Positions 1 to 38,612 of a stretch of 38,612 bases of DNA are shown here, in pieces; the stretch's first letter is position 1; each line of letters opens with the position of its first letter. Both the position numbers and the translations under genes were made by a program. Under the pieces are notes generated by a model. The model did not search any database and had not been told where the DNA came from. It was given only the letters and a program-made list of their open reading frames with translations. The DNA is taken from positions 1 to 38,612 of the forward strand of contig JAEUTM010000550.1 of the NCBI GenBank assembly GCA_016788025.1, in the 5' to 3' direction. The stretch is from Bacteroidia bacterium. Its GTDB lineage: Bacteria > Bacteroidota > Bacteroidia > B-17B0 > Aurantibacillaceae.

Positions 1-119
1 CTTACGGAGGGATGATCTTTTGGATCTTCATCGATCTTATTTTTATTGTCATGTATGCACTTAACCTAAAGCACATGAATAAAAGAAACAATAATACTTT
101 TGTTCAATCAGGTAGTTAA
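1..119 (+). CDS. 3' end of a hypothetical membrane protein (partial, runs off the window start)
   Basis: Open frame from position 3, YGGMIFWIFIDLIFIVMYALNLKHMNKRNNNTFVQSGS*, stop TAA at 117-119, 4 nt before the next ATG. Contains a hydrophobic helix. Not in the ORF track. Confidence 0.6.
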   Translation, partial: YGGMIFWIFIDLIFIVMYALNLKHMNKRNNNTFVQSGS

Positions 120-123
120 AAGC

Positions 124-1767
124 ATGAAGGAATCCAAGTACCCCAAAGGTTTATTTTTTCTGGTGTTTACCGAATTCTGGGAGCGTTTCGGGTATTACCT
201 GATGATTGGAATTTTTTTCCTCTACATGACAACCGATGCGAAAGACGGTGGCATGGGTTGGGAACGCTCTACCTCTTCCGATATCTATGGAACGTTTATC
301 GCACTTGCTTATCTAACACCTTTTATGGGTGGACTTCTGGCTGATCTTAAACTTGGCTATAGATTTTCAATAACGCTTGGCGGCACGTTAATGGGTATAG
401 GTTATTGCCTTTTGGCCGTGAACGAAAAATGGGCTTTCTTTACTTCTCTTGCAGTAATGGTGGTTGGTAACGGATTTTTTAAACCAAACATTGCTACGCT
501 TCTCGGAAACCTTTACAACGATCCAAGATACCGCCATAACAAAGATACCGGCTACAATATTTTTTACATGGGTATTAATGTTGGGGCTTTTGTATGCAAT
601 TTTATTGCAGCGATCATGCGAAATAAAATTGGTTGGCACGGCGCTTTCCTGGCTGCAGGTATTGGTATGTTTTTAGGTGTAATAACATTCTGGATTGGGA
701 TTAAGAATTATAAACACGTTGATGTAAGAAAGGAACCAAGTCCTGGCGACAAACCACTGCTTATGCAGTTCGTAACCATTTTGCTGGTTGGTTTAGCATT
801 TGCAATTACAGGCTGGCTGATACCTGATAATATTTTTGGAAGTGACAGCACGGATGCATTTTTTCTGTTCTGTTTGCCGGTAGCTTATTTCTATGCGTCT
901 ATTTATAAAAAAGCAAGCGCCGAAGAGAAGAAACCTCTTGGTACCATGTTCACTATTTTCATCATTGTCATTTTGTTCTGGGCTATTTTTAAACAGAATG
1001 GAACAGCCTTGACTACCTACGCTGAATCTTATACTAACAGGGATATTCCTGAGTCCATAGTGCCGGCTGCGCACTCCCTTGGATTTTCCGAAACACTCGT
1101 TGCTGAAAATAAAGAAGTCAATCAACTTGATGAGCAGTTCAGGAAAATAAAGAACGATACGGGTGGCCTTGTAAAATGCATGGACTACCCTGCCTATTTC
1201 AAAAATCTTGATTCGGAGAAAATGCCGGAACCTGGTGGTACGATACATTTGGTGAATACTGAAATATTTCAGTCTATAAATCCTTTTTTTGTTGTAACAC
1301 TCACACCGCTCATTATCGCTTTTTTTGGATTTATGAGATCCCGTGGCAAAGAGCCAACAACGGCAACAAAGATCGCTTACGGACTTTTAATTAGCGCCTT
1401 GTCAACACTCATAATGGTGTTTGCTGTTTACCATACCAATAATGGCATGTCGAAAGCCAGTGCCTGGTGGCTCATAGGAAGTTATGGAGTTATTACTGTA
1501 GGGGAGCTCCTGCTTAGTCCAATGGGTTTGTCCATGGTGTCTAAACTTGCTCCTTTGCGTTTAACAGCACTAATGATGGGGGGCTGGCAGCTTGCAACCT
1601 CTATTGGTAATAAGCTTAGCGGGGTCCTCGCAAAAAACTGGGACAAGTTTGATAACAAAGCGAATTATTTCTGGCTTAATTTTGTATTGTTGATGTTTGC
1701 CTTTTTGATCATGCTTCTGCTGCTTAAAAAACTCAATCGTGTGTTTAAAGAGGGTTACAGTCATTAG
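124..1767 (+). CDS. Proton-dependent oligopeptide transporter (POT/PTR2 family MFS)
   Basis: ExxERFxYY motif (EFWERFGYY), GNGFFKPN, FYMGINVGA, QSINPFF and ELLLSPMGLS. ATG at 124 is preferred over TTG at 100, which overlaps the upstream CDS. Confidence 0.93.
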   Translation: MKESKYPKGLFFLVFTEFWERFGYYLMIGIFFLYMTTDAKDGGMGWERSTSSDIYGTFIALAYLTPFMGGLLADLKLGYRFSITLGGTLMGIGYCLLAVNEKWAFFTSLAVMVVGNGFFKPNIATLLGNLYNDPRYRHNKDTGYNIFYMGINVGAFVCNFIAAIMRNKIGWHGAFLAAGIGMFLGVITFWIGIKNYKHVDVRKEPSPGDKPLLMQFVTILLVGLAFAITGWLIPDNIFGSDSTDAFFLFCLPVAYFYASIYKKASAEEKKPLGTMFTIFIIVILFWAIFKQNGTALTTYAESYTNRDIPESIVPAAHSLGFSETLVAENKEVNQLDEQFRKIKNDTGGLVKCMDYPAYFKNLDSEKMPEPGGTIHLVNTEIFQSINPFFVVTLTPLIIAFFGFMRSRGKEPTTATKIAYGLLISALSTLIMVFAVYHTNNGMSKASAWWLIGSYGVITVGELLLSPMGLSMVSKLAPLRLTALMMGGWQLATSIGNKLSGVLAKNWDKFDNKANYFWLNFVLLMFAFLIMLLLLKKLNRVFKEGYSH

Positions 1768-1782
1768 TGTGATTTACGCTTC

Positions 1783-3423
1783 ATGAACCCAAATTACATA
1801 GCCCGTACTTTTTTAAATTTTTTTCTTTTATCGCTCACAAACGTTACTTTGTTTGCGCAACCGCAATGGCTCCGGAGTTTCGGAGGATCCGACGCTGAAG
1901 CTGCGGCAAGTATTGCCAGCGATGGAGTAGGTGGTGTATATACCATTGGAACCTTTTCTGGAAATACGGTTTTTGGCTCTTATAATATGTCATCTAATGG
2001 CAAGGGTGATGTTTACATTGTAAAATCAAACGCAGCGAATGGAAATATTTTATGGATTCGCCAGATAGGATCAGCAGGTGAAGACAACGGTTACGGCATC
2101 GTTTGCGATAAATCCGGAAATATCTATTGTACCGGGCGTTTCAGTGGCAACGTTTCGTTTGGTAGCCACGTCCTTACATCTTCAGGGAGCTTCGATGCGT
2201 TTGTCGCCAGGCTTAATCCATCAAATGGACTCGTGACCTGGGCTGTAAATTCCGGAGGAATAGGTTCTGACGCTGGGCTTGCCATCACAGCGGATACTCT
2301 TGGTAACATATTTACCTGCGGTTATTTTCAGATAAAAGGAGTTTTCGGCTCAAACACTCTTACCGCGGTGGGACAAAACCTAAATGCCTATGTTGCGAAA
2401 ATAGATACATCTGGGGGCAATACTCTATGGGCAAACGGTTTTGGAAGTTTAGGTTACACTTATCCGCTTTCTATTTCCTGCGATGCTGCCGGAGATGTTT
2501 ATCTGACAGGCCAATTTGATGGTTCTATGCTGGTTGGTCCCGCAACACTTACCGCAGTTAAGTATAACGATATTTTTATAACCAAGCATAATGCTCTTTC
2601 CGGAACCGCAGTTTGGGCTACTTCTATGGGTGGTGATGGAGATGACATTGGAAATGCAGTTACGATAGGCAGTGACAAACAAGTGTACTTTGGAGGAAGA
2701 TTTGAACAAACATTGAGCTCGGCGCAATCAACACTTGTTTCTAAAGGAAATGCGGATGCAATTATAGGTAAGTTGGATGCGACCACAGGTACAATAAATT
2801 GGTTGAAACAATTCGGTGGAGATAGTTTCGAACAGGTAAACGGAATTGGACATGACGCGTCAGGAAATATTTACTTAACAGGACAATATAATGGTATTTG
2901 TGATTTCGATGTCAATCTGATGATGTCCAATGGAAATGCGGACGTGTTTTTGTGCAGGATGAATAGTTCCGGAAAAGTGACCTGGGATTATAGTATGGGT
3001 AGTCCGCTTGCAGATATCGGATCTGGAATAATATGCGATCAGAGCAATGCAATCTATTGCACCGGGAATTTCCAGAGTTCCATGAAGGCCGAAGCGCAGT
3101 CGGTTTCATCCTCTGGTAGCAGCGATATTTTTGTTATTAAAATTGACAGGCTTAGTGTTGGAGTTGACAACATTAGCATGGAACAAGAGCTGTTAAGTGT
3201 GTTTCCAAGCCCCGCACATGATATTCTTAGAATAACCGGCAAAAAAAATGCCAGGTTGAATTTCACAGTTCGTATTTCAGATATTAGCGGAAGAACCGTT
3301 CTGGAAACGGTCGAAACTGGTGCAGAAGCCGAAATTAATATCTCAGAATTACAGCCAGCAGTTTATATCCTCACCTATGTTTCAGAAGGATCGACACGAA
3401 CCACCAGGTTCATCAAACAATAA
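1783..3423 (+). CDS. T9SS type A cargo with SBBP-like beta-propeller repeats
   Basis: Signal peptide ending FAQ, about 7 repeats of D-x-G-x-x-I-x-x-D-x-x-GN-x-Y-x-TG-x-F, and a C-terminal sorting domain (VFPSPA...DISGR...YIL...RFIKQ). Confidence 0.85.
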   Translation: MNPNYIARTFLNFFLLSLTNVTLFAQPQWLRSFGGSDAEAAASIASDGVGGVYTIGTFSGNTVFGSYNMSSNGKGDVYIVKSNAANGNILWIRQIGSAGEDNGYGIVCDKSGNIYCTGRFSGNVSFGSHVLTSSGSFDAFVARLNPSNGLVTWAVNSGGIGSDAGLAITADTLGNIFTCGYFQIKGVFGSNTLTAVGQNLNAYVAKIDTSGGNTLWANGFGSLGYTYPLSISCDAAGDVYLTGQFDGSMLVGPATLTAVKYNDIFITKHNALSGTAVWATSMGGDGDDIGNAVTIGSDKQVYFGGRFEQTLSSAQSTLVSKGNADAIIGKLDATTGTINWLKQFGGDSFEQVNGIGHDASGNIYLTGQYNGICDFDVNLMMSNGNADVFLCRMNSSGKVTWDYSMGSPLADIGSGIICDQSNAIYCTGNFQSSMKAEAQSVSSSGSSDIFVIKIDRLSVGVDNISMEQELLSVFPSPAHDILRITGKKNARLNFTVRISDISGRTVLETVETGAEAEINISELQPAVYILTYVSEGSTRTTRFIKQ

Positions 3424-3520
3424 TTTCTCAGGAATTTAAAGCACGATCACAAAACGAAGTCAGTTTGATTGAAATTCTAAAAGAACTTAGTATAGAAAAC
3501 GAACGTTTTGTGATAGAAAA

Positions 3521-5452
3521 TCAGTCAGCCCATTCCCAGGCCGTACGATACATTCCGTGAATGTCGCAATATTCCAGGAACGATTTATAAAATGGATTTG
3601 CACCAATGGTTGCACTGTCACCGATAACTACCAGTTTTTTTCTCGCTCTGGTAATGGCTACATTCATACGACGGAGATCACCCAGAAAGCCTATTTCTTG
3701 TTTTTCATTACTTCTAACAAGCGAAATGTAGATCACATCTCTTTCTTCACCCTGGAAACCATCGATGGTTTTTATCTGCAGGGATAGAACTTTGCTTTTG
3801 TCCAGTTCATAAGCCTCCAGGTTTTCTCTGAGCCATTCCTGTTGCTCTTTATATGGAGAGATAATTCCAATGTCGATGGATTCAGTGTTTTCCGATTTCG
3901 TATAATCACTGAGTAATTGTTGAAGGTGTTTGAATAATATCATACCTTCTTTTGGATTAGAGTAACTCAGGGTTTCAGGATTTTGTTCTTCATCATAACT
4001 ACAGCCTGCCGTATCAATAAACTCAATGGTCTTACTCAGATAACTTTCCTCGTCGTTCACCAGTGTATGAGTTGCAACCGTTTCGTCGGCTATAAGTTCG
4101 TTGTTGTAAAAGTATGCATTGCTGAATCCCATAATTGCTGAATTCATGCGGTATTGCCGGTTTAGCAGAACGGTGGTTTTTGGGATTTCAATACAGCGAT
4201 CAAGCAAGGTTTTATCCAGTCCTCCTCTTTTAGCCTCCACACTCTTTACTACAGGAGGTAATTGAAAATGATCGCCTGAAAGAATCAGTCGTTTACATTT
4301 CAGCAATGGGATCCAAACCATTGGCTCCAAAGCCTGTGAGGCTTCGTCAAAAAACAAAGTATTGAATCGTTTGCGCTGAAGAGCCCTGTGTGTGCTCGTT
4401 ACAGGAGTACAACAAATTACTTTCGAATTTTTGAAAAGTTCGTCAACGAGATAGTCTTCCAGCAACCGGGCTTCTTTAATGCAGTTTCTGGCTTCGGCGT
4501 AAAAGGCAGCGCGCTGTTTTGCGTCTTCTCTGCCAAAGGTTCTTTTATATTTACCGGCCATACGGAAATATTCTTCCGCATTGCGCCTTAGACTTTTGAT
4601 ATCCTTGTAGTAAGGGGAGGACGCAATTTTCCCATCGATACTGCTGTTTTGGAGGTCCTCGGAAATTCTTGCGGGGTGCCCAAGTCTTAGCACATCAATG
4701 CCAAGTTCCGTAAGCTTTTCGGTTAGTAAATCAACGGCAGCATTGGTTGGAGCGCAAACCAACACTTGTCTTTCTTCTTCAAGAGTTAAACGAATCGCTT
4801 GAACTAAACTTGTGGTTTTGCCGGTGCCGGGTGGACCGTGTATCACCCCAATGTCATTTACACTCAGCACATGTCGTATGGCACGATTCTGTGATAAATT
4901 AAGCGACGGAATAATGAGATCTTCCTTTACTGTATCGAAAGTAATAGGAATCAATCCTTCAATCATATCTCGTAACTCGGCAACGCGATTATGTTTTGCA
5001 TTTATCACTTCGTCTAATGCTGATTGCATTTCGGTATAACTGTTGTCATCAAATAAGATGTTAAGCCCCAGCTTACCTTCATAGCACCAGTCTGGCAATT
5101 CATCACTGTGGACAATGAGTTTTAAGGTGTTTTTTGAGACAGATTTAATAGTACCGGTTATTTCAAGAACTTCGTCCTGTCGGTTACTAAAAAGACTCAC
5201 ATTTTTGCCGCTGCTAAATTGATGAGGTTTGTCGATATAAGCAGTGCGCTCCAGTTCAAGGTGCAAAAGTTCCCCCTGTCCAAGTTCTTCGTTGTTTATT
5301 TTTATAGGGTACCAGGTAACTCCGTTTTTTCTACGCTCGTCAAGATTTACACGAAGGAACATTTCGTTATATAAACGAAAATCTTCATCGCGTTCGATTT
5401 TTAAAAGTTGCTTTAAACGGGTAAGACGCTCAATGGCGGAAGATGTCGCCAT
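3521..5452 (-). CDS. Superfamily 1B (Upf1/IGHMBP2/DNA2-like) helicase
   Basis: Walker A GPPGTGKT, APTNAAVD, DEASQ, GDHFQLPP, QYRM, DGFQGEE and RMNVAITRAR. ATG at 5452 overlaps the upstream stop (TAATG). Confidence 0.92.
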   Translation of the reverse strand: MATSSAIERLTRLKQLLKIERDEDFRLYNEMFLRVNLDERRKNGVTWYPIKINNEELGQGELLHLELERTAYIDKPHQFSSGKNVSLFSNRQDEVLEITGTIKSVSKNTLKLIVHSDELPDWCYEGKLGLNILFDDNSYTEMQSALDEVINAKHNRVAELRDMIEGLIPITFDTVKEDLIIPSLNLSQNRAIRHVLSVNDIGVIHGPPGTGKTTSLVQAIRLTLEEERQVLVCAPTNAAVDLLTEKLTELGIDVLRLGHPARISEDLQNSSIDGKIASSPYYKDIKSLRRNAEEYFRMAGKYKRTFGREDAKQRAAFYAEARNCIKEARLLEDYLVDELFKNSKVICCTPVTSTHRALQRKRFNTLFFDEASQALEPMVWIPLLKCKRLILSGDHFQLPPVVKSVEAKRGGLDKTLLDRCIEIPKTTVLLNRQYRMNSAIMGFSNAYFYNNELIADETVATHTLVNDEESYLSKTIEFIDTAGCSYDEEQNPETLSYSNPKEGMILFKHLQQLLSDYTKSENTESIDIGIISPYKEQQEWLRENLEAYELDKSKVLSLQIKTIDGFQGEERDVIYISLVRSNEKQEIGFLGDLRRMNVAITRARKKLVVIGDSATIGANPFYKSFLEYCDIHGMYRTAWEWAD

Positions 5453-6348
5453 TATTTTAATTCTTTTAATTTGAGCTCTTGTCTCAACTGGCGACTGGTT
5501 TTTGTGCTGCCATCGTGGCTCCAACCCGGAGGACCAAATACATACATAAATTTTGCTTTGAGCGGCGCCTTTTTATGAAGTACATCATGAGAGATATTTT
5601 TCCATTCGTGAAACACCATGTGTATGGGATGATATGTTTCAATATTCTTGGTTAGTCCGTAAACAACTTCTTCTTCTTCCTTCGCAAAGGTCCCAAACAT
5701 TCGGTCCCAGATGATAAGCACCATGCCCATGTTTTTATCGAGGTACTTAATGTTACTTGCATGATGTACGCGATGATGGGAAGGCGTGGAAAGAAACCAC
5801 TCTAAAAAACCAAGTTTACCAACCGTTTTGGTATGAATAAGAATTCCATAAATCTGCGTTGCCGCATACATAAACATTACGTCAAGCGGGTCGAAGCCCA
5901 CCAAAGAAAGAGGAATAAAATAAATAAAACGATATAGAGGCTGGAAGACAGAAGAACGGAACCCAACAGTAAGATTAAATTCTTCCGAAGAATGATGAGT
6001 GACATGAACGGCCCAGAACAAACGACAGTAATGGTCTACCCGGTGAAGCCAATAGAACATAAAGTCCTGCGCAATCAACAAGGCACTCCAATAAAGAACC
6101 GGATGGACAGTTTTATCGATCGCGGTGAAACGAAACTGGTAAAAATACCACAGTACTGCCAGGCAGATTCCCCGAACCAGGATATCCAGGCTGAAATTAA
6201 GCGCACTTAAATAAACATTCGCAAGAATTCCTTTGGTGGAATAATATTTCTTTTCGTGCCAATAGCTATAAAAGATCTCAATTCCAATAACAATTGCATA
6301 GATAGGAATGGAGAGCTTAATGAGGAGTTCTTCCCGGAATTCGTTCAT
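5452..6348 (-). CDS. Sterol desaturase / fatty acid hydroxylase family membrane di-iron enzyme (alkylglycerol monooxygenase-like)
   Basis: His boxes HRVDH, HVTHH and HRVHH; WDRMFGTF; FGPPGW tail; several TM helices. Confidence 0.88.
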   Translation of the reverse strand: MNEFREELLIKLSIPIYAIVIGIEIFYSYWHEKKYYSTKGILANVYLSALNFSLDILVRGICLAVLWYFYQFRFTAIDKTVHPVLYWSALLIAQDFMFYWLHRVDHYCRLFWAVHVTHHSSEEFNLTVGFRSSVFQPLYRFIYFIPLSLVGFDPLDVMFMYAATQIYGILIHTKTVGKLGFLEWFLSTPSHHRVHHASNIKYLDKNMGMVLIIWDRMFGTFAKEEEEVVYGLTKNIETYHPIHMVFHEWKNISHDVLHKKAPLKAKFMYVFGPPGWSHDGSTKTSRQLRQELKLKELK

Positions 6349-6354
6349 GATCTG

Positions 6355-6362
6355 CAAAGATA
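6355..6362 (-). promoter_or_regulatory. Bacteroidota housekeeping sigma -7 element (TATCTTTG)
   Basis: Exact TAnnTTTG match on the - strand, 6 nt upstream of the desaturase ATG. Confidence 0.65.
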
Positions 6363-6398
6363 CGTATTGGAGATAATTTTTGAAATACCCACTTTTGG

Positions 6399-6475
6399 AA
6401 CGCAGATGACGCGGATTTCACAGATGGATATCGATTTAAAGTATCGGATCAGCGAAATCACTGAAATCTGCGTCA
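6399..6475. repeat. REP-like palindromic element built from 9-nt subunits
   Basis: Left arm AACGCAGAT-GACGCGGAT-TTCACAGAT and right arm ATCAGCGAA-ATCACTGAA-ATCTGCGTC. The 14-bp inverted repeat 6407-6420 / 6462-6475 has 1 mismatch. Confidence 0.6.
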
Positions 6476-6481
6476 AAAGAA

Positions 6482-7021
6482 TCACTGCTTCCAGCCCATT
6501 CTTTTAATCAGGTTTACAACATGGGCCAGGTGATGTTCACAATGCCAGGAATACGAAGCAGTCGCTTCTTTCAGGCTTAATTCTTTACCTTTTTCAGGAT
6601 GTATAAATCCACGGAGCCATTGTTCCTCGTTTAGTGACTTCAAAACAGTTGTCCAGCGGCTATGCACGCCTCTTAAAATAGAAATTGAGCTTTGAATTGG
6701 CATACTGCCATCTGCCAAGTTTGCCCAAAGATCCTGGAGATAGGGTTTAATCGTCGGCCGATCTTCTGTAAGTGCAGCTTTAACGCGAATAATAGCGTTC
6801 ATGTGGCTGTCAGCACAATGGTTTACCACCTGGATCACCGTCCAGCCACCAGGCCTGTATGGAGTGTTTAATTGCTCTGAATTTAATTTTTCAACGGTAG
6901 AAAATAGTTTCTCTGGAAACATTTCGAGGATAGTGATGTATCCATTCAGCTGATCTTTGGTGTAGGAGCCAGGGACCTTAAAACGACCAACCGGGTATTT
7001 CAACAGTTCCAGATCTTCCAT
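6482..7021 (-). CDS. YfiT/BstA-like DinB-superfamily thiol transferase (putative metal-dependent hydrolase)
   Basis: LKYPVG, YRPGGWTVIQVVNHCADSH, PTIKPY and WHCEHHLAH metal-binding His pattern. Confidence 0.88.
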   Translation of the reverse strand: MEDLELLKYPVGRFKVPGSYTKDQLNGYITILEMFPEKLFSTVEKLNSEQLNTPYRPGGWTVIQVVNHCADSHMNAIIRVKAALTEDRPTIKPYLQDLWANLADGSMPIQSSISILRGVHSRWTTVLKSLNEEQWLRGFIHPEKGKELSLKEATASYSWHCEHHLAHVVNLIKRMGWKQ

Positions 7022-7734
7022 TAGCCTAAAGGGGAAGCTGCACTTACAATTTTACCGTTTTCCATGGTAAAAAAATCCGTCATTATTTTACGCCTCATTT
7101 CAATGTAGTCCTGGTATTGTCTCGAATTGTCTTTCCGGCCGGTTATCACATCATCAAAATTCCCATTCAGACCCATTAACAGCTCACAGGCCTCCCTTAC
7201 GGCATACTGGGAGCCCGTTCCGGAGGTAAGGTAGTCAACCAGCTTGTGTTTTTTAAAATAATTAATAAGCAATGGATTTACCTTATGATTAACCATGATA
7301 CGAATACCACAGAGCTCGGCAATCGGAATATCAAGCACATCATCAAAAAAATAGGCAACTTCCTCCGGTTTTAGTTTTTCTTTTTCACACAGAGACTTTA
7401 AAGCTTCTAACTTATGAGGTACTTTAAAATAAGAATACCGAAATCCCTCGCGCTTACTGAAATAAAAAGCAGTTTCGTTTTTTTCGCCACTGATAATGGC
7501 ACTAAGAGGCATATTTCCATGTTTCAGGTAATGGGAAAAACGGAGGAGGTTAGCCCCCATACTGTCCACTTCGCTGAAACAACTGCCTCCTGAATTGGTT
7601 TTTTGCCCGTTATTAAACACTCCGTCCCAATCGAACACAAAGGCTTTAATGTTCTTTAAACGGTCCTGTATTTCTGCAGCGGGCGTTATAAAACGGCCTC
7701 CAATAACACCATATAAGTTCTCGAGTTCTGTCAT
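7021..7734 (-). CDS. KdsC-like HAD (C0 subfamily) sugar-acid phosphate phosphatase
   Basis: IKAFVFDWDGVF (motif I), IISG (motif II), K, YFFDDVLD (motif IV) and AVREACELL. Longer than E. coli KdsC. Confidence 0.8.
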   Translation of the reverse strand: MTELENLYGVIGGRFITPAAEIQDRLKNIKAFVFDWDGVFNNGQKTNSGGSCFSEVDSMGANLLRFSHYLKHGNMPLSAIISGEKNETAFYFSKREGFRYSYFKVPHKLEALKSLCEKEKLKPEEVAYFFDDVLDIPIAELCGIRIMVNHKVNPLLINYFKKHKLVDYLTSGTGSQYAVREACELLMGLNGNFDDVITGRKDNSRQYQDYIEMRRKIMTDFFTMENGKIVSAASPLG

Positions 7735-7763
7735 AAAAAAACCCTTCCGTTAGAGGAAGGGTT
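7735..7763 (-). terminator. Intrinsic terminator-like hairpin between the transaldolase-CBS gene and the KdsC-like gene
   Basis: - strand AACCCTTCC-TCTAAC-GGAAGGGTT followed by a T run that ends at the ATG at 7734. Confidence 0.6.
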
Positions 7764-7768
7764 GTGTT

Positions 7769-8779
7769 TTAGGATTTTAAATCTTGTATATCCAGCATAC
7801 CTACTGGTTTGCCGTTGTCTGTCACCACAATGGTGTCTACGTTGGTTTTTTTGAACAGAATGTTAGCTTCGTTTAGCAGCACATTTCCTTCAATAGTAAT
7901 TGGCTCGCGGTATTCAAGGGCACTTAATTTTTTAGTTAAGATATCGCGACCTTTTTCGCCTAGCAGTTTGCGAAGACCTCCATCTGTAAACACACCACGA
8001 ATGCTTCCGTCTTTTTTAACAACGGTGATAGCGCCGAAGTTAAATTCAGTCAATTTGATAATCGCATCTGTGATATTAGTATCTTCCGGAACAATCGGAT
8101 TTACACCGTTTATAGCTTCCTTCACTTTCACCATCATTAAACGGGTGTCCATAATAAACTGGTCAGTTCCAACAGTGGTGAAATTGTTCTCAGTAAGCTG
8201 TTTCATTATTTTAAGAGGAACCGTAATCGTGTGAACGCCAATATTGATGGCATTACGTACGTGTTCCACGGTTCTAACCGAAGAGAACATTATTTTAGTG
8301 TCATAACCGTAAAGATCAACTGCATCTACACACTGCTGAACCAAAGCCAGGGCATCATGTCCCTGGTCCTGTAAACGACCCACCAGCGGACAAACATAAG
8401 TCGCGCCAGCCTGCATGGCCATGTAAGCCTGCTGCAAGGTATAAACGAGATGTACATTTACGAGATATCCTTTGTCGCGCAGCATTTTGCAGGCACGAAC
8501 TCCTTCGAGGGATACAGGAATTTTAAAAACAGTCTTCTTAGGATCCAGTCCTAACGCAAGCTGCCTTTCGGCTTCTGCCAGAACTTCTTCCGCACTATTA
8601 CCCAAAGCTTCAATCTGAAGCACAGGTACAATCTTGCTTAACTTAACGATGGTACCATCAATATCCGTAATCCCTTCTTTCTGCATGAAAGTCGGGGTGG
8701 TGGTTAAACCGTTTAAAAAGCCAAGTTTAAAACCTTCTTCAATTTCCTTTAAGTTGGCTGAGTCTAAATATAATTCCAT
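7769..8779 (-). CDS. Transaldolase/fructose-6-phosphate aldolase family domain fused to a C-terminal CBS pair
   Basis: MELYLD, GLTTTP, Schiff-base KIP (K86), GR and SVR in about aa 1-215. CBS pair with GVFTDGGLR and PVGMLDIQDL in about aa 218-336. Confidence 0.85.
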   Translation of the reverse strand: MELYLDSANLKEIEEGFKLGFLNGLTTTPTFMQKEGITDIDGTIVKLSKIVPVLQIEALGNSAEEVLAEAERQLALGLDPKKTVFKIPVSLEGVRACKMLRDKGYLVNVHLVYTLQQAYMAMQAGATYVCPLVGRLQDQGHDALALVQQCVDAVDLYGYDTKIMFSSVRTVEHVRNAINIGVHTITVPLKIMKQLTENNFTTVGTDQFIMDTRLMMVKVKEAINGVNPIVPEDTNITDAIIKLTEFNFGAITVVKKDGSIRGVFTDGGLRKLLGEKGRDILTKKLSALEYREPITIEGNVLLNEANILFKKTNVDTIVVTDNGKPVGMLDIQDLKS

Positions 8780-8877
8780 ATCGATCTTACAATTTTAAGA
8801 CGTAAAGAAACTAAAAAAAAACGAAATTTTGGTAAACTTTAAGGCCTTGACCCTAAACACTTGTGAAACTTATACAA

Positions 8878-8927
8878 CAAAGAAGCCGCTCCGAATCCCG
8901 ATTGTTATCTGGACGGAGCGGCTTTCT
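8878..8927 (-). terminator. Intrinsic terminator after the Omp28-like T9SS gene
   Basis: Perfect 11-bp stem AAGCCGCTCCG (8883-8893) / CGGAGCGGCTT (8914-8924), with a T-rich tail on the - strand. Confidence 0.7.
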
Positions 8928-8948
8928 ATTCAAAAATCCTTTAAAGAA

Positions 8949-10952
8949 TTATTTACTCACTATGAGTTTTTCCTTCAAGACGGCTTTGCCGGCATGAACC
9001 ACTACCTGGTAAGTACCCGTAGCTAACTCTGAAGTATTGATATTCATTTCGTTTTTACCAGCAGGAACTTCAGTTCCTTTATTTTCATAAACTAATCTAC
9101 CGCTGATATCATAAATAGCTAAGTCTACTTTAGTAGATTTCTCAACATTTAAAGATAAAGTAGCGTAATCTTTAGCAGGGTTAGGGAAAATAGCTAAAGA
9201 TTGGCCAGATGTAAGATCAGCTACGCTGGTAACTGTAGGTTGTGGAGGAGTTGGTACATGAACGCTGTCTGACCATGAAGCAGTTTGTAATACGTGATTG
9301 GTAACAGTATCCTGAATGAACACAACATATTCATATACCAGGTCATTTTTTACAGATGCACCAACAGTACCGCTTGGAGAAGTCCAGAAGCTATAGCTAT
9401 TTTGAGCTGGAGTCGGATCTACATTACGGATAGCAGGTGTATGGTTAAATGAAACGGTAAATGGTGTTCCATCAGTAATTACTGTAGGTGTACCCCAACC
9501 GTTTGGATTCATTTTACGCATGATGTGGAAGTATTCTGTTTGCGGATTGCTAGCAACTGTGCACGTAGAACAAGAAGAGTAGCTGTATCCGGACTGAACC
9601 AACACTTGGTAAACTCTTACAGGAGAATTTGCAGAAATAGTAACCCAAGGTGTAATGGTAGCGCTGGCTGTAACAGTATGGTTAGCGGCTGCAGCAGTAG
9701 ATCCTGTAACAGAAAGAGTAGCGGTGATGTCAGCAAAAGCTGGTTCTAATTTACCTGCGTCGATCTCGGCTTGAGAGTGATTTTGCATTTCAGTTCTTCC
9801 GTTTACAAAAGCTTGAGGTACTGCGTTTACGTCATAGTGAATACGACGTGCAAGTCCATCAGGATTGTAACTAGGATCATCACCAGGAGAAGGCCAGTTC
9901 ATTTGATATTTAATAACATTTACAAGGCCACCGGTATTCGGGTTGTTTCCGTTAAGTAAAGCATTGAAACCGTTTGTTACGTTTAACACACGACAAGGCG
10001 CGCATGTTGACGAAGACCACTCTTCAACCAGTACGTTACGCGTAACGGATTTGCTGGCACGGTAAACAACATAAGAGGTAGTGTCATTGGCTAAGTTTGT
10101 TTCAGCAACACCATTTACATGGCTAACCCATACTTTTATTTTGTTATATCCTAAAGTTAAAGCTGCAGGAGTAGTAAATGAGTAGTTAGTCGATTGACCG
10201 AAGTTTAACGGGCTTCCGAAAGTGAAGGTCTGAGTAGTAACCGCACCATTGTTCACATTGTAGTTTAACACGGCGGTGTTAGCAGGACTGTAACCCATAG
10301 ACTTGAATTGACCTGCGATGTTTGGACTTGCAGAAGCCAGGTAACGTTCCACACTGGTGATACTCACTGCACTTCCGTCGTCAGAAGGGGGTACCATGAA
10401 GTTGAAGTTATCCATCAACAGGATGAATTTGTCATTTGAGTTGTTTACAAATGCAATGTTTACTGTTTGACCAGCATAAGCATTCAGGTTAACCACGCGG
10501 TGAGTCCATGAAGCATTTTCAGCGGATACCGTCAAGAGGTTTGTAGTAAAATTGGCAGTACCAGTACCCGCAGTCGATAACTTCACCTGATAACCATCGG
10601 GATACTGAGGGTCACGTGCGATCGCATCCCACTCGAGGATTCCATTAGCCGGAACTGTAAAAGTTGGCGTAATCAGCCAGTCATTAGAAGTTCCAGTAGG
10701 GTTGTACCATGATGTACTTGCAACGCATTTGCCATAAGTGGGATAAGAAGCAGTTGAGTTGTAAGTAACCCACGCATTTGAACCAAATGCATAAGCACTA
10801 AGGCTTGTTGAAACCGTTAATCCGTCACCATTCACTTGTGTCCATCCAGCCGGAAGTCCGGGAACAGTTGAGGAGCTGAAGTTCTCACTCCACACTTGTG
10901 CGTTCGCCAGGCTAGATCCCAGGATCGCTAAAGCTAATAATTGTTTTTTCAT
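8949..10952 (-). CDS. T9SS cargo: cleaved-adhesin-like domain + Ig-like domain + Omp28-like thioredoxin-fold (CAPC) domain + CTD
   Basis: Signal peptide (ANAQ); NDWLITP...YPDGY...NLNAYAGQTVNIAF; VLVEEWSSSTCAPC; C-terminal IFPNPA...YDISGR...GTYQV...KLIVSK. Confidence 0.8.
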   Translation of the reverse strand: MKKQLLALAILGSSLANAQVWSENFSSSTVPGLPAGWTQVNGDGLTVSTSLSAYAFGSNAWVTYNSTASYPTYGKCVASTSWYNPTGTSNDWLITPTFTVPANGILEWDAIARDPQYPDGYQVKLSTAGTGTANFTTNLLTVSAENASWTHRVVNLNAYAGQTVNIAFVNNSNDKFILLMDNFNFMVPPSDDGSAVSITSVERYLASASPNIAGQFKSMGYSPANTAVLNYNVNNGAVTTQTFTFGSPLNFGQSTNYSFTTPAALTLGYNKIKVWVSHVNGVAETNLANDTTSYVVYRASKSVTRNVLVEEWSSSTCAPCRVLNVTNGFNALLNGNNPNTGGLVNVIKYQMNWPSPGDDPSYNPDGLARRIHYDVNAVPQAFVNGRTEMQNHSQAEIDAGKLEPAFADITATLSVTGSTAAAANHTVTASATITPWVTISANSPVRVYQVLVQSGYSYSSCSTCTVASNPQTEYFHIMRKMNPNGWGTPTVITDGTPFTVSFNHTPAIRNVDPTPAQNSYSFWTSPSGTVGASVKNDLVYEYVVFIQDTVTNHVLQTASWSDSVHVPTPPQPTVTSVADLTSGQSLAIFPNPAKDYATLSLNVEKSTKVDLAIYDISGRLVYENKGTEVPAGKNEMNINTSELATGTYQVVVHAGKAVLKEKLIVSK

Positions 10953-10998
10953 GTGTTAGTTGTTTGTTGTTTGGTTATTGATGTTTATTTGTGTGTGA

Positions 10999-11748
10999 TT
11001 AGTTTAATACGGTAAGTTTTTTTGTGACTAATGTGGAACCATAACGAACGCTTACAAAATAAATGCCGGCGTTAAGATTATCGGTCTCAAGAGTAATAAT
11101 ATTTTTTCCATTGCTAAGGTTAACCTCTTTAGAGTAAACGCGTGCGCCAAGAGAATTAATGATGGATACCTGGACGCCCGAAATTTCACGATCTGAATTA
11201 AGGTTCATGAAAGCGTTTCCAGTTGTTGGATTTGGGAAAATTGAAGACAAACCCGACAATACAGAAGTATTTTTTGAAATACCAGTTGGAGAAGGATTAT
11301 ACTTCATATTAAAATCAAAAGTAGTTGTGTCAGCAGGACCTCTTGCCGAAAACTTGTAATTAACTTCCGAGTAACCGGCAATAATCGCTTCATCCAAATC
11401 GGTTGTAAATGTCATAGTATCACCAGCCGCCAGGTTTATAGATACATTCATGGTGCTTGCGTCATAACAAAGCTCTCCTGTACAGAAATAAGCAAGAGCA
11501 GGATCTTCTGCAGGCGGAGCGTTAAGCGCTACAATTGTTTTGCGAATAGCCACAGTGCGTGTTACAGCGCTGGTATTTTTCATTAAGAAATGATGTGTAG
11601 CTGTCTGGTCAGGAATAGTCTGGTTGATAACAATATCTCCGGTTGCGATGATTGCAGAATTCTGGTTGTTTATGAGTTGGAAATTCTGGCCGGTGAGACC
11701 CAGAGCTGAAATTAAAAGCGCAACAGTACTGATGTAGATCTTCTTCAT
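10999..11748 (-). CDS. Small T9SS type A cargo protein
   Basis: Signal peptide, one ~130-aa domain with YFCTGELCY, and CTD IFPNP...GIYFV...KKLTV. Confidence 0.8.
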   Translation of the reverse strand: MKKIYISTVALLISALGLTGQNFQLINNQNSAIIATGDIVINQTIPDQTATHHFLMKNTSAVTRTVAIRKTIVALNAPPAEDPALAYFCTGELCYDASTMNVSINLAAGDTMTFTTDLDEAIIAGYSEVNYKFSARGPADTTTFDFNMKYNPSPTGISKNTSVLSGLSSIFPNPTTGNAFMNLNSDREISGVQVSIINSLGARVYSKEVNLSNGKNIITLETDNLNAGIYFVSVRYGSTLVTKKLTVLN

Positions 11749-11901
11749 TTTAGTTCAAATTATGTAATTAGTATTAGAACATTAAAAATACGTTATTTTC
11801 ACTTAGATTCAAAGGTTTTGATGAAAATCACCAGCTAAATAAGGCGTTTTTTAACATTGATACTAAAAGTTCAGTCAATTTTGGTAACTAAATATTTAGA
11901 T

Positions 11902-11945
11902 AAAAAAGGCCGCCCCGTTCCGATAATTATCAGAACGGGGCGACC
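11902..11945 (-). terminator. Intrinsic terminator after the second Omp28-like gene
   Basis: - strand GGTCGCCCCGTTC-TGATAATTATCG-GAACGGGGCGGCC-TTTTTT, fully paired allowing G-U. Confidence 0.8.
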
Positions 11946-11964
11946 TACAAAAAGGATAATAGTA

Positions 11965-13953
11965 TTATTTAACCAGGTTTACTTTTTTAACGCTGCTTGA
12001 TCCATTTTCTGAGATCAGCACAACGTTGTAAATCCCTGTTGCAAAATTTTGAACATTAAGATCAATTGAATTTTGACCTGCGCTTAGCGCCAGATCTTTC
12101 GTGTAAACTACCTGGCCTAATGTGTTCACCATTTTTAAAGTAGCTTTGCTATTGTCAGACACCACTGTTTTTACGGTGAGGTTATTACTTGCCGGGTTCG
12201 GATAAATGCTCATCATATCAGCCGAAATCTTTTGGTTTGATAAACCAACAGCGTCAGTTTGAGCAACGTTAACGTTATCAATATAAATGTTGTTACCACC
12301 TGCGGCAGTAGTTACAAATTTGATCAGAACATTTGATTTGTTCATACCCGTTAAAGTAATTACCTCATTTCTCCACAAAGTTACATCGTTAGGAGTTGGC
12401 ACCCATGCAGGATAATAATATGGTGTAGTGGTAGCCAGCTCGGCACCAGATTTAGAGTACATTGGTTCCCAGGAAGCACCACAATCATAAGAAGCTAAAA
12501 CATCCAGAACGTCGTTGTCGCCATCTTGTCTTTGAGCATAAGCAACATCAAAACTCATTTGAATATTGTCTCCACCAATCAGGTCAAGTGGTGGTAGATA
12601 TAGTTCGCCACCGGTACCGGCAACACTATTGTAGAAATCGTATTTGCTTGATTCATACGAATTATTTCCCGCTACTGTTGAACGGGACCATCCTCCACCG
12701 CCAGCAGTATTCAATGCCATCCAGCCGGTAGGAGGATAAATTCCGTACATAAATTCTTCCTGAACAGGAGAATTGGTGAACACCGAAGCCACCATATAAT
12801 TCATTTTACTTGTATTTGAAATCAGGTTATAGTTTGGTATGTTCATTTGAATGTCGCATGAGAAAGTATGCGAACCATTTAACGTTGGAGTGGTTACAGC
12901 ATTCAATTGGATTTGTGTGTTGGCGCCTGCAGCCAGGTTCCCTGTCCATGTTGTTGGATTGCCAGCAATACCATCTACATATGGTGTAATGGTCATGTCA
13001 GTAATTGCGTTGGCTTGTCCTTCGTTAGAAACGGTTACCAAAGGATGAATTAAATTATCACAGGTTACATCAACCACGGGATTGCTAATTGCTGCAGCAT
13101 CTAAAGGGAGAACAGCTTTGTCGGCTCTTGCAGCCTGAGCTACTTTTTTATTTCCATCATCCTGTATAAAACCAACTAAAGCAATTTGTTCTTTACTTCT
13201 TACATAAGAAGGGATAGGGCAGCTCATGGTAAACGTTTGCGATTGACCCAGAGTCCATGTACCTGCCATGGAGATGCCATTTTGTAATGTAGGGAAAGAC
13301 TTGATGGCTACGTCTTCAAAATCTTTTTCACCGTTGGTTCCTGGTTGAGTTGAAAAATGAATTTCGCGTTCTACCATTACAGTTCTGAACTTCAGTGAGC
13401 CCACAGCAGTAAATGGAGCTGTTGCCACAATGTTAACTGTTAAATTTACGGCGGTACAAGAGTGATTCCACTCGCGAGTCATCGTTACAGAGAATGCAGA
13501 TGTATAAGATTGAGCAGTAGCAATAGCTCCATTGGTAAGACTGGCCGGATGATCGGATGAAGATCCGAAAGTCCACTGATGTTGGCCGTCAATACGTCCA
13601 GACGGAGCGGAATTTATACCGTTGCTAACAGCACTTGTGGGGGTACTTTGGCTTGGGTAGCCGTAGCCACCTGATGCCGCGCTTCTGTAACGCCAGTCGA
13701 TCTCAGCCTGGTTGGTTTTGTAAAGCGACCAGGTTGCGCTTGGCACAGAAGGAATTGGCACCTGCCATTTGATGGCAACAATTTTAGAGGCGTTGGTGGA
13801 GGACTTCAAAAGTGCATTTAAACCGGGGTTGGTTGCAGCACATGGTGGACATGTCTCTCCTGTGAATTCTTCATAAAGAGATAAGCGTGGGCTTTGAGCA
13901 ACAAGACTCAAACCACTCAAAATCAAAAACAATGAAAGTAGATTTTTTTTCAT
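11965..13953 (-). CDS. T9SS cargo with an N-terminal Omp28-like thioredoxin-fold (CPPC) domain
   Basis: LYEEFTGETCPPCA, PGTNGEKDF, LVGFIQDD, a beta-sandwich region (FDVAYA...DCGASW...NNIYIDNV) and CTD IYPNPA...GIYNV. Confidence 0.82.
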   Translation of the reverse strand: MKKNLLSLFLILSGLSLVAQSPRLSLYEEFTGETCPPCAATNPGLNALLKSSTNASKIVAIKWQVPIPSVPSATWSLYKTNQAEIDWRYRSAASGGYGYPSQSTPTSAVSNGINSAPSGRIDGQHQWTFGSSSDHPASLTNGAIATAQSYTSAFSVTMTREWNHSCTAVNLTVNIVATAPFTAVGSLKFRTVMVEREIHFSTQPGTNGEKDFEDVAIKSFPTLQNGISMAGTWTLGQSQTFTMSCPIPSYVRSKEQIALVGFIQDDGNKKVAQAARADKAVLPLDAAAISNPVVDVTCDNLIHPLVTVSNEGQANAITDMTITPYVDGIAGNPTTWTGNLAAGANTQIQLNAVTTPTLNGSHTFSCDIQMNIPNYNLISNTSKMNYMVASVFTNSPVQEEFMYGIYPPTGWMALNTAGGGGWSRSTVAGNNSYESSKYDFYNSVAGTGGELYLPPLDLIGGDNIQMSFDVAYAQRQDGDNDVLDVLASYDCGASWEPMYSKSGAELATTTPYYYPAWVPTPNDVTLWRNEVITLTGMNKSNVLIKFVTTAAGGNNIYIDNVNVAQTDAVGLSNQKISADMMSIYPNPASNNLTVKTVVSDNSKATLKMVNTLGQVVYTKDLALSAGQNSIDLNVQNFATGIYNVVLISENGSSSVKKVNLVK

Positions 13954-13992
13954 GACAAATAAATTAGTGTTAGTTTCCCGTTAAGGGATTAA

Positions 13993-14000
13993 CAAATATA
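13993..14000 (-). promoter_or_regulatory. Housekeeping -7 element (TATATTTG) for the Omp28-like gene
   Basis: TAnnTTTG match about 40 nt upstream of ATG 13953. Confidence 0.6.
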
Positions 14001-14100
14001 TATAAATAAGAACCCATTGCGCCAGGATTAATGTTAAAATTGGTAAGTGGCAACAAGGTAAGAATTGCCCGGTGAAGCGATGGATCTGCCTATTTATCCG

Positions 14101-14108
14101 TATTTTTG
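14101..14108 (+). promoter_or_regulatory. Housekeeping -7 element (TATTTTTG) for mfd
   Basis: TAnnTTTG match 16 nt upstream of ATG 14125, divergent from the 13993 element. Confidence 0.6.
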
Positions 14109-14124
14109 ACGCCTTATTTAAAGA

Positions 14125-17100
14125 ATGGTCCTGAATAAGTCCCTGAGCGGGATTTTTGATCCCGTAACTAACACGATAGACCTCTCAAAAAACTACTGGT
14201 TGAGCGGTTTAAACGGATCCTCCATGTCTTTTCTGATCCAATCGTTTTTCCTGCAGCATCAAAGGAGCATTTTAATTATTGCTTCAGACAAAGAAAAGGC
14301 AGCCTATTGGCTTAACGATCTCGAAGCTCTTCTTGGAGGTGAAAAGGTCCTTTTTTTTCCAGAAAGTTACAGGCAGCCATACCAGGAAGAAAAAACAACC
14401 AATGCCAACATCCAGGAACGAACAGAGGTTCTGAATCTTGTTTCCAGGGAAAACTTCAAAGGAATTGTGGTGTCTTATCCCCAGGCTCTCAGTGAAAAGG
14501 TTACCCTCAAAAAACAACTTTATAAAAATACCCTCCAGATAAAAAAGGGCGAGAAACTTTCTATTGATTTTATCTCGGAGTTTCTGGACTCTTACAACTT
14601 TCAACTGGTAGACTTTGTATTTGAACCCGGACAGTATAGTATCCGGGGAGGCATAGTGGATATTTATTCTTTTGCCAATCAATTTCCTTACCGAATCGAA
14701 TTGTTCGGCGACGATGTAGAGGCCATTAAAACCTTTGATCCTTCCAGCCAATTATCAAACGCAGGATTTGATTTTATTACCGTCATCCCAAACATCAACT
14801 CTTCTTCTTTCTCAGATGAGAAGGCTTTGCTTTTTAATTATTTTGATAAATCACAGTTGAGTGTTTTTGCTGAAGATACTCAGTACGCCAAGGATGTTTT
14901 TGATAAAAAATATGCTTCCGCTGAAAAGGCATTTGCCGAATATAAAGGAGAAATAAAACAAATCTCTCCCGAAAAATTGTATGCAAATTCAGATGAACTG
15001 GCTCTTCAGTTAAAAGAATTTCAGGTGCTGGAGTTTGGTGTAAGGGCGGGATTCCACGAAGAAAAACTTCAATTTAATCAGCGGCCGCAGCCCTCTTTCA
15101 ATAAGAATTTCAACCTGCTGATTAATAACCTTAAGGAAAACAAGAGCAAAGGATATAAAAATTATTTTCTCACCGACAATGTGAAACAGGCCGATCGTTT
15201 GATCAGTATTTTCAACGATTTACTTGCCAAAGAACACCGGACTTATGATTCCTTAATAGAACACATTTCATTAGATCTGCACGAAGGATTTATTGAAGAA
15301 GATCTTAAGCTTGCTATTTATACCGATCATCAGATCTTCGAACGCTACCACAGATTTAAGCTTCGCGAATTGAGATTGAAAAGCTCCGAAGCCTTTACCA
15401 TAAAAGAACTTCTCACCTTAAATCCCGGAGATTATGTAACCCATATCGATCATGGTATAGGACGTTTTGCCGGACTTCATAAACTTTTTATAAACGGGAA
15501 AGAGCAAGAGAGTGTGAAGTTGTTGTTTAAAGACAACGATACTTTATATGTGAGTATCCACAGTTTGCATCGCATTAGCAAATACAGTGGTAAAGAAGGC
15601 CAGGTGCCACGCATTGATAAACTGGGTAGTACTACCTGGCAAACCCTGAAGCAAAAAACAAAACGCAATGTAAAAGTTCTGGCCTACGACTTGATTAAAC
15701 TTTACGCAGAACGAAAATCGAGAGCGGGCCATGCTTTTCCGAAGGATAACTACCTTCAATATGAATTGGAAGCTTCTTTTATTTATGAAGATACTCCCGA
15801 CCAGGTGAAAGTAACACGTGATGTGAAACGCGATATGGAGCGTCCGCATCCAATGGACAGACTCGTATGCGGGGATGTGGGTTTTGGTAAAACAGAAATT
15901 GCTATAAGGGCCGCTTTTAAATCAGTATGTGACAGCAAGCAGGTAGCGGTGTTGGTTCCAACCACCATTCTGGCTTATCAGCACTATAAAACTTTCAGTG
16001 AACGTTTAAAAGACCTTCCGTGCAAGGTAGAATATGTGAACCGGTTCAGAACCGCCAAACAACAAAAAGAGATTTTTAAAAAACTGGAAGAAGGGGCCAT
16101 TGACATAATTATTGGAACCCATAAACTCGTTGGAAAAGAAGTCAAGTTCAAGGATCTTGGCTTGCTGATCATAGATGAAGAACAAAAATTTGGTGTAGGC
16201 GTAAAAGATAAACTGAAGACTTTTAAAAGCAATGTCGATACCCTCACCCTTACTGCTACGCCCATTCCACGAACGCTGCAGTTCAGCTTAATGGGTGCAA
16301 GGGATTTGTCAGCAATTACAACACCACCTCCGAACCGTTATCCTGTGCAGACAGAATTACATGGTTTTAACGAGGAGTTAATTCGCGACGCTGTGAGTTA
16401 TGAACTTAACAGGGGAGGGCAGGTATTTTTTGTGCATAATAAAGTGCAGAATATTTCCGAGATAGCAGGAACTATTCAGCGCCTGGTTCCTGATGCCCGC
16501 ATAGCCATTGGCCATGGTCAGATGCCTGGCGACAAGCTCGAGGAAATCATGCTTGGATTCATGGAGGGTGATTACGATGTTCTTGTTGCAACAACGATCA
16601 TTGAAAGTGGGCTGGACATTAGTAATGCAAATACCATTATTATAAACGAAGCGCATAATTTTGGACTTAGTGATCTCCACCAGATGCGTGGACGCGTTGG
16701 CCGCAGCAATAAAAAGGCATTTTGTTATTTACTTGCGCCGCCACAAATAATCCTTACAGAAGAAGCACGCAAGAGACTCAAGGCCATTGTTGATTTTAGC
16801 GATTTAGGGAGTGGTTTTCAAATAGCAATGCGGGATCTTGATATCAGAGGCGCTGGAAATTTATTAGGAGCGGAGCAAAGTGGCTTCATTAATGATATGG
16901 GGTTTGATACCTACATGAAAATATTGAATGAAGCTGTTGAGGAACTGAAGGAAGAAGCGTGGTACAAAGAAATTGCCGATCAAAATGAAACAGATAAATC
17001 TATTTTCTCGCGGCAGTTTGTAAAAGAAACGGTGTTGGAAACCGACCTTCAGTTGCTTATTCCAGATGCTTACGTGAGTAGCCTGACAGAACGTTTGTTG

Positions 17101-17505
17101 CTTTATCGTGAACTCGATAATATTACTAAGGAAGAAGATCTTGGGCTTTTTGAAAAAAACATGCGAGATCGTTTCGGGCCAGTCCCACCCGAAGCTATTG
17201 AGTTGATTAACGTGGTTAGATTGCGCTGGAAAGCCATGCGCATGGGATTCGAGAAATTAACGCTGAAAAATAAAAAGATGCTTGCTTATTTTTTAAACAA
17301 GCAGCAAAGCGATTATTTTTCGAGCCCGATGTTTAAAGCCGCACTGGCCTTCGCGCAAAAATATCCTAACCTTTGCGCCCTTAAGGAACAAAACAATAAG
17401 TTACATTTAACGGTTGAAGATGTAGATTCTATTAAGCGCGCTGCAGAGGTCTTGAGTCAAATGGAAGATCTGATAGAATTTCCGGAAGTGCAAAATGAAA
17501 GCTAG
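14125..17505 (+). CDS. mfd: Transcription-repair coupling factor
   Basis: RGGIVDIY UvrB-homology region, CarD-like RID (GDYVTHIDHGIG), CGDVGFGKT, DEEQ, TATPIPRT, QMRGRVGR and DLDIRGAGNLLG. 1126 aa. Confidence 0.97.
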   Translation: MVLNKSLSGIFDPVTNTIDLSKNYWLSGLNGSSMSFLIQSFFLQHQRSILIIASDKEKAAYWLNDLEALLGGEKVLFFPESYRQPYQEEKTTNANIQERTEVLNLVSRENFKGIVVSYPQALSEKVTLKKQLYKNTLQIKKGEKLSIDFISEFLDSYNFQLVDFVFEPGQYSIRGGIVDIYSFANQFPYRIELFGDDVEAIKTFDPSSQLSNAGFDFITVIPNINSSSFSDEKALLFNYFDKSQLSVFAEDTQYAKDVFDKKYASAEKAFAEYKGEIKQISPEKLYANSDELALQLKEFQVLEFGVRAGFHEEKLQFNQRPQPSFNKNFNLLINNLKENKSKGYKNYFLTDNVKQADRLISIFNDLLAKEHRTYDSLIEHISLDLHEGFIEEDLKLAIYTDHQIFERYHRFKLRELRLKSSEAFTIKELLTLNPGDYVTHIDHGIGRFAGLHKLFINGKEQESVKLLFKDNDTLYVSIHSLHRISKYSGKEGQVPRIDKLGSTTWQTLKQKTKRNVKVLAYDLIKLYAERKSRAGHAFPKDNYLQYELEASFIYEDTPDQVKVTRDVKRDMERPHPMDRLVCGDVGFGKTEIAIRAAFKSVCDSKQVAVLVPTTILAYQHYKTFSERLKDLPCKVEYVNRFRTAKQQKEIFKKLEEGAIDIIIGTHKLVGKEVKFKDLGLLIIDEEQKFGVGVKDKLKTFKSNVDTLTLTATPIPRTLQFSLMGARDLSAITTPPPNRYPVQTELHGFNEELIRDAVSYELNRGGQVFFVHNKVQNISEIAGTIQRLVPDARIAIGHGQMPGDKLEEIMLGFMEGDYDVLVATTIIESGLDISNANTIIINEAHNFGLSDLHQMRGRVGRSNKKAFCYLLAPPQIILTEEARKRLKAIVDFSDLGSGFQIAMRDLDIRGAGNLLGAEQSGFINDMGFDTYMKILNEAVEELKEEAWYKEIADQNETDKSIFSRQFVKETVLETDLQLLIPDAYVSSLTERLLLYRELDNITKEEDLGLFEKNMRDRFGPVPPEAIELINVVRLRWKAMRMGFEKLTLKNKKMLAYFLNKQQSDYFSSPMFKAALAFAQKYPNLCALKEQNNKLHLTVEDVDSIKRAAEVLSQMEDLIEFPEVQNES

Positions 17506-18469
17506 ATCACGTTCCATAATTATCCTGGGTATATTATTTGGTTATATACTCCTTCAGTTTCTCTGGTGGGAAATTTTATTGGTAAAACAAAACGATCGGA
17601 TCATTTCTGAAAAACAAAAGCTTATTGAACTTTCTTCGACGAACGAGGCGCAGTTGAGGCAGGACCTTGCCGTGTTGCATCACAAAAAAAAGATGCAAAC
17701 AGTAATGATCGTCAGTGAAGGCATGGTGTTTTTACTCCTGCTCTTGTTTGGCGTATACAAAATAAAACAGGCGGTTGACAAAGAAAATGATCTTAATAAT
17801 CAGCAGAAGAATTTTTTCCTCAGCGTTACACACGAATTAAAAACGCCGATTGCGGCAACTAAATTGCAACTCCAGACATTAAAAAAACAAAAGCTCGACG
17901 AAGGAAAACAACAGGAACTTATTGGCAATGCTTTACTCGAAACGGAACGCCTGAACATGCTCATTGATAATATTCTGCTGGCAAGTAATCTTGAAAACAA
18001 GGATTTTATATTTAACCTGGAAAAGGTAAATATTACCGAACTTACTCAAAACGTCCTGAATCGTTATTATAAAAACGATCTCGATGCGGGACACATTTCG
18101 ATGAGCCTGGAAGAAAATATTATGGTAGCCGTGGATCCGAATATTTTTCCCTCCATCATTATCAATCTCGTTGACAACGCGCTCAAGTATTCCCCATCAC
18201 TAAAGCATATTAACATTCAACTTTGCCGTGGAGAGAAGAGTAAGGTGCATTTATCAGTGAGCGACAGGGGAGTTGGAATTGACGACAAAAATAAGAGTCG
18301 GGTTTTTGATAAATTTTACAGAATTGGCAACGAAGATACGCGGAACACAAAAGGAACAGGCTTGGGATTGTTTATAGTAAATTACATTGTTAAAATACAC
18401 AACGCAAAAATAGGCCTGAAAGATAATACCCCGTCAGGAAGTGTTTTTGAAATTGAGTTTTATGTATAG
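17495..18469 (+). CDS. Membrane sensor histidine kinase (HisKA + HATPase)
   Basis: Two TM helices, HELKTP, NLVDNALKY, DRGVG, FDKFYR and GTGLGL. Confidence 0.92.
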   Translation: MKARSRSIIILGILFGYILLQFLWWEILLVKQNDRIISEKQKLIELSSTNEAQLRQDLAVLHHKKKMQTVMIVSEGMVFLLLLLFGVYKIKQAVDKENDLNNQQKNFFLSVTHELKTPIAATKLQLQTLKKQKLDEGKQQELIGNALLETERLNMLIDNILLASNLENKDFIFNLEKVNITELTQNVLNRYYKNDLDAGHISMSLEENIMVAVDPNIFPSIIINLVDNALKYSPSLKHINIQLCRGEKSKVHLSVSDRGVGIDDKNKSRVFDKFYRIGNEDTRNTKGTGLGLFIVNYIVKIHNAKIGLKDNTPSGSVFEIEFYV

Positions 18470-19601
18470 TGCAAAATTTATTATCGTTTTTGTTTGTATG
18501 GCTTTCCTCACTGCCTGCGACTCTCCTAAGGTAAATGAAAGTTCACAAGAACAAGGCCAGTCAGAAACCGGTTTAAAATATGCAAAACGATTCTCTGTGG
18601 TCCATCACGTTAACTACGATGTGTTATATCTCTTTGGAAACAGGAAAAACCATGATACGACTTCCGTTTTTATGATCAGTTCTGATTCGTTGCCTAAAGA
18701 GGTAATCATAAAAAACGCCGTATGGATTAAAAGCCCGTGTAACAGAATTGCTTCGCTGAGCAGCATTTATTCGGCTATGTTTTGCGAACTCAACAGCGCC
18801 GATAGGATTGTTGCCATTGACAACATTGATTATGTAAATGAACAGCAGATTATTTCAAAGTTCAAAAGAGGCGAGTTAAAGGAATTGGCCCGTGGCCCCC
18901 AGATAGACCTGGAAAAAACAGTCGCTTTGAATCCAGACATCATATTTACCTTTGGTATGGGAGACTGGGAAAAGGATCTGGATGAAAAATTGCGACGTAC
19001 AAGGATTCCAGTTGCGATCAGCATCGATCATCTTGAAGAAACGCCGCTGGCACGTGCGGAATGGATTAAATTTTTTGCACTCTTTGTGAATAAAAAGGAA
19101 AAGGCAGATTCGATTTTTAATGAGGTAGAGCGCTCTTATCTGAGTTTAAAATCGCAAGCCGACTCTGCAAAAGAAAAACCAACAGTGTTTAGCGAAATAA
19201 AATACAGCGACGCCTGGTACCTTCCCGGAGGAAAAAGTTATGTTGCTACCCTGTTTAATGACGCGGCTGCAGATTATTTGTGGAAAAATGAAACACAGTC
19301 GGGTAGTTTGCCTTTGAGCTTCGAACAAGTTTATGCAAGGGCAAAAGATGCTGATTATTGGATCAATCTTTCAACAGTTAAAACAAAAAAGGAACTACTT
19401 AGTTACGAGCCAAGGTATACAGAATTTAAGGCCTTTAAAACGGGGAATCTTTTTAATAATACAAAGCACACAAATAGTTTTGGTTATAGCGACTACTGGG
19501 AAACGGGAATGATTCACCCTGAAAGAATATTGAGCGATCTTATTGGCATCTTTCATCCGGCCAAACGAAAAGAGTTTTATTATTACGAACAAATAAATTG
19601 A
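18462..19601 (+). CDS. ABC transporter substrate-binding lipoprotein (BtuF / iron-complex type)
   Basis: Lipobox LTAC, LKYAKRF, ETPLARAEWIKF, PGGKSY and DYWETG. ATG at 18462 overlaps the kinase stop. Confidence 0.85.
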   Translation: MYSAKFIIVFVCMAFLTACDSPKVNESSQEQGQSETGLKYAKRFSVVHHVNYDVLYLFGNRKNHDTTSVFMISSDSLPKEVIIKNAVWIKSPCNRIASLSSIYSAMFCELNSADRIVAIDNIDYVNEQQIISKFKRGELKELARGPQIDLEKTVALNPDIIFTFGMGDWEKDLDEKLRRTRIPVAISIDHLEETPLARAEWIKFFALFVNKKEKADSIFNEVERSYLSLKSQADSAKEKPTVFSEIKYSDAWYLPGGKSYVATLFNDAAADYLWKNETQSGSLPLSFEQVYARAKDADYWINLSTVKTKKELLSYEPRYTEFKAFKTGNLFNNTKHTNSFGYSDYWETGMIHPERILSDLIGIFHPAKRKEFYYYEQIN

Positions 19602-20584
19602 TCCAAAGCAACACTATAAAATTTACTGGTCTTGTGTTACTGTTCCTTCTGTGTACGGTGTTGAGTTTATTTTATGGCGGTAGTGAAACGATCAGATTTT
19701 CGGACCTGAACAGTTCGAATTTTATTTTTTCGCAGATTCGTTTTCCCAAAACAATTACAGCGATTATCGCCGGAGCAACGCTTGCAGCATCGGGGCTGGT
19801 TTTGCAGGTTATGTTCCGGAATCCTCTCGCGGGTCCTTATGTTTTAGGAATCAGTTCAGGGGCGTCTTTGTCAGTCGCACTTTGCCTGCTTGCTGGTTCA
19901 ACTCTGATAAACGCACCAGGGTATTTTTTGGGAAAAGGAGTAATAGTTCTGGCGGCAATTACCGGTAGCGTGCTGGTAACCATACTCATTCTAATCGTAT
20001 CAAAAAAGGTAAGCAGCAATGTGGTATTGTTATTGATTGGAATTATGTTCTCACAGATCTGCGGCGCTATCCAGGCAGCTTTAGAATATTTTTCAGATCC
20101 AAATAACCTTAAGAGCTTCGTCATTTGGGGAATGGGATCACTTGCCAATACCACATCCGGAGACCTTAAACTGTTTTTACCGCTTTCCGTACTTGCTTTG
20201 TTGGCACTGACTTTTTTTATAAAACCACTAAACGCTATGTTACTGGGCGAAAATTATGCACAGAACGTTGGGGTGAATTATAAGGGAGCGCGATTCTGGC
20301 TTATTTTAATTTCTTCTGTCCTTACCGGTTTAACAACAGCATTTTGCGGCCCACTGGCTTTTGTTGGAATTGCGGTGCCAATTCTTTCCCGAATGCTGTT
20401 TAACACCTCGCGACAGCAAATCCATTTGATTTCGTGTCTGTTGATTGGAAGCATCGTTCTTCTTATTTCTGATGCTTTATGCCATTCTGGTTTTGAAAAT
20501 GTTTCTCTGCCTATTAACATGGTAACAACTTTTATCGGGGCACCGTTGGTTATTTATTTAATGTTTAAAAACAAAAGTTGGTAA
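19598..20584 (+). CDS. FecCD/BtuC-family ABC permease
   Basis: IRFPK, FRNPLAGPYVLGISSGA, LLGENYA and AFCGPLAFVG. Confidence 0.9.
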   Translation: MIQSNTIKFTGLVLLFLLCTVLSLFYGGSETIRFSDLNSSNFIFSQIRFPKTITAIIAGATLAASGLVLQVMFRNPLAGPYVLGISSGASLSVALCLLAGSTLINAPGYFLGKGVIVLAAITGSVLVTILILIVSKKVSSNVVLLLIGIMFSQICGAIQAALEYFSDPNNLKSFVIWGMGSLANTTSGDLKLFLPLSVLALLALTFFIKPLNAMLLGENYAQNVGVNYKGARFWLILISSVLTGLTTAFCGPLAFVGIAVPILSRMLFNTSRQQIHLISCLLIGSIVLLISDALCHSGFENVSLPINMVTTFIGAPLVIYLMFKNKSW

Positions 20585-21324
20585 TGCAAGAGGAACCAGG
20601 CATATTTATTAAAAATGCTACTCTTGGATACGAGTCATCGCAGGCTTCTGCAAAGATATTGACCAATGTGAATCTTCAGTTCTTTTCAGGGGAGCTCGTT
20701 GGTATTATTGGTTTGAACGGAGTAGGTAAATCTACCTTGCTAAAAAGTATTTGCGGCTTGCAGCCCAGTCTTGAAGGCTACATTTATATTCGTGGCAGGA
20801 ACATCAGGGAGATATCACTTTCTGAGATTGCGAGATTGGTTTCTGTGGTGCTGACAGACAAGGTAGCGGGTTTTAACTTGACAACTTTCGACCTGGTGGC
20901 TGCAGGGCAAATGCCTTACACAAATTCATTTCATCAGCTAACAGATAAAAACCACAGGATAATTAACCAGGCCCTTGAAATTTGCGGGATAGAGGAATAC
21001 AAGGGCAAATTATTACACGAACTGAGCGACGGGCTCTTTCAAAAAGCAAGTATAGCACGGGCCATTGCGCAACAAACCCCGGTTATGTTATTAGATGAAC
21101 CAACCGCTTTTCTTGATTTTGCATCTAAACATAAACTTTTTCTTTTGCTGAGAGAATTAACCCGTGAAGGGAAAACGATCCTGGTAAGCTCTCACGACCT
21201 GGATCTGGTTAGCAGGTATTGCGATAAAGTTTTGATAGTGGATGGTCACAGCCAGACCCTCCTGAAAGTGACTGAACTGGCCGAACACCCCGCGTTTAAA
21301 AAGATAACAGGAGGGTATCTTTAA
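20584..21324 (+). CDS. ABC transporter ATP-binding protein (BtuD/FecE-like)
   Basis: Walker A GLNGVGKST, signature LSDG, LLDEPTAFLD and SSHD. ATG at 20584 lies in a TAATG overlap. Confidence 0.9.
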   Translation: MQEEPGIFIKNATLGYESSQASAKILTNVNLQFFSGELVGIIGLNGVGKSTLLKSICGLQPSLEGYIYIRGRNIREISLSEIARLVSVVLTDKVAGFNLTTFDLVAAGQMPYTNSFHQLTDKNHRIINQALEICGIEEYKGKLLHELSDGLFQKASIARAIAQQTPVMLLDEPTAFLDFASKHKLFLLLRELTREGKTILVSSHDLDLVSRYCDKVLIVDGHSQTLLKVTELAEHPAFKKITGGYL

Positions 21325-21383
21325 ACCGAGCGGGATTTTTTTAAACATTTATAAAAAGTCTGTTTTTTTATCTGCTTTAAGTA

Positions 21384-21391
21384 TAATTTTG
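21384..21391 (+). promoter_or_regulatory. Housekeeping -7 element (TAATTTTG) upstream of SET-pth-holB
   Basis: TAnnTTTG match 24 nt upstream of ATG 21416. Confidence 0.55.
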
Positions 21392-21415
21392 TCGCCGTTA
21401 CTGAACTTTTTATAT

Positions 21416-21835
21416 ATGTCATTTATAGTTAAAGATTCCCAATTGCCAGGCGCAGGAAAAGGCCTCTTCACACAGAAACCCATTAAAAAGGACGCGAAGA
21501 TTATTGAATATAAAGGTGAAATTATTGATTGGAAAGAATATGAGAAGCGTGTAAGCGAAGACAAGGATGGTTATCTTTTCTTTATTAATAAAAGCAGGTG
21601 TATTGACGCCTATTCAACACCCAGATTTAAGGCGCGGTATGCTAATGATGCCATGGGCCTGAGACGTGTAAAAGGGCTGAAAAATAATGCGACTTACCAG
21701 GTGTTTGGTGAACGTTGTTTTATTGTGGCGGAAAGAGATATCGAAGCAGGAGAGGAGATCTTTGTTGACTACACAAAAGAGTATTGGGATTGTATCCGAT
21801 ACAACATTAAACATAAGTTGTACAAGACCAAATAA
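21416..21835 (+). CDS. SET-domain protein (putative lysine methyltransferase)
   Basis: SQLPGAGKGLF, IIEYKGE, ARYAND and IEAGEEIFVDY. ATG 21416 is preferred to TTG 21389, which overlaps the promoter element. Confidence 0.85.
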   Translation: MSFIVKDSQLPGAGKGLFTQKPIKKDAKIIEYKGEIIDWKEYEKRVSEDKDGYLFFINKSRCIDAYSTPRFKARYANDAMGLRRVKGLKNNATYQVFGERCFIVAERDIEAGEEIFVDYTKEYWDCIRYNIKHKLYKTK

Positions 21836-21852
21836 TACAAAATTTACATACC

Positions 21853-22419
21853 ATGTCTAAGTTTCTGATAGTTTGCCTGGGGAATATAGGGGAGGAATAT
21901 GCAGAAACAAGGCACAACATTGGGTTTAAGGTAGCCGACAGGCTGGCGCTTGATGCAGGTGTTAAGTTTTCTTCTGGTCGCTATGCCGACGTAGCGGAGG
22001 TTAAACATAAAGGTAAGACCCTTATTGTTATTAAACCCACCACTTATATGAACCTGAGCGGTAAGGCGATGAACTACTGGCTTCAGGCTGAAAAAATCCC
22101 GATAGACCATAGTTTGGTAATTGTAGACGAGCTCGCGCTTCCATTTGGAAAAATACGACTTGGACCAAAAGGCAGTGATGGCGGACACAATGGATTAAAA
22201 AATATCCAGGAAGTTTTAAATACAAAAGACTATCCGAGACTGCGATTCGGGATCCACAATCAGTTTAATAAAGGCGGACAGGTGGATTACGTGTTGGGGA
22301 AATGGAACGAAGAGGAATTAAAGACTCTTAATGACAGGATTAAGCTGGCTGCGGACGCGGTGAAAGCTTTTGCATTTATTGGGTTGGAACGTTGTATGAA
22401 TGAATTCAACAACAAATAA
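21853..22419 (+). CDS. pth: Peptidyl-tRNA hydrolase
   Basis: LGNIGEEYAETRHNIGF, KPTTYMNLSG, GGHNGLK, RLRFGI and VDYVLG. Confidence 0.96.
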   Translation: MSKFLIVCLGNIGEEYAETRHNIGFKVADRLALDAGVKFSSGRYADVAEVKHKGKTLIVIKPTTYMNLSGKAMNYWLQAEKIPIDHSLVIVDELALPFGKIRLGPKGSDGGHNGLKNIQEVLNTKDYPRLRFGIHNQFNKGGQVDYVLGKWNEEELKTLNDRIKLAADAVKAFAFIGLERCMNEFNNK

Positions 22420-22437
22420 TCATTGTAATATTAAAAC

Positions 22438-23559
22438 ATGCTTTACGAAAATATAGTCGGACAACCAGAAGCCAAGAGCCGTTTGATTAAAATGGTTAAA
22501 GAGGAGAGGGTTCCGCACGCGTTATTGTTTTCGGGGCGCGAAGGATGTGGTAATCTGCCCGCAGCTTTGGCTTTCGCACAGCACCTTTATTGCACTGATA
22601 AAAAAGAAAATGGCTCCTGCGGTGTTTGTGCGTCTTGTAGCAAAGTATCGAAACTTGTGCATCCTGATCTTCATCTTGTTTTTCCTATTGCCAAGAGCAA
22701 GGATGTTAAAAGCAGTGACGATCTGATGAAAGAGTTCAGGGAAGCTTTTTTGGCTAACCCTTATTTAAACCTCAACGATTGGTTTAACGAAATAAGCGCA
22801 GAAAATAAACAGCCTATCATTCCGGTAGAAGAAGCAAACGACATTCTAAGAAAGTTAAGCTACACCAGCTATGAAGGTTCTTACAAGATGATGCTTATCT
22901 GGGAGCCGGAAAAAATGAACGCAGAAGCTGCTAATAAGCTACTCAAGATCCTGGAAGAGCCGCCTGAGCAAACTATTTTTATTCTGGTATCCAATAATCC
23001 TGAACAATTGCTCGCTACTATTTTTTCACGTGTACAGCAAATTCCTTTTTATTCTATATCTGAGGCCGATATTTCGACTGCACTTGTTGAACGTTTCAAA
23101 ATAAATTCGGAAGTGGCTAAGCAAACAGCTATTCTTGCTAACGGAAGCTATTCTGAGGCGCTTCATTTGATTTCCCAAAACGAGGAAAGCGTTTCTTTTC
23201 TTACGAATTTTCAGGCCTTTATGCGCCTTGCACTCAAATTCGACTGCTCGAAGGCTTTGTCCTGGATTGATGACAATGCAACAATTGGCCGTGAAAAGCA
23301 AAAACAATTTTTGCAGTATGGGCTTGAAGTGTTTCGCGACAGTCTTATGTATAATTTTGGCGACCGGAACCTTGTCAGGTTAAGCGGACAGGAAAAACAG
23401 TTCCTGGAGAAATTTGCACCATTTGTAAATCAAAAAAATTATGAAAGACTTGTGGAAGAGTTTAATTCCAATTACTACTATGTAGAAAGGAATGCAAATC
23501 CAAAAATCCTTTTTATGGATCTTCTTCTGAAGACCAATGAACTAATCAATCTCAAATAA
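22438..23559 (+). CDS. holB: DNA polymerase III subunit delta'
   Basis: HALLFSG, Zn cluster C...CGVCASC, HPDLH, AANKLLKILEEPP and TIFSR. Confidence 0.9.
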   Translation: MLYENIVGQPEAKSRLIKMVKEERVPHALLFSGREGCGNLPAALAFAQHLYCTDKKENGSCGVCASCSKVSKLVHPDLHLVFPIAKSKDVKSSDDLMKEFREAFLANPYLNLNDWFNEISAENKQPIIPVEEANDILRKLSYTSYEGSYKMMLIWEPEKMNAEAANKLLKILEEPPEQTIFILVSNNPEQLLATIFSRVQQIPFYSISEADISTALVERFKINSEVAKQTAILANGSYSEALHLISQNEESVSFLTNFQAFMRLALKFDCSKALSWIDDNATIGREKQKQFLQYGLEVFRDSLMYNFGDRNLVRLSGQEKQFLEKFAPFVNQKNYERLVEEFNSNYYYVERNANPKILFMDLLLKTNELINLK

Positions 23560-23656
23560 AAAAGCCGCCTCACACACAGGCAGCTTTTTCGCGAGGATTA
23601 AACCTCATTTAATTAAAACAACTATAAACTACAACCGCATAAGCGGCGTCTATTCA
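23557..23656 (-). ncRNA. Candidate ECF-sigma-dependent small RNA (~100 nt; ends approximate)
   Basis: Lies between a repeat of the sigma-upstream motif (23663-23689) and an intrinsic terminator. Two internal hairpins (CCGC-UUAU-GCGG; GAGG-UUUAAU-CCUC) flank a single-stranded U/G-rich tract. No family recognised. Confidence 0.5.
23559..23589 (-). terminator. Intrinsic terminator, probably bidirectional (holB versus the PKD/sRNA unit)
   Basis: - strand AAAAAGCTGCCT-GTGTGTG-AGGCGGCTTTTT, fully paired with one G-U on the - strand (a C-A mismatch on +). Confidence 0.8.
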
Positions 23657-23662
23657 TCTATA

Positions 23663-23689
23663 TACAAGTTAAATGAGAAAATAGTTGGG
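23663..23689 (-). promoter_or_regulatory. Putative ECF sigma promoter, copy 2 (CCCAACT-N16-TGTA)
   Basis: Same boxes and spacing as 29981-30007. Begins 3 nt after the PKD gene stop codon. Confidence 0.6.
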
Positions 23690-23692
23690 ATT

Positions 23693-26632
23693 TTAACGTT
23701 GGATAACAATTCTTTTAGTGATTTCCCGGTTTCCGTTCCTGAGTTTAAGCAGATAGACTCCCGAAATCTGACTTTCCAGGTCAATAATTTTGGAAAGGTT
23801 TGTGCTAAACGTGTTAAACGTTTCTGTATAGATACAAGACCCAAGAAGATTGTAGATCGCAATATCTGTTTGTTCCGGCGAGAGACCATTCACAGAGATC
23901 GTAAATCTGCCATTGTTGGGATTTGGATAAGCTGAATAACCTGTGTTAAGCACCTCTTCATTAACCCGCAACGAAAGCGCAGGCGGAATCACATTTACAT
24001 TCACAATTCCTGAGGTTTCTTCAGATCCTTTACTCAGGAGTTGGTTCATACAAAAGGACGAAACTGACCCGCAGGAAGCAGTCACAGTGAGACATATGGA
24101 GTAAGTGCCTGAAGCCGAATACTGGTGTGAAGTATAAAGTGTATTACTGGTGTCGCCATCGCCCCAAGTCCAGCTTGCAGCACTTAAATTCCAGGGATAG
24201 TCGGGAATAGCGAACCAGTATCCAGCGCTGTTGGTTGGGATGAGTGTAAAATTAGATATCGCACTACATGGAATCCCAGTAACATTAATATACTGTGCGA
24301 GACTGTCGTGGCAAATTGGAGTAATAGTGTCCTTTATTGTTAACGACACGAGATAACTTCCCGCATTACTGTAGTTATGAATTGGATTCGTTGCATAAGA
24401 AATCACACCGTCTCCAAAGTTCCAGTAATTTTTAGCATAAGCCTGGTTATTATACGTAGACGTGTTGCTGAAATTTACAGAACCGTTTAAACCCAGAGTG
24501 TGCGAAAAATTTGCAAGCATATTACAGGTATAGCTTGTCGTTACAAACAAGGTATAGCTGCTAGTACAAACTGGCCAGCCACTGGCATTACTCGCAAACA
24601 AATGCACTTGATATTGACCCATTGTACTGTAGGTGTGAACGGGTTGAAAGCTGTTAGAAAAGGTCCCGTCGCCAAAATCCCATGTATAAGATGTTGAAGC
24701 CACCGTTCCGGTTGTGGTGTTCGTAAATGAAAAAGTATTTGTGCTTACAAGAATCGCTAAAAAGTCCGCATTAAGATTGCAAGGCGTACCGGGTACCAAT
24801 ACAGTTTGACTATTTGAAGATGAACAGCCTCCTGGACTAGTGAGAATATGAAGGGTGACTGTGTAAATGCCTGGAGCAGGATAAGTATAATTAGAAGAAA
24901 CGCTGCCAGCAAGCGAAGTCCCAGTGCCATAATCCCAGGTATAAGTGGTTGAAGACCCGGCGCCAGAAGATGTGCTGAGAAACGAAACATTCCCATTGGA
25001 ATTTGCTGCATAAGTAAAGCTGGCGTTACAGGTGCCGGAATTGACGATAGTAACAGTATGCATCACAGAATCAATGCATCCAAAACCGCTGTTTGCAATC
25101 AGTTTAACTGTAAAGGTGCCATTGGCAGAATAAAGATGAGAAGTACTGGTTCCGCTACCTATGGCCGAGTTATCTCCGTAGTCCCACGAATAAGTGGTTA
25201 AGGTATTTGCACCGGTACTGGTGCTTGAAAATGAATACAAACCAACGGCACCCGGCGTACTTATAAAATTGGCATCAATGGTACATGTAGGATTTACAGG
25301 AGCACTAATGGCCAGGGAACAAAAAGGAGCGCTGCTCGCTATCCCATACATAACCTGGTAAACCGCATTGGATGTATACGTGTTACTTACAACAAACGAA
25401 TTTGTTCCCTGCGCGGAATTGCCGTCTCCGAAATACCAATAATGGAAAGTGTTGGTGTTGCTTGGACTTGCGGTACCGGTAAAGTTTACCACACTGCTAG
25501 TGGTTTGTGAAACAGCATTAAAGTTCAGGGAACATACGCTGACACTTAAAGCAAATGACGAGGTGCACGACGCGATAAATGGATTGCTCGCAATAAGCTG
25601 GACCGTGTACAACCCAGTGGATGAATAAGTATGGATGGAAGGAAATGTATTGGATGTGGCTCCGTCGCCATAATTTACAGTATAAGATGTGCCGGAATAC
25701 ACTCCCTGCGAAGTGTTTTGAAGACTAATGCCTCCATTGATCTGAGTATAGTTAAAACCTGCCTGGAGATTACAGCCAGCGGAAGTATAAGTGCTGACAA
25801 CTAAAGTTTTGGTAACGGAACCAGAATACGGCGGATTTGTGGCATTAGTAATCTGGAGGGTTACTGGGTAGGCACCATTTGAGGTGTACATTACAACTGC
25901 ACTTGGAGTTCCGGTTACAGTATAGTTGGGCTGACCATTGCCGTAATTCCAATCGTAATCAGTAAATGTGCCCGCAGGAGCAGAAATACTTGTGAGTGTA
26001 AATATGCCAGAGCCGGATGGTGTGTTTGTAAAATTTACTAAACCTGCAACAACCGGCATAACTGTACTTTGAATACAGCCTTGCGTAGTATTATTTATTG
26101 CAGTTAGATAAACTAAATATGCACCAGGAGTAGTATATGTATGCGATGTTGCAGAACCTACACCCGTGGTGCCGTCTCCGTAATTCCAACTGTATGTTGT
26201 AGAACCCGTTGTGCCGGTGGAATTATTTATGTAGGTGTTTACAAGATTATTACCCTGTGAGTATCCAAATTGAGGCACAATCCCGCAGGTACCTCCGGTA
26301 AGAGAATTCACCATGATATTTGTAGTCATGGTATCTATACAACTTCCAGAGAAATAAGTCAGACTCACAGGGTAAACACCGTTTAATGTGTATGATGTGA
26401 AGGCTGTAATGGTTCCTCCGGAAGTAATGCTGGAACTACCGTTTCCGAAAGCCCAGGTATAGGTGCTTCCAGAAGTAGTAGGAGAGGAAGTGCTTAGAAA
26501 TGTGGCATTGCCATTTGCAGCCAGCGTGTACACAAAAGAAGCATTGCATTGCGCAAGCCCCGTTTTAACGCATACCGTTAGGAGTAACGATACAAATATC
26601 TTAATGCTCTTCTGTAAAGCCCGGAATTTCAT
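23693..26632 (-). CDS. Poly-PKD-domain T9SS cargo protein
   Basis: Signal peptide (GLAQ), about 10 PKD units (C-x-A-x-F...F-x-x-TS...Y-x-W-x-FGDG...H-x-Y...G-x-Y-x-V-x-L) and CTD AYPNPNNG...GVYLL...KRIVIQ. Confidence 0.88.
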   Translation of the reverse strand: MKFRALQKSIKIFVSLLLTVCVKTGLAQCNASFVYTLAANGNATFLSTSSPTTSGSTYTWAFGNGSSSITSGGTITAFTSYTLNGVYPVSLTYFSGSCIDTMTTNIMVNSLTGGTCGIVPQFGYSQGNNLVNTYINNSTGTTGSTTYSWNYGDGTTGVGSATSHTYTTPGAYLVYLTAINNTTQGCIQSTVMPVVAGLVNFTNTPSGSGIFTLTSISAPAGTFTDYDWNYGNGQPNYTVTGTPSAVVMYTSNGAYPVTLQITNATNPPYSGSVTKTLVVSTYTSAGCNLQAGFNYTQINGGISLQNTSQGVYSGTSYTVNYGDGATSNTFPSIHTYSSTGLYTVQLIASNPFIASCTSSFALSVSVCSLNFNAVSQTTSSVVNFTGTASPSNTNTFHYWYFGDGNSAQGTNSFVVSNTYTSNAVYQVMYGIASSAPFCSLAISAPVNPTCTIDANFISTPGAVGLYSFSSTSTGANTLTTYSWDYGDNSAIGSGTSTSHLYSANGTFTVKLIANSGFGCIDSVMHTVTIVNSGTCNASFTYAANSNGNVSFLSTSSGAGSSTTYTWDYGTGTSLAGSVSSNYTYPAPGIYTVTLHILTSPGGCSSSNSQTVLVPGTPCNLNADFLAILVSTNTFSFTNTTTGTVASTSYTWDFGDGTFSNSFQPVHTYSTMGQYQVHLFASNASGWPVCTSSYTLFVTTSYTCNMLANFSHTLGLNGSVNFSNTSTYNNQAYAKNYWNFGDGVISYATNPIHNYSNAGSYLVSLTIKDTITPICHDSLAQYINVTGIPCSAISNFTLIPTNSAGYWFAIPDYPWNLSAASWTWGDGDTSNTLYTSHQYSASGTYSICLTVTASCGSVSSFCMNQLLSKGSEETSGIVNVNVIPPALSLRVNEEVLNTGYSAYPNPNNGRFTISVNGLSPEQTDIAIYNLLGSCIYTETFNTFSTNLSKIIDLESQISGVYLLKLRNGNREITKRIVIQR

Positions 26633-26647
26633 ACTGTCAGTTCAATC

Positions 26648-27760
26648 TTATCTGTATGCAACACAAATAACTGTTTCAGCGTCGGTAAGTTTAATTACTT
26701 TGTTCCCATTATAAACCTTGCAGCTGAAACGAATCTGTAATTTCACAGTAGGCTGACCTTTCTCGTTCAGGCCTCCATTACTGATAGATGTCACTTCAAA
26801 ATAAGCATCATCTGATTGCTGCCCGGTGTTTGAAACATATTCCACGCCGCTCGCGTCTTTCCATGATACCGCCACATTTGACAAAGCAAGATTTGTTTGC
26901 ACAGGGCTAATGTTAGCAACAGAATAGTTCGTAGCGCAAGACGACATATCGTTTTGTGTAACTGCATTAAAATTCGCTCTGGCGGTATCATTTTTACTGT
27001 CAATTATCATAAGCGACACAGGATAACCGCCACGGTATTTATAGTTACATACAGGGTTAACGGCGGTAGAAGTGCTGCCATCACCAAAACTCCAGAAGTA
27101 TTTAAAAGGGGCGGTACCGCCCGAATAGCTGCTCGCAAACACGACTGTATTGCCATTGCTTGAAAGCACGCTGATGGAAGCTTTGAAAGGATTTCCTGAC
27201 TCGACACGCTGAACGTTGCAGATGGTGCTCATGCAACCGTTGTTGTTTCGGGTAGTTAAGCATACATTGTATTTGCCGGGCTTAATAAACGTATGTACAG
27301 GGTCTTTTTCTGTAGAAGTTGTTCCGTCACCAAAATTCCAGGCATACTCGTCGGATACTACAGACGATTTAAAATTAACCGAATATGAAAGTTCTTTTGC
27401 GCCGGCAAAGAAACCGTACTTTCCCATCTTGAATGAGGAGTCTGCGATCACCGGGGAGTTAAAAACGGAGGTTTTGTAATCGTTGATCTGGATTTTGAGA
27501 CTGTTGGTACAGTTATCGCAAGTGCTTTTTTTCAGTTCCCCGATAAAACCATAAACATTATTGGAATCCTGTTTGTACGAGGAGTACATATAATAATCGT
27601 CAATACCCGCCTGAAGCGTAAGAGGTAAATCGTTTACCTTCAACCTGGAGTAATACACGGGAGCATTCGTAATCACCACATCTTCCGGGTACTCCTTCTT
27701 CTTGCAGGACAAGCTCGTTATCAGAAGCGCAAATATTAAGCTATATGTGAGAAGCTTCAT
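26648..27760 (-). CDS. PKD-domain lipoprotein
   Basis: Lipobox SLSC-KKKE and two PKD units (WNFGDG, WSFGDG). Confidence 0.82.
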   Translation of the reverse strand: MKLLTYSLIFALLITSLSCKKKEYPEDVVITNAPVYYSRLKVNDLPLTLQAGIDDYYMYSSYKQDSNNVYGFIGELKKSTCDNCTNSLKIQINDYKTSVFNSPVIADSSFKMGKYGFFAGAKELSYSVNFKSSVVSDEYAWNFGDGTTSTEKDPVHTFIKPGKYNVCLTTRNNNGCMSTICNVQRVESGNPFKASISVLSSNGNTVVFASSYSGGTAPFKYFWSFGDGSTSTAVNPVCNYKYRGGYPVSLMIIDSKNDTARANFNAVTQNDMSSCATNYSVANISPVQTNLALSNVAVSWKDASGVEYVSNTGQQSDDAYFEVTSISNGGLNEKGQPTVKLQIRFSCKVYNGNKVIKLTDAETVICVAYR

Positions 27761-27763
27761 TAT

Positions 27764-29398
27764 TTATTTTTTTAGAATATTATAAACCAGTGAAATTTTT
27801 AAGCCAGTGTTTCTTTCAAATACATTTGAATGAAAAAAGGTGTTGTCTTTTGTGTCAACCAGACCGTAGAAAAGTTCGGCATTGAATGAAAGATTTGAGA
27901 GCAAGCGGCGACGATAGAACACGCTGGTCTGAACATCAAGGGGGCTGAATCCTTGGGTGTAACCTTTGTCTTTGTAGATGGTGTGCCCATCTGTGGAATT
28001 GATCGTTTGATGATAGGTCTCCACATCCGATTCAACAGTTAAGAGATAGGCAAAATTGCATCCCAACCCAACAATGTTCTTTTGATTGAGTCGATAGTGG
28101 ACTCGTAACGGGGCTAGCAGGTAATGTATTTTGGTAGGTGTAAACACAGTCACGGTACTTTCTTCACCAAGTCCAAGCTGACTTACTTTTGTGACGTGGT
28201 TGCTATAGTTCAGATTGGAAACAGTAGTGTATTGGAGCCCCAGGGATATGGTAAGTTTATTATGTACCGCCTGGAAATAATTAATGCCGACAAATGGGTT
28301 GTATCCGGCGGCGTCTGTATTTCCCGGATTCTTCCAGCCATAAAAATAACTAACACCTGCTTCTATGGAAAGAAAAACAGGTTTCTCTTTAATGTCATAG
28401 GTTAGTTTTGTGGCATGGTCGTTTTCAAGCATAGCGCTGTCAGGGGCAGGCAGAAGAGGGTAAATGCCGACACCTTTTGGTGGTTCTGAACTGGATTTTG
28501 AAGACAATTCCGGATTTTTGACTTCGTTAGCAAGCTCTGGGTTAATCTGAACAGGTTGAATAAGGGTGGAGCGCGGGTTTTGTTCTTCTTTTAATTCTTT
28601 ACTCTCCGATTGTTGAGAGGAATCGTTGTCTGTTAATCCCAACAGTTTTGTACTTGTATTTATTTCTTCTTCCTCACTGGCGCTAACTGTTTCCGGCTCA
28701 GATTTTATTTCTGGTTTAACCTGGGCCAACATTTTGATGTCTGGAGTAACATCTGAATTGTTGTCGGTTACTGAAGTCGCCGGTCTGATCTCTGATTTTG
28801 ATTCCCCGGACTGAATACTAACTGATGCAGTTGTTTGAGTTTGTGCCTCGGTCGTTTTCTCCGGGAAACTTGTAAGTGCAACTTCTTGCTTCGGTTTTGA
28901 TTCTCTGACAGGAGTTGTGTTTTCAGGAATGAGCTTTTCAACGATAGGATCCGCAACGGTTTTTGCAGGGTGTGTATTGTTTGTAATATGTGCCGCTGTT
29001 GTCGTTTCAATGATTGGAGCCGCTTCTTTCTCAGATGATTTTAGAATCGGCTTTGTTTTTGGACGCACATTTGTCTTTTCTCCAGCACTTATACCTGTTT
29101 TTTGAAGATTTTCGTTTTTGACAACATCTTGAGAGCTTCCAGATATGACTCTTTCCACTTTAGGTTTGGCCGCGGTTATTTTTGGACTATCGGAAGGATA
29201 TAAAAGATATGCGCCGGCAATGCCAGCTATAAAAAGCAATAAGGATGAAAGAACTATCGAAGTACCTTTCCACCCCCTGGCGCCCCTGGACGCTTCTATC
29301 ATCTCACTGGCCTTTTCCCAATTAGCTTCATCAAATTCAAATTCTTTTGAATTGACCAAATCGCTTAGCGATTTCTTGAATTTGCCTTCGTTATTCAT
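27764..29398 (-). CDS. Putative anti-sigma factor: short N-terminal domain + TM helix + long low-complexity linker + C-terminal outer-membrane beta-barrel-like domain
   Basis: Overlaps the sigma stop codon. N-terminal F-D-E-x-x-W motif, hydrophobic helix at about aa 45-66, S/T/E/K/P-rich region at about aa 70-335, and alternating beta-strand pattern from about aa 340 (YLLAPL, YGLVD, GLKISLVYNI). Confidence 0.62.
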   Translation of the reverse strand: MNNEGKFKKSLSDLVNSKEFEFDEANWEKASEMIEASRGARGWKGTSIVLSSLLLFIAGIAGAYLLYPSDSPKITAAKPKVERVISGSSQDVVKNENLQKTGISAGEKTNVRPKTKPILKSSEKEAAPIIETTTAAHITNNTHPAKTVADPIVEKLIPENTTPVRESKPKQEVALTSFPEKTTEAQTQTTASVSIQSGESKSEIRPATSVTDNNSDVTPDIKMLAQVKPEIKSEPETVSASEEEEINTSTKLLGLTDNDSSQQSESKELKEEQNPRSTLIQPVQINPELANEVKNPELSSKSSSEPPKGVGIYPLLPAPDSAMLENDHATKLTYDIKEKPVFLSIEAGVSYFYGWKNPGNTDAAGYNPFVGINYFQAVHNKLTISLGLQYTTVSNLNYSNHVTKVSQLGLGEESTVTVFTPTKIHYLLAPLRVHYRLNQKNIVGLGCNFAYLLTVESDVETYHQTINSTDGHTIYKDKGYTQGFSPLDVQTSVFYRRRLLSNLSFNAELFYGLVDTKDNTFFHSNVFERNTGLKISLVYNILKK

Positions 29399-29957
29399 TA
29401 AAAATCAGGTTTACTGGTAAATCAATTTCTCTTAGCATTTCCTTTAACTTCTCCCTTGCGGCATTTAAATGCCACTTGGATGTACCTTCCGTTATGTTTA
29501 GCATCTCAGCTATCTCCTTGTGTTTAAAACCGTCAATGAAATACATATTAAACACCTGCTGACTTGCCGGCGGCAGTTTTGCAATAAATGCGTAAATCTG
29601 GTCAGCGTCTATTTTCAGCACAGCTTTGTTCAGGTCCGCATACGTCTCATTTTCATGATAGCTCTCAACATACTGCATGGTGCTGTAATGTATTTTCTCT
29701 TTTTTGTACTCGTTGATGAGTGTGTTAACCATGATTTTGCGGATCCAGGGTTTGAACGGTACTTCAGGATTGTAACGGTTGAGGCTAGTAAGAATTTTTA
29801 AAAATCCAACGTTTAATACCTCTTTTGCCCGATCCTGGTTCCGGGTATAACGTATACAAATACTCATCAAATAACTGTAGGTGCCTCTATAAAGTTCATA
29901 TTCAGCTTTGCGTTCGCCGTTAATACAAGCAGTTATCAAATTTTGCTGAATATTCAT
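29391..29957 (-). CDS. ECF (sigma-70 group 4) RNA polymerase sigma factor
   Basis: 188 aa. Region 2 (ICIRY...GFLKI...FKPWIRKIMVN) and region 4 (LPPASQQVFNMYFIDGFKHKEIAEMLNITEGTSKWHL). Confidence 0.93.
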   Translation of the reverse strand: MNIQQNLITACINGERKAEYELYRGTYSYLMSICIRYTRNQDRAKEVLNVGFLKILTSLNRYNPEVPFKPWIRKIMVNTLINEYKKEKIHYSTMQYVESYHENETYADLNKAVLKIDADQIYAFIAKLPPASQQVFNMYFIDGFKHKEIAEMLNITEGTSKWHLNAAREKLKEMLREIDLPVNLIFNE

Positions 29958-29980
29958 TACACCGACAGGTTAATTGACTG

Positions 29981-30007
29981 TACAATTAAAACCCCTGAAA
30001 AGTTGGG
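29981..30007 (-). promoter_or_regulatory. Putative ECF autoregulatory promoter, copy 1 (CCCAACT-N16-TGTA)
   Basis: 23 nt upstream of the sigma ATG. AAC-containing -35-like box, as typical for ECF promoters. Duplicated at 23663-23689. Confidence 0.6.
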
Positions 30008-30043
30008 CTTTCCAATGAAAAAACATGGGTTTTTTGCCTTAAT

Positions 30044-30051
30044 CAAATATA
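30044..30051 (-). promoter_or_regulatory. Housekeeping -7 element (TATATTTG) upstream of the ECF operon
   Basis: TAnnTTTG match 36 nt upstream of the putative ECF -35 box. Confidence 0.55.
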
Positions 30052-30159
30052 CAAAAACCGCCCTGTTTTAGACTTGAAAATGAGCGGATTAGCGGTTTTT
30101 TCGAGCGAATTACCCGAAAGGTGGCCGTTTCAAGCTGATTTAACAAATAAAGAGCTCAG

Positions 30160-31422
30160 TTAAAGCTCTTCCAGAATAAGTTTTCTCAGCATGTTTATGG
30201 CCGCGGCCGCGGTCATTACGATATTACGTTGTCTGTTATCTCCAAAGAGGAATTTCTGAGAAATGACTTTTTTGCGATTGGCCACAGCTACCCAAACCGT
30301 TCCTACAGGTTTTTCTGCGGTGCCTCCACCAGGTCCTGCAATACCGGAAATGGCAATGCTGTAGTCAGAATCGAATTTTTGCATCACGTGAGGAGCCAGT
30401 TGCTCTACAACTTCACGGCTCACCGATCCCACAGTGGTAAAAAGTTTTTCATCAACCTGTAAAAGCGTATGCTTCGACAAGTTTGTATATGGCACTATTG
30501 CACCTTTAAAAATTTCGGACGCCCCCGGAATTGCTGTGAAAAGTGAGGAGATATACCCTCCTGTGCAACTTTCCGCCAGTGCCAGAGTTTGTTTGCGCTC
30601 TCTTAAAATATCACTAACTACTTTTTCAAGACTTGGAGGCTCCTGGCCATACTCTTCGTAGGCAAAAATAAATTTTCCGATTAAGCTTTTCAAAGACTCG
30701 ATTTCCTGACCAATGGAATTTTTCAGATTTTCGAAATTATCTCCCGATCCTGAAAGCCTCAAACGCACCATGCCTGGCTGCGGCAGATAGGCGAGCTTAA
30801 TATTCTTTGCTGCGAGACTGTCTTCCCATGACCCCACCATTTCAGCAATTACACTTTCTCCAATTCCCTGCGTTAAAACAGATTTATGGTAAATAAATGG
30901 GAGAGTGTTTTCTTTTTTTATTTTCGGCAGTATGGTATCCGTTACCATGGCTTTCATTTCGTAAGGAACTCCGGGCATACTGATAAATACGGTATTGTTT
31001 TTTTTCATCCACATGCCTGGCGCAGTTCCGTTCCTGTTCGGGATAACCGTGCATCCCTTTGGCACAAAAGCCTGCTGGCGATTCACCTCACTTAACACGC
31101 GCCCTCGTTTTGTAAAAAAGCTATCCACCTGTGCGAGTACATCTTCATTCAACTCCAGTTCAGCGCCAAAATAATCTGCAAATACTTTTTTGGTTACATC
31201 GTCTTTTGTTGGGCCCAGCCCCCCGGTGATAAAAACAAAATCAGCGCGCTCCATAGCGTCGTCAAAGGCCTTCCGGATTGCATCACTTTCGTCAGAAACA
31301 CTAGCCATGTGAACGACTTTTACTCCTATAAAATTTAATTGTTGGGCAATCCAAACACTGTTGGTGTTGGTAATTTGTCCGATCAGAATTTCATCTCCGA
31401 TCGTCAGGATCTCTGCTTTCAT
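30160..31422 (-). CDS. cinA: Competence/damage-inducible protein A (MocF-like domain + PncC NMN deamidase domain)
   Basis: IGDEILIGQITNTN, TGGLGPTKDD, GTAPG, PGVPYEM, AESCTGG and SGIAGPGGG...KPVGTV. Confidence 0.93.
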   Translation of the reverse strand: MKAEILTIGDEILIGQITNTNSVWIAQQLNFIGVKVVHMASVSDESDAIRKAFDDAMERADFVFITGGLGPTKDDVTKKVFADYFGAELELNEDVLAQVDSFFTKRGRVLSEVNRQQAFVPKGCTVIPNRNGTAPGMWMKKNNTVFISMPGVPYEMKAMVTDTILPKIKKENTLPFIYHKSVLTQGIGESVIAEMVGSWEDSLAAKNIKLAYLPQPGMVRLRLSGSGDNFENLKNSIGQEIESLKSLIGKFIFAYEEYGQEPPSLEKVVSDILRERKQTLALAESCTGGYISSLFTAIPGASEIFKGAIVPYTNLSKHTLLQVDEKLFTTVGSVSREVVEQLAPHVMQKFDSDYSIAISGIAGPGGGTAEKPVGTVWVAVANRKKVISQKFLFGDNRQRNIVMTAAAAINMLRKLILEEL

Positions 31423-31477
31423 AATTGCTTAAAGATGTGCGAAATTACACAATAAACGTTGTCTTTTGGGAATAATT

Positions 31478-33013
31478 CTACAGGCTTTCTGCAGCCCGCA
31501 TGGTGGCCATGAACCAATGGTTTGGTAAAGTGTTCTTCTTTACCAGGAATAAGCCATAGTCGTCTAATTTTTCTAATTGCAAATCCTTTCTCCCGGCAAG
31601 TTTTTTATCGAGATTATAATCTGTTGAAATGTAAAGGAAGCTCTCGAAGACCTTATTCTTATTTGGTTCGCGCACATAGTAGCGTCTCTCTGAGTTTGTT
31701 TCTTCTGTATTCGGAAAATCTGGATATATAGCTGGCCCCCCATAATCAAGATAAGTACTTAACCAAAAACCATTCGAGATTATAAGTCGATCCAGATGAT
31801 ATTTTTCGCAGACCGCTTTGTATCCTTCGGCGGATTTTTTGATCTCCTTCAATGAAACCAGATGCACTCCAAGCCAATGGCTTTGTTCTGTATGGTAGTT
31901 AATGTTATCATTAAACCAAAGCAGTTTATAACCGGAAAAAAGCAAGCTCACTACTGTAACAGTTGAGATAAACATTTTTGAAAGCTTTAGGCGTGCACAG
32001 ATTAATCCAATGATTAGGGGAATACCAAGATACATGCGACTGAAAGAATAAAAGGGCCAGGCAGCTCCGTCGCGTACCTTGCCAGAAAGAAAGGAAAACA
32101 GAATCATAAAAATTAAACTCAGGAATGTGAAGAATAATATCTTTTCTTTTTTGAATGTAACCCACGCAAGAAAAGCAAAAACCAAGAGCAGGCACCAACA
32201 TTTGTCTTCCATAAAAAAATTAATGTGTTGGAATGCCTGGTCGAGATGCCTTAAATTTTCCAATAAATACGCAGGTGAAATAGCATAAACCAGTTCAAAG
32301 ATCACATATTCAGGATGGTTTTTATAGAATTGGTTAAACAAGAGATGGAGTGGAATTACCAAAAGCAAACAACTAAACATTGCATAGTAGTAAGCCTTCT
32401 CCTTATAGTTATTGAGGAAAAGAAACATGGCAAAGGGGAAGCTAACGATGAGCGAATTCGGGTTTACAAAATAGCCTACAATGCACATCAACGTATTTAA
32501 AACAGCAAACCTGAAGGAATGCGGATTGAGAAAACTAAGTATGTAAAAACTGCAAAAGAAAAGACCTGTCACAAAACCTCGCGGTAAACTGTTTAGAATG
32601 TCGTAACCAGACGGAAGGCACAGTACCAGCGCTAAAACAAGCAGAGCGTTTTCCTTTTTCTGATTCCTGAAAAGATAAATTGACGTAAATAAAAAAGGAA
32701 AGAGGTATATAAAATGGGTGGCTATGGGAACGGCATAATAAACCGGAAAGCCGAGCCAAAGAAGGGGTACAGCAAAAAGACCTTCCATAAACGTATTGTA
32801 GTCCTGGCCGTAAAATCGCGGTTCGTAAAACAAGAGCTTAGAATAATCTACAGCACCAATCCAAACGAAGGGTTGATCGGAATCGATAAAATTAATGTTG
32901 ATGCTAAAAAATAAAAGGATGCGGATGGTAAGGATGATGCAAAGGCATAAAAAGAAAGAAAGATTAATAATAAAATCCTTCTTATTTTCTTTTATAAGAA
33001 CTTGTTCCACCAT
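31478..33013 (-). CDS. Multi-pass membrane protein, possible GT-C fold glycosyltransferase
   Basis: About 10-11 hydrophobic segments, an acidic DSDQ and FYGQDY loop after TM1, RMY after the late TMs, and a soluble C-terminal domain. Confidence 0.5.
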   Translation of the reverse strand: MVEQVLIKENKKDFIINLSFFLCLCIILTIRILLFFSININFIDSDQPFVWIGAVDYSKLLFYEPRFYGQDYNTFMEGLFAVPLLWLGFPVYYAVPIATHFIYLFPFLFTSIYLFRNQKKENALLVLALVLCLPSGYDILNSLPRGFVTGLFFCSFYILSFLNPHSFRFAVLNTLMCIVGYFVNPNSLIVSFPFAMFLFLNNYKEKAYYYAMFSCLLLVIPLHLLFNQFYKNHPEYVIFELVYAISPAYLLENLRHLDQAFQHINFFMEDKCWCLLLVFAFLAWVTFKKEKILFFTFLSLIFMILFSFLSGKVRDGAAWPFYSFSRMYLGIPLIIGLICARLKLSKMFISTVTVVSLLFSGYKLLWFNDNINYHTEQSHWLGVHLVSLKEIKKSAEGYKAVCEKYHLDRLIISNGFWLSTYLDYGGPAIYPDFPNTEETNSERRYYVREPNKNKVFESFLYISTDYNLDKKLAGRKDLQLEKLDDYGLFLVKKNTLPNHWFMATMRAAESL

Positions 33014-33019
33014 GTTTGT

Positions 33020-34861
33020 TTAAGCCCATTTTTCCAGACTTGCTCCTTTTTTAAAAAAACGTTCGATGTTTTTTTCTGTTGCGGGATCTAATTTCAATTC
33101 AGGTGCATGATGAGGTTTTTTTCTCGCGTCAACAATCATCGGTCCTTTACAACCCCAGTGTTTATTTTCTACGAATTCCCCAACACCATAAATATCGTGG
33201 CTCGGATTACTTCTTGTATAGGTTACCCAAACATAATCTCTGAATACATCGCCAGCAGCATTAAAAATAAAATCATCGTAAATTACAATCTGTGCAATTC
33301 CTTCCACCAGGTCAGATTGTTTTTCGAGCCATTGAGAAAGAGATGCTATTTCTTCCTTTGCTTTTTGATAATCGGAGAATTTATTGATATTCAGAGCCAA
33401 AACGCCAGGTATCAACATCAGCGGGTTATTCACCGAAGTGTACTGTTTAATGTTTTCAGGAAGACTGGTTCTCAGCGTGCGGATTTTTTCTCCATAGGCT
33501 GAAAGCACTAATTTACTTCCTTCGTTGATACTGTCACCGCTGTAGTCTAAGGTGTCTATTGTGGTTTTTGTATAAAAATGAAGATCGCGACTGAAATCGA
33601 GACGTTCAAAAACGTATTTGAAAAAATCTGCAGCATGATGGCAGTTTAAGGTGCCGCTATCGTCCGCGGCAATAAACAAATATTTGGCAAGGCTAAGCTG
33701 GCCAGTGCCCAGGATACGATTGGCCTGTGTAAGAATTTCAGCCGGTCGTTTAGATTTAAGATAAGGCGTGTAGCGTTCGCTGCCCACCGCCAATAAAAGC
33801 GGATGCACCCCTGCTGCGTCGACAGCATGCACTTCTTTTACACCGGGAATTTCGTTAGGAATGGCACTACCACTTAGCTCATGGATCAGGGCTCCGAAAG
33901 CAGTGTCTTCCTGCGGAGGTCTTCCAACAACGGTGAAAGGCCAAACAGCATTTTCTTTTGCATACACCTTATGCACTTTCATCAAAGGAAATGGATGTTT
34001 GAGGCTGTAATACCCCAAATGATCACCGAAAGGACCTTCGGGTTTATTGTCGTTAGGATAAACCTCCCCGGTAATTACAAAATCTGCATCCAGTGAAATA
34101 CAATAGCCATCCTGGTAACAATAACGAAAGCGGCGTCCACCAAGTGCTCCGGCAAAGGTGAGTTCGCTGAGTCCTTCAGGCAGAGGCATCACTGCGGCCA
34201 AGGTGTGTGATGGAGGGCCACCCACAAAGACGCTTACTTTTAAGGGAATATTTTTTTTATTGGTCTTATTCTGGTGGACGCCAATGCCACGATGAATCTG
34301 GTAATGTAATCCGATTTCCTTATTTAAAACATAATCATTCCCGGTTAACTGGACGCGATACATCCCCAGATTCGATGCCATCACACCGGGTTTATCGATG
34401 TCTTCCGTATAAACCTGCGGCAGTGTCACAAAAGCACCTCCATCCATTGGCCAGTGTTTAACAAGAGGAAGTTCTGAAATTGAGATTTCTTTAAAATTGC
34501 CAGATGAAAGAGAGTTTTTTTTTGGTAAAGCTTTCAGTGCAGACAATCCTGTAGAGATATAACTCAGTGGTTTTTTAATTGCCGCCATTGGATTATTTCT
34601 CAGCTGAACCAGGTTCTGCATACTGATAAATGTATCCCTGAACATAAATTTGCTGCGCTCGAGCGTACCGAACAAATTACTTACAGCCTGGAATCTGCTT
34701 CCTTTTACCTTTTCAAATAAAATAGCGGGACCTTTCTTTTCGAACATTTTAAGATGAAGAGCTGCCATTTCGAGATTTGGATCGACTTCTTCCTTTACCC
34801 GAACCAGATGTCCGTTTCGTTCCAGGTCATCCAGGCATTCTTTCAGGTTTTTATACTTCAT
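33020..34861 (-). CDS. UbiD-family (prFMN-dependent) decarboxylase
   Basis: SNLFGT, WPMDGGAFVTLP, NLGMYRVQ, PEGPFGDHLGYY, TVVGRPPQED and IDTLDYSG. Confidence 0.9.
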   Translation of the reverse strand: MKYKNLKECLDDLERNGHLVRVKEEVDPNLEMAALHLKMFEKKGPAILFEKVKGSRFQAVSNLFGTLERSKFMFRDTFISMQNLVQLRNNPMAAIKKPLSYISTGLSALKALPKKNSLSSGNFKEISISELPLVKHWPMDGGAFVTLPQVYTEDIDKPGVMASNLGMYRVQLTGNDYVLNKEIGLHYQIHRGIGVHQNKTNKKNIPLKVSVFVGGPPSHTLAAVMPLPEGLSELTFAGALGGRRFRYCYQDGYCISLDADFVITGEVYPNDNKPEGPFGDHLGYYSLKHPFPLMKVHKVYAKENAVWPFTVVGRPPQEDTAFGALIHELSGSAIPNEIPGVKEVHAVDAAGVHPLLLAVGSERYTPYLKSKRPAEILTQANRILGTGQLSLAKYLFIAADDSGTLNCHHAADFFKYVFERLDFSRDLHFYTKTTIDTLDYSGDSINEGSKLVLSAYGEKIRTLRTSLPENIKQYTSVNNPLMLIPGVLALNINKFSDYQKAKEEIASLSQWLEKQSDLVEGIAQIVIYDDFIFNAAGDVFRDYVWVTYTRSNPSHDIYGVGEFVENKHWGCKGPMIVDARKKPHHAPELKLDPATEKNIERFFKKGASLEKWA

Positions 34862-34876
34862 AATCAGTGCCGGTGT

Positions 34877-35917
34877 TTACAGGTACGAATATAGTTTTGT
34901 TTTCTGGAACCGCTTATAAAATCCAGGAGTTTTTGGATTAAAGCGCCAGCCGAGAATGACGCCACCACCCAGCGAGCGGTTTCGGGCTCCAACAAACGAA
35001 CTATAATACCATGCAAAATCATTCCTGGAAAAGAACATAATGTAACAACGTTTAAAATTCAAACCAATAGAGCCTCTTAATTCGCCGGAGACAGAAAAAT
35101 AGGAGAGCCGTGTAGTGCCATCACCGAAATAGGAATACTTGCGCCACTGTTGCTCAGGACCAACGATAAACATTACCTGCATGATAAAAGCCCGCCACCA
35201 CACGATGTTTACAGCCGCGCCGGCATTTAAAGAAATACCGAAAACACCAAGGCTGTTCATATAGGCATAATCGCCGTAATATTTTCGGGTTGTAAGCGGA
35301 AAAAAGGAGGTATCGTTGTAAATGTAATTGTAGTTTACATTGGCACTGAGGATCCAGGTAGAAGCGGTTTTTACCTGCCTGTAGTTGCAGGTACTTCCCG
35401 CCTTTATAGAGAATTTTTTATGATTGGTGAAGTAAAGAAATTTAGAACGAAAAAGGATATTGGTAAAATCGGGCTGGAAATTATACTTACCCGTTTCCTT
35501 AAATGTGGAGTCATAGTTTGAGGTGTTACGGTCGTAAAAACCTTTAAAAGAACGGAATGAGTTTTCCATCATCCAGCGATTGCTGCCATAATTAAAGACA
35601 AATGCATAGCTCTTGGTATTGCCTTTTCCTTCGCTCCCTTTTTTAGGATTAGATTTTAAACTGAATGCAAGGCTGAATTTATCATACACAATCTCAAGAC
35701 CAGTAAACTCCCTTGATTCAGCATAGTAATTGTGTTTAGAAATCCCAGTACTGTCAGGTGTAATGGTTTGCTCAAACTGGTTATTAAAGTCGCGGTGCGA
35801 TTGAAAAATCCCTATGATTAAGCTCGACTTAAATTTATGATATTTCGTGGTGTCCCAACCCGCACTTTGCGACCACAAAGTCCCGCTGAAAAGCAGCAAT
35901 GCAAGGAGGGCTCTCAT
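34877..35917 (-). CDS. Exported, probable outer-membrane beta-barrel protein (DUF4421-like)
   Basis: Signal peptide (WSQ), FKGFY, YFTNHKKFS and Q-x-KTASTW, with aromatic-rich amphipathic strands. Confidence 0.6.
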   Translation of the reverse strand: MRALLALLLFSGTLWSQSAGWDTTKYHKFKSSLIIGIFQSHRDFNNQFEQTITPDSTGISKHNYYAESREFTGLEIVYDKFSLAFSLKSNPKKGSEGKGNTKSYAFVFNYGSNRWMMENSFRSFKGFYDRNTSNYDSTFKETGKYNFQPDFTNILFRSKFLYFTNHKKFSIKAGSTCNYRQVKTASTWILSANVNYNYIYNDTSFFPLTTRKYYGDYAYMNSLGVFGISLNAGAAVNIVWWRAFIMQVMFIVGPEQQWRKYSYFGDGTTRLSYFSVSGELRGSIGLNFKRCYIMFFSRNDFAWYYSSFVGARNRSLGGGVILGWRFNPKTPGFYKRFQKTKLYSYL

Positions 35918-35955
35918 TTTTTGTTTAGTTTTGTGAAGGTATTAAAATTTATCGT

Positions 35956-36855
35956 ATGCTATATTTTTTGCAGGAAGACGGAGCCCCTAAAAGACTTGCG
36001 CCGGCAGTTGGAGTTATTAAGGAACAATTAAAAGAAAAGGAGGATAAAATAACGGAATATGTAGACAAGCTGATTGATAGTATTGTGGCATATGCACCAA
36101 ATTTTGTATCAGCAATGTTGGTATTGCTTATCGGTATGTGGCTGATCAAACGTATAGCCATTCTTGCACAAAAATCAATGGCTAAACGCGATATAGACGT
36201 TAGCTTACGTACCTTCCTGCGCAGTCTTATCAGCATTGGGTTAAAAATTATTCTGATTGTAACGGTAGCCGGTATGCTTGGAATTGGAACGGCCAGTTTT
36301 GTAACAATCCTTGGAGCTGCCGGCCTGGCTGTTGGCCTGGCTTTACAGGGTTCTCTTTCGAATTTCGCCGGCGGAGTTCTGATCCTCATCTTTAAACCTT
36401 TCCGCGTTGGCGATTCCATAGAGGCAGCAGGGCAATCCGGCGAGGTGTTGGAAATCCAGATCTTTAATACAGTCCTGTTAACCGGAGATCACAGAACAGT
36501 GATATTGCCTAACGGTCAGTTGTCGAATGGTACAATAATCAATAACACGCGACATGGAGATCTAAGACTGGATATTTCTTTAAGTGTAAGTGGCGATTCC
36601 GATCTTGAAAAAGTAAGCGAGGTTATTGAACGTGTACTTGCTAATGACGATAGAATTTTGAAAGAACCAAAACCTGGCGTTTTTATCGGAAAAGGTGTTG
36701 ATGGTGGCATCGCCGTGAATGTAAAGCCTTACTGTCTCCCTTCTGTTGCCGGCGACCTTACCAGTGATCTTTACAAAGACTTTAAATTGAAGTTCGAAAG
36801 CAACGGGATTAAATCTGCCACTCCGGAGCGTATCATCAGAACCATAAACGCATAA
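35956..36855 (+). CDS. mscS: Small-conductance mechanosensitive channel
   Basis: GAAGLAVGLALQGSLSNFAGG, KPFRVGD and VILPNG. A TAGTTTTG -7-like element lies at 35926-35933. Confidence 0.9.
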   Translation: MLYFLQEDGAPKRLAPAVGVIKEQLKEKEDKITEYVDKLIDSIVAYAPNFVSAMLVLLIGMWLIKRIAILAQKSMAKRDIDVSLRTFLRSLISIGLKIILIVTVAGMLGIGTASFVTILGAAGLAVGLALQGSLSNFAGGVLILIFKPFRVGDSIEAAGQSGEVLEIQIFNTVLLTGDHRTVILPNGQLSNGTIINNTRHGDLRLDISLSVSGDSDLEKVSEVIERVLANDDRILKEPKPGVFIGKGVDGGIAVNVKPYCLPSVAGDLTSDLYKDFKLKFESNGIKSATPERIIRTINA

Positions 36856-36857
36856 CT

Positions 36858-37184
36858 ATGAAAATTTCAGAAGCGCAGCAGCTTGTAGACAAATGGATTA
36901 AAGAGTACGGTGTTCGTTATTTTAATGAACTCACAAACACTGCCATGCTAATGGAGGAAGTGGGAGAGGTAGCTAGAATTATGGCACGGCGTTATGGCGA
37001 GCAAAGTGAAAAGGAAAGTGATAAACAGAAAAAACTTGACGACGAGTTGGCGGATGTTTTGTTTGTACTGATCTGTATCGCAAATCAAACGGGAATTGAT
37101 CTTGAAGAATCCCTCAAAAAGAATATTGATAAAAAAACGGGTCGCGATAAAGACCGGCATTTGAAAAACGAAAAGTTGAAGTAG
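36858..37184 (+). CDS. MazG-like nucleotide pyrophosphohydrolase (YpjD-like)
   Basis: LMEEVGEVAR...DELADVLFVLICIANQTGIDL and RDKDRH. Confidence 0.9.
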   Translation: MKISEAQQLVDKWIKEYGVRYFNELTNTAMLMEEVGEVARIMARRYGEQSEKESDKQKKLDDELADVLFVLICIANQTGIDLEESLKKNIDKKTGRDKDRHLKNEKLK

Positions 37185-37229
37185 AGCCACAGAAAATTCG
37201 TATCTTCCCATATTCTATTTAAAACTCAA

Positions 37230-38612
37230 ATGAACCCAAAGATCTTAGCACTGTTTTTTTTAATTTCTTTTTATGTTAAGTCGCAACATAGCCAATTTAC
37301 CTGGCTTAGCGGTAACCCTACTCTGGCTGTAAGCCCAATTTATGGCACACAGGGTGTTGCTTCGGCAACAAATAATCCAGGTGCAAGATACAACTGCAGT
37401 TCATGGAAGGACAATGCGGGGTTTCTCTACTTGTTTGGCGGCACTGACAATTCAGGGGCCTCTTATAACGATCTTTGGAGATATAATACAAATACTGGAG
37501 AATACACCTGGCTGAAAGGGTCAAACTCAACAAACCAATACGGTAGTTATGGGACTCAGGGCGTTTCTTCATATACAAATACGCCAGGCGCGAGGCAAGG
37601 GGCAATGACCTGGGTTGACAATTCCGGGAATTTCTGGCTGTTTGGTGGAAAAGGTTATTCCATACCAATGGGATTTAATCTGGGCCCCGGCTATTTAAAT
37701 GACTTATGGCGCTATGATGTTTCAACCAACGAATGGACCTGGGTTTTGGGAACATCTTCTACCTATAATATTAATGGCGTTCACGGTACTCAGGGCGTGT
37801 CAACAGCTTCAAATTTTCCTGGCTCCAGGGATTTCGGTGCTACCTGGAGTGACAACTCCGGAAACTTGTGGCTGTTCGGAGGCCTGGGGTACGACGGATC
37901 TTCAAGCGCGTCCTATTCTGTTCTTAATGATCTTTGGAAATACACCATCAGTACCAATCAATGGACCTGGATGGGAGGAGATGTTTTGGCGAACTACAAC
38001 GGCGTGTACGGCACTAAAGGATTAGCCTCATCTTCAAACAAACCGGGTGCGAGGCGTAACACTGCTTTCTGGAAAGATGCCGCGGGTGATTTCTGGATGT
38101 TTGGCGGTTATGGCTTTCCAAAAAGTTTTGGAGGAACCATCGATCCTCTTAACGATCTTTGGAAGTACAGTGTTTCCACCAATGAGTGGACCTGGGTAAG
38201 TGGTTCGGATCTAAGTTATCAGGTTGGAAACTATGGTTGCATTGGAATTCGTGCTTCTACAAATGTTCCGGGGTCAAGAAGCGAGATGCTTGCCTGGAAT
38301 GACGGCAATGACGTAATCTGGATCCAGGGTGGTACTGGTCGGGGGACATCGTCTAACGGAAGTTTGAATGATCTTTGGCGTTATGAAACAAATACCAACA
38401 CCTGGACGTGGATGAAAGGAAGCTCTTCACCGGGGGTAGCAGCAATCACTGGTACTATGGGGATTCCTTCACCGCTCAACGTTCCTGGATCCGGCATAGC
38501 AACAAACTGGGTCGATAATAACGGTAAGTTCTGGGCATTTGGAAGGCCAAATAATGTAATGTGGAGTTTTACCCCTCCTTGCAGTTCCTCTACGCTAACG
38601 CCAGCAGTGATT
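37230..38612 (+). CDS. Secreted Kelch/galactose-oxidase-like beta-propeller protein (partial, runs off the window end)
   Basis: ATG at 37230, MNPKILALFFLISFYVKSQ signal peptide, then repeats GTQGV...PGAR...W-x-D-x-x-G-x-x-(W/Y)LFGG...NDLW(R/K)Y...WTW. No stop seen in this frame, which would explain its absence from the ORF track. Confidence 0.85.
   Translation, partial: MNPKILALFFLISFYVKSQHSQFTWLSGNPTLAVSPIYGTQGVASATNNPGARYNCSSWKDNAGFLYLFGGTDNSGASYNDLWRYNTNTGEYTWLKGSNSTNQYGSYGTQGVSSYTNTPGARQGAMTWVDNSGNFWLFGGKGYSIPMGFNLGPGYLNDLWRYDVSTNEWTWVLGTSSTYNINGVHGTQGVSTASNFPGSRDFGATWSDNSGNLWLFGGLGYDGSSSASYSVLNDLWKYTISTNQWTWMGGDVLANYNGVYGTKGLASSSNKPGARRNTAFWKDAAGDFWMFGGYGFPKSFGGTIDPLNDLWKYSVSTNEWTWVSGSDLSYQVGNYGCIGIRASTNVPGSRSEMLAWNDGNDVIWIQGGTGRGTSSNGSLNDLWRYETNTNTWTWMKGSSSPGVAAITGTMGIPSPLNVPGSGIATNWVDNNGKFWAFGRPNNVMWSFTPPCSSSTLTPAVI

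Follow-up and report, generated by a model that had tools for sequence, protein, structure and literature searches.

Introduction

Synthesis of Kdo, an outer-membrane sugar, is usually described as one invariable route, KdsD-KdsA-KdsC-KdsB. The sugar phosphate that KdsA uses, arabinose 5-phosphate (A5P), also binds transaldolase covalently. In the T. acidophilum transaldolase, T110 and F132 presumably lie at the catalytic water and S130 at the C1 hydroxymethyl, and we take the acid/base arrangement of FSA to be Q59 plus Y131 (among the PDB titles are 4rxg, Q59E, and 4xz9, E60Q/F132Y). FsaA makes A5P from glycolaldehyde and G3P, in engineered cells as well as in vitro, and the TalB variant F178Y reportedly yields both A5P and ribose 5-phosphate (R5P) (PMC9947464). 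A second paper describes the TalB (F178Y) product from these two substrates as one that was assumed to be A5P (PMC8208507), an account that weakens the two-epimer precedent.

Here, we analyzed a window of 38,612 nucleotides (the whole stretch of DNA under study, contig JAEUTM010000550.1 of a Bacteroidia bacterium) that encodes a TalC-type barrel joined to a CBS pair, hereafter the fusion (Table 1). We propose that the fusion replaces KdsD and supplies A5P to an altered KdsA (probability roughly 0.6), most likely via Schiff-base C2 epimerisation of R5P. Judged by title and abstract opening, no paper in the literature covered, which included few subscription papers, describes this fusion family.

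Table 1. Coordinates of the fusion, its parts and its candidate partners.
Feature	Position	Strand	Remarks
TalC-type barrel-CBS fusion, ORF	7769..8779	-	336 aa
TalC-type (beta/alpha)8 barrel of the fusion	8138..8779	-	residues 1-214
KdsD-like CBS pair of the fusion	7769..8137	-	residues 215-336, plus stop codon
H110 codon of the fusion	8450-8452	-	
C130 codon of the fusion	8390-8392	-	
Long KdsC-like HAD phosphatase	7021..7734	-	237 aa; D35-x-D37, K108, D131-D132-x-x-D135 kept
Terminator-like hairpin and T run, between fusion and phosphatase	7740..7763	-	consensus match only
Altered KdsA of the host genome (G000)	C293:11106-11957		outside the window; passes TIGR01362 and PRK05198 cut-offs

Results

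A transaldolase-type barrel is fused to a KdsD-like CBS pair

The fusion matches Pfam TAL_FSA over residues 3-201 (E 2e-35) and Pfam CBS in two stretches (E 1.5e-12). A SIS domain is absent from its N-terminus, and the match to TIGR00393 covers model positions 151-267 only. All residues named in the first-pass annotation, namely D6, T28 (TTTP), E57, K86, H110 (NVHL), C130 and L132 (CPL), and R135, are present in the sequence, as are the CBS motifs GVFTDGGLR and VGMLDIQDL. The barrel retains D6, E57, K86, N108, R135, S167 and R169; in an alignment to the T. acidophilum transaldolase, the counterparts of D6, T28, E57, K86, H110, C130, L132 and R135 are D6, N28, E60, K86, T110, S130, F132 and R135. 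The same annotation had held that the protein fits neither the canonical transaldolase nor the FSA signature. It scores 161.2 bits against TIGR00875 (below its equivalog threshold of 245.95 bits) and 90.6 bits against PRK12653 for FSA (cut-off 306 bits). The fusion fell under the cut-offs of every transaldolase, FSA and KdsD model searched. By the sequence features tested, the fusion belongs to neither the KdsD, the transaldolase nor the FSA family.

An AlphaFold model built from a 56-sequence alignment reached a mean pLDDT of 92.7 and is closest in structure to small transaldolases (1vpx: target TM 0.93, rmsd 1.6 A). Databases name homologues of the fusion transaldolase or TalC/MipB aldolase. 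Complex prediction for the fusion with its own KdsA (alignments A3 and A4) gave a score of 0.00 with no folded controls to set it against, and speaks neither for nor against an interaction.

The CBS pair had been likened to the C-terminus of KdsD, and its three best PDB matches are all CBS pairs of arabinose-5-phosphate isomerases (4o9k, E 1.5e-16; 3fna, 8e-8; 3k2v, 4.6e-7), followed by the next CBS protein at 3.3e-5. G268 of the TDGGLR motif is D in 48 of the 56 aligned family members. In a CBS tree, from which six misfiled fusion or duplicate rows were left out, the CBS pairs of the fusion and of KdsD fall in one poorly resolved group (support 83), which the CBS of IMPDH joins on a long branch as an artefact.

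The fusion family is widespread and has its own active-site signature

Since the 120 best of 3836 homologues contain both domains (87-95% identity; Bacteroidota where named), the fusion is not an assembly artefact. A relative is encoded by 510 of 599 stretches in a genome collection, and full-length relatives extend down to ~30% identity. With a query from another lineage, 3552 proteins were found at E 1e-90 among 8000 candidates, Gammaproteobacteria where named. A search for the fusion on plasmids gave no match at E 1e-40.

H110, C130 and L132 are present in all 160 fusion loci inspected (80 close and 80 distant), where ordinary transaldolases read T, S and F, with N at position 28 too, in every case (n = 24). 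D6, E57, K86, R135, S167 and R169 are conserved across the family wherever covered, while position 55 varies among Q, H and M (n = 56 aligned members). In a quick tree, the family splits from 17 ordinary transaldolases on one branch (SH-aLRT 100). The TTTP motif, which had been put forward as a mark of the protein, does not define the family because N replaces T28 in 7 of the 56 aligned members.

Four degenerate barrel-CBS paralogues (P0125, P0128, P0137 and P0149), which have lost K86, H110 and C130 and kept the CBS pair, cluster with the Bacteroidota fusions and are possibly inactive regulatory subunits. We also noted barrel-only proteins of 209-223 aa (P0136, P0153, P0156, P0161 and others) that carry H110, C130 and L132 and have no CBS pair.

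The fusion and KdsD exclude each other

The host genome is 91.6% complete and encodes KdsA, KdsB and WaaA, all above cut-off. Matches to the KdsD model in this genome are confined to the CBS pairs of the fusion and of IMP dehydrogenase. No SIS-only isomerase was found there either; on sequence inspection, its SIS matches are GlmS and MurQ-, PGI/PMI- and GmhA-like proteins. A separate, canonical TalC with TTNP, NCTL and SPF is encoded on contig C558, and the fusion is therefore unneeded as a housekeeping transaldolase.

We define a carrier as a genome that encodes the fusion. Five carriers were found among 400 evenly drawn Bacteroidota genomes (65-77% identity; the next best match was at E 1e-42). 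For the comparison with KdsD, 30 of the 400 genomes were chosen, comprising the five carriers and 25 of their kin. KdsD exceeded its cut-off in none of the five carriers vs 23 of the 25 non-carriers, and the two non-carriers lacking KdsD also lack KdsA. Both genera g38 and g35 contain fusion carriers as well as species with KdsD. A hidden SIS-only KdsD in the five carrier genomes was considered and rejected, as their SIS matches were GlmS pairs or weak and partial. KdsD was likewise found in none of 50 further carriers (taken from 80 close genomes, mostly MAGs whose completeness is not given), which brings the total, with the host genome, to 0 of 56 carriers, although these are kin and the counts are not independent. 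Among the 80 distant metagenome loci, many of them on short contigs, the SIS domain of KdsD was matched in none, KdsA in 70 and KdsB in 12; a WaaA representative falls in a cluster covering 39 of 85 loci. The proposal of the first-pass annotation that the barrel stands in for the SIS domain of KdsD is thus supported by the finding of KdsD in none of the 56 carriers and by KdsA in 70 of the 80 distant loci. RpiB is present in all five carriers and so does not discriminate an epimerase from an isomerase.

Collectively, these results establish the fusion as a real, widespread and uncharacterised protein that probably resembles KdsD in pathway role.

An altered KdsA accompanies the fusion

Residues of KdsA are numbered as in A. 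aeolicus (Aquifex). The KdsA of the host genome has KDNRS, PAYLCMQ, HCVR and CD vs KANRS, PAFLCRQ, HSVQ and SD in A. aeolicus, and the changes in the carriers are Q188R, A47D, R106M and a C232 that occurs together with C11. Among the 400 Bacteroidota genomes, this altered KdsA is found in exactly the five fusion carriers, in four of which its gene immediately precedes the fusion on the upstream side. Of the 50 further carriers, 49 have it too, with identities of 77-95%, and one of the 49 has a second KdsA of 46% identity; in the host's own clade, none of the 80 close loci has KdsA within 7 kb of the fusion. Where the sites are covered, fusion-linked KdsA of the distant loci has R188 in 66/66, C232 in 68/68, D47 in 56/57 and M106 in 56/59 cases; by contrast, the KdsA of all 23 KdsD genomes has Q188, S232, A47 and R106. 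KdsA sequences from elsewhere among bacteria also keep A47, R106 and Q188 (8 of 8), a set from which a Variovorax row in the wrong reading frame was left out. The exceptions among fusion-linked KdsA are that of L224, a KANRT protein with Q106 and R188, and those of L216 and L217, which keep R106.

We take the altered positions, including Q188 and R106, to line the A5P site. The altered KdsA retains K46, N48, R49 and S/T50, the pentose-length motif; metal and PEP ligands and the length of this motif are unchanged. The available portions of PMC6650799 and PMC3052366 contain no residue-level statement on A5P-site positions. C232 alone was rejected as a mark of the altered KdsA, as E. coli and Acinetobacter, whose KdsA is of the non-metal type, have it too (PMC3052366); its combination with C11 is unusual within the KdsA set examined. 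The altered KdsA is an obligate partner of the fusion that the first reading had overlooked.

The KdsA motifs are intermediate in the deep-branching fusion loci L216, L217, L224 and L235, which form part of glycosylation clusters that also contain genes of radical-SAM-like proteins and glycosyltransferases. In G194, genes of the iron-ADH family and for a DegT-family aminotransferase were seen upstream of the altered kdsA (L124:12058-14374 and L123:2575-3678); the former is found in G266 also, and the NCBIfam matches of both are generic only. This pair presumably resembles KdnB/KdnA for 8-amino-Kdo.

WaaA follows the host, and KdsB does so in part

In a quick WaaA tree with six carriers, grouping is by host family and not by fusion; the tree requires five changes of carrier status, and 114 of 500 shuffles gave values as low. 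As WaaA follows host ancestry, the product is probably ordinary Kdo. Acceptance of the product by the native WaaA favours Kdo, and a close analogue is still compatible. In the KdsB tree, four of the six carriers form a clade (100/98), a pattern that would fit joint adaptation to another sugar, and the other two, G124 and G310, fall with their non-carrier kin.

The neighbouring phosphatase is a looser partner

The phosphatase beside the fusion had been called KdsC-like. Its HAD motifs are indeed kept, but it lies below every KdsC cut-off (59.5 vs 208 bits and 44.9 vs 107 bits), has SGE/TGE where KdsC has the TGR specificity motif, and carries extensions. Homologues at 40-53% identity are present in all five carriers, while the 25 non-carriers gave only matches of at most 35%; the long phosphatase is a distinct subfamily found in fusion carriers. 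Its linkage is preserved downstream of the fusion in 69 of the 80 close loci, but a short, ordinary KdsC takes its place in several distant fusion loci. An additional ordinary KdsC-family gene is present in three of the five carriers, including the host genome. These two observations rule out the phosphatase as an obligate partner, and it is a looser partner of the fusion than KdsA. From its match to the terminator consensus, the hairpin between the two genes may uncouple their transcription here.

A YfiT neighbour was rejected as a conserved partner since it occurs in only 2 of 80 close loci. Elsewhere in the window, an inverted repeat seen by eye at 8882-8926, after the gene of a T9SS-sorted protein (8949-10952), likely separates that gene from the fusion. 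T9SS-sorted proteins are encoded at 8949-13953, 1783-3423 and 23693-27760, and this set includes two thioredoxin-like CxxC/CPPC proteins and PKD-repeat proteins. No Pfam match was found for the ORFs at 27764-29398 (544 aa), 31478-33013 (511 aa) and 37699-38025 (108 aa).

A parallel module pairs an Rpe-like epimerase with a CBS pair

In 3 of the 400 Bacteroidota genomes (L156:281-2749, in G198:C6; L364, in G214; L365, in G098), we found an Rpe-like epimerase fused to a CBS pair, followed by a DAH7P-synthase-like gene and then by KdsC. The DAH7P-synthase-like gene is an extra copy with KPRTS, and GAKAMY for GARNTQ; the KdsC passes TIGR01670 in G198, a genome that also has KdsB and WaaA. Neither KdsA nor KdsD was found over cut-off in the three genomes. 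This module could epimerise E4P to threose 4-P, giving a seven-carbon Kdo analogue. A further genome, G378, has KdsB and WaaA, and no KdsA, KdsD, fusion or Rpe-CBS module was found in it; possibly it uses a further route or takes up Kdo.

Discussion

The fusion very probably feeds KdsA in place of KdsD. That its product is A5P and the end product of the pathway Kdo is a somewhat less secure step, which we nevertheless favour. A5P corresponds to fructose 6-phosphate minus C1, and its aldehyde would thus meet K86 while its phosphate would lie at R135/S167/R169, with D6 in the same conserved register. R5P and A5P differ only at the carbon adjoining the imine; R5P could be epimerised at C2 through an imine with K86, with H110 (together with E57) and C130 as the putative acid/base pair that inverts this carbon. 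Inversion might be direct, or might proceed by retro-aldol/aldol chemistry with G3P retained. The CBS pair is predicted to bind CMP-Kdo or a nucleotide for feedback. The Rpe-CBS module, which precedes a non-standard ulosonate synthase, offers an indirect analogy in favour of an epimerase. The changes in KdsA count against our proposal because they have no obvious need if the substrate is plain A5P, and an enaminol on lysine risks Amadori inactivation, which counts against epimerase chemistry. Taken overall, we regard such chemistry in the fusion as less likely than not, and place it ahead of each of the alternatives below.

The same genomic evidence would fit a non-homologous ribulose-5-phosphate/A5P isomerase, in which ribulose 5-phosphate binds in the register of A5P and protons are transferred through a cis-enediol by K86, H110, C130 and D6, with no lasting Schiff base. 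This would be a like-for-like exchange of the SIS domain before the CBS pair, and a Cys and His pair near C1 is reminiscent of RpiB-type isomerases. However, on general grounds a Schiff base at the ketose C2 ends in an unproductive amino sugar and K86 would be captured by A5P as an imine, and the altered KdsA is left unexplained. We consider such an isomerase unlikely.

An equally unlikely alternative takes the altered KdsA as its starting point: the fusion would make another aldose phosphate, and from this and PEP the altered KdsA would build an isomer or analogue of Kdo that KdsB and WaaA accept. R188, C232, D47 and M106 in place of Q, S, A and R, the distinct phosphatase subfamily and the KdsB clade of four carriers all speak for a different sugar. 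Nonetheless, WaaA does not cluster by carrier status, the KdsB of G124 and G310 sit with non-carrier kin, ordinary short KdsC serves several distant loci, and the length of KxNRS is retained, with L224 having a KANRT synthase beside its fusion.

The first-pass annotation had leaned towards an FSA-like aldolase that condenses free glycolaldehyde with G3P to A5P, a route that we rate as quite improbable. H110 could fill the acid/base role that Y131 has in FSA, but the fusion retains E57 and has L132 where FSA has its tyrosine, and no glycolaldehyde-producing gene recurs in the 85 loci, although the clustering was noisy. While FsaA performs this reaction, its affinity for glycolaldehyde was concluded to be too low for flux from ethylene glycol (PMC9947464). 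A specialised transaldolase that frees A5P from D-glycero-D-ido-octulose 8-phosphate, a metabolite of the kind proposed for an L-type pentose pathway, would agree with the retention of E57 and K86 and with transaldolases as the closest solved folds, yet the evidence for that pathway has been questioned (PMC4470864, for both points), no dedicated transketolase recurs in the 85 loci and an ordinary transaldolase is already present in the host, so we hold it to be highly improbable. Just as improbable is a further transaldolase of the ordinary kind, regulated by its CBS pair and with no connection to Kdo, for which the database names and the 0 of 80 close loci with a nearby KdsA could be cited, against a score of 161 vs 246 bits (TIGR00875), the separate clade (SH-aLRT 100), the exclusion of KdsD and the co-occurrence of the altered KdsA.

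Returning to the proposal that the fusion replaces KdsD, the pair of fusion and altered KdsA likely produces a precursor of Kdo in a way not yet described. This analysis adds the co-altered KdsA and the parallel Rpe-CBS module. Considering both modules jointly, we tentatively suggest, at somewhat less than even odds, that the fusion and altered KdsA together are an entry to ulosonates in its own right, exchanged horizontally and based on new transaldolase-fold chemistry, and that it is one of at least two unrecognised KdsD-free routes. The new chemistry would be that of a Schiff-base aldose-phosphate 2-epimerase, or would deliver a non-A5P aldose for a Kdo analogue; the second route would consist of the Rpe-fold/CBS epimerase and its DAH7P-synthase-like partner, which could give a seven-carbon Kdo analogue from threose 4-phosphate. 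The Rpe-CBS module might bear on the origin of the seven-carbon lyxo-heptulosonates; PMC3355719 gives the activated form of Dha as unknown. This module also points to more variation in the LPS linker sugar, or in the chemistry of its precursor, than has been supposed. The fusion family, in Bacteroidota and, by source names, in Gammaproteobacteria, probably swaps the first Kdo step, and the second enzyme is co-altered at residues conserved elsewhere. If the proposal is true, it would add a new reaction to the transaldolase fold and fill a pathway hole in hundreds of genomes that are annotated with a second transaldolase.

Comparison with known systems

Compared with the small TalC-type transaldolases (B. 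subtilis 3r8r, T. maritima 1vpx and T. acidophilum 3s0c), the fusion has the same fold and has D6, E57 (E60), K86, N108, R135, S167 and R169 in common. It differs in the invariant changes T110H, S130C and F132L, in A166S and S58Q/H, in having mostly T for N28, and in its extra C-terminal CBS pair; identity is 32-35%, below the family cut-off. E. coli FsaA (1l6w) shares the fold and the Schiff-base lysine, but the fusion instead has the transaldolase-type glutamate (E57) and L132 in place of the FSA tyrosine, and FsaA aligns to it worse than transaldolases do (E 6.6e-15 vs 4e-38).

The altered KdsA keeps C11, H185, D233, K46, N48, R49, K124 and R154 of the metal-dependent A. aeolicus KdsA (1fwn). 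It differs from that enzyme in KDNRS for KANRS, PAYLCMQ for PAFLxRQ and HxxR for HxxQ, in having C232 along with C11, and in a new conserved loop, R[KR]YG[IV]P. Finally, KdsD/KpsF/GutQ (4o9k, 3fna and 3k2v) have an N-terminal SIS domain, which the fusion lacks, and the distribution of the two across genomes is mutually exclusive; both end in a CBS pair of the same type, and the fusion likewise sits in kdsA/kdsB/kdsC/waaA clusters.

Follow-up and report, generated by a model that had tools for sequence, protein, structure and literature searches.

We found that an ECF sigma factor operon of an uncultured Bacteroidota bacterium ends in a second copy of what is very probably the sigma factor's own promoter, from which a sigma-dependent, gene-less transcript of ~100 nt is likely to be made, and that promoter-led tails of this kind recur in related loci, several of them as conserved RNA families. 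That the RNA from the downstream copy is a functional base-pairing sRNA, active upon release of the sigma factor, is a prediction to which we give about an even chance. The window, by which we mean the whole 38,612-nt stretch of DNA that was analyzed, carries this membrane-stress type operon on the minus strand, in the order ECF sigma, 544-aa protein, PKD lipoprotein, and 979-aa PKD/T9SS protein, and the operon converges on holB (Table 1). The 544-aa protein has a short N-terminus followed by a single hydrophobic helix (hydropathy peak at 48-66), a low-complexity linker with 63% STEKPQN, and a C-terminus that looks like an outer membrane protein β-barrel, resembling PF13568/PF13505; a Pfam search with the protein gave no hit. 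An inner-membrane helix, a disordered linker, and a C-terminal β-barrel in a protein encoded next to the sigma gene make up the layout of the Dma anti-sigma factors, which the 544-aa protein resembles in each part. Described examples of such dual-membrane-spanning anti-sigmas, paired with ECF21 sigmas, are Das1/Dma1 (BT_4720/21), Das2/Dma2, and EcfO/Reo (PMC10927553). As described there, a sigma gene is followed by an anti-sigma gene encoding an N-terminal helix, a long disordered linker, and a C-terminal β-barrel, and a lipoprotein belongs to the regulon, as in the window; the cargo differs, consisting of a PKD lipoprotein and PKD/T9SS proteins here and of NigD in the Das/Dma systems. By the layout of the neighboring putative anti-sigma, the system is Dma/ECF21-like; the NCBIfam class of the sigma is generic ECF only. 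The RNA-guided dCas12f-sigmaE system (PMC13472631) was also considered and set aside, because the genes after the sigma gene look like those for an anti-sigma, a lipoprotein, and PKD proteins.

Table 1. Positions of the operon, the promoter copies, the predicted RNA, and the tail RNA families of related loci
Feature	Position	Strand	Remark
ECF sigma factor, 188 aa	29391..29957	-	NCBIfam gives generic ECF only
Putative anti-sigma, 544 aa, Dma-like layout	27764..29398	-	
Putative lipoprotein with PKD domain, 370 aa	26648..27760	-	
PKD-repeat protein, 979 aa, T9SS sorting tail	23693..26632	-	stop TAA 23695-23693
holB (DNA polymerase III delta')	22438..23559	+	converges on terminator; stop 23557-23559
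Autoregulatory promoter copy (probable), 24 nt 5' of sigma ATG	29981..30007	-	sequence and family conservation
-35 box CCCAACT, downstream copy	23683..23689	-	sequence; kept family-wide
-10 box TGTA, downstream copy	23663..23666	-	clade-specific; CGTA or TGTT in paralogous clades
Predicted gene-less transcript, ~100 nt	23557..23656	-	5' end inferred
11-codon ORF MNRRRLCGCSL	23622..23657	-	ATG reads GTG in two other samples
Hairpin 1, 4 G-C pairs	23635..23646	-	extendable via pairing of 23657-23652 with 23629-23624
U-rich tract, predicted single-stranded, putative seed	23607..23623	-	
Hairpin 2, 4 pairs	23593..23606	-	
Intrinsic terminator	23559..23589	both	stronger on -; common to holB
Family A, ~100 nt, behind CGTA promoter	L204-L211, L214, L217, L218, L220, L224		e.g., L217:4172-4275 (+)
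Family A, stand-alone copies	L302, L304-L307, L311		
Tail families B-F	L243-L249, L251, L253, L254; L202, L225, L228-L231, L235, L238		

A preliminary description of this DNA had reported CCCAACT, 16 nt, and TGTA on the minus strand, 3 nt past the TAA of the PKD/T9SS gene, with a twin of matching boxes and spacing upstream of the sigma gene, and both copies are where it had placed them. The pattern CCCAACT-N14-18-TGTA matched the window twice, with 0.11 matches expected and none of 100 shuffles reaching two, and with the 16-nt spacer it occurs at just these 2 places in the whole 4.13-Mb genome. Since a hand estimate gives ~2 chance matches per genome, it is the position of the copies that is noteworthy rather than their count. 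The stretch is not an assembly artefact, because contigs from three independent studies (X1, X2; X13) span it without a joint. A scan for sigma-70 promoters found none, and the main terminator was absent from the list produced by that scan. Upstream of the ECF promoter of the sigma gene, TATATTTG at 30046-30053 (minus strand) matches the Bacteroidota housekeeping -7 box TAnnTTTG. In many orthologues, another promoter copy is found ~120-140 nt 5′ of the sigma's own (L032:475, L064:104, L073:9027, L084:9819, L085:345, and others), often with a TAnnTTTG-like box between the two; an extra upstream copy of this type was not found in the window.

Comparison with related loci, which come mostly from MAGs classed as Bacteroidia, Bacteroidetes, or Sphingobacteriaceae, argues that this motif is the sigma factor's own promoter. 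CAAC-N17-TGT(A/T) stands upstream of 46 of 50 sigma homologues with at least 62% identity, and in 45 of these 46 it lies 22-34 nt from the ATG; three of the four homologues lacking it are at contig edges and the fourth is a CGTA-clade locus. The same -35 box is combined with CGTA at 49 of 54 more distant, paralogous loci, and TGTT occurs as the -10 variant of one small clade. Downstream copies follow the same division: all 20 listed in CGTA clades read CGT(A/T), those in the TGTA clade read TGTA apart from single GGTA or TGTT variants, and in the 9 genomes that have both operon types every downstream copy has the -10 variant of its own operon. Because the loci are kin, the -10 variation represents a few independent switches and not dozens. 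Since the motif precedes nearly all close homologues and the downstream -10 box tracks its own sigma, the motif is very probably the cognate, autoregulatory promoter of this ECF sigma, as the preliminary description had proposed, and by conservation and co-variation such a promoter lies directly upstream of the predicted RNA. In Flavobacterium psychrophilum, ECF promoters ahead of T9SS genes are described as having a CGT -10 box (PMC9723704). The genome of the window itself holds up to five paralogous sigma/anti-sigma/lipoprotein modules (C57, C286, C294, C345, C628), among which TGTA, TGTT, and CGTA promoters are all found; as the C57 module has a TGTA promoter, cross-talk with the C57 sigma is possible.

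Going by the usual spacing of ECF promoters, we take the 5′ end of the RNA to be at about 23655-23657. Both hairpins, the terminator, and the 11-codon ORF of the preliminary description are present, and the terminator does pair better on the minus strand (-18.5 kcal/mol, versus -11.7 kcal/mol on the plus strand). It abuts the holB stop codon, has a T-run on both strands, and serves both converging genes, and is therefore no evidence for an sRNA. The tract described as unpaired is predicted to be single-stranded only over 23623-23607, and base-paired to the start of the RNA in its 5′ part. The folding z-score of -4.6 is mostly due to the terminator, and without it the body folds modestly (33 of 1,000 shuffles fold as well). 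As is typical of an sRNA, a terminator follows the promoter within about 50-200 nt and there is no conserved ORF in between. The body also has the base composition of a gene-less unit: U minus A is +0.13, compared to a median of +0.09 in gene-less units (n = 37) and -0.34 in gene leaders behind the same promoter, none of which (0 of 41) is as high. Among other samples, two (X1 and the loose end of X18) lack the A at 23657, a loss that the predicted pairing would survive as G-U, and one yielded a piece with 6 differences over the 160 nt of 23460-23619, a stretch that takes in hairpin 2, the terminator, and some of the tract.

The start of the predicted RNA allows a coding interpretation, in which the promoter would make a leaderless mRNA encoding the peptide MNRRRLCGCSL (11 residues). 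We consider this very improbable. The ATG at 23657 coincides with the predicted start, leaderless mRNAs make up 5.5% of those described for F. psychrophilum (PMC9723704), and a short hydrophobic ORF follows the promoter in some loci of genus g24. However, no homologue of the stretch was found in our searches, and the 1-nt deletion changes the ATG to GTG, which only weakens the case for the peptide, since the frame is kept. We likewise judge it unlikely that the stretch is nothing more than 3′ UTR of the operon with a silent motif, or that it acts mainly through transcription that runs against holB. The terminator is common to holB, and the downstream copy has a PWM score of 17.3, close to the bottom of the range spanned by the training set (16.5-42.4). 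Against this, neither box nor the spacing departs from the pattern, at a place where relatives keep a promoter, and the PKD-holB gap is 134 nt here, while 17 of 19 orthologous junctions have 46-85 nt.

The RNA of the window is, by its sequence, a singleton that we could file in no Rfam or tail family. A promoter at the PKD-holB junction was found in none of the 19 other orthologous genomes, and the pattern of promoter plus tract in none of 184 other genomes. BLAST of the body against 75 genus genomes gave short matches only, the best being the terminator; a model of the window unit itself gave 5 weak hits, none with a promoter; nhmmer with six RNA families had no hit in the window; and the covariance model of family A (see below) matched neither the window's own genome nor this strand of the locus. 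By Smith-Waterman alignment to 9 groups, the best likeness was equalled by 29 of 500 shuffles, and no sequence or structure match to the tail families A-F was seen. No Rfam family reaches its gathering score in the stretch, the best being Phe_leader with 28.3 of 55 bits (19.5 of 80.4 bits for BTnc231). No conserved seed was found in related genomes, in which the closest long contig has ~76% sigma identity. The conservation that had been expected of the downstream copy and its hairpins is thus not seen at orthologous junctions. Likenesses noted by eye, of the 5′ part of the body to DUF805b leaders and of its 3′ part to the PKD 3′ UTR of G009, disappeared against shuffles, and a seeming resemblance to family D (GUGAAUA..ACGC) fell short of significance (55 of 500 shuffles).

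Relatives of the TGTA clade usually have the downstream copy just past a stop codon inside the operon, where it drives a further PKD/T9SS gene. The preliminary description had missed this use of the promoter position in sister genomes, which raises the explanation that the window's copy is a relic: an orphaned internal promoter whose second PKD/T9SS gene was deleted, joining the promoter to the 3′ UTR and terminator of that gene, so that any RNA made would be functionless. We regard this as a serious possibility, though one appreciably short of even. In the lipoprotein tree, the nearest loci with a downstream promoter (L074 and L164) have it drive a second PKD gene in the corresponding place, and L032, L084, and L092 lack both promoter and second gene; the 979-aa PKD protein, moreover, clusters with first-position PKD genes that have no promoter (FastTree, as for all trees, with modest support around the window's locus). 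As the nearest loci have both or neither, and given this grouping, the window promoter corresponds in position to the one that serves the second cargo gene elsewhere. PKD cassettes are often gained and lost (0-3 per locus), ordinary PKD 3′ UTRs also have U/G-rich tracts, L072 looks like a fusion of leader and 3′ UTR, and the body has no homologue. Arguing the other way, the body is not significantly like 30 TGTA leaders (226 of 500 shuffles score as high) or 52 PKD 3′ UTRs (340 of 500), and it has neither a DUF805b remnant nor an A-rich leader composition. The same end state has been kept as RNA families in other clades, and loss of the gene would be compatible with a later function. The body sequence by itself would fit either an sRNA or a relic.

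The leaders between the downstream copy and the PKD/T9SS gene are mostly 50-75 nt long, and 23 of 41 carry the DUF805b motif (RF02914), which scored above the Rfam gathering threshold in both leaders tested (L145 and L156). The motif (GCYGAAAA...GAGUARGC ahead of the gene) is absent from the window. It lies before promoter-driven PKD/T9SS genes at L145:1448-1483 (-) and L156:1543-1578 (+), and in the window's own genome near position 3805 (-) of C57. Across the motif, GCC/GGC, GCU/AGC, and ACC/GGU pairs that are missing from the Rfam structure line suggest a pseudoknot. A literature search for DUF805 together with RNA motif found no paper.

We scanned related loci for a promoter copy, 60-150 nt, and a terminator with no gene in between, over as much as 9 kb past the lipoprotein gene. 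Of 43 promoter-to-terminator units, 39 were kept and four dropped (two inside a gene, one off the operon, one with a small ORF), which places a gene-less unit at the operon tail in 34 of 129 loci, a minimum figure since many contigs end before the operon tail. Among 40 other operon ends of the TGTA clade, just three (L072, L109, L177) show such a unit; these are scattered on the tree and mutually unlike, and L072 is a weak match to the model of family A (22.6 bits, E 0.011). Among 76 genus genomes, 14 keep family A at E < 1e-15; it has 12 loci in the tree. Its repeated GUUCUGUGUU is invariant and unpaired, and 5 of the 13 terminator pairs are changed on both sides. A family A model built without the promoter gave 53 matches; among 30 of these, 17 further hits were examined, and seven have CCAAC-N17-CGTA directly upstream, six of them away from the operon behind unrelated genes. 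Families B and C belong to other paralogous clades, and D, E, and F to a second genus, in which several loci have them directly behind a PKD gene, as in the window. Families A-F resemble the RNA of the window in position, cognate promoter, length (80-125 nt), U/G-rich tract, and strong terminator; they differ from it in being kept across 2-14 genomes each and in lying behind CGTA promoters, and they too are absent from Rfam. At gathering scores, Rfam had nothing for L217, L202, L229, L177, L245, L261, or L286.

Taken together, the recurring gene-less tails, the several conserved families, and the promoter-bearing stand-alone copies of family A make a noncoding arm of Dma/ECF21-like systems well supported, as far as comparative sequence goes, at the level of the family. 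The preliminary description had cast the RNA as the regulatory arm of its sigma factor; promoter-led, gene-less tails do recur in the family, whereas the window's own copy and its hairpins were not found conserved. In genus g24 the families frequently occur as tandem pairs in which each unit has a promoter copy to itself, and several of the B-F families carry a start-codon complement, UCAUAG or UCAUAA. For family A, we looked in 5 genomes for complements of the seed ahead of ATG and found 16 overlapping matches, 12 of them from a single genome, versus 14 for a reversed control, so a conserved target is unsupported.

Small RNAs behind envelope-stress ECF sigma promoters are known from enterobacteria, where MicA and RybB depend on sigmaE. 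Others are enterobacterial MicL (PMC4102768) and, in Fusobacterium nucleatum, FoxI (PMC9546586) and FoxJ (PMC11005410). The window unit would share with these five a small RNA, here predicted, behind such a promoter; it differs in phylum and sigma group, in lying at the end of the operon of its own sigma, and in having no likeness in Rfam. If functional, the RNA would, by this analogy, work as a sigmaE-type sRNA. GibS (PMC7366714) and FopS (PMC11697453) of Bacteroides thetaiotaomicron are described as having an AU-rich single-stranded seed and a terminator, which are also predicted for the RNA of the window, and as pairing over start codons. FopS, unlike the RNA of the window, is reported to have a housekeeping promoter, and GibS a non-canonical promoter, PM2, linked to the ECF sigmas SigW-1/SigH-1 (PMC12596196); the cited accounts do not locate either RNA at the end of a sigma operon.

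If the system works as Das1/Dma1 and EcfO/Reo do, outer membrane stress would free the sigma from the Dma-like anti-sigma, upon which sigma-bound RNA polymerase would fire both promoter copies. The U-rich tract could then pair with A-rich start codon regions and lower translation, a mode of action described for GibS and FopS of Bacteroides. UAUAGUUG, adjoining the tract, is complementary to A-rich starts of type CAACUAUG, and the UAUAGUUGUUUU stretch of the RNA to those of type AAACAACUAUG, with several of the top predicted duplexes spanning the start codon. Over the whole body, complementarity to start codons was not above that of shuffles (24 of 60 as high), in a scan based on a stacking table that ignored accessibility. 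A 22-nt tract, chosen after the fact, did only slightly better (1 of 44 shuffles was stronger at rank 100), and by crude gene classes its top 100 targets include 51 cytoplasmic-class genes, compared to 49-72 for shuffles. Envelope genes are thus not clearly enriched, and the repression of outer membrane mRNAs proposed in the preliminary description finds no support in target prediction; we keep it as a hypothesis only, by analogy. The slot behind the internal promoter appears to be exchangeable, holding PKD/T9SS cargo with a DUF805b leader in most orthologues and an RNA in others, and the window's copy most likely arose by loss or replacement of a second PKD gene in this lineage.

Dma/ECF21 systems of Bacteroidota govern vesicle output and outer membrane stress, and deletion of dma1 or dma2 is reported to lower several PUL and S-layer transcripts (PMC13088901). 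Known sigmaE-type sRNAs come from Proteobacteria and Fusobacteria, and the literature that we searched names none for Dma/ECF21 systems: the words sRNA and small RNA are absent from the main text of PMC10927553, PMC13088901, PMC13114119, and PMC9308784, although supplements or subscription papers (e.g., TSS tables of B. thetaiotaomicron) may hold some. The motif and the conserved candidate RNAs make repression by sRNAs of these sigmas directly testable, cultured Bacteroides included. If it is an sRNA, the window's copy would exemplify sRNA birth by gene loss; the finding for the family, which is the more valuable part, stands even if this copy is a relic.

Away from the operon, the window's genome has a stand-alone TGTA-type promoter followed by a structured RNA of ~155 nt and a terminator (C582:935-1121, plus strand; also L261:462-622). 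This unit is kept in 3 of 184 other genomes (G001, G010, G089) with its promoter, a AGUGUGUU motif, and an identical terminator, which makes its RNA, judged from sequence, the better conserved and better supported sRNA candidate for this sigma. We tentatively propose, with a confidence just below even, a widespread and undescribed noncoding arm in which an exchangeable tail slot would hold either secreted PKD cargo or one of at least six unrelated sRNAs, born upon loss of the cargo, with the RNA of the window as a newborn and that of C582 as its conserved partner. A second gene-less candidate (C558:6071, plus strand; L286) lies between genes that look secreted and has a TGTA-type promoter at a gene end, with a terminator after ~85 nt. 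Finally, in genus g24 (L243, L244:4279-4454, L254) we observed a recurrent short hydrophobic ORF that resembles the N-terminus of neighboring lipoproteins; it lies behind a promoter copy in two loci and may be a small protein or a truncated gene.
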